Virus record (IMG/VR): IMGVR_UViG_3300010885_020282
Coordinates: 10,676-74,675 of that record
Length of the DNA stretch: 64,000 nt
Strand: one strand, 5' to 3'
From: a virus
Below the pieces are notes generated by a model. That model was not told the origin of the DNA and ran no database searches. It worked only from the letters and a program-made list of their open reading frames with translations. Of this stretch, positions 1 to 64,000 are shown piece by piece (the stretch's first letter is position 1; each line of letters begins with the position of its first letter). Made by a program: the position numbers and the translations under genes.

Positions 1-204
1 ATGATGAAACGTTACGATGACAAAAATTTATTAGCCGCACAATTTGCTTGGAACTATCGTAAACCTAAACTACGTTTGGGTATCTCAAGTTTACAAACAG
101 AATGTGCAATCTACAGAGAGCGTGGATTCCAGTACTTGTACCTGGATCAAGCGCACCTGTACAAACAGGACCTTGAAGGTTTTGAAATACTAGGACCACT
201 ATAA
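1..204 (+). CDS. 5'-partial protein, similar to the C-terminal part of arginyl/leucyl-tRNA--protein transferases (ATE/Bpt, GNAT-like fold)
   Basis: Frame is open from the window edge; LRLGISSLQTECAIYRERGFQYLYLD...YKQ resembles the SLGxxxLxxEIxxARxxGxxYxYLG...YK pattern of the ATE C-terminal domain; stop at 202-204. Confidence 0.45.
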   Translation: MMKRYDDKNLLAAQFAWNYRKPKLRLGISSLQTECAIYRERGFQYLYLDQAHLYKQDLEGFEILGPL

Positions 205-205
205 C

Positions 206-544
206 ATGGCAGACATTTACACAATTTGGGCAGACAAAGAAGGCGACATCTCAGACTTAGACTGGGTCAACGGCATGAAAAGTTTCTTTGAACATTTGAA
301 ATTTGAAGGCAAGCTGGAAGACTATCGCATCACTAGATGCAAGATGGGATTCCGTTCAATTGCAGACATGCCAGAATGGATGATACTCATGGAGTTCCGG
401 GACATGGCTCAGATGGATCTAGCATTCAAACGTGTTGCACCTCTCGCAGGTGAACTAGAAGCCAAACACAAATCATTCAATCAATTTGTTTCAGGCACAA
501 TACAACATGCATTGTTCCGTGATTGGCCTGATACGTTTGTATAA
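206..544 (+). CDS. small conserved protein, DUF6614-like (dimeric alpha-beta barrel type)
   Basis: 112 aa; DIYxIWxD...HLKxEG...RITRxKxG...E(W/F)xIxxEFxDxAQxDxAF...H...ALxRDxPD pattern recalled for DUF6614 proteins; stop overlaps next ATG. Confidence 0.55.
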   Translation: MADIYTIWADKEGDISDLDWVNGMKSFFEHLKFEGKLEDYRITRCKMGFRSIADMPEWMILMEFRDMAQMDLAFKRVAPLAGELEAKHKSFNQFVSGTIQHALFRDWPDTFV

Positions 545-1608
545 TGCAACCCATATGCGTGGTTAGTTCGTCCCCGGTTGGATGCACATTCCTTGACTGG
601 AGTTTGCATTTTCTTTCAGGACAAGATCAATACTACCATGTTGAACAGCAACAGTGGAGGCCTTTGTCACAATCGCCCCTGAGCAAACTCAATGCACACG
701 GGCATGCTAAAAATCACCCCAATGGCTTAGATATCACACGTATTTTTGCCATGTCCATTGAGCTTGAACAACAAAAAGCAGATAACCATGACAAACTGTT
801 TTCATTTTATTCCGCGCCTATGACCATGCGAATAGCATCCAAGAGAGCAGGAGCAAATAGTTTTAATGAGTTTAGTGACCCAACTACATTAGCACGAGCC
901 CAATCTCTTATCAAGCAGGACTTTGTTGATATGATACAGCATTGCTTAGATACCAATATCAATGTAGTGTATGTGCAACCGGATAATACTGCAATAACTG
1001 CACAGTGGAGATTCCGCAACGATAATCGATTGTTTAACAATGGGCTAACTGCTACCCCAGACGAACAACAACAAGAATTTCAAAATGCGTTTTTTAGCAA
1101 AAGCCAAACTAGCTGGGCAAGTCAAGGATTAACAGAAGTATGGGATCAACGAGAACGCATAGCATTGGATTTTAGGCCGTTTGATACAGACAAGTTTTTG
1201 CTTGATCAGGATGTTGGGTTTAATAAACCACACCAACGTATTAGTAGTTTAGATTTGTGGATAAACACAGAGGAAACAACACTAGGGGCGTTGCAACAAC
1301 TTGGATTACCAATTAACACCCAGAGACGCCAGGCCTGGCAATTGATTGCACAACAATGGCAAAAGATGCATTTGCAAAATATCAAATTCTATCATGAAAT
1401 TGATCATATAGTAAAAGCCATTGTCAATGGTTGGTATTACAATATAGGCGATCTTGAATTAATACAAGAAGCAATCATACAGCATTGTTTGATTTACAAA
1501 CACAATCTCAATTTAAAAACGTGGGGATTATCAAAGTTTCCACGCAACACACAAGACTTACATGTGTTATTGGAAGATAACATTCATACAGTACCAGTTA
1601 TCTATTAA
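544..1608 (+). CDS. hypothetical protein, possibly sulfotransferase/P-loop-like fold; paralogous to 6044-6844
   Basis: 354-aa ORF, TAATG coupling with upstream gene; N-terminal strand + SSSPVGCTFLDWSL loop; C-terminal IQEAIIQ...FPRNTQDL motif shared with 6044-6844. Confidence 0.6.
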   Translation: MQPICVVSSSPVGCTFLDWSLHFLSGQDQYYHVEQQQWRPLSQSPLSKLNAHGHAKNHPNGLDITRIFAMSIELEQQKADNHDKLFSFYSAPMTMRIASKRAGANSFNEFSDPTTLARAQSLIKQDFVDMIQHCLDTNINVVYVQPDNTAITAQWRFRNDNRLFNNGLTATPDEQQQEFQNAFFSKSQTSWASQGLTEVWDQRERIALDFRPFDTDKFLLDQDVGFNKPHQRISSLDLWINTEETTLGALQQLGLPINTQRRQAWQLIAQQWQKMHLQNIKFYHEIDHIVKAIVNGWYYNIGDLELIQEAIIQHCLIYKHNLNLKTWGLSKFPRNTQDLHVLLEDNIHTVPVIY

Positions 1609-2030
1609 AGATGTACTTCGTACATCTGTTCTTCGCTTACGCTCGAACTGTTTCTTGACTTCAGTATCATCTAGATTCTTTGGTCATACTTGCCCGTTGC
1701 CGGGCAAGATCTGACATCATCCGAGTTCGAACAGTCATCTAGTATTAGAGAATTTGTCTTTCTTAGAAGTACAACTGTGAGTGGAATTGTACTTGTTACA
1801 AAGACAGCAGAGGCGGTTGTGCGGTACCTCTTATCTCAGCCTTGTCTCACAACGGAGCGCAGTTGATCCCATACTAGCGAAATCACTTGCGGACGGGTTG
1901 TATCTATTTCACAGAGCCCGAATCATTTAGCCTAAGTTAGCTTGTCCTTTGACGCCCAAGTCTGAATATGGTATCTCACATATCCTCAATGGGGTTGGGT
2001 CATGTCACCCAACACAGTGTCTATTAGAAA
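1609..2030 (-). ncRNA. putative ~420-nt structured non-coding RNA (family unassigned) directly downstream of the GIY-YIG gene
   Basis: Only long intergenic region in the window; at least 9 stems by eye (e.g. 1689-1696/1701-1708, 1755-1761/1800-1806 with 1767-1774/1787-1794, 1994-2000/2007-2013, 1609-1616/1620-1627); GNRA loops (GCAA, GUAA) and a G-U pair form only in the minus-strand reading; long-range 7-bp pair 1739-1745/1871-1877. Confidence 0.6.
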
Positions 2031-2459
2031 TTAAATTTTGTTTAAAATGTGACTGCCATGCACACGTACTTGTATGTGGCCGTTGTAATAATCTGTTGAC
2101 TCTAATACTTTTCTTGCAAATTGTTCACGAGCCTCAATGTAACTACATTCTGACTTGCTTTTGCAATAGTAAAGTATTTCTCTGGAGAAGTTTTCGGTGC
2201 CTAATTGTTCAGTGTCTTTGGTTAGCTCAGGGCTTGAGCCCCAATACTCTCGCCAGTCTGAATCGACTTTTGATCGTATTTTCTTTTTCTTCTTCGTGCC
2301 GTTCTTTTGTTTTACAGTTTTGTAAGTTGTTTTTGAGAACTTAGCTAGTTTTTTGCCTATGTACTTGCGACCAGATAGATTATTTGTGATTAAGTAAACA
2401 AAGCCCACACATTCATCGGGTAGAGTCTCCACTGGGGTGTTTTGAAAATACCATGTCAT
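2031..2459 (-). CDS. GIY-YIG family endonuclease (single-domain, Seg/DenA-like, T4-like phage type)
   Basis: 142 aa; GFVY-x10-YIG motif (GFVYLITNNLSGRKYIGKK), Y-x-GSS, conserved E (YIEAREQ) and YYN; Lys-rich insert. Confidence 0.85.
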   Translation of the reverse strand: MTWYFQNTPVETLPDECVGFVYLITNNLSGRKYIGKKLAKFSKTTYKTVKQKNGTKKKKKIRSKVDSDWREYWGSSPELTKDTEQLGTENFSREILYYCKSKSECSYIEAREQFARKVLESTDYYNGHIQVRVHGSHILNKI

Positions 2460-2515
2460 GCTGTGTGTTTTTGTTTTGCATTGTAGTTATAGTGTAGTTG
2501 CCTGTGTGGTAAAAT

Positions 2516-3535
2516 TTACCATTCTGTTGTGTGATCAGCATCAGACAAACGTGCGGGTGTACATTTGGTCTGACATTCTAAGCTGTCGAAGCGCAGAAAA
2601 TCTGTGCTCCAGAACGGATCTTGTAAAATTTCGTTGAATGTTCGGTGATTGAGATTGAATTGAGATTCTGCCAGTTGATGCCAGTTTGAGTTGTGTTCGT
2701 AACGATTGGCAGTCCAACAGCAAGGGTAAAATTCTCCCCGACTGTTTAAAAACACGCCTTTGTTGCCTATCATACAGATGCCCGAATAGTTGCCTAATTG
2801 TGTTGCTCGTTTTTGAAATTCAATTCGAAGTTCCTGTCCCGGCCTGACTTTTGAGGTCAAGGCAGTTACCACACGTTCATATCTGTGTGCAGACGCCACT
2901 AATGCAGAGTCAGAGGGTTCTAGTAAATCTCTAGTGCCATAGGCACTGGGGTATTTACTACCAAATTTTGTGGATTTTGTTAGCTGAAAACAGTCAAAAT
3001 TTTGTTCTTTTGCTAGAGTTTTCATGTGCTCTAACTGGTGCTGATTGAAGTTAAATGCAATTGAATCGCACACTCTATAAGTGGCAGAGTTGTGTGTAAA
3101 AAATTCCTGTATGCCTTGCTGTATTGATTGCCAGTTGGAATTAACACGGTATTTTTCATTGCTGGCTTGATCCCAGCCATCTAGACTCCAGTGTATTTCG
3201 TCTCGATTTGTCAATATGCCTGCTAGTGACTGCCACCACTGTGGCGTTTTATAGCTGCCGTTTGTTATGATCACAAGTTCTATGCTTGGGCTTGTTTGTT
3301 TAAGCCACTCGCAAATTTCTAAAAATTCTCGACAGTATATGGGGTCGCCGTCGTTGCCGCAAAATGTAATTTTGCGTATTTGTTGAACAACATCAGCACC
3401 CAGTTGATGCTTAAAAAATGCCAAGGATAGTTGTCGATTTAACAAACTTTCAGGAACCTCAGCACGTGGGCACCTGGGGCACTTTAGTGTGCAGATGCTC
3501 GATAACTCAACGTGCCAATGGTCCCACTTGATCAT
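2516..3535 (-). CDS. radical SAM protein with C-terminal SPASM/twitch domain
   Basis: CTLKCPRC (CxxxCxxC), GNDGDP, TNG, SLDG motifs; C-terminal C...G(E)FYPCC...CQTKC. Confidence 0.85.
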   Translation of the reverse strand: MIKWDHWHVELSSICTLKCPRCPRAEVPESLLNRQLSLAFFKHQLGADVVQQIRKITFCGNDGDPIYCREFLEICEWLKQTSPSIELVIITNGSYKTPQWWQSLAGILTNRDEIHWSLDGWDQASNEKYRVNSNWQSIQQGIQEFFTHNSATYRVCDSIAFNFNQHQLEHMKTLAKEQNFDCFQLTKSTKFGSKYPSAYGTRDLLEPSDSALVASAHRYERVVTALTSKVRPGQELRIEFQKRATQLGNYSGICMIGNKGVFLNSRGEFYPCCWTANRYEHNSNWHQLAESQFNLNHRTFNEILQDPFWSTDFLRFDSLECQTKCTPARLSDADHTTEW

Positions 3536-5295
3536 GCTAGATCTACATCCGTGTTATAACTTGTAAAGCCGTTTTCTTTGACCACACGTAAAATATTTTC
3601 AACTCGTCCAGCAAGCTCGTCTCGATGGCTCACAAGCCAAATAGATTTGTGTCGTTCGCGACTCATTTTCTTTAGCAAGGCCAAGCTGTTCTCAACGCCA
3701 GACGCATCCATGCCTGAATCTACCAACTCGTCAATAAACAGCACGTTAATGGGATAATATAAACTTTCCCACACATCACGGAATGCCCATGACATTGACA
3801 GGATCAGCCGATTGCGTTCACCACGTGATAAGTTATCAAAATCCAAATCTCGACCCAGTTCACTAATTTCAACCGACAAGTCATTTTGAAATATCACTTG
3901 ATGTGGCAAACCAATACGATCCAAGTAGTGTGTGAGCCTGTTGTTGAGATAACTTAAATTCTGTTCAATAATTTTCTTGCGAATGAAACTATCTTTGTTG
4001 GTCAGCAACTTTAACAAGAAATCTTGATGCTCTTGTGTACGTGTTAGATCGTTTAGTGTGTCATAGCTGACAACTTGCAATGCTTGACCTTGCATGTCTA
4101 CAATTTGTTCACTGTAGGGATCAGTTTCGGCTTCTCGAGTTGTTAAATCTCTGCGCAAAGTTTCTAGACTGTTGCGGTGATTCAGTGCATCTTCTAAACA
4201 GTCATAGAACACAGTGGGTGCAACTCCTAGTGCACCCAATTCAATCAGCACCGCTTCATGTTCGGCTCGTTGCGTGTCGTTGGCCAACAGTTGTAGTGCA
4301 GTTTCTTGTAGAGTTTTTTGTCTTTCGGCTTTTACAACATCAAGGCTGTTGTCGTGAATTTCAGTTCCGCATGCAAAACACTTGTGATCGGCCATCTGCT
4401 CTAGATCTTTTTTCAACTGTTCGCAAGTTTTGTTTAGCTTGACATCATCAGCGGTAATTTGTCGTATCCACTTGTTGGCATCGTCAATTGATTTTTTCTT
4501 GACGTGGAACACTTCTAGATCTCGGTGCGACTGTATTTCGGAATCAATATCAATGTGCTCTAGACTACTGATAGCTGACCTCAATTGATCACAATCTTCG
4601 CTTTGTTTCTTGAGCCACATGGTTTGTCGTTTACGCAAACTTTCAATTTGTTCTTCGATGCGTTTGTTGGCTTCTTGTACTGCTCGGATGCGCATTTCTT
4701 CTTGTGCAATACTATCCTTTGTGAGCCGGTTGATCTCTTTGATTCGATCAGCACGTTCACTTAACAAAGTAATCCCCAACAACTGCTCAATAATCACACG
4801 TTGGTCATTTGCCTTGAGACTTAAAAAAGGTTCAGTATAAGTGTTTAAGGCCAACACATGCTTGAACATGTCGTGTGTCATGCCCAAGGTACGTTCAATT
4901 GCATCTTGTGTTTCTCGACTGTCGCCTTGTGCGTCATCAGTTGCAGTTTGTTCTTCACTGTTGACATAAAATTTAAGTACATTGGGTTTGCGTCCACGTT
5001 CTACCCTAAACTCGCGACCATTAACAGCAAACTCCAAACTAACCAACATATTTTTGCCATTGGTTTTGTTTATGAGATTGTCTTTTTTGATGTTGGTCAA
5101 TGCTTGTCCGTACAAGGCATAACTTAGTGCATTGATGATTGTGGTCTTGCCAGTACCATTGCGTGACCCGTCCCCGCCAAGATCGAGATTTTCCCCTAGT
5201 ACCAAGGTCAAGTCTCGACGATCAAAGTCAATGGCTTGTGTGGCATTGCCTACACTCATGAAGTTTTTAACAGTTAAGTCTCGAATATGGATCAT
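3532..5295 (-). CDS. gp46: recombination exonuclease ATPase subunit (T4 gp46 / Rad50 / SbcC-like)
   Basis: KNFMSVGN, Walker A NGTGKTT, coiled coil with CxxC hook (CFAC), signature LSRGE, Walker B LFIDE-LVDSGMD, H-loop VSH. Confidence 0.93.
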   Translation of the reverse strand: MIHIRDLTVKNFMSVGNATQAIDFDRRDLTLVLGENLDLGGDGSRNGTGKTTIINALSYALYGQALTNIKKDNLINKTNGKNMLVSLEFAVNGREFRVERGRKPNVLKFYVNSEEQTATDDAQGDSRETQDAIERTLGMTHDMFKHVLALNTYTEPFLSLKANDQRVIIEQLLGITLLSERADRIKEINRLTKDSIAQEEMRIRAVQEANKRIEEQIESLRKRQTMWLKKQSEDCDQLRSAISSLEHIDIDSEIQSHRDLEVFHVKKKSIDDANKWIRQITADDVKLNKTCEQLKKDLEQMADHKCFACGTEIHDNSLDVVKAERQKTLQETALQLLANDTQRAEHEAVLIELGALGVAPTVFYDCLEDALNHRNSLETLRRDLTTREAETDPYSEQIVDMQGQALQVVSYDTLNDLTRTQEHQDFLLKLLTNKDSFIRKKIIEQNLSYLNNRLTHYLDRIGLPHQVIFQNDLSVEISELGRDLDFDNLSRGERNRLILSMSWAFRDVWESLYYPINVLFIDELVDSGMDASGVENSLALLKKMSRERHKSIWLVSHRDELAGRVENILRVVKENGFTSYNTDVDLA

Positions 5296-6047
5296 GCAGG
5301 TTTATTTGGTAATGATTCTTGGTAATGCTTATACAGCATAGTCTCAACGGCAGCAAGCTCACGCTCAGATCGCCAGGGCAAATTTAAATATGGCATAATG
5401 AATTGTTTGATAAAATCATAATGTATCAACGGAATAGGCTGGGTAATCCCCAAATCTAAATCGCTAAATTTGCTGTGGTATCTAAAGTCATGCATTCCTT
5501 TGAAAGGAGTGTGCCAACTCCAGTTAATGTCGTTTGCAACATTGTGTTCTAGATACAAACTATCCCATGTTAGCATAAATCGATAATTGACTTGATGTTG
5601 GTTAATCAACAGTTTAGCATAGTCAATAAACAATTGCGACCTTAATTGGTGCTGAGACAATGAGATATATGTTCTATGATAATCTTGCACTTTGGTAACT
5701 TTTGAACTGCTTGACAACCAAAAATCATGATTTTTTAATTTTACAACATTGTCATGATATACTGGATCACTTGATATAACCTCCTGCCACGCTTGGTTGG
5801 ATGCATCCAGTACTAGATCCAATCGGTTGGGTATAGTCCACTGTAGCAATACTGCATCCGATGATGCAATATGTTGTTTCAGTACATTGACCAAATACTC
5901 GTTACCGGCACCGTATCTAGAAAAGTCACAGACTGTGAGATCATGAGTCATCAACTCGATAATTTTTGGCCACTTATAGTATGTTGGATACCAGTTGGGT
6001 ACCGCAACACTGTCGCCAAATCCATCTGCTAATGTCAACAAGTTCAC
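5292..6047 (-). CDS. SGNH/GDSL-fold-like protein, catalytic residues apparently degenerate
   Basis: Shares GAGN block and WT/S..xRxD motif with 42555-43256, but block I reads ADGF and block V reads TQP instead of GCSF / LHP. Confidence 0.5.
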   Translation of the reverse strand: MNLLTLADGFGDSVAVPNWYPTYYKWPKIIELMTHDLTVCDFSRYGAGNEYLVNVLKQHIASSDAVLLQWTIPNRLDLVLDASNQAWQEVISSDPVYHDNVVKLKNHDFWLSSSSKVTKVQDYHRTYISLSQHQLRSQLFIDYAKLLINQHQVNYRFMLTWDSLYLEHNVANDINWSWHTPFKGMHDFRYHSKFSDLDLGITQPIPLIHYDFIKQFIMPYLNLPWRSERELAAVETMLYKHYQESLPNKPA

Positions 6048-6844
6048 TTTATTAAATCTCGTATTTGATCAGTATTGGTAAAAAAATCAGCAAAGTCGTT
6101 ATGTGGGACTTCAATTTTGTATCGCAACCAAATATAATAATATATCACAGCCTGAGTCCAGATGTCTGTGATGTGTGTTAGATCTTCTGAGTACTTGGTT
6201 ACTAAAGATGATACAACTCTATCGGCAATCCTAACTGGGTCAAAATATCTAGCATTTGACTTGCGCCAATCAAACCACAGATCATGACAGTGTTCTATTT
6301 TTGCAACAGCATTTACTGCACTAAAAAATTCGTCATAGTCATCGTACAGTTCTTCTATATACAATGCATTATCATCTTCGGACTTCCATGCACTCCTGAG
6401 GTCATGGTCTCGCAAAAATAAAAAATATTTTTCTCGTTGTGCCCAGGGCATGTTTGTCCCCCAGTCATCAACTGGCAACTGATTCTCAATACTGCTACCC
6501 ATGGCTTTCTCAATCATGGTACGAGCAACTATTGGCCAACTACGATCAGAATAGCAGATCTTCACAAGAGTTGAATCGGGGAAAGTAAGTTTAAACTGTT
6601 CAGACTCGTTGTTGATGCCATTGTCAATTAACACACAATAGTTTTTATCGGCAAGGAATTCAATTCCGCCTGGCCAGCAATCGTGCAAATATTTAGGAAC
6701 TACTAAATCAAGATTGTGACTGTTTCCGTTGGTGGAGAATGCTAGATGATTTTTTGGTCTAACAAAGCTTTTGCCGTGCAATGTTAATACAGCATTGATA
6801 AAGTGGCCGAACCCGCCCGACGGATACCAAACACAATAAATCAT
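6044..6844 (-). CDS. hypothetical protein, possibly sulfotransferase/P-loop-like fold; paralogous to 544-1608
   Basis: 266 aa, coupled to both neighbours; YPSGGFGHFINAVL loop, NGNSH motif, C-terminal TQAVIY...FFTNTDQI. Confidence 0.6.
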   Translation of the reverse strand: MIYCVWYPSGGFGHFINAVLTLHGKSFVRPKNHLAFSTNGNSHNLDLVVPKYLHDCWPGGIEFLADKNYCVLIDNGINNESEQFKLTFPDSTLVKICYSDRSWPIVARTMIEKAMGSSIENQLPVDDWGTNMPWAQREKYFLFLRDHDLRSAWKSEDDNALYIEELYDDYDEFFSAVNAVAKIEHCHDLWFDWRKSNARYFDPVRIADRVVSSLVTKYSEDLTHITDIWTQAVIYYYIWLRYKIEVPHNDFADFFTNTDQIRDLIK

Positions 6845-7857
6845 AAGCTTTGATAAATTTGCAACAATAGTTTGGGATCGTACATTTTGCTGTCGATTTT
6901 GGTGATCTGATCAGTTACAATTTGATCCACTGATTCAAATTTAACTTCGCCAGGCGCCAGATCTTCTTCCAAGGAACTGCGTTTGTTGGGCATCAAGGCC
7001 ATTTCACGAAGTTTGTATTGCTGTATAAATGTTTCTTTGATGAAGTTGGCTTCTTCGTAACTGATTTCGATATCCAGTTGCACTCGAACATTCATGTTGG
7101 GCTTGAGTAATTCACTACCACGATCAATCATGGTACTTAGATCCCATACATTGTACATGGGCTGACCAGGCCAGGCATGGAACTCGGGCTCTTGTCCCCA
7201 TTCCAGTATCATAACACCTCGGTCACCGTCGCCTGCATCAGCATAGTTGTGTGGAAAGCAGTTGCCAATATAGGTGATATTCTTTTTGGTTTGCCTTTTG
7301 TGGAAGTGACCGGAAAACACATGTTCAAAGCCATGAAAGTCTTCTCTGCGTACTTCACCATGATCCGGCATTTCTACCATGGCATTCATCAAATATCCGG
7401 GCAGTTCAAAATGCCCAAACATGTACTTGCCTTTTAGTTTGGGGATACGTTTGTGGTCATCGCCGCAGAGCCAAGGAGCAATGACAACATCACCACTAGT
7501 AAACCAATCGTTACATATCTGTACGTTGGGGAGATGCTTTGCCCACTCCACGCTTTGTATATCACGCTTATCTCTGTAATACAGATCGTGATTCCCAGGG
7601 ATAAAATACACAGATGAAAAGTTGTCATTTAAATGTTCCAGTGCTTGAAGGCTGTAGTTTAATGTAACAATGTTGATGTTGGCACGTGTGTTGTGCCAGT
7701 CACCCAAAAACATCGCAGTCTCGCACCCCTCTTCTCGAGCTTTGGCAGTGGCCCATTTGACAAAGGTCAAACAGTCATCGTTGTGCAATTGACTGTTTGA
7801 CTTGAGACCAAAGTGGATGTCGGTAAAGACTGCGGCTTTTTTAAATAGATTACTCAT
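6841..7857 (-). CDS. gp47: recombination endonuclease subunit (T4 gp47 / Mre11 / SbcD-like metallophosphoesterase)
   Basis: DIHFG, LGDW, GNHD, GHFE, SGHFH phosphoesterase motifs; lies between gp55 and gp46 as in T4. Confidence 0.93.
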   Translation of the reverse strand: MSNLFKKAAVFTDIHFGLKSNSQLHNDDCLTFVKWATAKAREEGCETAMFLGDWHNTRANINIVTLNYSLQALEHLNDNFSSVYFIPGNHDLYYRDKRDIQSVEWAKHLPNVQICNDWFTSGDVVIAPWLCGDDHKRIPKLKGKYMFGHFELPGYLMNAMVEMPDHGEVRREDFHGFEHVFSGHFHKRQTKKNITYIGNCFPHNYADAGDGDRGVMILEWGQEPEFHAWPGQPMYNVWDLSTMIDRGSELLKPNMNVRVQLDIEISYEEANFIKETFIQQYKLREMALMPNKRSSLEEDLAPGEVKFESVDQIVTDQITKIDSKMYDPKLLLQIYQSL

Positions 7858-7869
7858 CCCTGTAGTATA

Positions 7870-8766
7870 CTACTCATCGAGGCTAGACACAACCGGACCG
7901 GACAATGCAGCCATGTTTTTTCCGGCATTCTGGCGAGTCCAGCTGGGGTTTAGGCCGTTCATTTCCAAAATGTCATCACGGATGTTTTGATTTTTCTTTT
8001 CAATGTTTAGGATACGAGTAAAGCTATTAGTGATAGCGGCAGTATAATACGCAAAAGGGTTCTGCGATTTTGACTCGTCAAATTGCAATCCGATTTGACT
8101 GAGTTGTAGCAAGGCTTGTCCTCGCATTTCTTCGTTGTAGGTGTATCCACGCCAGTTGCTCCTTGTTGCATATCTCTCGCATAATTTCATAAACATCATG
8201 GCCAGCTTGCGAGTCATCTGTCCATGGTCACGACTGTATTCTCCAGTTTCTAAATCACCTTTCCAGTGGCTTTTGCCCACAAGGTACGGTACCTTGTGAT
8301 CTGTAACACGATAGTGCCAAAACGGAGGAAAGTTTACTCGAACATGTACTGGATCTAAAATAGGTTCATCTATGAGATCTGCTAATGGATCCTCTTCTAT
8401 GGGCTCGTCAAACACAAGAATTTCTTGAAGCTTTTTCTTTTTTACAGCAGTTTTGGGTACTTTTTTTGGCGCCATGGGGATGTGTTCCCATGTCATGACT
8501 CTAAAAACTATATCAGTATTGGGAATATTTTTTTCATTGACTTCGACTCCTGACTCTTTAGTAAGTCTTGCCGCACGATTTCGGCGTGCTTCGGCCACGG
8601 TCTTTTGATTTATTTTGCTAACGCTGGGTAAAATAATATCATACTGATGATCTGTTACAGGATCTAGGTAGCTACAATATGCATTTTTACTAAGGTGAAT
8701 CTCTTTTAAGATATCTCGATTGTTGAGATAGTTGACTTTTGCTGGGGGTTTTGGTAGTAATGACAT
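7870..8766 (-). CDS. gp55: late-transcription sigma factor (T4 gp55-like) with large internal insertion
   Basis: NYLNNRDIL N-terminal motif and LCERYATRSNWRGYTYNEEM...FDESKSQNPFAYYT...F.R.L..EKK gp55 core; synteny gp55-gp47-gp46. Confidence 0.85.
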   Translation of the reverse strand: MSLLPKPPAKVNYLNNRDILKEIHLSKNAYCSYLDPVTDHQYDIILPSVSKINQKTVAEARRNRAARLTKESGVEVNEKNIPNTDIVFRVMTWEHIPMAPKKVPKTAVKKKKLQEILVFDEPIEEDPLADLIDEPILDPVHVRVNFPPFWHYRVTDHKVPYLVGKSHWKGDLETGEYSRDHGQMTRKLAMMFMKLCERYATRSNWRGYTYNEEMRGQALLQLSQIGLQFDESKSQNPFAYYTAAITNSFTRILNIEKKNQNIRDDILEMNGLNPSWTRQNAGKNMAALSGPVVSSLDE

Positions 8767-8789
8767 TTGATGCCGTGTCTCCTAAGTTG

Positions 8790-8822
8790 TACTTATTGTA
8801 GCATAATCGCAACAGTTGTCAA
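8790..8822 (-). promoter_or_regulatory. sigma70-type promoter (plus overlapping late-type TAAGTA) for the gp55-like gene
   Basis: Minus strand reads TTGACA (8822-8817), 16-bp spacer, extended -10 TGcTACAAT (-10 at 8800-8795), TAAGTA (8795-8790), then AGGAG (8783-8779) before ATG 8766. Confidence 0.7.
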
Positions 8823-8856
8823 CCTTTTTCTTAATATATGCCGTTTATTTTCTAGG

Positions 8857-8862
8857 TAAATA
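8857..8862 (+). promoter_or_regulatory. T4-like late promoter core TAAATA
   Basis: ggTAAATAtt 20 bp upstream of ATG 8882 at the head of the structural operon; gp55-like sigma encoded adjacent. Confidence 0.6.
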
Positions 8863-8881
8863 TTACAAAGGTACACAACAC

Positions 8882-11800
8882 ATGGGTGACGATTTTTTCA
8901 GTAGCTTTAGCTATAGCTATGGCACATACAATTCCAGCACTGGCTTTAACTCAATAGGCGGTTCAGGTTATGCTGGACAAAATGTCACATTTCAAGGCAC
9001 CACTGCGTCGGGATTTGATGGATTTACGTCAAATCCATTTATTACCAGCTCAACAACATCGGGATTTACCCAAGATCAATCCATTGTGGGCACAGCAAAT
9101 TACCAAATTGGAGTTGACTATACCAACAATGCTGTCAGCGGATTTGCCAACCCCAATACTGGAGGTGCCCAGTCACTGACCTTGGATAACACGTATTATA
9201 ACATTCAGGCTGGATCTGACGCATACCTAACAACGCAGTTCAACACCCTGGGCTCTATTGCTGAAATTCAAACATTGACTGCCACAGTGATTGCCAACAC
9301 ACAAGGTGTCGATGACACATATATTATTTCAGACATAGTTGACGACACCATATTGACTAGAGCTGATGATGGAGTTTCGCTTGCTGTGCCGCTATCGGTT
9401 AATCAATTTAACGTACAAATCAAAACAGCAGAATCAACCACGGTTGCTGACAGCACTAGTTCGGGGTTGTCAACAACCACACAACAACAACTGGATCTAG
9501 CACTGGAGACTGAATTTTCATTCCTTGTAGGTTCTTTTCCTAACTTGGCCACTGCCGCTGGACGTATCCTAGCAATTCAAAATGCAAACCAGGCAGGTAA
9601 TCTACTAGAAGCTGATGGAAACGGATTTACACTAACCACTCAAGAGCGTAGAGAATTAGAAAAGGTTGTTGATTTTGGACTGAATGTTGCAATTACCACA
9701 AGAGATACCCTGAATCAAGCACAGGATGTAATTGATAGTGTGAGAAATATATCAATTAGTGATTCAGGCTTGTTGACATTTACAGAAGCCAAGAAAGCAT
9801 TGATCAACGATTTTTATGATGGACTTACTGTAGAACAAAAATCCATAATAAACAACTCTGGAATAGGAACGACATTTAATAATCTCATAGGTGATGTTAA
9901 CAATTCTGGACAATCAATTATAGGAATATCAAACCTAGGTCTAGTACCTTACACTGTGGCCAACGACACATTGGGATTAGACACCACGCAACGTATCACT
10001 GATGCCCTGGTTGCACAATACATCAGTCAAAATGGCAGCATAACCGAAGAACAAATTCAAGCCATTGAAACTTTGGTACTGACACAAAACGCAATCAACA
10101 CACAAGATCTTGTGGCGGGCAACATTGGTGTAGCAGAGACAGAAATAAACATTAACTTAATCAGGAAGGTCAGCACTGATGCAGTAACAGATACGACCTT
10201 GCCCGATGCAAATCAGGGCGACATTGCGATTCAAACTGTGGAAGTTACAGCTAACACCAGCGTTTCAAAAGCCATTAGAGCGTCACTGGGACTAGACTAT
10301 CAGGGACCCATTGTTGAAAAGTTAATTGACAAAGCTATCAATCTAGCATTGAATCAAATACCCGGATATAGCGAGATTAACAGTGTAATTGGTACAGCAA
10401 ACAAAATTGTAAAAATTGGCGATATTGCAACCAATGTTGACTTGTCGCCAGCAGAGACCGCACTAGCCCTGGCAAAACTTTTTGTACCACAAATAAATTT
10501 AGTTGTTACTGGCTATAATCTTGTTACTGGCGGAGGAGCTGGTGGTGGTGGTGGAGTTGAAGCTCTTGAACCTATCCCAGTAAGCATCACAGACCCACAA
10601 GCCGGTGGCGGTGGTGAAGAAGAAATACCACCAGGTGACATTGATTATGGGCCAGTGGCAGTCAGTACTGAAGCTGATCCACTGGCTGCTACTACCACTG
10701 CAACAACTGCAGAAACTGATACAGCGGCTTTCCAGGATGCTAATTTAACATCAATAAAATCTATAGGTACTTTTGTTGCTGTGTACAATGTGGAAACTGG
10801 CACATACGATGTTTATGATCTTAGCACCAATGAAGTAGTTGCATCGGGATTTACGCAAGCGCAAGCAACTGAATACGCTGACGCATTAAACGTTGGCGAT
10901 GAGTATGAGGCATTACTGGTACAAACTAGAGCAGATGCAGAAGCAAGACTCAACGAAACTCCAGCCGATGTAACTTCGGCACAAGATCCTAGCTTGTACC
11001 CACATGGTTTGCCTTATGACGATGACGGCAACTTGATGCCTGGTTGGGCGCTAGACGAAAACAACAATCCGGTGTGGGTTGGTGGTGATTACGTTGAGCC
11101 CGCAACAGCACAATCAGCAGCCAATAGTTTCTCATTAGCGTCTCAAATACAAACTCTAAAGAATAATGCTAATGCACAAGCTACTCGAGAAGTTCAACGA
11201 GGGCAGGCAGCGCAAGGCGACTGGCGAGTAAAACTGCGTCTAGCTGAAGGTGCAGATTATTTGTACCGCGACCCAAAAATTAACGAAACTGGTCTATTGT
11301 GGCCATTGTATATTACTAATGGTGTGGTATTTCCGTACACGCCTACCATCAACACAGTTTATGCTGCCAACTACAGCAGTTATGATTTAACACATTCAAA
11401 TTATCGAGGATATTTTTATCAAAACAGTTACGTTGATGAAATTAACATTACTGCTACGTTCACTGCGCAAGACACTAGCGAAGCCAATTATTTGTTGGCA
11501 GTAATACACTTTTTCCGATCAGCTACAAAAATGTTTTATGGGCAAGACGCCAATCGAGGACAGCCACCGCCCTTGGTGTTTTTGCAAGGACTTGGAGAAT
11601 TCCAATTCAATTTGCACCCATGCGTGATACGTAGTTTTAACTACAATTTGCCAGGTGATGTTGATTATATTCGAGCCAGAGTGGCCAATGTTAATGGAAC
11701 TAATTTGCTATCTCGTCGAGATCGTGCTTCAACCCCGTCTGGAACTAGTTGGCTCAGCAATATTCGTCTTGGTGCGGCCGGGCTCAATCTTGGCGGCTTA

Positions 11801-11971
11801 ACGCCACCGCCAGCGCCACCTACTCTAGGAACTACTAGCCCCACGTATGTTCCAACTAAATTAGATGCAACCATAACATTATTGCCGATTCAAACTCGCA
11901 ATCAGGTCAGCAAACAATTCAGTCTTAAACAATACGCAAATGGTGACTTACTCAAAGGAGGATTCTGGTAA
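8882..11971 (+). CDS. baseplate/tail-tube-initiator-like protein (C-terminal domain) with ~780-aa low-complexity N-terminal extension
   Basis: ATG 8882 preferred over TTG 8816 (which lies upstream of the late promoter); C-terminal DWRVKL...VFPYTP...THSNY...F(T)AQ...HFFRS.TKM...PPP...P.VI.SF...P..VDYI resembles tube-fold baseplate proteins; followed by gp53-like gene. Confidence 0.6.
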   Translation: MGDDFFSSFSYSYGTYNSSTGFNSIGGSGYAGQNVTFQGTTASGFDGFTSNPFITSSTTSGFTQDQSIVGTANYQIGVDYTNNAVSGFANPNTGGAQSLTLDNTYYNIQAGSDAYLTTQFNTLGSIAEIQTLTATVIANTQGVDDTYIISDIVDDTILTRADDGVSLAVPLSVNQFNVQIKTAESTTVADSTSSGLSTTTQQQLDLALETEFSFLVGSFPNLATAAGRILAIQNANQAGNLLEADGNGFTLTTQERRELEKVVDFGLNVAITTRDTLNQAQDVIDSVRNISISDSGLLTFTEAKKALINDFYDGLTVEQKSIINNSGIGTTFNNLIGDVNNSGQSIIGISNLGLVPYTVANDTLGLDTTQRITDALVAQYISQNGSITEEQIQAIETLVLTQNAINTQDLVAGNIGVAETEININLIRKVSTDAVTDTTLPDANQGDIAIQTVEVTANTSVSKAIRASLGLDYQGPIVEKLIDKAINLALNQIPGYSEINSVIGTANKIVKIGDIATNVDLSPAETALALAKLFVPQINLVVTGYNLVTGGGAGGGGGVEALEPIPVSITDPQAGGGGEEEIPPGDIDYGPVAVSTEADPLAATTTATTAETDTAAFQDANLTSIKSIGTFVAVYNVETGTYDVYDLSTNEVVASGFTQAQATEYADALNVGDEYEALLVQTRADAEARLNETPADVTSAQDPSLYPHGLPYDDDGNLMPGWALDENNNPVWVGGDYVEPATAQSAANSFSLASQIQTLKNNANAQATREVQRGQAAQGDWRVKLRLAEGADYLYRDPKINETGLLWPLYITNGVVFPYTPTINTVYAANYSSYDLTHSNYRGYFYQNSYVDEINITATFTAQDTSEANYLLAVIHFFRSATKMFYGQDANRGQPPPLVFLQGLGEFQFNLHPCVIRSFNYNLPGDVDYIRARVANVNGTNLLSRRDRASTPSGTSWLSNIRLGAAGLNLGGLTPPPAPPTLGTTSPTYVPTKLDATITLLPIQTRNQVSKQFSLKQYANGDLLKGGFW

Positions 11972-12270
11972 TGTCTAATTATACTAGCACCAGTCCTTAT
12001 TTTACTACTCAATACACTCAATTTTATCTTGACGTAATGACCAACCGGCCAATCCCAAGAGAGAGTGATGATGTATATTTTAAATTAAATCAAACATATC
12101 AGTATAGACCTGACTTGTTGGCCTTTGACCTTTACCAGCAACCCGGACTTTGGTGGGTATTTTATCAACGCAACCCTAACACATTAACAGCACCGCCCTG
12201 GGATTTTGAAGCTGGGGTTCAGATTTATTTGCCTAAAATCAGTACGTTGCGCACCGCCCTAGGGTTTTAA
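11971..12270 (+). CDS. gp53: baseplate wedge protein, LysM-like (T4 gp53 / tail protein X-like)
   Basis: 99 aa; YQYRPDLLAFDLY...LWWVF..RN...G.QIYLP signature. Confidence 0.75.
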   Translation: MSNYTSTSPYFTTQYTQFYLDVMTNRPIPRESDDVYFKLNQTYQYRPDLLAFDLYQQPGLWWVFYQRNPNTLTAPPWDFEAGVQIYLPKISTLRTALGF

Positions 12271-12273
12271 TAG

Positions 12274-15200
12274 ATGGCAACCATTCAAAGTCTAGAAGCA
12301 GAACGCCAACTGTTGTTGAGTCGCCGAGAAGTCCTGGCAGCGCGATACCAATCTGGCGACGAATCAGTATTACCGGCTATTCAACAAATTAACGAGCAGT
12401 TGAGAGCAGTTGTACTCGCAATAGAAGAACTGCAAAGCGCAGGGCCTGTGGTCAGCACTGGACAAACTGTTGCACTGGCACAGGCAGCTCGAGATGATGG
12501 TGCCAATACACAAAACCCACAACCCACTCCCGAAAATGCAACCGGCAATGCTACTACAACGCCAACGAATGCTCAAAAATTTGAACCAAATTTAACTGTT
12601 GGCACAGACGGCCGCATACGCACCGGTAGTCAAACACAAGCTGTGCCCTCACCAACTGCAGCCAGTCCAATTCCGGCATTAGAAAACAGAAATGGACAGT
12701 TTAGTAATGAGATGGAATCTCAAAACGAAGTATTCACTGCTCCAAACACAATTGGGGTTGCAACTGCCAGTGACGACGGAACCACAGAAGGTATTATAAA
12801 TGCTGGCGCAATTCCTGGAGCCACTACAAATGCTACTCCCGGCGGCAGTAACTCTATTGTTACTCTTGCTAACAATACTGCCCGCCCGATTATACCACAG
12901 CCCAATGTATTGGACAGTTTAGCAAATTACACTTATACTGTTAGTATCTATCTCATGAGCCCCGAAGACTATCAACGTTTAATGACTTCAGGGAAAAAAT
13001 TTATACCTGGCTATCAACTGTTGATGCAAAGTGCAGGTGCTCCACAACAATCAGGAATACAAGCTCAAAGTTTTGGTGATGAAGAGCCTGGCGGAGTTAG
13101 TATAACACAAGGAAGAAATCAATTCTTTCCTTTAGACTATTACCTCGACGACCTAGAAGTCAAGAGTATAATTGCAGGCAAAGGCACAGGTGGTGCACAC
13201 AATGTAGCTGAGTTAAAGTTCAGAATAATTGAACCAAACGGCATAACCCTATTGAACAATCTGTATAAAGCAACTGATCAATACATCAATCGTGGCGGAG
13301 GTGCCAGTAAAACTACAGCCAATGGCAACTATTCTGCACAAAACTATCTTATGGTAATACGTTTTTATGGGTATGACTCACAGGGCAATGCTGTAATTAC
13401 CCCATCAACTGCTGACCCTGACGGTCGCAGTGATAGCCGCGCCATAATAGAAAAGTTTATACCATTTCAATTCACAGCAATTAAATTCCGCATAGCCAAC
13501 AAACTTACGGAGTATCAATGTGAAGCAGTGTGTCCCCAAAACGTAATTGGCACTGGCCAAGGCCGCGGCGTAATTCCTTACAACATTGAAATTACTGGAA
13601 CAACGTTGCAAAACTTGTTTAATGGAAACATTGTTTTCAGCAAGCCTGGTGCAAGCACAGCACCGGACAAGGCCACGGCAGCACCTAATCCAACACTCAA
13701 TAGCGGATTAACACAGGCGCTTAATTTGTTTCAAGCAGAACAAGTTACCAGCGGCACATACGACATTGCAGATCGATACAAAGTGGTTATCAGCCATCCT
13801 GAAATTGCCAACGCCAGTATTGTGCCACCTGGTGCAACCAACAGGTTAAACACCCCTTTGGTTAATGCCACAACCGCGGCACAAGCCAAGGATGGCAATA
13901 AACAAAGTGTACAAAATAATGCCAAAACATTCAGTGCCACTGCTGGCATGAGCATAGTGCAATTTTTAGAAATGGCTGTGCGTAGTAGTGATTATATTTT
14001 TAAGCAACAGACAAAAATAAAAACAACAGACCAATTTGGTAAAGAAGTAGATATTCCAACTGGTACTGCTGGGCAAGCATTTGCCTGGTATCGAATTGGA
14101 GTTGAATCAAAACCCATTGGCACAAAACAAGACCCCAAGCGAAATGATTTTGCTTATGAAATTACATATGAAATTGCACCTTACGGAATCAACGATATCA
14201 AGAGTGAGTATTTCCCCAAAGGCAAATTTCGCGGTGCTCAAAAAAAATACAACTACTGGTTTACAGGCGAAAACACTTCGGTGATAAACTTTGAGCAAGA
14301 CTTTAACTATTTGTATTACGTCACTGTCAACAGTAGACAAAATCCCAAGTCCACAAGTGACTATCGGCAGACGGAATACTATCATGAACAAGAGAAACGA
14401 GTGTTTTCACCAAGTAGTGGAGCCAGTGCTCAAGGCACAGACGGCCCTGAAATTGAACCCAGCGCCAACGCCGCTGACTATCTGTACAGCCCTGGTGATC
14501 AAGGCAGAATAAAACTTACCATTGTGGGCGACCCTTCTTGGATACAACAAGGAGAAATATGGAAAGGTGTGCGCAGTACCAAGGCCACAGACTCAAATCA
14601 AACTGATGTTTATTTTGATGCGTTTTTAAAAGACGGTACCATAAACTTTGATGCACGGGAAGCCTTGTTTGAACTCACATTCAACAAACCAGCTGATTAC
14701 AATTTACAAACTGGAGTGATGCAAGTTACTGGTGCAAATGTTACCACACAAACATACATTTACAAAGCTACTACTGTGATGAGCAATTTTAGGCAAGGCA
14801 AATTTACTCAAGATCTTGAAGGTGTGTTATTGATATTTCCAGATGCATCGGCAGCCAAAGCAGCCGCAGCCACTTCAGGAAGCGCATCAACTACTGCTAC
14901 TGAAACCAATCAGTCAGCGGCCGAGACTGCACGCCTGGAAAGATTAAATGCAGCCGCGGCACAAAGCGGATTAAAAACTGGAACTCCGGTTGCTACTACA
15001 TCTGTAACAGGTACCCAACCAACCAGTTCGTTGGCTAAAGGTACCAATCAACTATTAAATCCTGTAACACCCCCAACAGTGACAGATTCCCAATTGATAG
15101 GAACACCAGCATACAATCAAGCCAGACGAAACGGCAGTACTCCACAAGAGGCATTGGCCATTGCAAGATCAGCATCAGCATCGGGTACCAACAATTATGC

Positions 15201-15276
15201 AGGCACAGCATTACCTGGCATTAGAACCAATGCCAACACAGGTATAGTAAAAGACGACAGCGGCGTAGGCCAATAA
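12274..15276 (+). CDS. putative baseplate hub protein
   Basis: 1000 aa between gp53-like and gp5-like genes; N.L...ANYTY...L, F.IIEPNG..L, YNY.FTG.N..V..F, L.IVGDP.W, F.QGKFTQ.L motifs; T/A-rich termini. Confidence 0.55.
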   Translation: MATIQSLEAERQLLLSRREVLAARYQSGDESVLPAIQQINEQLRAVVLAIEELQSAGPVVSTGQTVALAQAARDDGANTQNPQPTPENATGNATTTPTNAQKFEPNLTVGTDGRIRTGSQTQAVPSPTAASPIPALENRNGQFSNEMESQNEVFTAPNTIGVATASDDGTTEGIINAGAIPGATTNATPGGSNSIVTLANNTARPIIPQPNVLDSLANYTYTVSIYLMSPEDYQRLMTSGKKFIPGYQLLMQSAGAPQQSGIQAQSFGDEEPGGVSITQGRNQFFPLDYYLDDLEVKSIIAGKGTGGAHNVAELKFRIIEPNGITLLNNLYKATDQYINRGGGASKTTANGNYSAQNYLMVIRFYGYDSQGNAVITPSTADPDGRSDSRAIIEKFIPFQFTAIKFRIANKLTEYQCEAVCPQNVIGTGQGRGVIPYNIEITGTTLQNLFNGNIVFSKPGASTAPDKATAAPNPTLNSGLTQALNLFQAEQVTSGTYDIADRYKVVISHPEIANASIVPPGATNRLNTPLVNATTAAQAKDGNKQSVQNNAKTFSATAGMSIVQFLEMAVRSSDYIFKQQTKIKTTDQFGKEVDIPTGTAGQAFAWYRIGVESKPIGTKQDPKRNDFAYEITYEIAPYGINDIKSEYFPKGKFRGAQKKYNYWFTGENTSVINFEQDFNYLYYVTVNSRQNPKSTSDYRQTEYYHEQEKRVFSPSSGASAQGTDGPEIEPSANAADYLYSPGDQGRIKLTIVGDPSWIQQGEIWKGVRSTKATDSNQTDVYFDAFLKDGTINFDAREALFELTFNKPADYNLQTGVMQVTGANVTTQTYIYKATTVMSNFRQGKFTQDLEGVLLIFPDASAAKAAAATSGSASTTATETNQSAAETARLERLNAAAAQSGLKTGTPVATTSVTGTQPTSSLAKGTNQLLNPVTPPTVTDSQLIGTPAYNQARRNGSTPQEALAIARSASASGTNNYAGTALPGIRTNANTGIVKDDSGVGQ

Positions 15277-15294
15277 ACAAAAGAGAGATGATAG

Positions 15295-18093
15295 ATGGAT
15301 AATATTCAACGCAGTAAAGGTCGTAGCACAAATTACAAATTTGATCGTGGCGGCATGCCTACGGAATTTGGCCCGTTTATTGGAGTTGTTAAAAATAATA
15401 TTGATGCGGCACGTAGCGGTAGGCTACAAGTTTACATTGAACAATTTGCAGGCAAAAACCCGAACGATAAAAATTTATGGCGTACGGTGATGTACGTTCC
15501 ACCATTCTACGGGGTTACTCCTAGAAACAACGCCACCACTAGTGCAGGAGCCGGCAATTATAAAGGCAATCAGCAAAGTTATGGCATGTGGTTTACCCCT
15601 CCTGACATTGGAGTCAAAGTCATTTGCTTTTTTGTAGAAGGTGATCCCAATCAAGGCTATTACATTGGATGTGTCCCCGAGCCCGGTGTGTCACACATGA
15701 TCCCTGCTGTGGGTGCCACAAGCAAATACGTGGCCAAGAACGCACAACAAACTGCTGAAATTGCTGCCTCCGGCGGCACACAGATGCCTGTTGTAGAAAT
15801 CAATAACGAAAATCCTGCCACTTACGAAAACCCTAGATTTGTTTCGCAACCAAAACCCATACACGATTATGTGTATGCCATCATGTATAACCAAGGTTTG
15901 TTGGGCGATAACATACGTGGCCCTATATCATCTAGCTCACAACGTGAAAGTCCTAGTTCAGTATTTGGTATGAGCACACCCGGCCGCCCAATTTATCAAG
16001 GCGGGTTAACCGAAAAAGACATCAAAGAAAAACTAGATGCAGGCACAGTTAAGTTATCCGACATCAAAGTAGAAGGACGTCGCGGTGGTCATAGTATTGT
16101 CATGGATGACGGAGACTTGAGAGGCCGAGACGATCTTATACGTATTCGAACAGCCAAAGGACACCAAATTACCATGAGTGATGAGGCTGACTGTTTTTAC
16201 TTTGTTACAGCCAATGGTCAAACCTGGATTGAACTAGGCAGTGAAGGCACGGTGGATGTTTTTAGTACCAACAGCGTGAATGTGCGAAGTTTGGGAGAGA
16301 TCAATCTTCAAGCGGATAAAAATATCAATATCAATGCCGGTGAAAATCTAAATATACGAGCCAAAAATATACAAATTGAAAGTCAGGAAACTACAAAAAT
16401 CAGTAGTTCCAAAGATTTTACTTTGTATAGCAAAACCAAATTGGGGTTGTTAAGTGATGGCACACTTGCTTTACAAAGCAATAGTGGAGGATGGAAAACA
16501 TCAGGTGGGCTCGGCTTCAAGGCCAGCCGAATTGATCTTAACGGTGGTCCAGCACCAGACTCAGTTGATGCGCCCAAGCCTATACAGGCCTACAAACTGG
16601 ATGATACCAAGTTGGTAGCTGGTAAAGGTTGGCAAGTTGAATCAGGCACATTGGATACAATCGTGCCTCGAGCACCTACACATGAACCATATCCTTATCA
16701 CAACAAAGGAGTTGCAATACAAGTCGACGTGTCTGCACAATCATCAACAGCGCCAACACCAGCAGTACAAAGTACATTGACTTCAGTTGCTGCCTTGCCA
16801 GTAACAACACCTTCTGCAGCCACTGGATTGGTCAACACAGCCACAGCGTCTGTCACAAACGTACAAGCCGCATTAACAACTGCTACTGGTAGCCCACCCG
16901 GGGTCGCTGCCGGCATCAATGCCGCGGCAGTACTAGCAACACCAATTGCAGATGTCAAAATTGGCAGCCTAAGCACAGCTCAGGTCACTGGGTTGTTGGC
17001 ACAAACAAAATCGGCCGTGGGGCAAGCATCGGGCGTTATATCAGTTGACAAAGGTATTGGACAATTTGGCCTCAGTGCTGACAAATTGGAAGCTGCTGGA
17101 TTGTTAAAACAAGGCACAGTATCTGCAATGAAGGCGGGTCCTGCACCAATACCAACAGCCGCTGACATAGCGTTGGCACAAAAAATTGTGTCACAAGGTG
17201 GCTCTATGACACCACAACAGGTAGCAATGGGCAACAAGATTAATGCAATGCTTGCATCGCCCACAGTATGGACCGGACAAAGTGGGTGTTATGGCCTAAC
17301 ATCATTGTTGGGCAATGACAAATTACAAAGCAATGTACAACAAAACTTGATGGTGTCCAGCCTGGCAGGCCTAAAATCATCTGGTATAGCAACAGGAACA
17401 GAATCGCCACAACAATTTAGCGGGTTGTTGCAGGCTGCAACAAACATAGGTGTTGGCCCATTGGCTACTGTTGTTAAAGGTATAGCATCAGCTGACGTTA
17501 AATCAGCTGTATCGGCTACAATAAAAGGCGCTCAGTTTGCTACAAAATTTGTTGATGATAAAATTGGACAGTTTGCTGGGTTTGCTAAAACAGCAACATC
17601 TGCCACAAACACAGTGGATCGAACCGTGCTAGATCAACAAGTTAAAAATTCTCTTGGTGATACCAAAATACCTGTACCAGAATTTAAACCAGTAGTGCGA
17701 GTATCTGACAGTCCGTCTTCACTAGATGCCCCAAGACAACAACTTTCCACAGCATTTGACAAAGCCAATGTATGGCTTGCTGAAATTCAAACAGCAGAAG
17801 AAGCCATCTATCGACAGTATGTTATACTAGACAATAAAGCAGTGGTAACTCAAGCAGAAATTGATGCTATAGCATCACAAGCATCATCTGCATTGACCAA
17901 GTATGATAGAGAAAAATCAACTTATGTTGCTCCGTTAACTACTCTAGCGACCACTGTTCCGGCTGATTTAACCGAAGAAGCACAGACTTATGTTGACACA
18001 CTAAATCGTTATATTCGATTGGTATTGGGCATAGCAGAAGCTATTAAATTGCTCAAAGCTTCACTGGAACTACGTGCTAAGAATTCCGTATAA
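15295..18093 (+). CDS. baseplate central spike (T4 gp5 / VgrG-like) with long C-terminal extension
   Basis: OB-fold pattern G.V.NN.D..RSGRLQVYI...SYGMW..PPDIG..V...F..GD...GYY.GC; GHSIVMDD / GHQI.MSD and beta-helix repeats; PTHEPYP.H; then ~460 extra aa. Confidence 0.8.
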   Translation: MDNIQRSKGRSTNYKFDRGGMPTEFGPFIGVVKNNIDAARSGRLQVYIEQFAGKNPNDKNLWRTVMYVPPFYGVTPRNNATTSAGAGNYKGNQQSYGMWFTPPDIGVKVICFFVEGDPNQGYYIGCVPEPGVSHMIPAVGATSKYVAKNAQQTAEIAASGGTQMPVVEINNENPATYENPRFVSQPKPIHDYVYAIMYNQGLLGDNIRGPISSSSQRESPSSVFGMSTPGRPIYQGGLTEKDIKEKLDAGTVKLSDIKVEGRRGGHSIVMDDGDLRGRDDLIRIRTAKGHQITMSDEADCFYFVTANGQTWIELGSEGTVDVFSTNSVNVRSLGEINLQADKNININAGENLNIRAKNIQIESQETTKISSSKDFTLYSKTKLGLLSDGTLALQSNSGGWKTSGGLGFKASRIDLNGGPAPDSVDAPKPIQAYKLDDTKLVAGKGWQVESGTLDTIVPRAPTHEPYPYHNKGVAIQVDVSAQSSTAPTPAVQSTLTSVAALPVTTPSAATGLVNTATASVTNVQAALTTATGSPPGVAAGINAAAVLATPIADVKIGSLSTAQVTGLLAQTKSAVGQASGVISVDKGIGQFGLSADKLEAAGLLKQGTVSAMKAGPAPIPTAADIALAQKIVSQGGSMTPQQVAMGNKINAMLASPTVWTGQSGCYGLTSLLGNDKLQSNVQQNLMVSSLAGLKSSGIATGTESPQQFSGLLQAATNIGVGPLATVVKGIASADVKSAVSATIKGAQFATKFVDDKIGQFAGFAKTATSATNTVDRTVLDQQVKNSLGDTKIPVPEFKPVVRVSDSPSSLDAPRQQLSTAFDKANVWLAEIQTAEEAIYRQYVILDNKAVVTQAEIDAIASQASSALTKYDREKSTYVAPLTTLATTVPADLTEEAQTYVDTLNRYIRLVLGIAEAIKLLKASLELRAKNSV

Positions 18094-18096
18094 ATA
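18089..18096 (+). promoter_or_regulatory. T4 consensus late promoter TATAAATA
   Basis: Exact TATAAATA overlapping the upstream stop codon, 5 bp before ATG 18102. Confidence 0.75.
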
Positions 18097-18101
18097 TTAT
18101 C

Positions 18102-18476
18102 ATGCCAACATTTATCGGATATAACACCATTAATCAGTACAAAAAATTTACACTAACTGATTTTGAGTTAGTTAAGAGAGACCTGTCCAACGCCCTTAAC
18201 ATACAACAAGGCGAGCTCCCCGGTCGCCCTGGATATGGCACCACTATTTGGAGCTATGTGTTTGAAAGCCAAACCCCAGACACAGTGGCATCAATCCTGG
18301 CAGAGATACAGCGTGTAGCCGGAGGTGACCCAAGAATTTACATTTCAAGTTCAGAAGTATACCCACAAGAAAATGGCATGCTAATAGAAGTACAAGTACA
18401 AATGGTGTCAAGCTCTACTGCTGAACGCTTGAGTATATTTTTCGATCAAGAGAGTCGCCGAGCAAGCTTTATCTAA
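18102..18476 (+). CDS. gp25: baseplate wedge subunit (T4 gp25-like)
   Basis: 124 aa; LTD.ELVKRDL.N......GE..GRP.YG..IW..VFE...DPRI pattern. Confidence 0.85.
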   Translation: MPTFIGYNTINQYKKFTLTDFELVKRDLSNALNIQQGELPGRPGYGTTIWSYVFESQTPDTVASILAEIQRVAGGDPRIYISSSEVYPQENGMLIEVQVQMVSSSTAERLSIFFDQESRRASFI

Positions 18477-18499
18477 AACGGCGCACTTTATTTGAATGG

Positions 18500-18505
18500 T
18501 AAATA
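18500..18505 (+). promoter_or_regulatory. late promoter core TAAATA
   Basis: ggTAAATAct in the intergenic gap 18 bp before ATG 18524. Confidence 0.55.
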
Positions 18506-18523
18506 CTCAAACAGTGAGTAGAC

Positions 18524-21500
18524 ATGGCAAAAACAGCAAGACAAACAGCAATTTTTGGTGTAGAGGATTGGCAAAGACTCTACCAAACCTATCGCGAAGC
18601 CGATTTTCAAAGTTATGACTTTGAAACATTACGCAAGAGTTTCGTAGATTATCTGCGTCTCTACTATCCTGAAACATTTAACGATTACATTGAATCAAGT
18701 GAATTCATTGCCTTGCTTGACGTCATGGCATTTATGGGTCAAGCTCTGGCCTTCCGCAATGATCTTAATTCTCGAGAAAACTTTTTAGACACAGCCGAAA
18801 GACGCGACAGCGTGGTTCGTTTGGCAAATTTAGTTAGCTATACTCCAAAGCGTAACACAGCGGCTCAGGGATTTATTAAAGTAGTGTCTGTATCTACCAC
18901 TGAAAGTGTTCAAGATTACAATGGTATTAATCTTGCCAACTCTACAATTGACTGGGATGATCCTACCAATCCCAGTTGGTTTGAACAATTTACTACTATC
19001 ATTAATGCTGCCTTGGTTGACAGTCAAAAGTTTGGCCGCCCTGGCAACAGCAAAACTATCCTTGGTGTGGGCACAGCTGACTATACTATCAATCTCATAC
19101 CTGGGTTTTTACCTATAGTTCCTTACACTTCTACTGTCGATGGCATCAACATGCCATTTGAGATTGTAAGCTCAACAACACTGGGTCGTGATTATGTTTA
19201 TGAACCTGCTCCACGACCTGGCAGTGCGTTTAACATCATGTATCGTAATGATGGCGAAGGGTTTGGCAGCAACAATACAGGATTTTTCTTTTTGTTCAAG
19301 CAAGGTGTACTGCAAGACCAAGACTTTAACTTGGCTGAAGCAATCCCCAATCAAACTGTAAACATCAACATTGAAGGTTGTAACGAAGAAGATCATTGGT
19401 TGTACAAACTTGATGAGCTAGGCAGTGTTGCTACTCAGTGGCAATATGTAGAAAATATTTTTGCTGGTGCAGTTGAGCAGTTGGCGCCTAATCAACGCAC
19501 ACTATACTCTATTACTAGTAGAGCAAACGATCAAATTACCTTGACATTTGGAGATGGTATATTTTCCAGTGTACCAGTTGGCACATTCCGAACTTATGTT
19601 CGAGCATCTAATGGACTTGATTATGTTATCAATCCTGAAGAAATGCAAAATATCACAGTGCCTATTAGCTATACAAGCCGAAGTGGGCGCATTGAAACAT
19701 TGACTTTTATTTGTAGTGTTACTACTCCAGTTACCAACGCACAAGCACGAGAAAGCATTGCTGAAATCAAGCAACGTGCCCCGGCAAGGTACTACACACA
19801 AAATCGCATGGTCAACGGTGAAGATTATAATAATTTTCCGTTTACCAAGTTTAATTCTATTATCAAATCCAAGGCAGTGGCACGTAGCGTAATTGGCACC
19901 AGCCGATATATTGATCTTACTGATGTAACTGGCAAATACTCAAGCACTAATATTTTTGCAAGCGATGGCGCAATCTATCGCGAAAACGTGTTTCCTAGTT
20001 TTGAATTTGACTGGGTCACTAGCAATGATATCGTAGACGTTATCCTCAATAGTGTAGAACCACTAGTTGGTAGTCGAAGCATGTTGCAATTCTATTACGA
20101 TAACTATCCTCGCCCATCACTTACAGTATTAAACGCTGGGTGGAGCCAGGCCACTAATTTAGTTAACGAAACTACAGGATACTTCTACCAAAACAATGCA
20201 TCATCTCCGTTGCCAATTGGATCATATACTAACAACAATGCTCAGTACGTTACTGTGGGCAGTTTAGTAAAATTTATTAGCCCACCTGGCTACTTCTTTG
20301 ATGCTAACAATCGTCTCAAGGCAGGTACACCAGTACGTGCAGATGAAAAAACAGTAATTTGGGCCACGGTAACTGCTGTAGTACTTGAAGGTACATCCCA
20401 GGGTGTTGGTAATTTACCCAACGGTGTTGGGCCTGTTACCCTTAACAATTTTGTGCCAACCGGAGCATTAGCTGATGTTGTGATACCCAAACTCATCAGT
20501 GACTTGCCACAATCCCTTGAGCAGGCCATGGTTCAGCAAGCTGAACTTTATCGAGATTTTGGTATTGGTTATAATAATCTCACATCAACTTGGTATCTTA
20601 TTACCAGTACTAACTTGGCACAAGATGCGCCGTTTAGCCGTGCCTATGCACAAACTACATCGGGTACAAATCAAGATGCATCTTGGTTGGTACAGTTTAT
20701 CACAAACGGCCAAAACTATGTTGTTACGTCTCGTGGTCTTGATTATAAATTTGGTAGTGTATTACAAACCCGTTTCTTCTACAGCGGAGAAGAAGTAGTT
20801 TACGATAGTAAAACAGGGCAAGTGGTTAACGATTTTATTAAAGTTTTAAAAACAAACGCAAGACCTGACAGCAATCTGCCTTTGCCCAGCGACATATTAA
20901 CCGATATCATTGGGCAACCTATCCAGGGTGACGGGTTTGTTAATGACTATGAAGTTATTGTAAGTTTTGCAGACTCAGATGGCGATGGTCAAGCTGATGA
21001 TCCTGACTTCTTTAGAGTCATTGTTGGGCCAATACCAACAACCCCTAGTGCATCATCACCATATGTGTTTTTCAAACAAGAAACCGACTTTGATAATTTA
21101 GAGCGTTATCTATTGGTGGAGCCAGGTACAGTTAATGCAACTCTAGCTACATTAGATGATATTGAATTAGTAAAATCAGAATACATTGATGGACAAGTTT
21201 TTTATGCATACCAGTCTGGCTATTTCTATGAATTGGTGGTCACAGTAGTCAACGGCACTGTGTTGCGCAACTTAGTAATACGTACAGATTACCAAGTCAA
21301 AGTTGGACGTGGCTCACTGGGATTCCAATATCGACACAATAGTGCTCTTACAAATGTAATTGATCCTGGAGCAACGAATATCATTGACTTGTATCTAGTG
21401 ACCAACAGTTACTATACTGCGTATCAAGATTACATTAAAGACACAACTGGTACTGTGGCCGAGCCAGCCCCTCCGACTATATCAGAACTCAGCACCGCAT

Positions 21501-22033
21501 ACTCTCAACTTAACGATTATAAAATGGTTAGTGATAACATTGTCATGAACTCAGTTGTGTTTAAACCACTGTTTGGCGCCAAGGCTCCATCAGCACTGCA
21601 AGCCACAATCAAGGTTGTGCGAGCACCGAACACAGTAGCATCAGACAGCGAGATCAAAAGCCAAATGATAGCTAAAATTAATGATTATTTTACAATTGAT
21701 AAGTGGGACTTTGGTACTAACTTTTTCTTCTCTGAGTTGGCAGCTTACTTGCACCAACAACTGGGATCTATTGTGAGTTCTGTGGTACTTGTTCCATTGA
21801 ACCCGCTAAAATCTTTTGGCGACTTATACGAAATACGGTCAGCGCCAAATGAAATATTTGTTAGTGCCGCTACAGTAGCAGATATTGAAGTTATAGATGC
21901 GCTGACACAAAGTAATATTCGCAGTCAAACATCTGTGTCAGGGCTTTACCCTGTTACAAGTATTGGAGCCACTGGTTCCACTATCGGACAAACCGGTATT
22001 GCACCTTTGACTACAAGCGGGAGTAGCACTTAA
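18524..22033 (+). CDS. gp6: baseplate wedge subunit (T4 gp6-like, extended)
   Basis: DF..YDFETLR...YL...F.DY.ESS....LLD..A...L...ENFL.TA.RR.SV..LA....Y.P; FGDG; ES...IK.RAP..Y..QNRMV..EDY. Confidence 0.85.
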   Translation: MAKTARQTAIFGVEDWQRLYQTYREADFQSYDFETLRKSFVDYLRLYYPETFNDYIESSEFIALLDVMAFMGQALAFRNDLNSRENFLDTAERRDSVVRLANLVSYTPKRNTAAQGFIKVVSVSTTESVQDYNGINLANSTIDWDDPTNPSWFEQFTTIINAALVDSQKFGRPGNSKTILGVGTADYTINLIPGFLPIVPYTSTVDGINMPFEIVSSTTLGRDYVYEPAPRPGSAFNIMYRNDGEGFGSNNTGFFFLFKQGVLQDQDFNLAEAIPNQTVNINIEGCNEEDHWLYKLDELGSVATQWQYVENIFAGAVEQLAPNQRTLYSITSRANDQITLTFGDGIFSSVPVGTFRTYVRASNGLDYVINPEEMQNITVPISYTSRSGRIETLTFICSVTTPVTNAQARESIAEIKQRAPARYYTQNRMVNGEDYNNFPFTKFNSIIKSKAVARSVIGTSRYIDLTDVTGKYSSTNIFASDGAIYRENVFPSFEFDWVTSNDIVDVILNSVEPLVGSRSMLQFYYDNYPRPSLTVLNAGWSQATNLVNETTGYFYQNNASSPLPIGSYTNNNAQYVTVGSLVKFISPPGYFFDANNRLKAGTPVRADEKTVIWATVTAVVLEGTSQGVGNLPNGVGPVTLNNFVPTGALADVVIPKLISDLPQSLEQAMVQQAELYRDFGIGYNNLTSTWYLITSTNLAQDAPFSRAYAQTTSGTNQDASWLVQFITNGQNYVVTSRGLDYKFGSVLQTRFFYSGEEVVYDSKTGQVVNDFIKVLKTNARPDSNLPLPSDILTDIIGQPIQGDGFVNDYEVIVSFADSDGDGQADDPDFFRVIVGPIPTTPSASSPYVFFKQETDFDNLERYLLVEPGTVNATLATLDDIELVKSEYIDGQVFYAYQSGYFYELVVTVVNGTVLRNLVIRTDYQVKVGRGSLGFQYRHNSALTNVIDPGATNIIDLYLVTNSYYTAYQDYIKDTTGTVAEPAPPTISELSTAYSQLNDYKMVSDNIVMNSVVFKPLFGAKAPSALQATIKVVRAPNTVASDSEIKSQMIAKINDYFTIDKWDFGTNFFFSELAAYLHQQLGSIVSSVVLVPLNPLKSFGDLYEIRSAPNEIFVSAATVADIEVIDALTQSNIRSQTSVSGLYPVTSIGATGSTIGQTGIAPLTTSGSST

Positions 22034-25000
22034 TGGCATTGAATAGAACCGTAAATTTATTACCTGAAATTTTTCGTACTGATACTAATCGCAAATTTTT
22101 AGCGGCAACATTAGATCAACTTACTCAGGAACCCAATCTTAAAAAGACACAAGGTTATGTGGGCCGCAGGGTCGGACCAGGCGTTAACCCAGCTGATAAT
22201 TATGTAGTAGAGTCAACTGCTGTACGAACCGACTATCAACTTGAGCCGGGTGTGGTATTTTTAAAACCCAACACAGGCACAGCCGAAGATGCAATCACGT
22301 ATCCTGGCATGATTGATTCTTTGGCATTGCAAAACGCCAAGACAAACAAACAAGATCGATTGTGGGAAAGCGAATATTATTCCTGGGACCCATTTTGCGA
22401 TCTAGATAAGTTTACCAACTATAGCCAGTACTATTGGTTGCCTGGCGGCCCTGACTCAGTCAATGTATCTTCAACAGACATTCCGTTGACTGATGATTTT
22501 GTAGTCACTCGCAACGTACTTGATTACACTTTTTCTGGCGTACCGGGCAAGAACCCCATAGTATATTTGGCACGTGGCGGTACTTATAATTTTACTACCA
22601 ACCAAGCCGGCTATGCATTTTGGATACAGTCAGCTCCGGGTATTACCGGCACACTGCCACCTACTCCCAACATCAGCAGTAGAGCTGTATTGGGTGTGGT
22701 TAACAATGGTTCAGAGACTGGAGTCACTACATTTTATGTGCCCGCAAAAACTGCACAAGATTTTTATTATACGTTACCTACTCTAACATCAGTTGACTTA
22801 GTTTCTGATCTTCAATTCAGTCAAATCAACAACATTCGATTGTCTGCATTTTTAGAACAATACCCCACTGGCATTGACGGAGAGTCTCAGCTTGATGGCA
22901 AGACTTTGATTTTTAGTAATACTATTCAAGATGCAGCTCAGGGTGGCTGGCAAATTATCACTGATAGCAGTGTCACCAACATTACCTCACAAAGCCAACG
23001 CTATAGCGTGTGGACAGTTAGATATGTGTATGATAGCGGACTTGATCCCTTGATTACTTTGTCTAGTACTGCCACGGTACCAAACCTCACTAAGTTTAGC
23101 ATACTATACGGAGCCACATATAGTGTTACTCAGTGGTATAAAGATTCATCAGGTTATTTTGAGCAAGTTCCTTTGCTAAGTGCTGTTCAAGATGTGCTGT
23201 ATTACCAAGACGGTTCTAATCCAGAGATTCGCGGAGAAATTCGATTAATTGATTTTCAAAATGTAGAACCAATTGACATTAATGACATAGTCGGTGCAAA
23301 AAATTACACATCTCCAAACGGGGTCGTGTTCACTAACGGACTCAAGGTTCAATTCCGTGGGCCGACTGTGCCAGCCCAATTTGAAAATCTTGAATACTAT
23401 GTTGAAGGTGTAGGCACAGGCCCCGGCGGACAGTACCGTGTAGGATTTATTGACGGTGAAGCATACTTTGGGATGTACCATTTGGTTAACAATCAAAAGG
23501 TAACTGGGACAGCATCTGACACTACATTCCAACAATACATTTACGATACAGTTGAGGAAAGCCTTGCCAACATAGGCGCCGGAACACCCTTGGGAGCACC
23601 ACTTCCACAAGTATCAGTGCCTGGAGCAGATCTCGGCAACGGCATTAGACTAGTACCAGTGGACAGTCTTGTTACACCTGAGACGTACACCAAAAATGAA
23701 TTAATACCATATGACAGTTTGGCATATGATGTGGGCCCGTATGACGATAGTTTAAATTCTCCATTGATACAAGATTATATCACTCAAAATCGTTCTAGCA
23801 GTGATAGAAACGCCTGGAGTCGTAGTAATCGCTGGTTCCATATTGATGTTATTAATTACACGTCTGAGCTTAACAACATTACTCCGGTAATAAACAATGC
23901 TCAGCGAGCAAGTCGACCTATTATTGAATTTCGTGCCAATCTAAGACTTTGGAACATGGGCACATTGGCCAAAGACCCTGTTAATATTATTGACTTTACT
24001 GAAACAGATGCCCTTAGTAATATCAATGGTCAAACTGGGTATGGCATTGATGGATATACATTTTTAAGCGGCACTCGAGTTATTTTTGCTGCCGACCTAG
24101 ATGCCCAGGTTAGAAATCGCATATATGAAGTAACATTCATTGATCCTGACAACAGCGGCAAGTTGATAATTGATCTTGTACCGGCGTATGATAGTGATTT
24201 ACAATTGTCACAAACAGTGGTATGTCTAAACGGGGCAACTTTGCAAGGTATATCATTTTGGTTTGATGGTGTAACATGGCAACGAGCGCAAGAAAAAACC
24301 AATGTCAACCAACCGCCTTTGTTTGATGTGTACGACATTCAAGGACGAAGTTTTGGTGATAGAACAGCCTACCCAAGTAGTTCATTTGAAGGTTGTCGAT
24401 TGTTTGGTTATGCAGAGGGCATGACCTCAACAGTCGACGCGGTGTTGGGGCTGTCGTTGAAATATCTCAACATCAACAACGTAGGTGATATTGTATTCCA
24501 AAATTATTTGTACTCAGATAATTTTATCTATGTTACTAATAATATCAGTACCGAGGTTCCAGTAAGCACAGGGTTTGTACGACAATACATTGATCGAGTT
24601 ACATTTAGCAACCAAATTGGTTGGCAAACTGCCGCCGCAACCAGCCGCAGCCGTCAAGTGTTTAGATTTGTTGCCAATGGTTCTCCGTTGGTGCTTGACG
24701 TGCCAGTTGACCAAGCACAATTACTTCCTGCAGTACAAGTCTTTATTGGCAGTTCATTTATTGACCCAGGACAATACTCTGTTGTAGTGTTGGGCAACAA
24801 CACAACAATCACATTTAGTACACAGCCTGTTGTGGGATCAATAATTGAAGTTTTGGCCACATCAAACCAAGCAAGCTCAGTTGCATTTTACGAAATTCCT
24901 ATTAATCTTGAAAACAATGCACAAAATGGAAACAGTACTAGTTTTACACTTGGTACAATTCGTACACACTATGAAACAATTGCACAGAACTTAAAACTTT

Positions 25001-28000
25001 TAACTGGTCCTATCAACGGGGCTAATAACTCTCGTGACCTTGGAGATATAATTCCATACGGCACAAATATTATTCAAAATTCATCTCCATTGTTGTTGGC
25101 TGGTGTATTTTTGCGTAGACAACAATATGAGTTGTTTAACTCTTTGAACTTTAACAGTCAAGAATATACCAAATACAAAGCATTGCTCTTGGACTTGGCA
25201 GCACGGGGTAATTTTATTAACTCGACACCTACACAAGTACTAGACACTATCACCCAGGAAATAGCACTCACACGTAACGAATCATTCCCATTCTTCTGGA
25301 CTGATATGTTGCCCGCAGGCGAAACCTACACAGATCTAAGTTATACAGTTACTCCAATTACAACAGGAACATTTGATACCACCGCAGTTTATGATCTAAC
25401 ATCATCAAACTATCAAGCAGTACTGGTATACTTAAACGGAAATATTTTAACTCTAAATCGCGACTACACAGTGCCAGTTGACACAGCAACAGTGTTTGTG
25501 TCAGTTCCGTTAGCAGTAGGCGATGTAGTTACTATTCGTGAATATGCTACCACTTACGGAAGTTTTGTTCCTAATACTCCCACCAAAATGGGATTGTACC
25601 CAGCTTGGCAACCCAAGATGTATCTTGACGAAACATACCTTACTCCCACAATGGTTATTCAAGGCCACGATGGTAGTATCACAGTTGCATTTGATGATGT
25701 TCGAGATGCGGTGTTGTTAGAGTTTGAAACTCGAATATACAACAATCTCAAAATACACAGTCGTATACCTCTTACTGTAGCTGATGTTGTACCTGGCCAG
25801 TTCCGTGACACAAACTATACGCTGACAGAAATCAACAATATTTTAACCCCGGACTTTTTGAGCTGGATTGGGTGGAACAAACTTGATTATGTGGCACAAG
25901 ACTATGTGGCGGGTAACCCTTTTACATACAACTACAGTCAAAGCGGCAATAAATTAAACCAGCAACCACTACTGGGCGCCTGGCGCGGTATCTATAACTA
26001 TTTTTATGATACCATGACACCAAACACAACCCCTTGGGAAATGTTGGGGTTCACTGAAGAGCCGGACTGGTGGCAAGACTATTATGGTCCAGCACCATAT
26101 ACATCTGGTAACTTGGTGTTGTGGCAAGACCTTGAAGCAGGGTTTATTGCAGATCCAAACAATCCACGATTTGCTCCCGAGTATGCAAGACCAGGATTGA
26201 CACAGGTAATTCCTAGTGGGTCACAAGGAGAACTATTACCGCCTACTGAATCAGTTGTGGGCAACTATGATACCACAAGCTTCCGACGTAGTTGGGTGTT
26301 TGGTGACGACGGCCCTGTTGAAAGTACCTGGAAGACTAGCAGTGCTTGGCCATTCTCTGTGATGCGGTTATTGGCATTGACCAAACCTGCAGAATTTTTC
26401 AGCTTGTTTGTTGATCGAGATCGTTATGTGTATGATACAACACTAAATCAATATTTGTGGGATCAACGCTATCGTTTAACTCCAGAAAACATTGCCCCTC
26501 TTAACGGGTCAAAAGTAAGTCGTGCCAGTTACATGAACTGGATCATTGATTATAATAGACAGCGTGGTGTTGACAGTTCTGTTGATCTTGCGGTGCAACT
26601 AAATGCGCTGGATGTAAGGCTGTGTTGGCGCATGTCGGCATTCTCAGACAAGCGATACCTTAAAATTTACACTGAACGCAGTACATTGGGCGGCACCAAC
26701 GCTAGCTTGTTGTTGCCAGACGAAAGTTATCAATTACTGTTATATCAAAATCCTCCATTTAACAAGATAACTTACAGTTCAGTTGTCGTGCAAGTAGTCG
26801 ACGGAGGCTGGGCGGTGTACGGGTATAATAATTCAGCCGCCTACTTTGAAATTTTAGCATCAAAACCCAATGGTCTTTCTGTTACAATTAGTGCAGGCGG
26901 AAGTGCTGAACGTGTTCCTGTAGAATACACCAACACAATAGTACAGGTACCTTATGGGTATGTGTTTACAAACCGATCTGCTGTGTGCGACTTTTTGTAC
27001 AGCTATGGCGAATTATTAACCCAACGCGGCCTAGAGTTTGAAGGAATAGAAAACGGCTACATAATGAACTGGCAACAAATGGCCCAGGAATTTTTGTACT
27101 GGAGTAATCAAGGATGGCAAACTGGAACTAGTATCATCAACCTCAATCCAGGCGCCACAAGCATTAGTGTAACTCAACCAGGTGCTGTTGTGGAAAGTAT
27201 TTTCCCACCACGACTGGATAGTGTTGTTCTCAATCAAAATCGAACTGCAATACCTCCAGCTGAGTTGGTGATTGATCGCTTGGAAAATACATTTAAAATT
27301 ACCAGTGTCAACTCTAATACCATAAACTTTTTAAATTTACGATTTACTGCATATGAACACTTGATGGTACTGGACAATCGTAGTATTTTTGCTGATTTAC
27401 TTTATGATCCAATAACTGGTGCCCGCCAAAGTCGAGTGTTGGTAGCAGGATGGCTAAGTGGCGATTGGAACGGCACAGTTAATGCCCCGGGCTTTGTGCT
27501 CAATCAAGACAACATTCGAGAATGGGTACCAAACCGCAAGTACTCCAAGGGCGAGATCGTATTGTTTAAAGACCAGTATTGGTCTGCCAATAGCATTGTA
27601 CAGCCATCTGCTACATTTGATTTCAATGCATGGATCAAGAGCGATTACAATGAAATACAACAAGGGTTATTGCCCAATGCCGCTAATGTCAGCGACCAAC
27701 TGGCACAATCATACAGCGTATACGACGCTAATCTCGAAACCGAGATTGATTTATTCAGTTACGGATTGATTGGATTCCGGCCGCGCCAGTACATGCAGGC
27801 TCTAAATCTTGATGATGTAAGTCAAGTACAGTTGTACCAGCAATTCCTTGGCAGCAAAGGCACACGCCCAAGTTTAGAAATATTTTCATATGCAGACCTT
27901 GGCAAGGAAACAGCACAGTATAACATCTATGAATACTGGGCAATACTTCGTAGCACCTACGGAGCAAATGCCAACAGAAGTTATTTTGACTTGTTATTAA

Positions 28001-31000
28001 ATGCTTCTAAATTAATTAGTGATCCAGCACTGGTGCAAATTATCAATCCAGGCACCACAAGTCAAGCAGATCAGACAGTATTTGTTCAAGATATATTAAA
28101 GAGCAATTACAAGATTACATCTCCTAACATACTGCCTACTACTCTAGTAGTTCCAGATAATGCTCTGCCTACTGCAGGATATGTAGACTTGGAAGACGTA
28201 GACATTACAGTATTTGATTTAAGCAACAATGCTACATTAAATTCTCAATTAGACAATATTGGTGTGGCTACTACTATCTGGGTAGCTCGTGTTAACACAT
28301 ACGATTGGGCAATATATCGTAGCGAAAAGGTGCCAGGTGCCATTGTATCAGTTGAAGACAATCTCAACAACAATAGCATAGTTACTTTTAATCAAGCTCA
28401 CGGCTTGACTGCTGGAGACACTGTAATCATTAAGTATTTTTCTGATGCCATCAATGGTGCTTATCAAGTATTAAGTGTTCCTTCTATCTACACTATAATT
28501 GTTGACTATGCATTTACCGGATTTCAAACCACTGAAGTTGGTAACGGTTTTGCATTTACACTTCAGCCATGTCGAGTACATCAACCATCGGACATAAAAT
28601 TACTGCCATATGCAAATGAATTGCTTCCTGGATCACGTGCCTGGGTTGATGACAATTCGTTTGGTCGTTGGACAGTTTTAGAAAAAACTGATCCATTTGT
28701 TCAAGCTGAAACTTTAACTCCGTTCACACCAGTCACTGGCAGTCGCTATGGTTCAAGCATTGCGCAAGGACTGTTAAACGTAAGTGCACTAGTCGGGGCA
28801 CCGGGATACAATCCTGCTAATCAAGCAATTGTACCGGGTGCGGTGTATGTATATGTTAAAACAGACCAAGATGTATATGATCAAAATACTGTTTTGACAT
28901 TGAATGCAACAAACGCATCCGGGTATGGCAACTCAATGGACATTGGTAACAAGAGCTGGGCCATAGTAGGAGCAAGTGATAGTAACTACGGACAAGGATA
29001 TGCCGCAACAATATATGTTGCACCGGGCACCAGTGTGTTTGAACAGCGACAGTTGCTAATATCGCCCACACGAAAATTTGACGGTGGCGAATTTGGATAC
29101 TCGGTGACCATGAGTCTTGACGAGCACTGGATATACGTTAGTTCTCCAGGGCATAATGAAGTGCATGCCTATGCTCGCACAGAAGTACAACAACAATTTG
29201 TTGACTACATCACAGACGGCGTAACTGCAACGTACAATTGGAGTGATAGCATCCTTATTGATTACACCAAGCCAGGACAATTGTCTGTTAGATTAGAAGA
29301 CCGCTTGTTATCGTACCCAGGTGATTATCTAGTTAATTCAACTAATATTGTGTTAAATTCTGCTCCAGTTGCAGGACAACAATTATCCATCAATAGAAAT
29401 TTCGTAGTACAACTAGATCAAAAATTCATGACTGGAGTTGTGGCAACTGGCGGCAGTGGCAGTGGCGCAACATTTACAGTAAACAACGTTCGTGGAGTTT
29501 ATACAGTAAATCTTGACAATGGCGGAACAGGGTATACTGCAGGCAACACATTAACAATACTAGGTACTGATGTCGAGACTCAGGACTCACCTGCCAGCAA
29601 TCCTGCAAATAATATAACAATCACAGTTGACACAGTTGACGGCAGTGGAACAATTCTTAGTATTGTTGATCCAGTAAACGGCCAAGGCGTTAGGACTCAA
29701 GACCATTTTGACTTAACTGATTATCTTGCCACAGCAGTTGACATTTACTCGTTTACAGTAACAGTTAACGACGTGCTAATGCGCCCAGAGATAGATTATG
29801 ATTTCAATAGTGACAGTAGTTTTATTGATCCAATGATCCTGGTGTTTACCACACCTCCGCCACCTGGCGCAAGAATTATAGTCAATAGCTCAACTTATTT
29901 CAGTTATGTGGCCACACTGCCCACAGACGGACTAGGGTTGACCGTTGGTGATCGATTTGGACACTCTATCAGCTGTAACTCAACTGGTAGTCATGTCACG
30001 GTCGGAACCCCCAATATCAACAATGATTCTGGACGTGCATTTGTGTTTGATCGCAATATCCAGCAATTTATAGTAAGTGATGCTACACAAACTGAATACT
30101 ATACTGAACAAAGTCTCGAGACCCCGGGGTCAGTCATGGTGTCGTTAAACGGCACATACTTGTTGCCCACCGCACTTAATTTCAATAGTGGATTTGAGGT
30201 TGATGTTAGCAATCCATCTAACCAATTTGTTAATATAACTGCCACATTGAATGTGGGGGATGTGATTGAAGTATCAACTAATCAATTTACACTGTTAGAA
30301 GTTGTTGACTCAGTTGATGCATCTAGCGAAGCTCAATTTGGATACAAAGTTGATCAGTGCATAAACGATTGTAGTTGGTATGTGTCAGCCCCGTTTGATT
30401 CGTCTATTTTGACAGGCGCTGGCCGAGTTGAGTTCTGGCAGAATCAGAGCCGTGTGTATGGTACTACAACTTCCACAGTTGCAAACCCAACATTGACAAC
30501 AGGCGATTTTATTCGTATTGACAACATGTTTGTGGCTATAGATGGTACCACAGTGGCTGATTTTGTAGATAGTGTCAATTCAGCTAATATTCCCAATGTT
30601 GTTGCTTCCTTGACTTCTAATTTGACGCTAGAAGCCGATGGAACATCCAAAGTATATGACATTGGTAACATTTATGCAGCCGCAGGCACCATAGACGAAA
30701 CTATCGTATATGTTGATAATGTGTTACAGACGTACAACACTGATTATGTGTACAACAATACCACACAGCAAATTACATTTACTAATGCACCATTTAATAC
30801 TGCTGAAATTTTGATTGTGTCTGGCCGCATGACAATTAGTGTTAAAAATTATGATGCTAGTACACCAGGTAACAGACTGCAAGTGTTGCCCGGAACTGGC
30901 ACATTGTTTGACGATGTGGGATTCAACACTTACATACACGAACAAACCATTGTCAGCCCAGTGCCGCAAGTCGAAGCACACTTTGGCCAAGGATTGTTTA

Positions 31001-34000
31001 TCAGTGATGATACCACAACATTGTTAGTGGGTGCACCCAATGGCAGCATGATTCGTGCTACTACATTTGACCTAGACCAAACAAGATTTGATTCAGACAG
31101 CACAAACTTTGCTGACCCAACTCCCAATAGTGGTGCTGTGTATTCGTTTGACTCTTTGCCATCAAATAATCCAACTGCATCTAACCCTCTACAGTTTGTG
31201 TTTGGACAACAATTTGTTAATAACAATGTTCAATCCAAAGATCAGTTTGGGTATGCAGTTGACCTATCAACTGGATTGTTGTTGATTGGTTCTCCAGGTA
31301 CTGATTTTAACAATGACAGCCAGACTGATTTTGGCCAAGTGATACAATATCACAATCTTGAAAATCTTCCAGCCTGGCAAGTGATACGATTGCAACAGCC
31401 ATTTGTTGATGTAAACTTGTTGGATACTGTGTTTATCTATGACAACACCACTAGTCAGCCACTTGAATACTTTGATTATTTTGATCCTTTGCAAGGCCGA
31501 ATACTTGGTGCAGTAAGACAAAATATCAATTATATTGGAGCAGTGGATCCTGCCGCATACAATACTGGCGCTTTGAACAACTATGGCGTGCGGTGGGCAG
31601 AGGAGTATGTGGGACAAATATGGTGGGATACCAACAACGTTCGATTCATTGACCCACACCAGTCACAACAAACCACACGTGGCCCTGAACCTGATATTGT
31701 TTATGCAAGCCGTCGATGGGGACAAGTGTTCCCCGGAAGCTCAGTTGATGTTTATCAATGGATTGTCAGCTCAGTACCGCCGATTGACTATACTGGCCCC
31801 GGAACTCCCAAAGATACCACTAGTTATACGGTGTTAACATCACTGGACTCACAGGGATTTTTAACCACTCAGTATTATTTCTGGGCCTCAGGTCTAACCA
31901 CAGTAGCTACATCGTCTAACAAGACTTTGAGTATTACTTCACTGGCAAGATATATTGAAAATCCTCGCAGTAGTGGCATTCCTTACATTGCGCCTATAAC
32001 CTCTAGCACAGTAGCAATCTACAATGGTTTATCCTATATAAATTCGCTAGACTCGGTATTGCATATCGAGTACGACAAGCAAGCCACAGATGATGCTGTG
32101 CACGTTGAATATCAATTGATTGCACAAGACCGTCCAGAATCGTTCTTAAATGCTACGTTATACAGAAAATTATTGGACAGTTTGTCAGGCGAAGACACTG
32201 CCGGCAATGCAGTTCCTGACCCGTTCTTGACACCTACAGAACAATACGGCATACAATTCCGTCCTCGTCAGAGCATGGTTATGAATCGTTTCTTGGCGTT
32301 GAAAAACTATATTACACAAACTAATACAGTGTTGGCGCAGTCCCCAATAGCCGAAACACGACAATTCAATTTGCTCAACAGCTCAGAACCTGAACCAAGT
32401 TCAGCATCAGGTGCATGGAACAAACGTGTGGCCAATCAAGAAGAACTTAGCTATCAAGATTTGTTAGCAGTTCCACTGGGTTACAAATACCTTGTGGCAA
32501 GTGACAGTACACAAAATGGTCTTTGGACCATTTACGAAGTACAAGCTAGCATACTACCTGGTGTGCGTGACCTAGGTCTTGTACGGGTACAAAATTACGA
32601 TACTCGACGTTATTGGAACTATATCAATTGGTACAGCCCTACATATAACCAGTACCAAAGAATTCTACTTGAAGTACCAAATAGATCTAGCCTAGACACA
32701 CTTACAGTGCCAGTGGGTAGTGCTGTGCGTGTGACTGCTAATTCAATTAACAAGTGGGAAATTTATTTGTTAACAGCAACTGGTTGGATACGAGTTGGAT
32801 TACAAGATGGCACGATTGAATTGTCATCTGTGATTTGGGACTACACCGCTGGAAGATTTGGATTTGACAGCGAAGTGTTTGATGCACAATATTATGATCA
32901 AGCACCTATAATTGAGACTCGACAAATCATCAAAGCCATTAACGAAGAATTGTTTATTGGAGATCTGTTAATCGAACGTAATCGATTGTTGGTGTTGATG
33001 TTCAATTACATTCTCAGCGAACAATTGGCTCCTGTCTGGTTGACTAAAACTAGTTTGATTGATGTTGACCATACCATTCGTGAATTGCTGCCATACCCAA
33101 TATACCGCGCAGACAATCAAGACTTTGTGCTCAATTATATCAATGAAGTCAAGCCATATCATGTGCAAATCCGTGAGTTTAATCTTAAATATCGCGGATC
33201 AGATCAGTACTTTGGTTCATTGACTGACTTTGATTTGCCTGCGTATTATGATAATGCAAGAGACATGTTTATTAGTCCAGTGTTGGATAACACAGGTACA
33301 CTCAGCACCACAAGTAGCTTGCCCAGTAGTGATCCAATTTGGTATACTTTCCCTTGGAATCAGTGGTATCAAAACTATCTACTATCAATTCAATCAGTTG
33401 TAATCTATGCTCCTGGTTCAGGCTATACAGAACCACCGATCGTTATAGTTACAGGTGATTGCATACAACCTGCAGTTATGACTGCACAAATTAACACTGC
33501 TGGTGAGGTTGTAGGCATTACCATAGTTGATCCAGGCCAAGGCTATAGTACCACTGCTGTAATCACACTAGATAGCAGTACTGGTACTGGTGCAGAAGTA
33601 TATGCAGTCATGGGCAATAACATGATTCGCAGTATCGCAACCACCATCAAGTATGATCGTTATCAATACAGCACCACAATACTGACATGGGAACCCAATG
33701 TCAGCTACAATGCCGGACAGCAAGTTCGCTATGCTGATCGAGTATGGTCAGCAAATGCCAACAATACAACATCAGTTGAATTTGATTCTTCACAATGGAC
33801 GCTGGTTCCTGCAGGTGATCTAAGCGGTGTTGATCGTACCATGGGATACTATGTACCTACTGTAAACCAGCCGGGACTAGATCTTGGACTATTGATCAGT
33901 GGAGTTGACTACCCTGGAGTACAAGTGTCTGCGCCAGGATTTGATCAGAATGCTGGATTTGATGTTGGCAATTTTGACATGACTCCGTATGACAATATTT

Positions 34001-36186
34001 CAATCAGTGCTGAGGGATTTGTAACATACGATCCTGCTATACTGGATGCAATATATGCAAGCAACTTTGTTGACCCATACTTGGGCACTCGACCAACGGA
34101 TGTTAATGTAGACGGCGGCGCATTTGTTGACACGTATGAAAGTCATGCACCCGAAGAACTTGTACCAGGCATCACATACGATACATTAGACTTGCGAGTT
34201 TTTACTACCCCTGGTGCAGATTGGGCTGGAGACGGACACGGATTCCCGCTACGCGAACGTAATTTTGTTTACAACTCGTTGGTGCCTAATTTGGATTTTT
34301 CTGGATTGTTGTACAATCCTGTCACCATCGAAGTTTATAATCAAACAACCGGAGTTAATTTAAATCTTGGAGTTGATTACGTAGTTGACTGGGTAAACTA
34401 TGTGGTTACAATTACATCACCTATTGTGAATGGCAATGTGTTAACTGTAGTTGCTTATGCACTTGGTGGCGGCAATCAATTGTTCACTCAAACTTATGTT
34501 GGAGATGTAGTTGGAGATGCATTAATTGTGCCAATGACTGAATCGTTGGTTACTGACGCTGTGGTATTCGTCAATGGATTTCAATACACTGATTTTACAT
34601 TCACTTCTGTTCCACCAAGTGGCTATACCTTGATTGAGTTTGCAACAACATTTACAGATCAAGATCGTGTGAGCGTGATTTTGTTTGGGGGCGATACTGC
34701 AACCAACAGTTGGAGTTTGCCAGTTACTCAATACATTGTTAGTGACGGTAGTCTGACATATAATTTGACCAACAGCTTACAAGGTACTAACCCCATCAAC
34801 GTTATAGTCAATAAAAATGGCATAAGAGCAATTCCTTCAGAAACATCTGAATCAATTGGAACCGGATTCCAAACAGTATTCCCGTTGCCCGATGGCCGAC
34901 TGTACGACTTGGATCTTGTGTCTGACAATGATGTTGCAGTTTTTGTTAATGATGTTCAACTGATATTGGGTGTGGGATTTACTGTGCAACCACCAGGTAC
35001 AGTGCCTCGATCAGTTGTGCTGGCTAGCGCACCACCGCCAGTTTCTAGAGTTCTTGTTAGTGTAAGGACTAGAGCACAGTATTGGATTGTCAACAATCAA
35101 ATTACGTTTATACCTTCACAGGGATTCATTCCCACAGTTGGGGACATTATTTCTGTAACAACATGGAATAACACCAATCAGCAAAACATTCTAACTCAAG
35201 TGTTTGCTGGACCTGAAACATCTGGTACAGTAATAACACAACCGTACGATTCAACTGTTTACGATGAAGGCGCTGCCGCAAACGCACCTGGATCTTACGA
35301 CTACTCAGAAGGTATATTGATACAAAATAACCGATTTAATGTTGGAAGATTAATTACTGATCCTGAACGGTTGGTTGTAACTCTCAATGGACGTTATTTG
35401 TTTAACAATCAAGGGTATACTGTGTCGGACACCTATGTGCTGTTAACTGGCCCAATAATTAATGCTGCCTCCATTGTTGTTATCACAAGCTTTGCTAATG
35501 ATGTTGTGCCAGACTCAATGGCGTTCCGGATATTCCAAGACATGCGTGGACAGCAATATACCTATCGCATTACCCATGAAACCAGTACAGAACTAGTTGC
35601 ACCACTGCTGGCTTCTGATGATGTGGTTTATGTAGCTGACGCATCTGTGCTGGGAGAACCTGAACTTGCGTATGGCATTTTTGGTATTATTACTATCAAT
35701 GGAGAGCGTATTACCTATCGTGATCGTGACACAGTTCTCAATACTGTAAGCGGATTACGTCGTGGTACAGCAGGTACTGGAGCAGCTGACCACGCCATCG
35801 GCGCCCCAGTATATGACATGAGCCGTGGCAATTTATTACCAGCTCAGTACCAGAATTACACACAGGCACAAAACTTCTTGGCAAACGGCAGTACTACTAC
35901 ATTCGTGGCCACTGATATTTCAGTAGCAGATGTTGACTCTACTGAGCGTTTAGAGGCTGTTTTGGTGTATGTAGGCGGAACATTGCAAACTGATGGCTAT
36001 ACTATTGGTTCAGCTGACCCATTAACTGTGGTGTTTACTACCGCGCCTGAGTCAGGTTATCAGGTGTCAATACAGGTCAATCGTGGGGTAACTTGGTACG
36101 CACCCGGAACCAGCACTCCTAGCAATGGTGTTCCTTTACAACAAACCAACACCGTGGCTGCAAGATTCCTGAGAGGTGTTATTTGA
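22033..36186 (+). CDS. giant (4717 aa) baseplate/virion structural protein, gp7-position, containing seven FG-GAP-like repeats
   Basis: Uninterrupted 14.2-kb ORF after gp6; N-terminal LLPEIFRT..N.KFL; repeated V..NG/DY beta-sandwich units; KPYH motif; FG-GAP-like blades at about 28740-31350. Confidence 0.75.
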   Translation: MALNRTVNLLPEIFRTDTNRKFLAATLDQLTQEPNLKKTQGYVGRRVGPGVNPADNYVVESTAVRTDYQLEPGVVFLKPNTGTAEDAITYPGMIDSLALQNAKTNKQDRLWESEYYSWDPFCDLDKFTNYSQYYWLPGGPDSVNVSSTDIPLTDDFVVTRNVLDYTFSGVPGKNPIVYLARGGTYNFTTNQAGYAFWIQSAPGITGTLPPTPNISSRAVLGVVNNGSETGVTTFYVPAKTAQDFYYTLPTLTSVDLVSDLQFSQINNIRLSAFLEQYPTGIDGESQLDGKTLIFSNTIQDAAQGGWQIITDSSVTNITSQSQRYSVWTVRYVYDSGLDPLITLSSTATVPNLTKFSILYGATYSVTQWYKDSSGYFEQVPLLSAVQDVLYYQDGSNPEIRGEIRLIDFQNVEPIDINDIVGAKNYTSPNGVVFTNGLKVQFRGPTVPAQFENLEYYVEGVGTGPGGQYRVGFIDGEAYFGMYHLVNNQKVTGTASDTTFQQYIYDTVEESLANIGAGTPLGAPLPQVSVPGADLGNGIRLVPVDSLVTPETYTKNELIPYDSLAYDVGPYDDSLNSPLIQDYITQNRSSSDRNAWSRSNRWFHIDVINYTSELNNITPVINNAQRASRPIIEFRANLRLWNMGTLAKDPVNIIDFTETDALSNINGQTGYGIDGYTFLSGTRVIFAADLDAQVRNRIYEVTFIDPDNSGKLIIDLVPAYDSDLQLSQTVVCLNGATLQGISFWFDGVTWQRAQEKTNVNQPPLFDVYDIQGRSFGDRTAYPSSSFEGCRLFGYAEGMTSTVDAVLGLSLKYLNINNVGDIVFQNYLYSDNFIYVTNNISTEVPVSTGFVRQYIDRVTFSNQIGWQTAAATSRSRQVFRFVANGSPLVLDVPVDQAQLLPAVQVFIGSSFIDPGQYSVVVLGNNTTITFSTQPVVGSIIEVLATSNQASSVAFYEIPINLENNAQNGNSTSFTLGTIRTHYETIAQNLKLLTGPINGANNSRDLGDIIPYGTNIIQNSSPLLLAGVFLRRQQYELFNSLNFNSQEYTKYKALLLDLAARGNFINSTPTQVLDTITQEIALTRNESFPFFWTDMLPAGETYTDLSYTVTPITTGTFDTTAVYDLTSSNYQAVLVYLNGNILTLNRDYTVPVDTATVFVSVPLAVGDVVTIREYATTYGSFVPNTPTKMGLYPAWQPKMYLDETYLTPTMVIQGHDGSITVAFDDVRDAVLLEFETRIYNNLKIHSRIPLTVADVVPGQFRDTNYTLTEINNILTPDFLSWIGWNKLDYVAQDYVAGNPFTYNYSQSGNKLNQQPLLGAWRGIYNYFYDTMTPNTTPWEMLGFTEEPDWWQDYYGPAPYTSGNLVLWQDLEAGFIADPNNPRFAPEYARPGLTQVIPSGSQGELLPPTESVVGNYDTTSFRRSWVFGDDGPVESTWKTSSAWPFSVMRLLALTKPAEFFSLFVDRDRYVYDTTLNQYLWDQRYRLTPENIAPLNGSKVSRASYMNWIIDYNRQRGVDSSVDLAVQLNALDVRLCWRMSAFSDKRYLKIYTERSTLGGTNASLLLPDESYQLLLYQNPPFNKITYSSVVVQVVDGGWAVYGYNNSAAYFEILASKPNGLSVTISAGGSAERVPVEYTNTIVQVPYGYVFTNRSAVCDFLYSYGELLTQRGLEFEGIENGYIMNWQQMAQEFLYWSNQGWQTGTSIINLNPGATSISVTQPGAVVESIFPPRLDSVVLNQNRTAIPPAELVIDRLENTFKITSVNSNTINFLNLRFTAYEHLMVLDNRSIFADLLYDPITGARQSRVLVAGWLSGDWNGTVNAPGFVLNQDNIREWVPNRKYSKGEIVLFKDQYWSANSIVQPSATFDFNAWIKSDYNEIQQGLLPNAANVSDQLAQSYSVYDANLETEIDLFSYGLIGFRPRQYMQALNLDDVSQVQLYQQFLGSKGTRPSLEIFSYADLGKETAQYNIYEYWAILRSTYGANANRSYFDLLLNASKLISDPALVQIINPGTTSQADQTVFVQDILKSNYKITSPNILPTTLVVPDNALPTAGYVDLEDVDITVFDLSNNATLNSQLDNIGVATTIWVARVNTYDWAIYRSEKVPGAIVSVEDNLNNNSIVTFNQAHGLTAGDTVIIKYFSDAINGAYQVLSVPSIYTIIVDYAFTGFQTTEVGNGFAFTLQPCRVHQPSDIKLLPYANELLPGSRAWVDDNSFGRWTVLEKTDPFVQAETLTPFTPVTGSRYGSSIAQGLLNVSALVGAPGYNPANQAIVPGAVYVYVKTDQDVYDQNTVLTLNATNASGYGNSMDIGNKSWAIVGASDSNYGQGYAATIYVAPGTSVFEQRQLLISPTRKFDGGEFGYSVTMSLDEHWIYVSSPGHNEVHAYARTEVQQQFVDYITDGVTATYNWSDSILIDYTKPGQLSVRLEDRLLSYPGDYLVNSTNIVLNSAPVAGQQLSINRNFVVQLDQKFMTGVVATGGSGSGATFTVNNVRGVYTVNLDNGGTGYTAGNTLTILGTDVETQDSPASNPANNITITVDTVDGSGTILSIVDPVNGQGVRTQDHFDLTDYLATAVDIYSFTVTVNDVLMRPEIDYDFNSDSSFIDPMILVFTTPPPPGARIIVNSSTYFSYVATLPTDGLGLTVGDRFGHSISCNSTGSHVTVGTPNINNDSGRAFVFDRNIQQFIVSDATQTEYYTEQSLETPGSVMVSLNGTYLLPTALNFNSGFEVDVSNPSNQFVNITATLNVGDVIEVSTNQFTLLEVVDSVDASSEAQFGYKVDQCINDCSWYVSAPFDSSILTGAGRVEFWQNQSRVYGTTTSTVANPTLTTGDFIRIDNMFVAIDGTTVADFVDSVNSANIPNVVASLTSNLTLEADGTSKVYDIGNIYAAAGTIDETIVYVDNVLQTYNTDYVYNNTTQQITFTNAPFNTAEILIVSGRMTISVKNYDASTPGNRLQVLPGTGTLFDDVGFNTYIHEQTIVSPVPQVEAHFGQGLFISDDTTTLLVGAPNGSMIRATTFDLDQTRFDSDSTNFADPTPNSGAVYSFDSLPSNNPTASNPLQFVFGQQFVNNNVQSKDQFGYAVDLSTGLLLIGSPGTDFNNDSQTDFGQVIQYHNLENLPAWQVIRLQQPFVDVNLLDTVFIYDNTTSQPLEYFDYFDPLQGRILGAVRQNINYIGAVDPAAYNTGALNNYGVRWAEEYVGQIWWDTNNVRFIDPHQSQQTTRGPEPDIVYASRRWGQVFPGSSVDVYQWIVSSVPPIDYTGPGTPKDTTSYTVLTSLDSQGFLTTQYYFWASGLTTVATSSNKTLSITSLARYIENPRSSGIPYIAPITSSTVAIYNGLSYINSLDSVLHIEYDKQATDDAVHVEYQLIAQDRPESFLNATLYRKLLDSLSGEDTAGNAVPDPFLTPTEQYGIQFRPRQSMVMNRFLALKNYITQTNTVLAQSPIAETRQFNLLNSSEPEPSSASGAWNKRVANQEELSYQDLLAVPLGYKYLVASDSTQNGLWTIYEVQASILPGVRDLGLVRVQNYDTRRYWNYINWYSPTYNQYQRILLEVPNRSSLDTLTVPVGSAVRVTANSINKWEIYLLTATGWIRVGLQDGTIELSSVIWDYTAGRFGFDSEVFDAQYYDQAPIIETRQIIKAINEELFIGDLLIERNRLLVLMFNYILSEQLAPVWLTKTSLIDVDHTIRELLPYPIYRADNQDFVLNYINEVKPYHVQIREFNLKYRGSDQYFGSLTDFDLPAYYDNARDMFISPVLDNTGTLSTTSSLPSSDPIWYTFPWNQWYQNYLLSIQSVVIYAPGSGYTEPPIVIVTGDCIQPAVMTAQINTAGEVVGITIVDPGQGYSTTAVITLDSSTGTGAEVYAVMGNNMIRSIATTIKYDRYQYSTTILTWEPNVSYNAGQQVRYADRVWSANANNTTSVEFDSSQWTLVPAGDLSGVDRTMGYYVPTVNQPGLDLGLLISGVDYPGVQVSAPGFDQNAGFDVGNFDMTPYDNISISAEGFVTYDPAILDAIYASNFVDPYLGTRPTDVNVDGGAFVDTYESHAPEELVPGITYDTLDLRVFTTPGADWAGDGHGFPLRERNFVYNSLVPNLDFSGLLYNPVTIEVYNQTTGVNLNLGVDYVVDWVNYVVTITSPIVNGNVLTVVAYALGGGNQLFTQTYVGDVVGDALIVPMTESLVTDAVVFVNGFQYTDFTFTSVPPSGYTLIEFATTFTDQDRVSVILFGGDTATNSWSLPVTQYIVSDGSLTYNLTNSLQGTNPINVIVNKNGIRAIPSETSESIGTGFQTVFPLPDGRLYDLDLVSDNDVAVFVNDVQLILGVGFTVQPPGTVPRSVVLASAPPPVSRVLVSVRTRAQYWIVNNQITFIPSQGFIPTVGDIISVTTWNNTNQQNILTQVFAGPETSGTVITQPYDSTVYDEGAAANAPGSYDYSEGILIQNNRFNVGRLITDPERLVVTLNGRYLFNNQGYTVSDTYVLLTGPIINAASIVVITSFANDVVPDSMAFRIFQDMRGQQYTYRITHETSTELVAPLLASDDVVYVADASVLGEPELAYGIFGIITINGERITYRDRDTVLNTVSGLRRGTAGTGAADHAIGAPVYDMSRGNLLPAQYQNYTQAQNFLANGSTTTFVATDISVADVDSTERLEAVLVYVGGTLQTDGYTIGSADPLTVVFTTAPESGYQVSIQVNRGVTWYAPGTSTPSNGVPLQQTNTVAARFLRGVI

Positions 36187-36188
36187 CA

Positions 36189-36194
36189 TAAATA
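36189..36194 (+). promoter_or_regulatory. late promoter core TAAATA
   Basis: caTAAATAtt 7 bp upstream of ATG 36202. Confidence 0.6.
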
Positions 36195-36201
36195 TTTTAC
36201 T

Positions 36202-36351
36202 ATGACAGACAATAAACAAACCTCACCGCCTACTACAAATGTTGCACCAAAGTCGCATAAACCTGACGATGCGGGCAACATAGTAATCAGCGGGTTTGTG
36301 CGTATTAGTGACCCAGAAACAAAAGAAACTATCCTTGAGGTACGAGAATAA
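36202..36351 (+). CDS. 49-aa small virion-associated protein (not in ORF track)
   Basis: MTDNKQTSPPTTNVAPKSHKPDDAGNIVISGFVRISDPETKETILEVRE*; preceded by late promoter, stop overlaps next ATG (TAATG); similar to N-terminus of 36351-36953. Confidence 0.7.
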   Translation: MTDNKQTSPPTTNVAPKSHKPDDAGNIVISGFVRISDPETKETILEVRE

Positions 36352-36953
36352 TGTTAACTATCCCAGTGGCTGTGCAAGGATTCCTGCGCATTTATGACCC
36401 CAACAACCAAGAAACATTTGTTGAAAAACAAAATGCGATCCATTACGAAAACATGAGTATTGCGTTGGCTCAGAGTATTGCTGATAAAAATATCGGATAC
36501 ATCTATGCCATGGCATTTGGGAATGGTGGATCTAGCGTGGATCCCACAGGAGTTATTACGTATTTGCCCCCAAACACAACAGGACAAAACGCAGATTTAT
36601 ACAATCAAACCTATATCAAAGTAGTAGACGGAAATTCAGCTGCCAATACTGACCCTACTCGCAATAACTTAACAGTGTTGCACACATCGGGGCAAGTTTA
36701 TACAGATGTTCTAGTAACTTGTTTGTTGGACTACGGCGAGCCGCCCGGACAACAAGCATTTGATAATAGTACAAATTTTAACGGTGAGTATGTGTTTGAC
36801 GAACTGGGACTTAAAGCTTGGGAAGGATCATCTTCTGATCTCATTCTTTTAACTCATGTAATATTCCATCCTGTACAAAAAAGTTTGAATCGACAGATTC
36901 AAATAGATTATACAGTTAGAATTCAAACGCTAACCAACCTTAGCGTGGCATAA
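36351..36953 (+). CDS. virion structural protein, baseplate/tail-collar-like
   Basis: 200 aa in tail module; MAFGNGG and FDELGL...LLTHVIFHPVQKS.NR...I.YT pattern similar to tail-collar/fibre attachment domains. Confidence 0.6.
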   Translation: MLTIPVAVQGFLRIYDPNNQETFVEKQNAIHYENMSIALAQSIADKNIGYIYAMAFGNGGSSVDPTGVITYLPPNTTGQNADLYNQTYIKVVDGNSAANTDPTRNNLTVLHTSGQVYTDVLVTCLLDYGEPPGQQAFDNSTNFNGEYVFDELGLKAWEGSSSDLILLTHVIFHPVQKSLNRQIQIDYTVRIQTLTNLSVA

Positions 36954-36981
36954 ATATCTATATATAAAATGCCCATAAATA
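36951..36981 (+). promoter_or_regulatory. two tandem late promoter cores TAAATA (36951-36956, 36976-36981)
   Basis: caTAAATA twice, followed by GGAG and ATG 37006. Confidence 0.6.
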
Positions 36982-37005
36982 AGGTAGACACGGAGTAAAC
37001 AACAC

Positions 37006-38367
37006 ATGGCATATACCATTAATTTAACGGATGGCAGTATATTTGCAACAATTGCAGATGGTACCATCAACACAAGCTCTAGCATGATCCTAGTAGGTAA
37101 AAACTATGCTGGATATGGTGAGTTTTTAGACGAAAACTTTATACACTTGCTGGAGAACGGTGCTAATAATACCGCACCGAGTGCTCCGTTAACTGGCCAA
37201 CTTTGGTGGGATAAAACCAACAATGTTATGAAAGTTTACAACGGTAGTACTTTCAAGGTTATATCAGCAAGTACAGCGTCTGCTAGTGCACCTAGTTCAA
37301 ACGTAGCAGGCGACTTATGGTTTGACACAGTTAATCAACAGCTAAAAGTCTACAATGGCAGCGCCTGGATCTTGGTTGGCCCTGCATCAACATCTGGCCA
37401 AGGCACATCTGGTGCAATTGTTACAACTCTAGTAGACAATCTCAGTAACGACCACATTGTAATTCAATTATGGACCAATGATGTCATAGTTGGTATCATA
37501 TCTAAAGACTTACCAGCATGGACTCCTGTTCCTTCTATCACAGGATTTGCTACAATTAGCCCGGGCTTCCAACTTAGTTCAACAGTTTCTGGTGCATACT
37601 TCCAAGGTACTGCTACCAATGCACTGGCCTTAGGCGGCGCAAATGCATCAACATTTTTGAGAGCCAACACAAACGTTACAACATCCGGCACGTTTGGTAT
37701 TTTAAACAACGGTGGTCTCACAGTTGGAGAAAACCAAGATGGTAAACTACTGGTTAACGGGGTTAATTCCACAGTGAGTTTACAAAATCAAACAGCAGAC
37801 GCTAATATCAGTATCATTGTCAATGACGGTGGCGTACAAACCACAGCATTGTCTGTTAATGGCGCAACATCTCAAACAGGTGTGTTGGGCCTAACAAACT
37901 TAAATGCTAATGGCATTGGAAACTTGGGATCAAACTCAAGCTATTTTAACACAGTTTTTGCCACAGCAACCACAGCTCTATATGCTGACGTTGCAGAACG
38001 ATTTGAAGCAGACGAACTGCTAGCACCCGGGACAGTGGTTGAACTAGGCGGTGCAAAAGAAATTACTCGTGCTACTCAAGCACTCAGCGACACTGTATTT
38101 GGTGTTATCAGTACACGCCCAGCATATACCATGAACGGTGGCGCTGGCGATGACAATACACATCCTAGAGTGGCCATGACTGGGCGTGTACCGGTACAAG
38201 TTACTGGTAATATTAACAAAGGTGACCGGTTGGTAGCAGCCGGCGATGGGCTAGCCCGTGCCGCACAACCCGGTGAAGCTACAGCATTTAATGTTATTGG
38301 TCGTTCACTCGAAACCAAGCATGCTAGTGGTAAACATGTGGTTGAAGCTATCGTAACAATTAAATAA
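37006..38367 (+). CDS. tail fibre protein with C-terminal intramolecular-chaperone autocleavage domain (Peptidase G2/S74-like)
   Basis: GQLWWD...KVYNG and GDLWFD...KVYNG..W fibre repeats; C-terminal YADVAE.F....GTVV...GVIS..P..MN...VA..GRVPV.V.G...KGD.LV...IG..LE. Confidence 0.75.
   Translation: MAYTINLTDGSIFATIADGTINTSSSMILVGKNYAGYGEFLDENFIHLLENGANNTAPSAPLTGQLWWDKTNNVMKVYNGSTFKVISASTASASAPSSNVAGDLWFDTVNQQLKVYNGSAWILVGPASTSGQGTSGAIVTTLVDNLSNDHIVIQLWTNDVIVGIISKDLPAWTPVPSITGFATISPGFQLSSTVSGAYFQGTATNALALGGANASTFLRANTNVTTSGTFGILNNGGLTVGENQDGKLLVNGVNSTVSLQNQTADANISIIVNDGGVQTTALSVNGATSQTGVLGLTNLNANGIGNLGSNSSYFNTVFATATTALYADVAERFEADELLAPGTVVELGGAKEITRATQALSDTVFGVISTRPAYTMNGGAGDDNTHPRVAMTGRVPVQVTGNINKGDRLVAAGDGLARAAQPGEATAFNVIGRSLETKHASGKHVVEAIVTIK
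38361..38366 (+). promoter_or_regulatory. late promoter core TAAATA
   Basis: Overlaps upstream stop; followed by AAGGA and ATG 38383. Confidence 0.5.
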
Positions 38368-38382
38368 CAAGGAAGAATTAAC

Positions 38383-39381
38383 ATGACTTATTCACTAGGT
38401 GGCTTAATACAAGCAACAGACTATAATGGTTTTGCAGCCAACACCGCAGGTGCCAATGTCAACGATATCTGGGCAACAGGTGCAACTGATAAAGGTTACG
38501 GCCAAAGTGCCTTGGCCACGGTATCAGCAGCCGGTACAGTCACAGCCACTCAGTGGGCTGGACTAGTTAACAACATTAGCAGTATGGCCAGTCACACTGG
38601 CACCAGTATCACAGCTCGTAGTGCACCAACAGCAGGCAACACAATCAATATCCTGGCAGCTCTAAACACTGACCTAACCAATATCACAACCAACCGCGGA
38701 AACGCGGCAGCATCTGGTACTGAGTATGGTACGTTTTCGGGTACTACTAGTCAAACTTCTGCTGTGGGATCTGGTACTGCTGCCTGGACCATTACATTCA
38801 CACACACTGTGACTTTTGCTAGTGCCAATGCATTAAGATACTTCTTTAATGCTGGCGGTATTGTGCGCCTCAAATATGGCAAAAGCTCAACTGGAACCGA
38901 CAATGATCCAGATTGGAACACCTTTGCCGGGCTGTGCGGGTCAATTAATTTGACAGGTCGTGTAAACGCTACCACCAACACAATTGCCGGCCAGGCCTAC
39001 ACCGGAACCACCCGTCTTGGTGGTGGTGGCGGTACACAAACTACTTTGGCCACAACCACAGGATGGTACAATTTAACTGGATCACCTACAACAATATTCC
39101 AGTTAAACAACGCTACAGCACCATATTCGGGTGAATATATTCGTACCACAGCCACAGCAACATCCAGCACAGTATTGACCTTGGTCACCACCTGGGTCAG
39201 TGATGGTAGTTCAGGAGCTGGTACATCAGCTAATATTACAGGTGGTACAGCAACCTCAAGTCCAAGCACCACAATCTCAGGCACAGCACCTACTACATTA
39301 TGCACCTACTTGCCACCTAGTTCAACATACTTGACCACTGCCGCTTGGGGCACACCTACTATTGCTGCCTCAGTAGCATAA
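38383..39381 (+). CDS. Thr/Gly/Ala/Ser-rich virion structural (tail/fibre-associated) protein
   Basis: 332 aa; G.LI.A.DYN, GYGQ, VTA.QW, RYFFNAGG motifs typical of phage tail-associated proteins; last gene before terminator. Confidence 0.6.
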   Translation: MTYSLGGLIQATDYNGFAANTAGANVNDIWATGATDKGYGQSALATVSAAGTVTATQWAGLVNNISSMASHTGTSITARSAPTAGNTINILAALNTDLTNITTNRGNAAASGTEYGTFSGTTSQTSAVGSGTAAWTITFTHTVTFASANALRYFFNAGGIVRLKYGKSSTGTDNDPDWNTFAGLCGSINLTGRVNATTNTIAGQAYTGTTRLGGGGGTQTTLATTTGWYNLTGSPTTIFQLNNATAPYSGEYIRTTATATSSTVLTLVTTWVSDGSSGAGTSANITGGTATSSPSTTISGTAPTTLCTYLPPSSTYLTTAAWGTPTIAASVA

Positions 39382-39401
39382 TCTGGCAACATAGTACATG
39401 A

Positions 39402-39428
39402 AAAGGGCCTGCGGGCCCTTTACCTTTT
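39402..39428 (+). terminator. intrinsic terminator hairpin ending the structural operon
   Basis: AAAGGGCC-TGCG-GGCCCTTT (39402-39421) followed by accTTTT; A-tract 5' allows function on both strands. Confidence 0.7.
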
Positions 39429-39447
39429 GTAAATATTGCTGTATAAT
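39419..39447 (+). promoter_or_regulatory. composite promoter: sigma70-like (TTTACC-17-TATAAT) with nested late core TAAATA
   Basis: TTTACC 39419-39424, TAAATA 39430-39435, TATAAT 39442-39447, ATGs at 39448 and 39454. Confidence 0.55.
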
Positions 39448-39762
39448 ATGAACATGAATACTGATGCTTTAATTATCCACGCACGGGCTAGATTTGATCA
39501 TGAAACGGCACGTCGCGTTTTAAAAGAAAAATACCAAGCCCGAATGTTGTTTGCCTACAATGGCGGTATGTGGCAGGCTGGTCCTGAACTATTAACGTTA
39601 CTGCAAGCTGTGCCAGTTGAAGATGATGTAGTGTTGCTGGATCTATATGACAATCCTGTAAAAATCAATCCTGCGGAATTGCAGTATCTAGCTCTTGGAC
39701 GTTGGCAAGAACAAATGAACGCCTGGCTAGTTGAGCATGATGAAATGAGTCGTAAACGATGA
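39448..39762 (+). CDS. hypothetical phage protein
   Basis: ~104 aa, ATG 39448 or 39454; ATGA coupling to next gene. Confidence 0.65.
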   Translation: MNMNTDALIIHARARFDHETARRVLKEKYQARMLFAYNGGMWQAGPELLTLLQAVPVEDDVVLLDLYDNPVKINPAELQYLALGRWQEQMNAWLVEHDEMSRKR

Positions 39763-40565
39763 CCACTGGCGCACTAATACTTGCCTTCAACAATGAAGAA
39801 ACAGATTATGTAGCCATGGCATCATGGAGTGCTAGAAACATACGTCGGCATCTTGGAATCCCAACCTCAATTATAACTGACTGTGTTGATGCTGCCAAGC
39901 TTGTTGATTTTGATCACGTGATATCAGCCAATTCACAAACTGGCGGTACACGCTATTTTGAAGATTATGACCGAACAGTGACCTGGCATAATGCTGGCCG
40001 CACTGATGTATACAATTTAACACCATATGATCAAACATTGGTGCTAGATGCTGATTATGTTGTGGCCTGTAATGATTTGAAAACAGTGTTAAATGCAACA
40101 CAGGATTTTATGTGCCACCGGCATGCACTTGACTTGACAACAGGAACTCTGTTTACTAACCTTAACCAATTTGGTGATTATAATTTTCCCATGTGGTGGG
40201 CCACAGTCATAATGTTCCGTAAAAGTAATACAGCACAATACATTTTTGATTCAATGCAAATGGTACGTGCTAACTGGCAGCACTATCGAGACTTGTACGG
40301 AATTAGACAAAGTAACTATCGAAACGACTATGCACTCAGCATTGCATTGGGTGTTGTGAGCGGGCACACACTACAAGTTGATAATATTCCTTGGCCACTG
40401 TACAGCCTTGTGCCCAGTGTGGGATTATCAAGAGTGCACGAAGACTCGTATCAGATACAGTACACAGATTCACAAAACCGACTCAAACAAATGACTTTTA
40501 GTGGTTTAGATTTTCACGCCATGGGCAAAAAACATCTGGAGGCTGTAATTGCCAGTACTAGCTGA
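39759..40565 (+). CDS. glycosyltransferase-like protein (GT-A fold, GT8-like)
   Basis: TPYDQTLVLDADY (DxD after beta strand), WATVIMF, RNDYALS, late H (FHAMGK). Confidence 0.65.
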   Translation: MTTGALILAFNNEETDYVAMASWSARNIRRHLGIPTSIITDCVDAAKLVDFDHVISANSQTGGTRYFEDYDRTVTWHNAGRTDVYNLTPYDQTLVLDADYVVACNDLKTVLNATQDFMCHRHALDLTTGTLFTNLNQFGDYNFPMWWATVIMFRKSNTAQYIFDSMQMVRANWQHYRDLYGIRQSNYRNDYALSIALGVVSGHTLQVDNIPWPLYSLVPSVGLSRVHEDSYQIQYTDSQNRLKQMTFSGLDFHAMGKKHLEAVIASTS

Positions 40566-41313
40566 ACGTGGGTACGTAATTCCTGCTATCGATACTGAAG
40601 ATGTTGATTATCTGTCCTGTGCAATAAAACTAGCACAGTCTATACGTCAATGGCATCCTGATGCTGATATATCTGTGTTGACTGTGCGTAGGTGTAGTGA
40701 TTCTGTTTTCAATCATGTGATACCTTTACCACATGGTGACCTAGGTGGCTACGCAAATGACTGGCAAGTGTTTGCTGCCAGCCCTTATAGACAAACTATC
40801 AAGCTTGAAGCAGACATGTTGATAGCCAGCCCCATTGATCACTGGTGGACCATGTTTGAACATCGGGATGTGGTTGTTAGTACAGGATGTAGAGATTTTT
40901 ATGATCAACCTGCAACCACAAGACGTTATCGTAAATTTATCGATGATAACCAGTTACCAGATGTTTATAATGCCATTACCTATTGGAGATTGAGTGCAAC
41001 TGCACGAGATTTTTTTAACCTAGTGCGTAGCATTTTTGAAAATTGGGATGAATACAAACAACTGGTAAAGTTTCCTGAAGACACTCCCAGCACAGATTTT
41101 GTGTATGCCATGGCAGCACAGATCATAGGTCCAGAATTGATCACCATGCCGTTTGCTAGTTACCCACGTATAGTACACATGAAGCGACATATTATTGGAA
41201 CGCAAACAGAAGATTGGACTCAAGAACTGGTATGGGAACAAGACCCATTGCGAATACAAACTGTGGCACAATGGGGTGCATTTCATTACAACATAAAGGA
41301 TTGGCTATCATGA
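40549..41313 (+). CDS. glycosyltransferase-like protein (GT-A fold), paralog of upstream gene
   Basis: TTG start with GGAGG; SPYRQTIKLEADM (ExD), LPDVYNAITY, TDFVYA, VHMK, FHY. Confidence 0.6.
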   Translation: MPVLAERGYVIPAIDTEDVDYLSCAIKLAQSIRQWHPDADISVLTVRRCSDSVFNHVIPLPHGDLGGYANDWQVFAASPYRQTIKLEADMLIASPIDHWWTMFEHRDVVVSTGCRDFYDQPATTRRYRKFIDDNQLPDVYNAITYWRLSATARDFFNLVRSIFENWDEYKQLVKFPEDTPSTDFVYAMAAQIIGPELITMPFASYPRIVHMKRHIIGTQTEDWTQELVWEQDPLRIQTVAQWGAFHYNIKDWLS

Positions 41314-41642
41314 TGACTGAACAAGAGTTTTGGGATATTTTACATGATGCTCCGCCCCCCAACCCTGTATTCTTTAGGTTATATTATGACGAATTAGGGA
41401 CTCCGGTAACTTATACCATGGAAGATCTACCTGGTAACTATATAGAGATTGACGCAGCCACATTTGCTTTGAGTCCAGTTAATGTGCGTGTGCGCAATAA
41501 TCAGTTGATAGAAATTGTTACCATGCGTTCACAAAAACTTGTACCCGGCCAAGCTGGTAACAAATGCCATCCCCGCGATGTTGCTGTGATTGTAACAACT
41601 GATACCAGCACACTATGGAAGAAAAAAGTCTATGAAAGTTGA
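41310..41642 (+). CDS. hypothetical phage protein
   Basis: ATG 41310 overlaps upstream TGA; FRLYYD..G motif; 110 aa. Confidence 0.6.
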   Translation: MMTEQEFWDILHDAPPPNPVFFRLYYDELGTPVTYTMEDLPGNYIEIDAATFALSPVNVRVRNNQLIEIVTMRSQKLVPGQAGNKCHPRDVAVIVTTDTSTLWKKKVYES

Positions 41643-42555
41643 CATTGCAGATCTAGACTGCATTTATTTGAGTTACGATGAACCAGCTAGGGAAGAGTTT
41701 TGGGTCAAGATTCGCAACATGATTCCTTGGGCACAACGTGTGGATGGTGTCAAGGGTAGTGATGCCGCACACAAAGCGGCAGCAGCCGCAAGTGACACTG
41801 AAAGATTTATTTTAATCGACGGAGATAACTTACCTGATCCTGCGTTCTTTAACCAAACACTCAACTTTGCCACAGCAGATCACGAGCAAGCAGTTTTTCG
41901 TTGGAGAGCACGTAATCACATCAATGGACTCATGTACGGTAATGGTGGCCTAAGTTCGTGGACACGTACATTTGTAAACTCGATGCGCACACACGAAGCT
42001 ACCGATGGGCGGGACGAAACAGTGGTAGAGTTTTGTTTTGACCCACTATACTGGGCCATGCATGATTGTTACTCTACTACATATCCCAATGGATCTCCCA
42101 AACACGCCTGGCGTGCTGGTTTCCGTGAAGGTGTCAAGATGTGTCTAGACCGTGGGCGCAAGCCTAGCACCGCTGAGTTTAGACAACGTGTGCATCAGCG
42201 CAACCTAGACAATCTAACTGTGTGGCAAAATGTTGGCTTGGATGTTGACCAGGGAGCCTGGGCCATTGCTGGTGCTAGAATGGGCACGTACAAAACAATG
42301 CTGACAGACTGGGATTTTCGTGAAGTGCAATGGTTTGATGCACTAGAAGCAATCTGGGAATCAATCAAGTCAACTGACCCTGCTGAGATTATTCAACAGT
42401 ACTCTGGTCCGTTGCAAACTCAATTGGATCTGCCAACAGCAATAATGATGCCTGATCAGAGTCAATTCTTTAAACATCATTATCGCAGTAATTGGCACAA
42501 TCTCGGCGTTATGACAAGAGAGATCGATGTAATAAGAAAGCAAGAGGGTTGGTGA
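41632..42555 (+). CDS. glycosyltransferase-like protein (GT-A-like, DGD motif)
   Basis: D.IYLSYDEP...RVDGVKGSDAAH.AAA....TERF..IDGDN...N..NGL.YGNGG...AWRAGFREGVK; homologous to C-terminal domain of 58931-61141. Confidence 0.6.
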   Translation: MKVDIADLDCIYLSYDEPAREEFWVKIRNMIPWAQRVDGVKGSDAAHKAAAAASDTERFILIDGDNLPDPAFFNQTLNFATADHEQAVFRWRARNHINGLMYGNGGLSSWTRTFVNSMRTHEATDGRDETVVEFCFDPLYWAMHDCYSTTYPNGSPKHAWRAGFREGVKMCLDRGRKPSTAEFRQRVHQRNLDNLTVWQNVGLDVDQGAWAIAGARMGTYKTMLTDWDFREVQWFDALEAIWESIKSTDPAEIIQQYSGPLQTQLDLPTAIMMPDQSQFFKHHYRSNWHNLGVMTREIDVIRKQEGW

Positions 42556-43256
42556 TGCGTTTATTGGTCAATGGATGTAGTTTTAGTCGTGGTCCCATTG
42601 CCTGGCCCAATCACGTGGCTCGTTTGTTAAATGCAGATCTTGTTAACCTAGCACAGTCGGGTGCAGGCAACAACTACATTGCCCAAACAACACAAGCAGA
42701 GCTTGCACGATGCGACTATGATCTTGTGCTGGTTATGTGGAGCGGGCTAGAACGCATTGATATACAAGTGGAGCGCATAGAAGATTTTGATCAAACACTG
42801 TGCACTAGCTTGTATCAAAGCAGTCAAAACGACTGGGCTGAAAAAATAGTAGAACCTGTAAACGATCAAGACTGTGTACAAAAAGACTGGGTGTTTGGTG
42901 TAGGATATTTGAATGGTGATCGATTCCTAACAAGCAATGGGCTGTTTACTAAACAATACATGTACCAGTCATTGAGCCAGCACACACAACGTAGCATGTA
43001 TCACATGATCAGTTTGCAGAGTTATTGCAAATCTCGTGGCATACCGTTTGTGGCAACATTCTATCAAAACTATGTGACTGAGTTTGATCATTTCCCTACA
43101 CTAAAAGCTCAGTTAGACTGGAACAATATCTATAATCAAGTCAACTTGTTTGATCTTGTCAAGCAAACAAAGGACTTTGATACAGATGGGCTACACCCTG
43201 GTGCAACGGCATATGAACGCTGGGCTGTTAATTTATATAATTTTATTTCAAAATGA
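42555..43256 (+). CDS. SGNH/GDSL hydrolase-fold protein (esterase/acyltransferase)
   Basis: ATG 42555 overlaps upstream TGA; block I GCSF, block II NLAQSGAGN, block V DGLHP. Confidence 0.75.
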   Translation: MRLLVNGCSFSRGPIAWPNHVARLLNADLVNLAQSGAGNNYIAQTTQAELARCDYDLVLVMWSGLERIDIQVERIEDFDQTLCTSLYQSSQNDWAEKIVEPVNDQDCVQKDWVFGVGYLNGDRFLTSNGLFTKQYMYQSLSQHTQRSMYHMISLQSYCKSRGIPFVATFYQNYVTEFDHFPTLKAQLDWNNIYNQVNLFDLVKQTKDFDTDGLHPGATAYERWAVNLYNFISK

Positions 43257-44230
43257 TCACACTACCAAACATAGATGGAAAAATTTGGAATCTTGAACAA
43301 AAGATTGTTGACATAATAGATTGTGTAATAAATCAACAGTCCTTGACTATTAGTCTAAACAACGAAGGGCCCGACGCTGCCGAGCTGGGCTTGTATTCTT
43401 TGTTAGACGCTATTTGTAGACAATACAATTACCCTAAACAAAATATACATATCTTAACTTGTAATCAGTTAGAATATCATCATGAGTATTGTATAGAAAA
43501 ACAATCACCTCTGTATGTGTCTGAATCACAGCAATTTGCACTAAAGCACCAATTCCCAACAAAAACATTCGGTGACAGCTTCAAACACTTTGGTTTGTTT
43601 ATAGGTCGCAGTAATTGGTTACGATTATGGCTTGCTAGTTATATGTACAATTGTCACCGAAATCAAACAAAGATGACTTTTCACTACGATCCTAAACTGG
43701 ACTTTCATCAGGATCACCTGGGCTTAGACGATCTAATCAGATTTAAATCAGACTTAATACAGGATCTAAATCCAATGCAATTGATTTCTGATTCCCCAAT
43801 AGTAGATCAAACTGTAGAAACATACCCTATACTAACACCGGCACATTTTAATATAAGCAAAGTATACCATTCTTTCTTTTTAGAAATAGTATGCGAAACG
43901 TACAGCCGTGGCGCTAGTTTTTACCCCACTGAAAAAATCTGGCGCCCAATCATCAACCGCACCCCTTTTATTGTTCAGGGTCCTCAGAATTATACCAACA
44001 ACCTGCATCGTTTAGGGTTTAAAACTTTTAGTAACTGGTTTGATGAAAGTCATGGCCAAGATGATTACAGTTATCAACCCGTGGGTATTTGTACTACATT
44101 GAATCAATTGGCTGCATATTCAACAGAAGAGTTAGAGGGCATATATATTGACATGACTGATACATTAGAACACAACTATCAAGTCTTGATGGAATTAACT
44201 GACAAAAAGATAGTAGAGATTTTTAAATGA
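43253..44230 (+). CDS. putative glycosyltransferase ('ET...TEK...PF...GF.TF...DESY' family, GT-B/GT10-like C-terminus)
   Basis: EIVCET...YPTEKIWRPI...PFIVQG...LGFKTF..WFDES; one of four paralogs. Confidence 0.55.
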   Translation: MITLPNIDGKIWNLEQKIVDIIDCVINQQSLTISLNNEGPDAAELGLYSLLDAICRQYNYPKQNIHILTCNQLEYHHEYCIEKQSPLYVSESQQFALKHQFPTKTFGDSFKHFGLFIGRSNWLRLWLASYMYNCHRNQTKMTFHYDPKLDFHQDHLGLDDLIRFKSDLIQDLNPMQLISDSPIVDQTVETYPILTPAHFNISKVYHSFFLEIVCETYSRGASFYPTEKIWRPIINRTPFIVQGPQNYTNNLHRLGFKTFSNWFDESHGQDDYSYQPVGICTTLNQLAAYSTEELEGIYIDMTDTLEHNYQVLMELTDKKIVEIFK

Positions 44231-45621
44231 GCCAGGACAATGAAACACTAACCAACAAAAGCAACTTCATGGGATCTGCCGAGCAAATGAAAGACTCCCT
44301 GGGTCCTGCTCTTTGCCTGGCTAAATGGAAGCAAGTGAGTCTACACTTGCCTACTGGGCTCAACAACTCGTGTTACCATCCTCCCTTGCAATCAATTCCA
44401 GTGGAGGGATTGGCAGATAACCCTGGACAGTTGCACAACACTCCGCACAAAAAAGCACAACGTGTGTTAATGCTAAAGAATGAACGCCCTGCAGAATGCC
44501 AGTACTGTTGGAACATGGAAGACCTAGGCGAAATGAGTGACCGGCATTATCGTTCAGGTGAACCCTGGGCCGCAGTTGACCTAGAAAAAATTCGTAACAG
44601 CACAGGACTCGAAGATGACATTATCCCCAGTTACGTGGAAGTTAATTTTAATCATGCTTGTAATCTTAAATGTAGTTATTGCTCACCTCAGTTTAGTTCA
44701 AGTTGGCAAGACGAAGTGGAAAGACACGGAGCATACCCCACCCATCGCCCTCATAATGCTCCTGAGCACTTTAGTGGTAATCGCAGACCTATTCCTGCTA
44801 GGGCCGATAACCCTTATGTAGATGCTTTCTGGGCTTGGTGGCCCACCTTGTACCCACAACTAAAACATTTTCGCATGACCGGCGGCGAACCACTAATGGA
44901 TCGAAACACCTATCGAGTGTTTGACTATGTGTTGGCCTTGCCCAAACCCGATTTGCATTTAAATGTAACCAGTAACTTTAGCGTAGAAGATGTGTTGTTT
45001 GAAAAGTACCTGGGCTATGTCAAACAGCTATGTGACACCAATATTGAACACTTCATGCAGTATGTGAGCCTTGACACAGGTAATTTTTTACAAGCCGAAT
45101 ACATACGGCATGGTCTCAACGGCGCAAGATTAATTGACAATGTGTTGCGTTACCTAGATGAAGTTCCTGCAAGAAACAGTTTGACATTTATTGTTACTAT
45201 GAACAATCTCTCTGTAACAGGATTCCAAAGTTTGATGGAATGGATACTTGTGCTAAGAACTACATTTAGCGACACCTATCAACGTGTGTGGTTTGATACC
45301 CCTGTATTACGTGCACCCTCTTGGCAAAGCCTGCAAATCTTGCCTGAAAGTTATGCTGTCATGTTAGAACGCACAGCTGATTGGATGCAAGAGCGTGTTA
45401 CTGCAGGATTGCACGGCTTTAAAGATTATGAAGTGCAACGTTTGCGGAGAGACATCGCCTGGATGCGAGAAGGACAAAAGCTTGATAATATTCAAAACAA
45501 AGCAGACTTTTATCGTTTCTTTAGCGAGCACGATCGTAGACGAGATACAGACTTCTTGCAAACTTTTCCTGAAATGAAGTCCTGGTGGACAGAATGTGAA
45601 GCGCATGCTCGGCAATCGTAA
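44227..45621 (+). CDS. radical SAM protein with N-terminal twitch/SPASM-like domain
   Basis: N-terminal CLAKW...SCYHP...CQYCW; CNLKCSYC; TGGEP. Confidence 0.85.
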   Translation: MSQDNETLTNKSNFMGSAEQMKDSLGPALCLAKWKQVSLHLPTGLNNSCYHPPLQSIPVEGLADNPGQLHNTPHKKAQRVLMLKNERPAECQYCWNMEDLGEMSDRHYRSGEPWAAVDLEKIRNSTGLEDDIIPSYVEVNFNHACNLKCSYCSPQFSSSWQDEVERHGAYPTHRPHNAPEHFSGNRRPIPARADNPYVDAFWAWWPTLYPQLKHFRMTGGEPLMDRNTYRVFDYVLALPKPDLHLNVTSNFSVEDVLFEKYLGYVKQLCDTNIEHFMQYVSLDTGNFLQAEYIRHGLNGARLIDNVLRYLDEVPARNSLTFIVTMNNLSVTGFQSLMEWILVLRTTFSDTYQRVWFDTPVLRAPSWQSLQILPESYAVMLERTADWMQERVTAGLHGFKDYEVQRLRRDIAWMREGQKLDNIQNKADFYRFFSEHDRRRDTDFLQTFPEMKSWWTECEAHARQS

Positions 45622-46747
45622 ACTAATACTAGACAGATTTTGTGAAGTATACTTGTTATTAAAACCCTGGGTAGATGAAATATTTTGGGATTTCTCCACA
45701 GTAGATCCTGAACCCGGTGCAATATACATGATTGGACGACAGCAACTGATCAACAATCGTGAAAAATTTCGGGACATGGCCGCTAGCGGATTATACACAA
45801 TGGTGTTTAACAACAGTGCCGAAGGATCGTGGACATTAGAAAGTCAAATAAAACAACTCAAACTTGAAGAACTAGCACTGGATAAAAGGATATTGTTTGT
45901 AGGCGGTGCACCAATTAACCTAGACTTTGCGTGTTTATCACATGAGCACTTTTTGGCCAGCATACTGGACTACGATGAAAACGTTGCTGTGCAATCTCAT
46001 ACCGATGACATATTCTCCAAGCATGACAAGCCATATAAGTTCTTATTTTTAAATGGTCGTGCCAGACCGCATAGGAAATATCTGTACGAACGATTCAAAA
46101 GAAATGGTACACTAGACCATGCTTTATGGACCATGTTGGATGCCAAGCCTACTGTGGTTAGAACATTTGATTTATACGAGAACGACACAAATGTCATGGC
46201 CACACCAACACCATTGCAACGCTTGCCAGACCACTACGAAGTAGACAGATATCGTGATCCCACGTTTGGGCCAATTGTGCTGGATCAATCCAACATAAAA
46301 CAAGAATTATTTAGAAATGAATGGGGTGATATTTACCTTGCACCCGAACCATATGTGGACACATATTTTAGTCTGGTTACAGAAACAGTATGTGCAGAAA
46401 GTACATACAGTTTTAGAACAGAAAAAATAGCTAAACCACTTGTCATGGGTCACCCATTTATTGTGGCATCAACGCCGGGGTTTTATCAAGACTTACACAC
46501 CCTAGGATTTAAAACATTTGCCGGTATCATTGATGAAAGTTTTGATTCAATTGACAACGCTCAACTTAGAATGGATCGAATTGTGGACATTGTAACAGAT
46601 TTATGTCAGCAAGACCTTGCGAGTTTCCTTCGGGCGTGTTATAATGTATGTAAATACAATCAGCAACATCTTGTGGAAATTCAAGCAAAAGATCGAAAAG
46701 AATTTCCTGATCGTTTCTCCCAATTTATAAATCAATACATTCAATGA
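45605..46747 (+). CDS. putative glycosyltransferase (TEK family)
   Basis: FLFLNGRARPHR; SLVTET...RTEKIAKPL..GHPF...LGFKTF..IIDESFD. Confidence 0.55.
   Translation: MLGNRKLILDRFCEVYLLLKPWVDEIFWDFSTVDPEPGAIYMIGRQQLINNREKFRDMAASGLYTMVFNNSAEGSWTLESQIKQLKLEELALDKRILFVGGAPINLDFACLSHEHFLASILDYDENVAVQSHTDDIFSKHDKPYKFLFLNGRARPHRKYLYERFKRNGTLDHALWTMLDAKPTVVRTFDLYENDTNVMATPTPLQRLPDHYEVDRYRDPTFGPIVLDQSNIKQELFRNEWGDIYLAPEPYVDTYFSLVTETVCAESTYSFRTEKIAKPLVMGHPFIVASTPGFYQDLHTLGFKTFAGIIDESFDSIDNAQLRMDRIVDIVTDLCQQDLASFLRACYNVCKYNQQHLVEIQAKDRKEFPDRFSQFINQYIQ
46617..46656 (+). promoter_or_regulatory. gene-internal composite promoter (sigma70 TTGCGA-17-TATAAT with extended -10, then late core TAAATA)
   Basis: TTGCGA 46617-46622, TGtTATAAT with -10 at 46640-46645, TAAATA 46651-46656; ~90 bp before the four-gene radical SAM run. 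Confidence 0.5.
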
Positions 46748-48075
46748 ATGATCTAGAATTCCGTACTACAGTATTGGACCCACTTAGCGATAGTTTTTGT
46801 GCAGCCAAATGGTACAATGCAACCATTTGGTTGGGCAGTGGCATGACCACCAGTTGCCATCATCCCCCGGCCCATTTAGTCGACAAAGATAAAGTCGGTG
46901 CTAACCCTAGGCTGTTGCACAACACTGATCAAAAGAAAGACGATCGCAGAAAGATGCTCACAGGCGAACGACCTGCAGGCTGCGAATACTGTTGGAAAAT
47001 TGAAGACATGGGTCGCGATGCCATCAGTGACCGTGTGTATAAAAGTAAAATTTATCCTATCCACGCATTAAAGGAAGCATATGAAACACCTGTTGAACAA
47101 GATGTCAACTTACGTACCTTGGAAATTGCTTTTGACCGTACTTGCCAGTTTGCTTGTAGCTACTGCAATCCTGCTTTTAGTAGCACATGGGTTCGAGATA
47201 TACGAAACAACGGCGCTTACAAGGGCTTGGTTAGCGATGGCAGGAATCATTTTACTCATGATCACGCTGCCGCTCAACTTTACAAATTCGGAGAAAGAAA
47301 TCCCTACGTGGACGCATTCTTTGCCTGGTGGGAAAGCGACCTCCATAGAACACTCCAAGAGCTTAGAATAACCGGTGGTGAGCCACTGATGTCAGGATAT
47401 ACCTGGAAACTGATTGATTGGTTCAAAGAAAACCAAGGCAAGTCAACCACACGACTTGCTATCAACAGCAATCTTGGTACTGATGTAGATGTTGATAGAC
47501 TGCTATCCAGTATTGACGGAATGGCAATAGATCTTTACACGTCAAATGAAGCTGTGGGAGTCCAAGCCGAATACATACGTGATGGACTTGTGTGGCAAGA
47601 CTGGGTTGACAATGTTGAACGTTTGTTAGCAAGCAAAAAGTTCCGTGGCATACACGTCATGTGCACAATCAATGCTTTGTGCTTGGACACCTTGGATCAA
47701 CTGCTAGAGTGCATAATGGAATGGAAATCCAAACACGGTCGTGACGCTATCAGTTTTACACTCAATATTTTGCGTTTTCCTAGCTTTCAGTCCCCCTTGG
47801 TGTTGCCCAATACAACACGCATGATTTACCGGCAAAGACTAATCACATGGTTAGAACACTACCACAATTCAATATTCTTACATGAGCATGAGCTCAATCA
47901 TGTTCAACGACTAGTAGATTACCTAGACGTAGTAAAGACCCCGCACAGTGAAGCATTTGAAATGCCCAAACTCCTAAATGATTTTAAACAGTTCTATACA
48001 CAGTACGATACTCGGCGTAGCAAGAACTTTGTAAAAACATTTCCAGCATTAACTGATTGGTACAACACCTTATGA
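46744..48075 (+). CDS. radical SAM protein with N-terminal twitch/SPASM-like domain
   Basis: CAAKW...SCHHP...CEYCW; CQFACSYC; TGGEP; close paralog of 44227-45621. Confidence 0.85.
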   Translation: MNDLEFRTTVLDPLSDSFCAAKWYNATIWLGSGMTTSCHHPPAHLVDKDKVGANPRLLHNTDQKKDDRRKMLTGERPAGCEYCWKIEDMGRDAISDRVYKSKIYPIHALKEAYETPVEQDVNLRTLEIAFDRTCQFACSYCNPAFSSTWVRDIRNNGAYKGLVSDGRNHFTHDHAAAQLYKFGERNPYVDAFFAWWESDLHRTLQELRITGGEPLMSGYTWKLIDWFKENQGKSTTRLAINSNLGTDVDVDRLLSSIDGMAIDLYTSNEAVGVQAEYIRDGLVWQDWVDNVERLLASKKFRGIHVMCTINALCLDTLDQLLECIMEWKSKHGRDAISFTLNILRFPSFQSPLVLPNTTRMIYRQRLITWLEHYHNSIFLHEHELNHVQRLVDYLDVVKTPHSEAFEMPKLLNDFKQFYTQYDTRRSKNFVKTFPALTDWYNTL

Positions 48076-49769
48076 ACTTTGATCAAGCACTAGACGCATG
48101 CCGTCGAGAATTTGATATTGTTGCTGAAATTGATTTAGCAAAATGGGGCACAGATTATGCTCAAGGCCAACAATGGTTGGAAACGATTTTGCGAGAGATT
48201 CGTCGCGATGTATTTGCGCCCCAAGAACTCATTGTGTTATTACATCGACAAGATTTTTTCACTCCTGATAGTCGAGTTGGGCTGATCTTAAAGAACCTAC
48301 AAGTACTGCTCAACGAAGTAGATATCAGCAATTATTTTGTACGTGTGCTCTCCAGCGATCCCAACATTGATCAAACTCGCTTGTGGTTGTTGTCAAACAG
48401 TACCGACACTGTGCCTCTGACCATTGATGCAGTTGATGACCAGTTTGATGCAGTAGAGTTAACACACCACCCGGCTAGCTTAAAAGAAACGTATCAATAC
48501 GGCAGTAGCAATCCTTTAAAAATTAATATACAAGACTTGTCCTTGCGCGAGCGTGAATTACTCACAGAATCAAAAACGTTTTGCATGTATCCTTGGATTC
48601 ATTTACACGCATTTCCCACGGGTGATGCACATCCTTGTTGCTACAGCGAAATGTCTCATCAGATTGGACACACAAAAGAAAATACCCTAGCCGAAATATG
48701 GAATGATCAGCCCATGCGTGATTTGCGCATACGCATGCTCAACAACGAGACTAGTGGTGCGTGTAAGAAATGTTATGAACAAGAAGCCAACGGGTTTTTT
48801 AGTGGACGACAAAGCGCCAACAAACATCACGGGCATCATGTTCAACGTGCGTTGGCTACGCATGATAACGGGCACCTAGATCAATTTGAAATGACATACT
48901 GGGATATTCGTTTCAGTAATCTTTGTAATTTAAGTTGCCGCAGTTGCGGGCATATTTTTAGTTCAAGTTGGTACAAAGATCAAAGCCAATTGGCCGGGCC
49001 CGAATGGGCGCAACGACATCAAGTATTAAACTTTGCCGGGCGTACTCAAACTGATATCTGGGAACAACTGGTGCCGCACCTGGATTACGTGGAACAAATT
49101 TACTTTGCTGGTGGTGAGCCCTTGATGATGGACGAGCATTATCGTATTCTTGAAGAGCTTGAACGTCGTGGCCGCTTTGATGTTAGATTAATCTACAACA
49201 CCAACTTCACACAAGTACGACTCAAAGATCGCATGGTATTTGATTATTGGAAACGATTCGACAGCGTTAGTGTGGGCGCCAGTTTAGATGACATGGGGCC
49301 ACGTGGCGAATACGTTCGAAAAGGCACACGCTGGGCCACAGTTGAAGCCAATCGTGAAAGAATGATGCAGGAATGTCCACGTGTGGACTTTTATATTAGT
49401 CCCACACTTAGCATTTTAAACGCTTGGAGCCTGCCAGACTTTCATCGCAATTGGGTTGAACAAGGCTTTATCCGTGCACAAGATTTAAATGTCAACATAC
49501 TGCAAGACCCTGTGCACTATAGAATTGATATTGCACCCAGTGAATACAAAGCACGTTTAACTGAAAAGTATCAACAACACATTGAATGGCTACGCCCACA
49601 AGACGCTCTGGCCCGTGCCACGGTGGGGTTTGAAAGTGCTGTTACACTCATGAATAGCACAGACAATACTCATTTTATCGATACGTTTTGGCGCAAAACA
49701 CACGAGCTTGACAGTATTAGAAACGAATCTTGGTCCGACATCATACCCGAATTAAAGGCACTATTATGA
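48072..49769 (+). CDS. radical SAM protein with N-terminal twitch domain and extra ~165-aa N-terminal domain
   Basis: ATG 48072 overlaps upstream TGA; CMYPW...PCC...CKKCY; CNLSCRSC; AGGEP; YNTN; SLD. Confidence 0.85.
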   Translation: MNFDQALDACRREFDIVAEIDLAKWGTDYAQGQQWLETILREIRRDVFAPQELIVLLHRQDFFTPDSRVGLILKNLQVLLNEVDISNYFVRVLSSDPNIDQTRLWLLSNSTDTVPLTIDAVDDQFDAVELTHHPASLKETYQYGSSNPLKINIQDLSLRERELLTESKTFCMYPWIHLHAFPTGDAHPCCYSEMSHQIGHTKENTLAEIWNDQPMRDLRIRMLNNETSGACKKCYEQEANGFFSGRQSANKHHGHHVQRALATHDNGHLDQFEMTYWDIRFSNLCNLSCRSCGHIFSSSWYKDQSQLAGPEWAQRHQVLNFAGRTQTDIWEQLVPHLDYVEQIYFAGGEPLMMDEHYRILEELERRGRFDVRLIYNTNFTQVRLKDRMVFDYWKRFDSVSVGASLDDMGPRGEYVRKGTRWATVEANRERMMQECPRVDFYISPTLSILNAWSLPDFHRNWVEQGFIRAQDLNVNILQDPVHYRIDIAPSEYKARLTEKYQQHIEWLRPQDALARATVGFESAVTLMNSTDNTHFIDTFWRKTHELDSIRNESWSDIIPELKALL

Positions 49770-50980
49770 ATATTCCACACGATCAATTCTGCGTACTGCC
49801 CTGGGTTAGTCTAGAAGCCTCGCCTATTGGTACTGTGCGTCCGTGTTGTCTAGCCGACGATGAGATTGTAGATGACACAGGCAATAAATTTGTATTAGCC
49901 ACAGCTGACTTCTCTAACATACAAAACAGCAGTCACATGCGCCAATTGCGTGAACAGTTTTTGCGTGGAGAAAAACCACAGACTTGCCGCAAGTGTTGGA
50001 ATGAAGAAAGTGCAGGGCGCACTAGCAAACGTATGCACACCCTAGATCGACTCAAGCACATGTTGCCAGATCAAGACTGGACTGTAGATGCCAAGCCACT
50101 AATGTTTTTGGATTTGAAACTGGGCAACATCTGCAACTTGAAATGTCGCATTTGTGGATCTTGGTCCAGCTCACAATTTGCCGCAGAGGAAATCAGTTTT
50201 ACTCGCCCCGAGCAACGCAAGCAAAGTCATGCATATCAAATGTTAAGAGCCGGTGCCTGGCCACAAGACAACACACAGTTTTGGAATCAAATTGATGAAT
50301 CATTAAATGACATACGCTATATTGAATTCACTGGTGGTGAGCCATTCATGATTCGTGAACACTTTGTGATGTTACAAGGCATTGTAGACCGTGGCATTGC
50401 AGGCAACGTAGAAATACATTACAACACAAATGGTACAATTTATCCTGAAGAAGCTGAAGAGATCTGGAAGCATTTCAAAACAGTAGAAATTGCATTCAGT
50501 ATTGACGACCTAGGAGATCGATTTGAATACCAACGTACTAATGCCAAATGGCCCGAAGTGCAAGAAAACATCGAAAAGTTTTTTAAACTAAAAAGATACC
50601 TACCAAGTATTATACAATTACAAGTGTGTACGACTGTGAATATTTTCAACGTTCGATACATAGATCAAGTAGCGCAATGGTTAGATGGCAGACCTTTTAA
50701 TTTTGTATACTGGAACATGATGCATGATGCTTGGTATTTCAGTATTGCCAACTTACCCGGTCCAGCCAAACAAGCAATCCAAGAGCATTTGAATTCAGCT
50801 GACATACCCCAAAAATATCAAGCAGAATTTCAACGCATTATAGAATTCATGACTCGAGGCCCAGACAGCAGTGGAGAAGTCTTACTGAGAGAAATTGCCA
50901 ATCTAGACCGGCGCCGAGAACAAAATCTCAACATAGCCATGCCTGAACTGGCTAAAATGTTGAACTACGTTGGACCATGA
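49766..50980 (+). CDS. radical SAM protein with N-terminal twitch domain
   Basis: ATG 49766 overlaps upstream TGA; CVLPW...PCC...CRKCW; CNLKCRIC; TGGEP; YNTNG; SID. Confidence 0.85.
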   Translation: MNIPHDQFCVLPWVSLEASPIGTVRPCCLADDEIVDDTGNKFVLATADFSNIQNSSHMRQLREQFLRGEKPQTCRKCWNEESAGRTSKRMHTLDRLKHMLPDQDWTVDAKPLMFLDLKLGNICNLKCRICGSWSSSQFAAEEISFTRPEQRKQSHAYQMLRAGAWPQDNTQFWNQIDESLNDIRYIEFTGGEPFMIREHFVMLQGIVDRGIAGNVEIHYNTNGTIYPEEAEEIWKHFKTVEIAFSIDDLGDRFEYQRTNAKWPEVQENIEKFFKLKRYLPSIIQLQVCTTVNIFNVRYIDQVAQWLDGRPFNFVYWNMMHDAWYFSIANLPGPAKQAIQEHLNSADIPQKYQAEFQRIIEFMTRGPDSSGEVLLREIANLDRRREQNLNIAMPELAKMLNYVGP

Positions 50981-52266
50981 CCGCTCCCAAAACACTATGC
51001 CTAGCGCCTTGGACGCATACATATCTATCGCCTCAAACCGAGCGCAGGATGTGTTGTGCATCTAGAGAGCCTGCACAAAGTTTTCGACAATACATAGATA
51101 CTAGTGCAGGTACCGGCGAATATCAACCAGTTAGTCTAGAACAGCACTGGAATAGTGATCACATGCGTGATGTACGACAGCGCATGATAGCTGGCGAAAC
51201 TCTGCCAGAATGTGATGTATGCAATAGCAAACTGTTGAATACTGCTGTGTACAGAGACTATTTCAACCAGTTGTTTGCACACAAACTAGACGAAGTTTAT
51301 ACATCTACAGATGCAACAGGTGCAACTACAATGAAACCTGTGAGTTGGGACTATCGGTTTAGCAATCTCTGCAACTTCAAGTGTCGCATGTGCGGTGACA
51401 TGTTGTCAAGCTCTTGGGAAACTGAACAACGACAGCATGGCATGGTAGACCTTGACAATCCCAAAAACAACTGGATGATTCCTGAAGTTCGCAAAACTAT
51501 TAGCCAATTTCAAGACACTCAGATTGAACAAGAATTCTCAGATGCTGTGGAACAACATCGTGTTGAGGAAGTGTACTGGGTAGGTGGTGAGCCATTGATG
51601 TACGAACAACATTGGCGTTACATGAGACGCATAGTTGAACTAGGTGACGGGCCTCGGGTGTATGCAAGATACAATACCAATCTTTCTAGAGTTGATTATC
51701 GTGGCGTTAATCTATATCGAGATATTCTGGCTAATGTTCGCGATTGGCAGATTTGTGCCAGTCTTGACGGAACAGGGGTAATAGGAGAATACATCAGAAC
51801 CGGACTTGACTATGACGAATTTTGTAGTAACTTTGAACAAGGTCTAACCTATCAACGTAGCCGGAGACAAATGCGCCTAGACTTTACACTCACACTGCCA
51901 GGCATGTTTGAAGTTGGCGCCATACAGCAACTGGCAACTCGGTATGATGTAGACATTTTGGCCAAAGTAGTGTTCTCTTTTAGTCCAGACATTGTCATGA
52001 GTCCATTAGCGTTACCACGTGAGTTATTGGAGCCCTGGATTGACGAGCTGGTGTCTTGTAGCACTGGCGCTGTTCAAGATGTGCTAACACAACTAAAACT
52101 ACGACCCACATTTGCAGAACAATGGCCAGATCAATATCAAGCAGGGCTTGCAAAAGGCAAAGCTCGTGTGTTAAAATTAGAAAGCATACGCACAGCCTCT
52201 ACTTCAATGGCTGAAATATTGAGCCAAAGGCCGGCAATAAAGAAATGGTGGGATCAAATTGATTGA
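50977..52266 (+). CDS. radical SAM protein with N-terminal twitch domain
   Basis: CLAPW...MCC...CDVC; CNFKCRMC; VGGEP; YNTN; SLDG. Confidence 0.85.
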   Translation: MTAPKTLCLAPWTHTYLSPQTERRMCCASREPAQSFRQYIDTSAGTGEYQPVSLEQHWNSDHMRDVRQRMIAGETLPECDVCNSKLLNTAVYRDYFNQLFAHKLDEVYTSTDATGATTMKPVSWDYRFSNLCNFKCRMCGDMLSSSWETEQRQHGMVDLDNPKNNWMIPEVRKTISQFQDTQIEQEFSDAVEQHRVEEVYWVGGEPLMYEQHWRYMRRIVELGDGPRVYARYNTNLSRVDYRGVNLYRDILANVRDWQICASLDGTGVIGEYIRTGLDYDEFCSNFEQGLTYQRSRRQMRLDFTLTLPGMFEVGAIQQLATRYDVDILAKVVFSFSPDIVMSPLALPRELLEPWIDELVSCSTGAVQDVLTQLKLRPTFAEQWPDQYQAGLAKGKARVLKLESIRTASTSMAEILSQRPAIKKWWDQID

Positions 52267-53290
52267 AATAGATTTACGCAGTGAACAAGGTCACCTGCAC
52301 ACAGTGTACGTCAACGTACATGACAACAGTCTAAGTCAAAAGTGGTTGGCTGCATTGAATCACCTAATCGAGCACAACTACCATCTAGAAAAAAATTACT
52401 GCTGGTTTGGCTTTCCTGGTAATTCTAGAAATCCCGAATACTTGTGTACGCAGATAAACCGCAGTATCAAGGCAATCAATGCCGCAGGACTAGGTTATAC
52501 TATCAATGATTGGTTTAGTCCTGCCAATACAATAGCTTCAGATGATGGAATTGATCATGCACACATGAATGACTTGCACAGATACTTTGAAGACCTGCAA
52601 GGAGTAAGTGGTGCACTGAGTCCCTATTACCAGGCAGCTGATGCTGAAACACGCTGGCACATACGACAGTTGAACTTGTTGTGTCATGAGCATGAAAGTT
52701 TGATACTAAGCATACGCAAAGCAAACACAGCCCCAGATTGGCAACGACCCAGCCAACTCATGTGTTGGTTAAATGCTCCACGGTTTGCACTAGATGCTGA
52801 GGATTATGAATTGTTTGGTGTAGACACAATCAGTCGTGATCTTGGAGGGGTTTATCTGGGTGTAAACAAAGCTGTGGGTAAACACCATTGGGAAGTGTTC
52901 AACGATGAAGGCCGGGACAGTCGCATTGCAGAACTAACTACCAGCACACTTAAATCGCAAACAGAAGCAGCCGGGGATTTTGATATAGAGTGGGGACAAA
53001 GTCCTGCAGGGCACGACTGGCAAGAATCTAAACTGACAGACTTTCGCACTTGGCTAACAGCAAACGGGTTTGATCCCAAGGACCCAAGGCTAACAATTGG
53101 GCACCCGCAAGTGGCACAAGTTGATTTGGATCGTAGTTTTGGTACAAACAATCATCGCGACATATGGAACTGCTTAAATACACACCTAGACGTGGCAGCT
53201 ATACGCACAGAAACTGCCAGTGCTGAATACAATTATCGCTGGAGCGATGCAGATTTTGTTCAGCGTCAGATTGACATCATCAAAGGATAA
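52259..53290 (+). CDS. hypothetical protein
   Basis: 343-aa ORF filling the gap in a coupled operon; His-containing motifs (NDLHRYFE, LNLLCHEHE) suggest metal binding. Confidence 0.65.
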   Translation: MIEIDLRSEQGHLHTVYVNVHDNSLSQKWLAALNHLIEHNYHLEKNYCWFGFPGNSRNPEYLCTQINRSIKAINAAGLGYTINDWFSPANTIASDDGIDHAHMNDLHRYFEDLQGVSGALSPYYQAADAETRWHIRQLNLLCHEHESLILSIRKANTAPDWQRPSQLMCWLNAPRFALDAEDYELFGVDTISRDLGGVYLGVNKAVGKHHWEVFNDEGRDSRIAELTTSTLKSQTEAAGDFDIEWGQSPAGHDWQESKLTDFRTWLTANGFDPKDPRLTIGHPQVAQVDLDRSFGTNNHRDIWNCLNTHLDVAAIRTETASAEYNYRWSDADFVQRQIDIIKG

Positions 53291-53294
53291 CACC

Positions 53295-53396
53295 ATGCAA
53301 TGGATACGCAATTTAATCAATCGGATCAAGTTGGAAATTCGATACAGAAAAAAATTAAAAGAACTTCGTAAACGAGACCCATTTATCTACAAATGA
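53295..53396 (+). CDS. 33-aa basic peptide coupled to carbamoyltransferase (not in ORF track)
   Basis: MQWIRNLINRIKLEIRYRKKLKELRKRDPFIYK*; AAGGA upstream; stop overlaps carbamoyltransferase ATG (ATGA); fills the gap exactly. Confidence 0.7.
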   Translation: MQWIRNLINRIKLEIRYRKKLKELRKRDPFIYK

Positions 53397-54880
53397 ATAT
53401 ACTAGGTATTAGTGCTGGCTTCCACGATGCCGGGGCAACTGTGATCAATCCACAAGGTGACATCTTGTTTGCCGGGCATAGTGAACGCTACAGTAAAAAG
53501 AAAAACGATGCTAATTTTTGCAATGAATTAATTCAAGACATTGCCGAGTACAATCCCATTGACACTGTGGCATATTATGAACGCCCGATATACAAGCAAT
53601 TACGACAATGGTATGCTGGACAAGGCATTGAGTGGAACAAGCTGTCGGTGCGTAGTATAGTACACAATCAAATTGGGCATGCATACTGGCAAGATTTAAC
53701 TAGATATAAAAATTACAATCATCACCTGAGTCATGCGGCTGCAGGATTTCAAACAAGTCCATATGATCGTGCCACAGTAGTAGTGCTTGATGCCATAGGC
53801 GAATTTGAAACAATCTCAATCTGGGGAGCAGAATATGATCAACAAGGTAAAGCAACTTATAAAAGACTTTGGACACAAGGTTACCCACATTCAATTGGAC
53901 TCTTCTACTCTGCAATTACTAGCCGCGTTGGCCTACACCCACTAGACGAAGAATATATCACAATGGGCATGGCAGCTTGGGGACAACCCAGTTGGTATTC
54001 TGCAATGGCCAGCCAAGTAATAGAAGATTTTGAGAAAATCACATTTAAAAATAATCTGCACACTGGGTTTAACTCAACATTCCTTGAGTCAGCTACAAAT
54101 GAGGATATTGCATGTGCGGCACAACTCATAACAGAAGACCTTATCAAGAATGTCATGCACCGAGCAAGGTCTCTTGACTGGAGCAACAACCTTGTGTACA
54201 TGGGCGGGGTGGCACTTAATTGTTTAGCAAATCGACACCTAGGAGAATTTTTTGAAAAAATTTGGATTATGCCTTGTCCTGGCGATGCTGGTAGTAGTCT
54301 TGGTGCCGCCGCTCTTGCCCACGGTGGCCGTTTACATTGGAGCACTGCTTTTTTGGGCCGCAACATTGCTGGTGATTATCCTGTCCATGATGCAATGGTG
54401 CATTTATTGGATACTGGAATTGTTGGGGTTGCTAGTGGACGTGCCGAGTTCGGACCCCGTGCACTGGGTAACCGCAGTCTACTCGCTGACCCGCGTGGCG
54501 TAGACATCAAAGATCGCGTGAATGAAATCAAACGTAGACAAAAATTCAGACCTTTTGCTCCGGTTATTCTGGAGGAACATGTTGATAATTATTTTGATAT
54601 GCCCCATGGCTTTGGTACTAGTAGGTACATGCAATCAATCGCTCGTTGCCGGCATCCAGATCTATTTCCTGCTGTGTGTCATGTTGACAATACTAGCAGG
54701 GTGCAAACTGTACCCAAGGACGGATCAGGGATACGAAGATTACTAGAAACATGGCATGCTGAAACTGGTTGTCCCATGTTGTTAAATACTAGCTTAAACA
54801 TTAGAGGTGAGCCTATGGTAAACAATCGTGCTGATGCGGATAGATTTGAAAAACTATATGGTGTAACAGTAGTATCATGA
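53393..54880 (+). CDS. carbamoyltransferase (NodU/CmcH/TobZ family)
   Basis: ILGI...HD, ERY...K, HHLSHAA, LDAIGE, GGVALNC, GDAGSSLGAA, EFGPRALGNRS, FRPFAP, HVD..SRVQTV, LLNTSLN..GEP. Confidence 0.93.
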   Translation: MNILGISAGFHDAGATVINPQGDILFAGHSERYSKKKNDANFCNELIQDIAEYNPIDTVAYYERPIYKQLRQWYAGQGIEWNKLSVRSIVHNQIGHAYWQDLTRYKNYNHHLSHAAAGFQTSPYDRATVVVLDAIGEFETISIWGAEYDQQGKATYKRLWTQGYPHSIGLFYSAITSRVGLHPLDEEYITMGMAAWGQPSWYSAMASQVIEDFEKITFKNNLHTGFNSTFLESATNEDIACAAQLITEDLIKNVMHRARSLDWSNNLVYMGGVALNCLANRHLGEFFEKIWIMPCPGDAGSSLGAAALAHGGRLHWSTAFLGRNIAGDYPVHDAMVHLLDTGIVGVASGRAEFGPRALGNRSLLADPRGVDIKDRVNEIKRRQKFRPFAPVILEEHVDNYFDMPHGFGTSRYMQSIARCRHPDLFPAVCHVDNTSRVQTVPKDGSGIRRLLETWHAETGCPMLLNTSLNIRGEPMVNNRADADRFEKLYGVTVVS

Positions 54881-55629
54881 AACAATGGATTGTTTCACTT
54901 ACGGCCTTGCTTGCGCTTTCGTCTAACGCATCTCCAGCTACACTGGTGTACGATTTGTCAGACAGCCGGATTGTAAGTCAGCAAGGTGACAATGCACAAC
55001 GTCCTATTGCTAGCCTGAGCAAAATAATGACTGCAATGGTTGTTTTGGATAGTACAGTATCACTTGGCGAAACATTTGCAATTGATAACAAACGCACGGC
55101 TACACATTTACCACAGCGTGAATATTCAAGACTTGAGTTGTTGCATGCCATGTTGGTCAAGAGTGACAATGCCGCTGCCGAAACACTAGCTGAACATCAT
55201 CCAGGTGGCCGAAGTGTTTTTATGCTGGCAATGAATTCAAAAGCCGCAGAACTTGGTTTGTCAAATACACAATTTAATGATCCGTCGGGCTTGAGTGTGT
55301 TTAATGTAAGCACGCCTCAAGAAGTTGGGGCAATGTTCAAAGCCGCCAACCAATACGAGCTTATACGTAGTATCAGCACAATGAAAGAACTACAGCTACC
55401 GGCGCAAAAAAAGAAACTGGCAGTCAGCTTTGTTAATACCAATTACACGGTATTGACGCAGTTTAAAGATGTTGTAGTAAGCAAAACAGGCTTTACAAAC
55501 CCAGCTGGGTTTTGCATGGGCTTGATACTAAATCGCCAAGGCCACGAGTTTATAGTAATAGTGCTGGGCGAGAAAAACAAAAATCAACGTACTGCCACAG
55601 TAACACGCTTGATGCAAAATTTATCTTAA
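54877..55629 (+). CDS. D-alanyl-D-alanine carboxy/endopeptidase (peptidase S11, PBP7/PbpG-like), secreted
   Basis: Signal peptide; SxxK (ASLSK), SxN (SDN), F.DPSGL, KTG (KTGFT..AG.C). Confidence 0.9.
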   Translation: MKQWIVSLTALLALSSNASPATLVYDLSDSRIVSQQGDNAQRPIASLSKIMTAMVVLDSTVSLGETFAIDNKRTATHLPQREYSRLELLHAMLVKSDNAAAETLAEHHPGGRSVFMLAMNSKAAELGLSNTQFNDPSGLSVFNVSTPQEVGAMFKAANQYELIRSISTMKELQLPAQKKKLAVSFVNTNYTVLTQFKDVVVSKTGFTNPAGFCMGLILNRQGHEFIVIVLGEKNKNQRTATVTRLMQNLS

Positions 55630-56666
55630 AGATAAGTCTCTAACGGTCCGCGACGTCGGATATCTTGTGTACAGCAACTGATACCACCATCAAAGAAATA
55701 CTTGTGACGTAGCTCACATATGATGGGTTCAATATGGTGCTTCTTGCAAAAGTCAAAAACTTCTTTGTTGTAGCTTGAGAAGATCACGTGTGATTCATCT
55801 AGTACCAGGCAGTTGACATCAAATACAGTTTCTTTTACAAAGCCAGTCCACTTGTTAAGGTAAGTGTCAACAAACTTTGCAAAATCATCTGTTGGGTTTA
55901 CTCCGGGCACATACCAGCGATCGTTGAAGTTTTCGTATTTGAACTTGCCTACTTCCATAGCAGCCATAATACTAGCATCTCGTATGCGGCATAGTTCCCA
56001 CCCAGGAAAACTTTCGTTATAGTCAATATCCCCATCGTGCATGCTGGATAAAATAACACCAGGTTTTAGAATAGCAAACACACTATCACCATGCCCATTG
56101 GTTTGTGCACGGTGCACTCGATATCGAGAATCTAGCACATTGTCCTTTATCCAATTCATTTGACCGGTGGTCAACCAGTCGCTGTTGTCGAAAAACACAT
56201 CAGTACCCACACGTACAATGCAACTAGCAACAGCATCAACCATGACATGGTCAGGATTGTATCCATTGCCGTGTGGATCAACTACGCACCCAGGTTGTTG
56301 ACGTTCATATTCGTTACAAATGTCATCGGTTTCTTTAACATTGATTATTCTTAATAGTTTCTCTCCCATGGTAATTTGCCAATCTCGGGGAGTTAGCGGT
56401 GGGAGGCCAATGCTTACTTCGTGAATTTGTAGTTTATGAAACCAATCAACATCTGGCAAGTCTGGACGACGCACAACAGCACCGTACTGCTCAATTGTGC
56501 GTTGTAGGTTGTCAAGGTCTTCGTTGGTTTCGTCCAACAACTGAGCCATTTGACGTTTTACATTTTCATCTTTGATAAAATCAAAATGTTTAGGTGTGTG
56601 CACACGCCCTACTATAACCTCTTCTAGCGGTTGCCAACTGGTATAACTTTGTACTACTGTAGACAT
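55626..56666 (-). CDS. amidinotransferase (glycine / inosamine-phosphate amidinotransferase-like, pentein fold)
   Basis: SW.PLEEVIVGR, V.RP, PRD, GHGD, D.N.L, GG..CCT.D.RR motifs. Confidence 0.85.
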   Translation of the reverse strand: MSTVVQSYTSWQPLEEVIVGRVHTPKHFDFIKDENVKRQMAQLLDETNEDLDNLQRTIEQYGAVVRRPDLPDVDWFHKLQIHEVSIGLPPLTPRDWQITMGEKLLRIINVKETDDICNEYERQQPGCVVDPHGNGYNPDHVMVDAVASCIVRVGTDVFFDNSDWLTTGQMNWIKDNVLDSRYRVHRAQTNGHGDSVFAILKPGVILSSMHDGDIDYNESFPGWELCRIRDASIMAAMEVGKFKYENFNDRWYVPGVNPTDDFAKFVDTYLNKWTGFVKETVFDVNCLVLDESHVIFSSYNKEVFDFCKKHHIEPIICELRHKYFFDGGISCCTQDIRRRGPLETYL

Positions 56667-57823
56667 TCTAATTCCTTTAATAATCTATTTACTGGTTCAT
56701 GAGTACGTTGCGCAAATATTTCTTGATTATACACAATGTCATGTGCACATGCTTCGTACCATCCTGGGTTGCATTTTAGTTCGGTTAATACATCAGCAAT
56801 AGCCAACCACCGATCTGTATTGTTTTGGATTGTGTCGTACATGGGGTTGATCACATGATCAAATGTTCGGTAACCCATGTCGCGCAGAGCCTGCAAGCTT
56901 CCTGGACCTCCGGCTATAACAAATGGTTGACCGTATTTGATAGCTTTAAATGTTTTTTCAGTCAGGAATGCCCCACCAGATTGGTCAACATCAAACAGTG
57001 TTTCTAACACAACATGACATCTAGATTGTGTGTACAGATCAGTATTCACAACATGATGATCATTGTGCTGTATGCTAGTTAAGTTATCACAATAGTGTGG
57101 GGATGCATTGGCAAATGATTGTGTGCGATCCCTCCACCCAACTAACCTATCCAATTCAATAGGATTATCTTGCTCAAGGTCGATACTGTCAGTTTTGGCT
57201 GTGTTATAACTCCAGGTGCTGTTATCTAGTAATCCTCGGTGTTGCAAGTCGCTCATGATACTGGCTCTCCACCACTTGTGCAATCTGTTTAGCGCGGTAA
57301 AATCTTGTGTGGGGTTAGTGGGCACTGCTGTTTGGTGTCGGTTAACAAATCTAAAAAAGAACTCGTGATCAGGAAAGTAACTAAAGTTTTCCAGTTGTGA
57401 CGCTGTGGTATTTGCACTTACAAAATGGTAACAATCAGGCGGAAAGTTATGCAATACCACTAATTCATCTAATCTTGTTTTGATACGTGCAGGATTGTCG
57501 CCTTCGTGATAGTAGAACAACACCTTGACATCACCATCTAATATTTCATGCTTTACTAGATCGCTTAGTAGGTCAAAATAATCAATGCCAAAATCAAACC
57601 AGCCTAGGCCTATAGGATACCACGACCTAGACCCAACAGCATTGATAACACGCATGATGTTGTAGTTTTTGGTATACATTAATAATCTCAATGGAACAAC
57701 TCTAGGATAGTGTGCGTCAAATTGTCTCCATGCAGGAGTGAATGGCTGTGCAGGATGCTGTGCCAAGTTTGGATATCCCACGTTACTGTCGTGAAATACT
57801 CTATTGTACGAAAAAGTAATCAA
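56654..57823 (-). CDS. putative glycosyltransferase (TEK family)
   Basis: YHEGD, F.ALNR...WR, VVLET...FLTEKTFKAI...PF...GYRTF. Confidence 0.55.
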   Translation of the reverse strand: MITFSYNRVFHDSNVGYPNLAQHPAQPFTPAWRQFDAHYPRVVPLRLLMYTKNYNIMRVINAVGSRSWYPIGLGWFDFGIDYFDLLSDLVKHEILDGDVKVLFYYHEGDNPARIKTRLDELVVLHNFPPDCYHFVSANTTASQLENFSYFPDHEFFFRFVNRHQTAVPTNPTQDFTALNRLHKWWRASIMSDLQHRGLLDNSTWSYNTAKTDSIDLEQDNPIELDRLVGWRDRTQSFANASPHYCDNLTSIQHNDHHVVNTDLYTQSRCHVVLETLFDVDQSGGAFLTEKTFKAIKYGQPFVIAGGPGSLQALRDMGYRTFDHVINPMYDTIQNNTDRWLAIADVLTELKCNPGWYEACAHDIVYNQEIFAQRTHEPVNRLLKELECLQ

Positions 57824-58932
57824 GTGTTAAAGTCCCGTTGGATAGCATCAAGCATTGCGGTTAATTCTTGCCACAATATTTTTTCAAAACCACCATTGTA
57901 AAAATGATTCCAGTTGTGTGCAACTACATCGTGTGTGCGGTGAAAAAGATTGTTTTTAGACTCAGTATCAAGATTGTTGAGTTTTTTGAGTACATGTGCA
58001 ATTTTTTCAATACGCTTTTCGTCATCAACTTCATCATCGTAACTTTCGTCCCAGAAGTCTCCAAACGTTTGGAATCCGTAACTACGAAGATATTTTAAAC
58101 TACCGCATGTGCCCACAATCACAAAAGGTATTCCATGTGCAATTGGTTTAAATGTCTTTTCAGTTAAATGTAATCGACTCCCCGTGGCCACAGTTTCAGT
58201 TACAAGATACAACAAGCTATCCTCAACTTGTTCAAACAAACTCAACCAGCAACTGTGCATGGGATGATCAGTCTCACCGGGGAAGTCTCGTGGTAGTTGC
58301 TGTGCCGCAAATACATCTGCAATATCGGGGTAAGTGTCTTTTAAAGATTTCACAGCATCGTGCACGGAAATGTTTTCTGCAGGACAAACCTCAGGGCATG
58401 ATATCCAGTTGTTGGTCATGCTGTGTTTAAAAATATAATACAACATTGCAAGTCGGTGTTGCCGTTTACCAGCCACAATGCGATTTGGTGCAATAAATGT
58501 TTGCGTTACTGTGCGCTGTGCGGGATCTGTAATCAGGAATGTTTTATCATACCCACGATACCAATCCAAACTTGCCCAGCCATGGAAAAAGTAATAATAC
58601 GGTGTCCATCCATAATGGCTACATACTTGTTCAACGTATTCACTATCGAGCTCGCTGGTTATTATGGCTTTGTGGGTTGCCCCAGTTTTGTTGTTTAAAT
58701 CAAGATTGCGTACAACAATCTCGTCAAACAATGGTTGGTGTATGTCCAGATGAATTGGCTCTTGATCGTGTAAAAATATATAATTAGACTCTTCCTTATC
58801 TTCACCATGGTTAAACAAAGCATCAACATCAGTACGTCCCGGAGGATCACAAAAAAACATCCGAGTCAGCGGAATGCGTGTGTGTATAAACGGCCAAATG
58901 GTATTGTTGTAAATTTCATCTATTCTAATCAT
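57820..58932 (-). CDS. putative glycosyltransferase (TEK family)
   Basis: HDQEP, PNR....R.HR, LVTET...HLTEKTFKPI...PF...GFQTF..FWDESYD. Confidence 0.55.
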   Translation of the reverse strand: MIRIDEIYNNTIWPFIHTRIPLTRMFFCDPPGRTDVDALFNHGEDKEESNYIFLHDQEPIHLDIHQPLFDEIVVRNLDLNNKTGATHKAIITSELDSEYVEQVCSHYGWTPYYYFFHGWASLDWYRGYDKTFLITDPAQRTVTQTFIAPNRIVAGKRQHRLAMLYYIFKHSMTNNWISCPEVCPAENISVHDAVKSLKDTYPDIADVFAAQQLPRDFPGETDHPMHSCWLSLFEQVEDSLLYLVTETVATGSRLHLTEKTFKPIAHGIPFVIVGTCGSLKYLRSYGFQTFGDFWDESYDDEVDDEKRIEKIAHVLKKLNNLDTESKNNLFHRTHDVVAHNWNHFYNGGFEKILWQELTAMLDAIQRDFNT

Positions 58933-61141
58933 GTTTGATGTATTTTATATAGGTGTAAAACCCAATCTGTTTGTGCACGAACAAGAATGCAATTCAATCG
59001 ATCATGCCCGTCAATTGAGCCGCACACGTTATTGCTGGATAGTCAACTACTTATCGGACTACACAGGGTGGGATTGGCTTTGGGAGCCTCGCCCTTGGGA
59101 AGCTGGGCAACGGCATGCTTGGCCTAGCCAATGGCAACGTGACTCTGGCACGTACCTTGTGCCACAACATGGGTATACAGATACAAACTATCACACTGAT
59201 CAGGTCATAACACGATTGCCCAGCATGGCCGATCATTGGACTGTGCCGTCAAACATTGATTATACCAAGTTTGATTTTTCCTGGCATCCAGATTACACTG
59301 ATCCTGAACAATACGAATATCATTTTGGAACACAATGGCAGAGTGCTGGAGGCCCAGTATATAATCACGGTGCCGGACCTATCAAGCTTGTGACTGATCA
59401 ACGTGCTCAAGCCATAGCAAGTTCCATGAACTGGCATTGTCCGGACTCAGTTGACCCAGATACATTTGATTTTTCTTGGCACCCTAGTCCACTTGAACCA
59501 GCGTACACGTATCAATTTGGAACACAGTGGCAAAAAACAAACGGGCCATGCTATACCACACCCGGTGCAACTGATATTAAATTTTTACCTAGCCCTAGAT
59601 CTGTTAAAATCACAAAAGACGATTGCTGGACTGTGCCTGACAATGCCGATGTTGAAAGCTTTGACTGGACCTGGCACCCCGATGCCACTGAACCACTATA
59701 CATATATCAGTTTGGCACACAGCATCAACGCACAGGCGGGCCACTCTACACAGTTACTGGCGCAACAGACATCAAGTTTGTGGACCAAATAAGAATTAAA
59801 ACACAGCGCACAGCTGGTAAAGTGTATGTGATTGATCATCTTGATGGAAATGCCAGCAAAGTGCGTGAACAAATATCTCACTGTGATTGTAGTGTAGTAC
59901 GTTATTTTGACAATTATCTAGATACACTGACTCGCATTGCAAAAAATGCAGACAACGAGCACTGCGAATTTGTGTGGGTTGTGTCAAGCATCTGCGACTA
60001 TACTGATTTTGATTTTTCTTGGCATCCTGAACAGTGGCAAGCCAGTATGCTACATGTTTTTGCTAGCAATGATCAAAAATTTGGTGATACATTTTTTATG
60101 CACGTACCAACATTTGCATATCGAGCAGGGCAAGCAAAATTGCTTGAGTGGTATGATGTTAACTTTGTTAACACTTCGGTGCCACGCAGGCCAATTCCTG
60201 TAATACAACACAACGAAGACAGCCAAGTTGATGCAGTGAAAAAGTTTGAGTGGGCTGGACCATTAGCATTGTTTACTAGGACTGATTATGTTGATCGTAC
60301 ATTGGTCACTGTTCCGTTATGGCGAGAACTTACTAAAACCATTGTGCCCTTGGATCCAGGAGCATCAAGTGTGATTGTGCCACGTGTGGCTATACCGTAT
60401 ATCAAAACACAGTTATATGATTATCCCTATATCAATCGAGAGCATATAATGCTAAAAGGTACTCCCTTGGACATTGTGTTTTTGAGCAATGGCGAAAGTG
60501 ACGCAGACTATCTTTATGCGCACCTTTTGGACTGTGCATCTAACACCAACCAAGTTCATTGTGTAACCGGCATCAAAGGTCGTGTAGCAAGTCAGCATGC
60601 GGCTGCAAATGCCAGCACAACTGATTGGTATTTTGTTGTGCCAGGAAAACTACATATTGAAAGAAATTTTGATTGGTCCTGGCAGCCCGATCGTATGCAA
60701 CAGGCCAAGCACTATATCTTTCACGCACACAATCCTGTTAATGGTTTGATATATGGTCACATGGCTATGGTAGCATACAACAAAAAACTTGTGTTGGAAA
60801 CGCAAGGTACTGGCTTGGACTTTACCATGGAAAAAGCACATGAAGTTGTTCCTATTGTAAGCGGTACTGCAACTTATGCATCGACTCCCATGATGGCCTG
60901 GCGTACTGCATTCCGTGAAGTGCTTAAACTTCAAGCCAGCTTGCCTGATATTGAAAACGAATACAGGCTCAACCAATGGTTAACGGTGGATCTCTCTGCT
61001 GACCAATGGAGCATGAAAGGTGCCCAAGATGCTGTGGCGTTTTATAATGAAGTCAAAGGAGATCCCACTGAGCTTCATAAAAGCTACGAGTGGGACTGGT
61101 TGGCTAGTTATGTGTTTATCAAGCGAGGGCTAGTTGAGTAG
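58931..61141 (+). CDS. multi-module protein: internal 65-aa repeats plus degenerate and C-terminal glycosyltransferase-like domains
   Basis: Repeated FDFSWHP motif; C-terminal DIVFLSNGE...V.G.KGR...HAAA..S.T..Y...N.VNGLIYG...AWRTAFRE homologous to 41632-42555. Confidence 0.65.
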   Translation: MFDVFYIGVKPNLFVHEQECNSIDHARQLSRTRYCWIVNYLSDYTGWDWLWEPRPWEAGQRHAWPSQWQRDSGTYLVPQHGYTDTNYHTDQVITRLPSMADHWTVPSNIDYTKFDFSWHPDYTDPEQYEYHFGTQWQSAGGPVYNHGAGPIKLVTDQRAQAIASSMNWHCPDSVDPDTFDFSWHPSPLEPAYTYQFGTQWQKTNGPCYTTPGATDIKFLPSPRSVKITKDDCWTVPDNADVESFDWTWHPDATEPLYIYQFGTQHQRTGGPLYTVTGATDIKFVDQIRIKTQRTAGKVYVIDHLDGNASKVREQISHCDCSVVRYFDNYLDTLTRIAKNADNEHCEFVWVVSSICDYTDFDFSWHPEQWQASMLHVFASNDQKFGDTFFMHVPTFAYRAGQAKLLEWYDVNFVNTSVPRRPIPVIQHNEDSQVDAVKKFEWAGPLALFTRTDYVDRTLVTVPLWRELTKTIVPLDPGASSVIVPRVAIPYIKTQLYDYPYINREHIMLKGTPLDIVFLSNGESDADYLYAHLLDCASNTNQVHCVTGIKGRVASQHAAANASTTDWYFVVPGKLHIERNFDWSWQPDRMQQAKHYIFHAHNPVNGLIYGHMAMVAYNKKLVLETQGTGLDFTMEKAHEVVPIVSGTATYASTPMMAWRTAFREVLKLQASLPDIENEYRLNQWLTVDLSADQWSMKGAQDAVAFYNEVKGDPTELHKSYEWDWLASYVFIKRGLVE
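59237..59782 (+). repeat. three tandem 195-bp (65-aa) coding repeats
   Basis: W.VP...D...FD(F/W)(S/T)WHP...Y.Y(Q/H)FGTQ(W/H)Q..GP.Y...GA..IK; leading Trp codons at 59237, 59432, 59627. Confidence 0.85.
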
Positions 61142-62090
61142 TCCAATAAGGGCTTGCAGTGAGCCAGCGATGGTATTCAACAAAGCCTTGTTCTACATCT
61201 ACTTTGGGATCATATCCAAAGTCTTTTCTTGCCGCATCAATATTCAATGCTCCGCGACTTGGAAAATCAGCGTCTTTGTCCCTACAATTAATTGTACCTT
61301 TGCCTACTAACCCAACAATCATTTCCGCAGCCTGTAACAAACTAACACTATGGCTTTTGGTAATGTTATATGTTTTGTTTGCGGTATTAGAACTTAGTGC
61401 AACTGTCGCAATACCATCTGCGGCATCATCAACGTAGGTAAAGTCTAATGTCTCCCCTGCCCCATTAACATTGAGAACGCCTCCACGCATTGCGGTGAGC
61501 ATAAACTTTGCCACCACTCGGTCTTCCACATCAAGAGGCCCGTACACAGCACTAGGCCTAATAATAGTGTAATCAAATACACCTCGACGTTGGTAATCTT
61601 TAACAATATTTTCTCCTGTTAGTTTCATGATGCCATATTGGCCAATGGGTTGACAAACATAATCTTCTGTTACATCATCAACAAAGTCACCGTACACCAT
61701 GCTACTGCTGATATAAACAAATTTCTTTACATCATGCTTTTTGCAAGCTTCGCATAGATTTAACAAGCCTTCCATCATAGTTCTTGCACCCAGCATGGGA
61801 TTGGCATTGACTACTTTTTGTCTGGGAAAACTGGCCATGTGAATCACAATGTCAAATTTGTAACGAGCAAACAACCAGTCAATGGTGTTGCCTGCAATAT
61901 CAATGGCATGTATTTGCCCCGGTTGAATTTTCTTTAACCGTTCGGACATCAAGTAATCAATTTCTGCCTGGGGAATAATTCCATAATTGGTTCTGGTATC
62001 AGTGATAACAACACTGTGGCCTTGCTGTTGCAATCGTGCTACCACATTGTGACCAATAAGCCCAAGACCGCCTGTAACTAATATTTTCAT
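61119..62090 (-). CDS. NAD-dependent nucleotide-sugar epimerase/dehydratase (extended SDR)
   Basis: Start at ATG 62090 with AAGGA; TGGLGLIG, SSSMVYG, YGIMK (YxxxK), RPSAVYGP, DFTYVDD. Confidence 0.92.
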   Translation of the reverse strand: MKILVTGGLGLIGHNVVARLQQQGHSVVITDTRTNYGIIPQAEIDYLMSERLKKIQPGQIHAIDIAGNTIDWLFARYKFDIVIHMASFPRQKVVNANPMLGARTMMEGLLNLCEACKKHDVKKFVYISSSMVYGDFVDDVTEDYVCQPIGQYGIMKLTGENIVKDYQRRGVFDYTIIRPSAVYGPLDVEDRVVAKFMLTAMRGGVLNVNGAGETLDFTYVDDAADGIATVALSSNTANKTYNITKSHSVSLLQAAEMIVGLVGKGTINCRDKDADFPSRGALNIDAARKDFGYDPKVDVEQGFVEYHRWLTASPYWTTQLALA

Positions 62091-62101
62091 TTGTTTCCTT
62101 G

Positions 62102-62452
62102 TTATACCAAATGTTGTGCAAGCACCATACAACTGATCCAAGTCCAAAGAGTATTAAATCCCACCAATGTAGGCAATGCCTTTTTGCGACTGGCCCAAAT
62201 TAATGTTAACGAAGTTGCCAGCGTCAAGAAATACAACCACCAAATACTAATACCAAAAATCAAACCAGGCACAATAATAATAGCCTTAGCAGTCCAACTT
62301 AAAAACTCCACAGTATTATAGTCAGTCCAGTATTCCTTGGTAAACCACATGCCGTAGCATTCTTTGATCTTGGCAAATGTAATGTGTTTATACATGATTA
62401 GTATTAATACCGCCCATGCAACTGTAGCAAATAATATTTGTTTTTCATTCAT
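62102..62452 (-). CDS. small integral membrane protein
   Basis: 116 aa, several hydrophobic segments. Confidence 0.65.
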   Translation of the reverse strand: MNEKQILFATVAWAVLILIMYKHITFAKIKECYGMWFTKEYWTDYNTVEFLSWTAKAIIIVPGLIFGISIWWLYFLTLATSLTLIWASRKKALPTLVGFNTLWTWISCMVLAQHLV

Positions 62453-62984
62453 GCATCTTACTCCAATTAATTATATTTGATCCTATAAACATTCCCATAG
62501 CATACTCACTCCAAAGTAATAAACTGTTTGTCATGTTGCCCCATTGTGCGTAATTGATCCAATACCCTGCCATGATACAAGCAGGCAATAAGCTAGACAT
62601 TCCTGCAATCATTACAATGATGTTGATACGGGTAACATGATCCCAAAAGTAATTTAACGCTACACCAAGTCCAATAGCTATCACGAAATCTGTTGTTGAT
62701 GGTACAAAATTTTTAGTGAGTTCAGTAGCTAACACAACTGGAACTTGATAAAAATACAACCACCCAACTGCGATCAACACCAACACGTATGTAATTAAGT
62801 GTACTAGATTTCTTAAGTTGTTTCTGATAGCACAGATTACAACTGCCATTGGAAATCCCACCTTGCTGGCAAATATCAACAACACAGTATTGTTAACAAA
62901 TCCCCAACAACATCCAATACCGCATAATATGCACAGCAGTATCTTAGCAGTCAATGGTACATCGTCGAGTACTGTAAATTTCAT
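62445..62984 (-). CDS. integral membrane protein, weakly DUF389-like
   Basis: ~5-6 hydrophobic segments; P...DFVIA...G and SLLP.C..AG pattern. Confidence 0.55.
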   Translation of the reverse strand: MKFTVLDDVPLTAKILLCILCGIGCCWGFVNNTVLLIFASKVGFPMAVVICAIRNNLRNLVHLITYVLVLIAVGWLYFYQVPVVLATELTKNFVPSTTDFVIAIGLGVALNYFWDHVTRINIIVMIAGMSSLLPACIMAGYWINYAQWGNMTNSLLLWSEYAMGMFIGSNIINWSKMHE

Positions 62985-63313
62985 GTTTTACTTCCCCACT
63001 TTAATGTCCAGAAGATTTCGTGTTGCTCGCTCAGCCTAGCCATGATGCGGTACCTGTGTCCGTAACTAGAAATATCTGCTTGTCGAGTCCAGTAAGGTTT
63101 CTCTACAGCATGCTCCATGATAAACTTACCAGCATCGCTTTGTTGCCAATCCCACATAGGAGCCGCCGCATATATATCTGGATCTTCTACATCGCCCATG
63201 CGTATCTCGTGTACACATACGTCACGAAACTTTACAGCTCGGTCATTGATGATTTTAACCTGTTCAGGTTGCCAGTGTTTGTATTCGGATTCGTGAGTGT
63301 GTGTTATTGCCAT
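62981..63313 (-). CDS. hypothetical phage protein
   Basis: 110 aa; MGDVEDPD.YAA.P..W...G.F..EH...W.LKW; extended -10 TGcTATACT 5 bp upstream of ATG. Confidence 0.7.
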   Translation of the reverse strand: MAITHTHESEYKHWQPEQVKIINDRAVKFRDVCVHEIRMGDVEDPDIYAAAPMWDWQQSDAGKFIMEHAVEKPYWTRQADISSYGHRYRIMARLSEQHEIFWTLKWGSKT

Positions 63314-63333
63314 ACTCTAGTATAGCACAAGGA

Positions 63334-64000
63334 TTAGTCTTTAGCAACCAAGTCGGCAGCCATCGGGAATACTGTAGCAATAACTTCAGCACAGGCACGG
63401 GCAACTTCCTGATGTTCTTTTTGTGTACCGGTTGCACTACGTAGTTCAATAAAGTGTATCCACGAACGTAGTGTGCCATTCATATACAAGCGACTTTCAA
63501 TAAGTCCTTCTGGTAATACGGCACGTGCCTGTTCTTTGGCTATGCCATTCTTGATAGCCCATTCGTATTCTCGTTTGGCAGCATAGATGACTCGTTGTTG
63601 AGCTCTGTACCATTCATTTTGTAACAAGTGATCATCGACTTCGACACTGTTCTGACGGTTCTTGGGGTCTTGAAGTCTAGCTTCTCTTGTAACAAAATTG
63701 AGATCTTTCGTTGGGTCAGCATAGCGTTGAGAGAACTCTTGGAAACTGAAACTTCTGTGTCGCAAGATTTGCCTGGCAATATCTCTTGTTGTGGTGATTT
63801 CAATACAGGCAGAGACCATTTCAAGTGGGCTCCAGTGCTGGTGTTTGACCAGGTATCTAATGAGTTTGTCTGACGTTTCTGTGTTGAGCTGATTGGAGGG
63901 ATTGCTGACACGGGCGCAATACGCAATGAGTTCTTGCGCATCTGCAATGCCCATATCTGCAAATCTCTCTGTTGGTTGTGAATAGGATAGTAATTGAACA
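63334..64000 (-). CDS. thyX: flavin-dependent thymidylate synthase, 5'-partial
   Basis: ARVS, HWSPLE, RQILRHRSFSFQEFSQRY (RHR-x7-S), EQARAVLP, Q.EH; frame stays open upstream of ATG 63954 to the window edge (VQLLSYSQPT...). Confidence 0.95.
   Translation of the reverse strand, partial: VQLLSYSQPTERFADMGIADAQELIAYCARVSNPSNQLNTETSDKLIRYLVKHQHWSPLEMVSACIEITTTRDIARQILRHRSFSFQEFSQRYADPTKDLNFVTREARLQDPKNRQNSVEVDDHLLQNEWYRAQQRVIYAAKREYEWAIKNGIAKEQARAVLPEGLIESRLYMNGTLRSWIHFIELRSATGTQKEHQEVARACAEVIATVFPMAADLVAKD

What the first reader, a model, noticed from the sequence alone, without database searches (positions are those of the whole stretch)
1609..2459. GIY-YIG nuclease gene followed immediately by a ~420-nt highly structured RNA: candidate nuclease-RNA system
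Seen: in a genome where almost all genes abut or overlap, 422 bp are left non-coding right after the stop of a 142-aa GIY-YIG gene, on the same (minus) strand as the structural signals. Stems: 1994-2000/2007-2013; 1966-1970/1979-1983 (extends by a G-U pair only on minus); 1894-1897/1917-1920; 1858-1867/1882-1891 (interrupted); 1809-1813/1827-1831; 1755-1761/1800-1806 with inner 1767-1774/1787-1794; 1689-1696/1701-1708 capped by GCAA (minus) and extended by 1683-1686/1712-1715; 1628-1648 capped by GUAA; terminal 1609-1616/1620-1627. The nuclease has only a catalytic domain with a Lys-rich insert (KTVKQKNGTKKKKKIRSK) and no appended DNA-recognition domain. Established: compact nucleases with an adjacent structured RNA are the architecture of TnpB/IscB-omegaRNA and HEARO loci; large phage ncRNAs such as GOLLD/ROOL exist. 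Inference: this could be an undescribed ribonucleoprotein (RNA-guided or RNA-scaffolded GIY-YIG) or a new large phage ncRNA co-transcribed with it. I cannot assign it to a known family by eye.
Basis: partly seen in the sequence, partly recalled or inferred. Interest (0 to 1): 0.85.

Follow-up and report, generated by a model that had tools for sequence, protein, structure and literature searches.

The report
Knotted twin-box phage RNA behind nuclease
The gene-free 420 bases behind a small DNA-cutting enzyme gene of this uncultured giant freshwater phage encode a real, multiply knotted non-coding RNA; it belongs to a widespread family known only from one catalogued fragment, nothing shows that it guides the enzyme, and its job is still unknown.

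Summary
Confirmed: window 1609-2021 (minus strand) is a conserved, about 415-nt structured RNA that starts about 10 nt after the stop codon of a 142-aa GIY-YIG gene and ends in a terminator hairpin. On 30 distinct relatives, 98% of cells pair, and 44 of 80 pairs show compensatory changes against about 20 in shuffles. Two pseudoknots covary.

The RNA is modular. All relatives share a 3' module of about 150 nt that carries one 7-nt word twice, and both copies change together. Three alternative 5' domains precede it. The window's type A has no Rfam hit. Type B is Polynucleobacter-1 (RF01718), recorded in 2010 as lying downstream of the same gene family.

The linkage to GIY-YIG is near-universal but looks positional, not functional:
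- Near-identical GIY genes carry different RNA types.
- Word variants do not track GIY residues.
- Cultured GIY homologues lack the RNA.
- One RNA locus lacks GIY.
- No guide-like segment exists.

Best reading: a single-copy, trans-acting scaffold RNA made as the 3' end of the GIY transcript, whose twin boxes serve a bivalent partner or self-pairing.

This scan had already met the family on more than 80 other genomes, with the same verdict. Novelty: new variant of a known kind.

The parts
2031..2459 (-). 142-aa single-domain GIY-YIG nuclease gene (SegE-type catalytic domain with a basic beta-hairpin insert)
   Evidence: Pfam PF19835 at 1.5e-32. AlphaFold pLDDT 95.9. I-TevI catalytic domain at Foldseek probability 0.99. 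dN/dS about 0.11. Homologous to PSSM2_218 at 36% identity, E 2e-20.
2482..2490 (-). ATAACTACA motif upstream of the GIY start, conserved in most relatives; candidate promoter or operator of the GIY-RNA unit
   Evidence: The alignment of 102 distinct upstream regions shows (C/G)ATAACTA(T/C)A 5-40 nt before the ATG. It is not a general motif of the window: 2 matches, at chance level.
1609..2021 (-). The whole structured RNA, about 415 nt, from the first conserved bases about 10 nt after the stop codon to the terminator hairpin
1854..2021 (-). Type A 5' domain, with no Rfam match. It holds hairpin 1994-2013, helix CCCA/UGGG around hairpin 1964-1985, the AACUUA-loop hairpin 1929-1942, hairpin 1894-1920 and the long hairpin 1858-1892.
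   Evidence: Compensatory changes occur in helices 1, 3, 5 and 7. The domain is replaced by RF01718 or by a third domain in other relatives.
1871..1877 (-). Pseudoknot 1, 5' strand: the hairpin loop CUAGUAU, which pairs with 1739-1745
   Evidence: Covaries: AUCUAUU/AAUAGAU, AUUUAUU/AAUAAAU, CUUGUAU/AUACAAG, AUUUAC/GUAAAU (helix 8).
1739..1745 (-). Pseudoknot 1, 3' strand: AUACUAG, overlapping box E0 (UAGAUGACUG, 1732-1741)
1848..1853 (-). Pseudoknot 2, 5' strand: GUUGUG, which pairs with the hairpin loop 1816-1821
   Evidence: GUUGAU/GUCAAC in most relatives becomes GUUGUG/CACAAC here (helix 9).
1810..1830 (-). Hairpin GAGGU...GCCUC, whose loop CACAAC (1816-1821) forms pseudoknot 2. It belongs to the core shared by types A and B.
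1755..1806 (-). Lineage-specific inserted hairpin, absent from most relatives
   Evidence: Alignment A1, columns 255-296.
1601..1753 (-). Universal 3' module shared by all three RNA types
   Evidence: Model R1 scores 122.6 bits, E 1.3e-28. nhmmer hits in 206 of 243 related loci. One copy in each of 4 genomes that are 95-100% complete.
1715..1726 (-). Twin box E1: ACUC + word GGAUGAU + G
   Evidence: Identity covariation with E2.
1665..1676 (-). Twin box E2: AUCU + word AGAUGAU + A
   Evidence: The window is one of only two cases seen where the first letter of the word differs between the two boxes.
1689..1708 (-). Hairpin with a GCAA loop between the two boxes
   Evidence: Covaries (helix 14).
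1628..1648 (-). Hairpin with a GA/GAA internal loop and a GUAA tetraloop
   Evidence: 7 of 8 pairs show compensatory changes (helices 15-16).
1609..1627 (-). Terminal hairpin, probably an intrinsic terminator shared with the convergent gene
   Evidence: Covaries. It was too weak for the simple terminator scan.

Best explanation
The gap encodes a single-copy, trans-acting structured non-coding RNA of a giant T4-like freshwater phage. It is a new type A member of a modular family whose type B members begin with the Rfam motif Polynucleobacter-1.

Inferred expression: the RNA is transcribed as the 3' end of the short GIY-YIG transcription unit. That unit runs from its own conserved upstream motif, through the GIY ORF and the RNA, to a terminator. 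The RNA probably persists as a stable species.

Shown by sequence comparison: a pseudoknotted scaffold holds two copies of one 7-nt word in a duplicated unit of about 25 nt (GUGAC-N6-AYYY-word).

Inferred function: the two identical boxes are two equivalent contact sites. They could bind a bivalent partner such as a dimeric protein. Alternatively they could pair with each other, in cis or between two RNA molecules, as a symmetric non-Watson-Crick duplex. The exchangeable 5' domains would tune what the scaffold does.

Linkage to the nuclease: the neighbourhood to GIY-YIG is positional. The nuclease gene marks a recombination boundary, at which RNA types are exchanged. It is not the RNA's obligate partner.
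For: A real RNA on the minus strand:
- Fold z=-3.5 on the minus strand against -1.1 on the plus strand.
- 98.1% of cells pair against 88.1% in shuffles. 44 of 80 pairs have compensatory changes against 19.6 (0 of 500 shuffles reach this). Slid controls give 4-12.
- Many invariant G-U pairs would be A-C mismatches on the other strand.
- Both pseudoknots covary.

Family and distribution:
- Three 5' types share one 3' module.
- There is one copy in each of 4 genomes that are 95-100% complete.
- The RNA is restricted to phages. Only 8 hits, all on MAG contigs, occur in 185,579 species genomes.

Position in the transcription unit:
- The RNA always sits at the end of the unit, right after a stop codon, even when another ORF is inserted between GIY and the RNA.
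- A conserved motif lies upstream of GIY.
- A contig of an RNA library bridges the stop codon, 1983-2204.

Twin boxes change together through at least 13 words.

Uncoupling from GIY:
- L008 and L017 are 95% identical upstream and 97% in GIY, yet carry different RNA types.
- L002 and L003 are 96% identical in GIY, with both flanks unalignable.
- The GIY tree needs at least 18 type switches.
- No association links word variants to GIY residues; normalised MI is at most 0.25.
- The syntenic locus L093 has the RNA without GIY.
Against: - No direct evidence shows a discrete stable transcript. Only Logan contigs of one freshwater metatranscriptome were available, and DNA carry-over is not excluded.
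- No partner was found for the twin boxes.
- The near-universal adjacency to GIY-YIG, which persists down to 49% GIY identity, still fits a functional tie that does not depend on RNA type.
- The symmetric-duplex idea rests on few informative variants. It does not by itself force the G-to-A change at word position 5 to occur in both boxes.
Confidence: 0.5

Rival explanations
1. Ribonucleoprotein: the RNA binds the adjacent minimal GIY-YIG nuclease and scaffolds, targets or restrains it.
For: - The linkage is tight and co-oriented in about 200 loci, across GIY identities from 49 to 100% and across all three RNA types.
- The two are probably co-transcribed.
- The protein has no DNA-recognition domain.
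- In the RNA-linked clade the protein carries a basic beta-hairpin about 6 residues longer than in homologues without the RNA.
Against: - There is no guide-like variable segment.
- RNA types reassort against near-identical GIY genes.
- Twin-word variants do not covary with GIY residues.
- The GIY family works without this RNA in Kyanoviridae, Melnitz, phiM12 and ACP17.
- L093 has the RNA without GIY.
Confidence: 0.12
2. Homing-type linkage: the GIY-YIG gene is a free-standing, Seg-like endonuclease lodged next to a conserved RNA gene, as segB lies in the T4 tRNA cluster (from my own knowledge). It drives gene conversion of the neighbouring RNA. The RNA's function is separate. This explains the adjacency rather than the RNA, and it is compatible with the best explanation.
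For: - The GIY ORF behaves as a recombination island with breakpoints at its ends.
- RNA types switch on the GIY tree.
- In cyanophages the homologous gene often lies just upstream of tRNA genes: S-SSM4, Bellamy, S-CAM9.
- Nuclease genes are reported to sit at boundaries of genetic exchange between phages (PMC10448857, title and abstract).
Against: - The gene is present in almost every relative instead of sporadically.
- dN/dS is about 0.11 with dS about 1, which indicates long vertical history under purifying selection.
- There is no C-terminal DNA-binding domain.
- The position after gp46 or the radical SAM gene is syntenic in 91 of 126 loci.
Confidence: 0.2
3. Cis-acting 3' UTR: the structure only stabilises the GIY-YIG mRNA or controls its translation or decay.
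For: - The RNA always lies directly after a stop codon at the 3' end of the unit.
- No promoter-like site lies between the ORF and the RNA.
Against: - About 400 nt with two or more covarying pseudoknots, a duplicated box unit and exchangeable domains is far more than a 3' stabiliser needs.
- The RNA keeps its place when a different ORF precedes it: the orf354 homologue, or the 350-aa ORF of L093.
Confidence: 0.12
4. DNA-level element such as iterons of an origin or nuclease recognition sites, or a decayed coding remnant such as a lost C-terminal domain of a Seg protein.
For: - Direct repeats that keep identical sequence resemble iterons.
- T4 Seg proteins are longer (from my own knowledge).
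Against: - Covariation preserves G-U pairs on one strand only.
- The fold signal is strand-asymmetric.
- The spacing of the boxes varies.
- No conserved reading frame exists. The longest open frames differ in frame and lie antisense.
- Thousands of homologues are also 130-160 aa.
Confidence: 0.03

Closest known systems
Polynucleobacter-1 RNA motif (Rfam RF01718; Weinberg et al. 2010, PMC2864571)
   Same: - Sister RNAs in L047, L011 and L006 match RF01718 at 94-118 bits in their first 135 nt or so. They share the window RNA's core and 3' module.
- The 2010 supplement already noted the position downstream of gene family GOS11034, likened to PSSM2_218.
- I show that PSSM2_218 is the GIY-YIG family: 36% identity, E 2e-20.
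   Different: - The window's own 5' domain gives no RF01718 hit even at E<=10 and has another architecture.
- The catalogued motif is 141 nt, while the real RNA is 390-620 nt.
- The 3' module, the twin boxes, the pseudoknots, the phage origin and the nuclease identity are not in the Rfam entry or in the one paper found that names the motif.
GOLLD, ROOL and OLE large ornate RNAs (Rfam; cryo-EM in PMC12286853)
   Same: They are large, elaborately folded RNAs without a known function. They are often encoded by phages or prophages, and they form homo-oligomers through RNA-RNA contacts. That offers a precedent for self-pairing boxes.
   Different: - There is no sequence or covariance-model similarity.
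- This RNA is smaller, at about 415 nt.
- Oligomerisation was not tested here.
IscB/HEARO and TnpB omegaRNA systems (OMEGA; review PMC13565253)
   Same: A compact nuclease gene lies next to a structured RNA of a few hundred nucleotides.
   Different: - Those nucleases belong to the RuvC/HNH families, and their RNA carries a variable guide next to a transposon end.
- Here the nuclease is GIY-YIG.
- Here there is no guide segment, no transposon ends, no protein-RNA covariation, and no HEARO hit.
Free-standing GIY-YIG homing endonucleases of T4 (Seg proteins; I-TevI catalytic domain, PDB 1mk0/1ln0)
   Same: The protein has a SegE-type catalytic domain and an I-TevI-like fold. Its gene sits at a recombination boundary.
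   Different: - It has only 142 aa and no DNA-binding domain.
- It is under strong purifying selection.
- It is nearly universal in its clade.
- It is a conserved cyanophage gene cluster, T4-GC 213.

Membership tests
Polynucleobacter-1 RNA (RF01718) | Covariance-model score at or above the gathering score (37 bits) | tested here: not met
   No hit on window 1400-2700 even at E<=10. Met by relatives L047, L011 and L006 at 94-118 bits.
Polynucleobacter-1 RNA (RF01718) | Lies downstream of the GOS11034 / PSSM2_218 gene family | tested here: met
   PSSM2_218 is homologous to the window's GIY-YIG, E 2e-20, and the RNA starts about 10 nt after its stop codon. GOS11034 itself could not be looked up.
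Extended twin-box family (this report and earlier reports of this scan) | 3' module with a duplicated GUGAC-N6-AYYY-word unit, a GA/GAA hairpin and a terminator | tested here: met
   R1 scores 122.6 bits at 1601-1753. The boxes lie at 1715-1726 and 1665-1676.
RNA-guided nuclease systems (OMEGA: IscB/HEARO, TnpB) | A variable guide segment joined to a conserved scaffold | tested here: not met
   The variable parts are folded domains or inserted hairpins. The only short variable words are the twin boxes. No complementary target was found in cis or in 4 complete genomes.
RNA-guided nuclease systems (OMEGA: IscB/HEARO, TnpB) | A nuclease of the RuvC/HNH type, and an RNA that matches HEARO or omegaRNA models | tested here: not met
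   The protein is a single GIY-YIG domain. No Rfam hit.
RNA-guided nuclease systems (OMEGA: IscB/HEARO, TnpB) | The protein needs the RNA for binding or cleavage | not testable with these tools
   This needs biochemistry. Indirectly, there is no protein-RNA covariation, and GIY homologues occur without the RNA.
Seg-type free-standing homing endonuclease | N-terminal GIY-YIG catalytic domain | tested here: met
   PF19835 at 1.5e-32. I-TevI catalytic domain at probability 0.99.
Seg-type free-standing homing endonuclease | C-terminal DNA-binding domain | tested here: not met
   The protein has 142 aa, all in one domain. The family is mostly 130-160 aa.
Seg-type free-standing homing endonuclease | Sporadic, mobile distribution | tested here: inconclusive
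   The ORF is a recombination island. However, it is nearly universal, syntenic and under purifying selection.
Group I intron carrying a GIY-YIG ORF | Intron core model and flanking exons of a host gene | tested here: not met
   No Intron_gpI hit at E<=10. The flanks are a stop codon and a convergent gene, and they vary between relatives.
GOLLD / ROOL | Match to the Rfam models | tested here: not met

The most novel reading that the evidence does not exclude
One of two readings could hold. In the first, the twin boxes are a self-recognition interface. The two identical words pair as a symmetric non-Watson-Crick duplex (R-U, G.A, A.G, U.U, G.A, A.G, U-R), within one RNA or between RNA molecules. 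The phage would then build an RNA-only assembly, and the exchangeable 5' domains would set its specificity. In the second, the RNA is after all a type-independent cofactor that gives the domain-less GIY-YIG nuclease its substrate choice. Either reading would be a new kind of phage RNA machine.
Probability: 0.15. Interest if true: 0.9.

Novelty: new variant of a known kind. Interest (0 to 1): 0.6.

Why it matters
The family is abundant. It belongs to giant T4-like phages of lakes. The public record holds only a 141-nt orphan motif for one of its three forms.

A 400-nt RNA with several covarying pseudoknots is the sort of RNA that usually turns out to be a ribozyme, a scaffold or an assembly. 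This one also has swappable domains and a duplicated word that evolves in lock-step.

Defining the full-length RNA gives experimenters a concrete object. The main pieces are the universal 3' module, the twin boxes and the weak case for a nuclease guide. It also corrects two things. The motif is not a 5' cis-regulator, and the 'NAD synthetase' label of the upstream gene family is wrong.

Tried and rejected
1. Known RNA families: none at gathering score in the window, and none at E<=10 in 1400-2700. Weak snoRNA-like and tmRNA-like rows in relatives are chance.
2. tRNA or tmRNA: none in the window or in 60 related loci. The relatives' 14-28 tRNAs lie about 80-115 kb away.
3. Coding remnant or small ORFs: open frames are not conserved in frame.
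4. A complementary partner of the twin word in cis, including the GIY ORF: none is consistent. An apparent match after the terminator is the end of a convergent gene.
5. A trans target encoded by the phage: in 4 complete genomes with 3 different words, no orthologous site follows the word as its complement or as a further copy.
6. Covariation of the word with GIY residues: none.
7. Expression: one freshwater metatranscriptome holds relatives as contigs only. This says nothing about ends, strand or abundance.
8. The RNA in cultured phages (Melnitz, S-SSM4, phiM12, P-HM1, Bellamy, S-CAM9, ACP17, PA5oct): absent.
9. Looser pattern scans for rare twin words failed with machine errors.
10. The RNAalifold consensus of the mixed-type 3' alignment found only the terminator, so model R1 is nearly sequence-only.
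11. Seven more distant GIY loci show another ORF instead of a gap within the 1.5 kb fetched. Whether the RNA follows that ORF is unresolved.
12. The sigma-70 and terminator scans found nothing inside 1609-2459.

Full report
**Observation.** The window is part of a 74.7-kb IMG/VR phage contig. A 142-aa ORF lies at 2031-2459 on the minus strand. It is followed by 422 nt without a minus-strand ORF, up to the stop of a convergent ORF at 544-1608. The ORF is a SegE-type GIY-YIG domain (PF19835, 1.5e-32). The gap has no tRNA. It has no Rfam match at gathering score in the whole window, and none at E<=10 locally. As RNA, the minus strand folds far better than shuffles (z=-3.5). The plus strand does not (z=-1.1).

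**Conservation and structure.** I fetched 80 loci through the protein. Every one of the 77 with enough downstream sequence has a homologue of the gap, on the same strand. In an alignment of 31 type A sequences, RNAalifold found 72 pairs, 38 of them with compensatory changes. I added two pseudoknots seen in the alignment and counted again:
- 98.1% of cells pair, against 88.1% in shuffles.
- 44 of 80 pairs have changes on both sides, against 19.6 (0 of 500 shuffles reach this).
- Structures with every 3' partner slid by 1-3 columns give only 4-12 such pairs.

Pseudoknot 1 joins the loop at 1871-1877 to 1739-1745. It covaries, for example AUCUAUU/AAUAGAU, AUUUAUU/AAUAAAU and CUUGUAU/AUACAAG. Pseudoknot 2 joins 1848-1853 to the loop at 1816-1821; GUUGAU/GUCAAC in relatives becomes GUUGUG/CACAAC here. 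Many invariant G-U pairs fix the strand. Open frames in the region are not conserved. The feature is therefore a real RNA of about 415 nt. It starts about 10 nt after the stop codon and ends in a hairpin at 1609-1627.

**A modular family, partly catalogued.** Rfam searches on relatives showed that in L047, L011 and L006 the first 135 nt or so after the GIY stop are the Polynucleobacter-1 motif (RF01718, 94-118 bits). Clustering of about 140 loci gives three 5' domains:
- Type B is RF01718, in 78 loci.
- Type A is the window's form, in 52 loci, with no Rfam hit.
- Type C is found in 11 loci.

Types A and B share a core with pseudoknot 2. All three share a 3' module of about 150 nt.

The 2010 supplement says that Polynucleobacter-1 lies downstream of gene family GOS11034, which it likens to PSSM2_218, and that it was not seen in purified phages. 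PSSM2_218 (T4-GC 213, labelled 'NAD synthetase') is a homologue of the window's GIY-YIG: 36% identity, E 2e-20. No other paper in the library names the motif.

The RNA is single-copy in four genomes of 332-355 kb that are 95-100% complete. In 185,579 species genomes it occurs only on 8 contigs of freshwater MAGs, which are probably misbinned phage contigs.

**Twin boxes.** In the 3' module, two boxes carry the same 7-nt word after ACUC and AUCU. In the window they lie at 1715-1726 and 1665-1676. At least 13 words occur, among them AGAUGAU, GGAUAAU, ACAUGAA, GCAUAAU, AGCUGAA and AGACGAA. The two copies almost always agree. The window is one of two cases that differ, and only at the first letter (G versus A). 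The whole unit GUGAC-N6-AYYY-word is duplicated. I found no reader for the word:
- No complement occurs in cis.
- No orthologous complementary site and no further copy occur in four complete genomes with three different words.
- No association links word variants to GIY residues.

One untested idea fits several facts. The boxes could pair with each other as a symmetric non-canonical duplex, 5'-RGAUGAU-3' over 3'-UAGUAGR-5'. This makes A/G at position 1 neutral, because it pairs with U7. It turns the A3-to-C change of L053 into two C-G pairs. It turns the U4-to-C change of L057 into a C.C pair in place of U.U. It does not by itself explain why the G5-to-A change must occur in both boxes. Large phage RNAs that self-assemble are known (PMC12286853).

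**Relation to the nuclease.** An RNA-first scan found GIY upstream on the same strand in 63 of 64 loci with room, at GIY identities down to 49%. The gap between the GIY stop and the 3' module is either 240-415 nt or about 1.0-1.2 kb. In the second case an ORF sits between GIY and the RNA. In some loci that ORF is the homologue of the window's convergent orf354.

A conserved ATAACTA(Y)A motif precedes the GIY start and is not a general motif of the window. With the terminal hairpin it defines a short transcription unit. An RNA-library contig bridges the stop codon, which is weak evidence.

Five results argue against a functional pair:
1. Near-identical GIY genes carry different RNA types. L008 and L017 are 95% identical upstream and 97% in GIY, and then become unalignable. 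L002 and L003 are 96% identical in GIY with both flanks unrelated. The GIY tree needs at least 18 type switches.
2. No GIY residue tracks the word.
3. GIY homologues of Melnitz, cyanophages, phiM12 and ACP17 have no such RNA.
4. The syntenic locus L093 has a PD-(D/E)XK gene and an unknown ORF in front of the RNA, and no GIY in 192 kb.
5. Nothing in the RNA looks like a guide.

**The protein.** It is under strong purifying selection: dN/dS is about 0.11 with dS about 1. It is a single, confidently folded domain with an ordered basic beta-hairpin, and it is closest to the I-TevI catalytic domain. The family numbers about 2,000 clusters at 50% identity, mostly 130-160 aa. The locus is syntenic: GIY follows gp46 directly or after a radical SAM gene in 91 of 126 loci. 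By gp46, the nearest cultured phage is PA5oct at 51% identity, and it lacks both GIY at that place and the RNA.

**Reading.** I take the RNA to be an independent, trans-acting scaffold RNA made as the 3' end of the GIY unit. The nuclease gene marks a recombination boundary (compare PMC10448857) at which RNA types are exchanged. The RNP reading is not excluded, because adjacency is so constant, but I put it near 0.12.

**Earlier work of this scan.** Look-ups after my own analysis showed that the scan has met this family on more than 80 other genomes. Follow-ups reached the same verdict: a twin-box RNA related to Polynucleobacter-1, with an unknown reader and no tie to the nuclease.
- Confirmation, on this window and its relatives, that type A lacks any Rfam hit.
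- The demonstration that PSSM2_218 is the GIY family.
- The recombination-island behaviour of the GIY ORF.
- The whole-genome negative tests for a trans target.
- The symmetric-duplex idea.

Noticed in passing
window 2482-2490 (minus) and the upstream regions of L002-L164: A conserved (C/G)ATAACTA(T/C)A motif lies 5-40 nt before the GIY-YIG start in most relatives. It occurs only twice in the 64-kb window, so it is a locus-specific promoter or operator candidate, not the phage's general promoter.
   Followed up: partly
window 544-1608 (plus); L022, L023, L059, L080: The 354-aa convergent ORF next to the RNA has homologues (31-34% identity) that sit between GIY-YIG and the RNA, on the same strand, in other phages. 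The ORF abuts the RNA gene in both arrangements, which points to a local inversion or transposition.
   Followed up: partly
L093:5468-6996 (minus): In a syntenic relative, a PDDEXK_15 endonuclease gene and a 350-aa ORF of unknown function precede the RNA, where the other loci have GIY-YIG. A different nuclease sits at the same boundary.
   Followed up: partly
phage records NC_006883, NC_020875, NC_015280 and others; PHROG 447: This GIY-YIG family (T4-GC 213) is widely labelled 'NAD synthetase' in RefSeq and PHROGs. Pfam and the predicted fold show a GIY-YIG nuclease domain, so the label looks like a propagated error.
   Followed up: yes
L083, L207, L208 (cyanophages S-SSM4, Bellamy, S-CAM9): In several cyanophages, tRNA genes begin 0.2-0.8 kb downstream of the homologous GIY-YIG gene. 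The slot after this gene tends to hold stable-RNA genes in two phage lineages.
   Followed up: no
G002-G005 (complete relatives, 332-355 kb): The relatives carry 14-28 tRNA genes, mostly in one cluster, including three or four with anticodon CAU. The cluster is about 80-115 kb from the RNA locus.
   Followed up: no
L214, L216 (NZ_JBBAKG010000003.1 and NZ_JBBAKG010000001.1, Haliscomenobacter sp. MAG EUL_031): Contigs of 148 kb and 183 kb in a bacterial MAG carry the phage RNA's 3' module. They are probably misbinned jumbo-phage contigs.
   Followed up: no
window 2496-2512 (minus): A small hairpin (GGUAAAUUUUACC) follows the stop of the radical SAM gene, just before the GIY upstream motif. It may be a terminator that separates the two units.
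   Followed up: no
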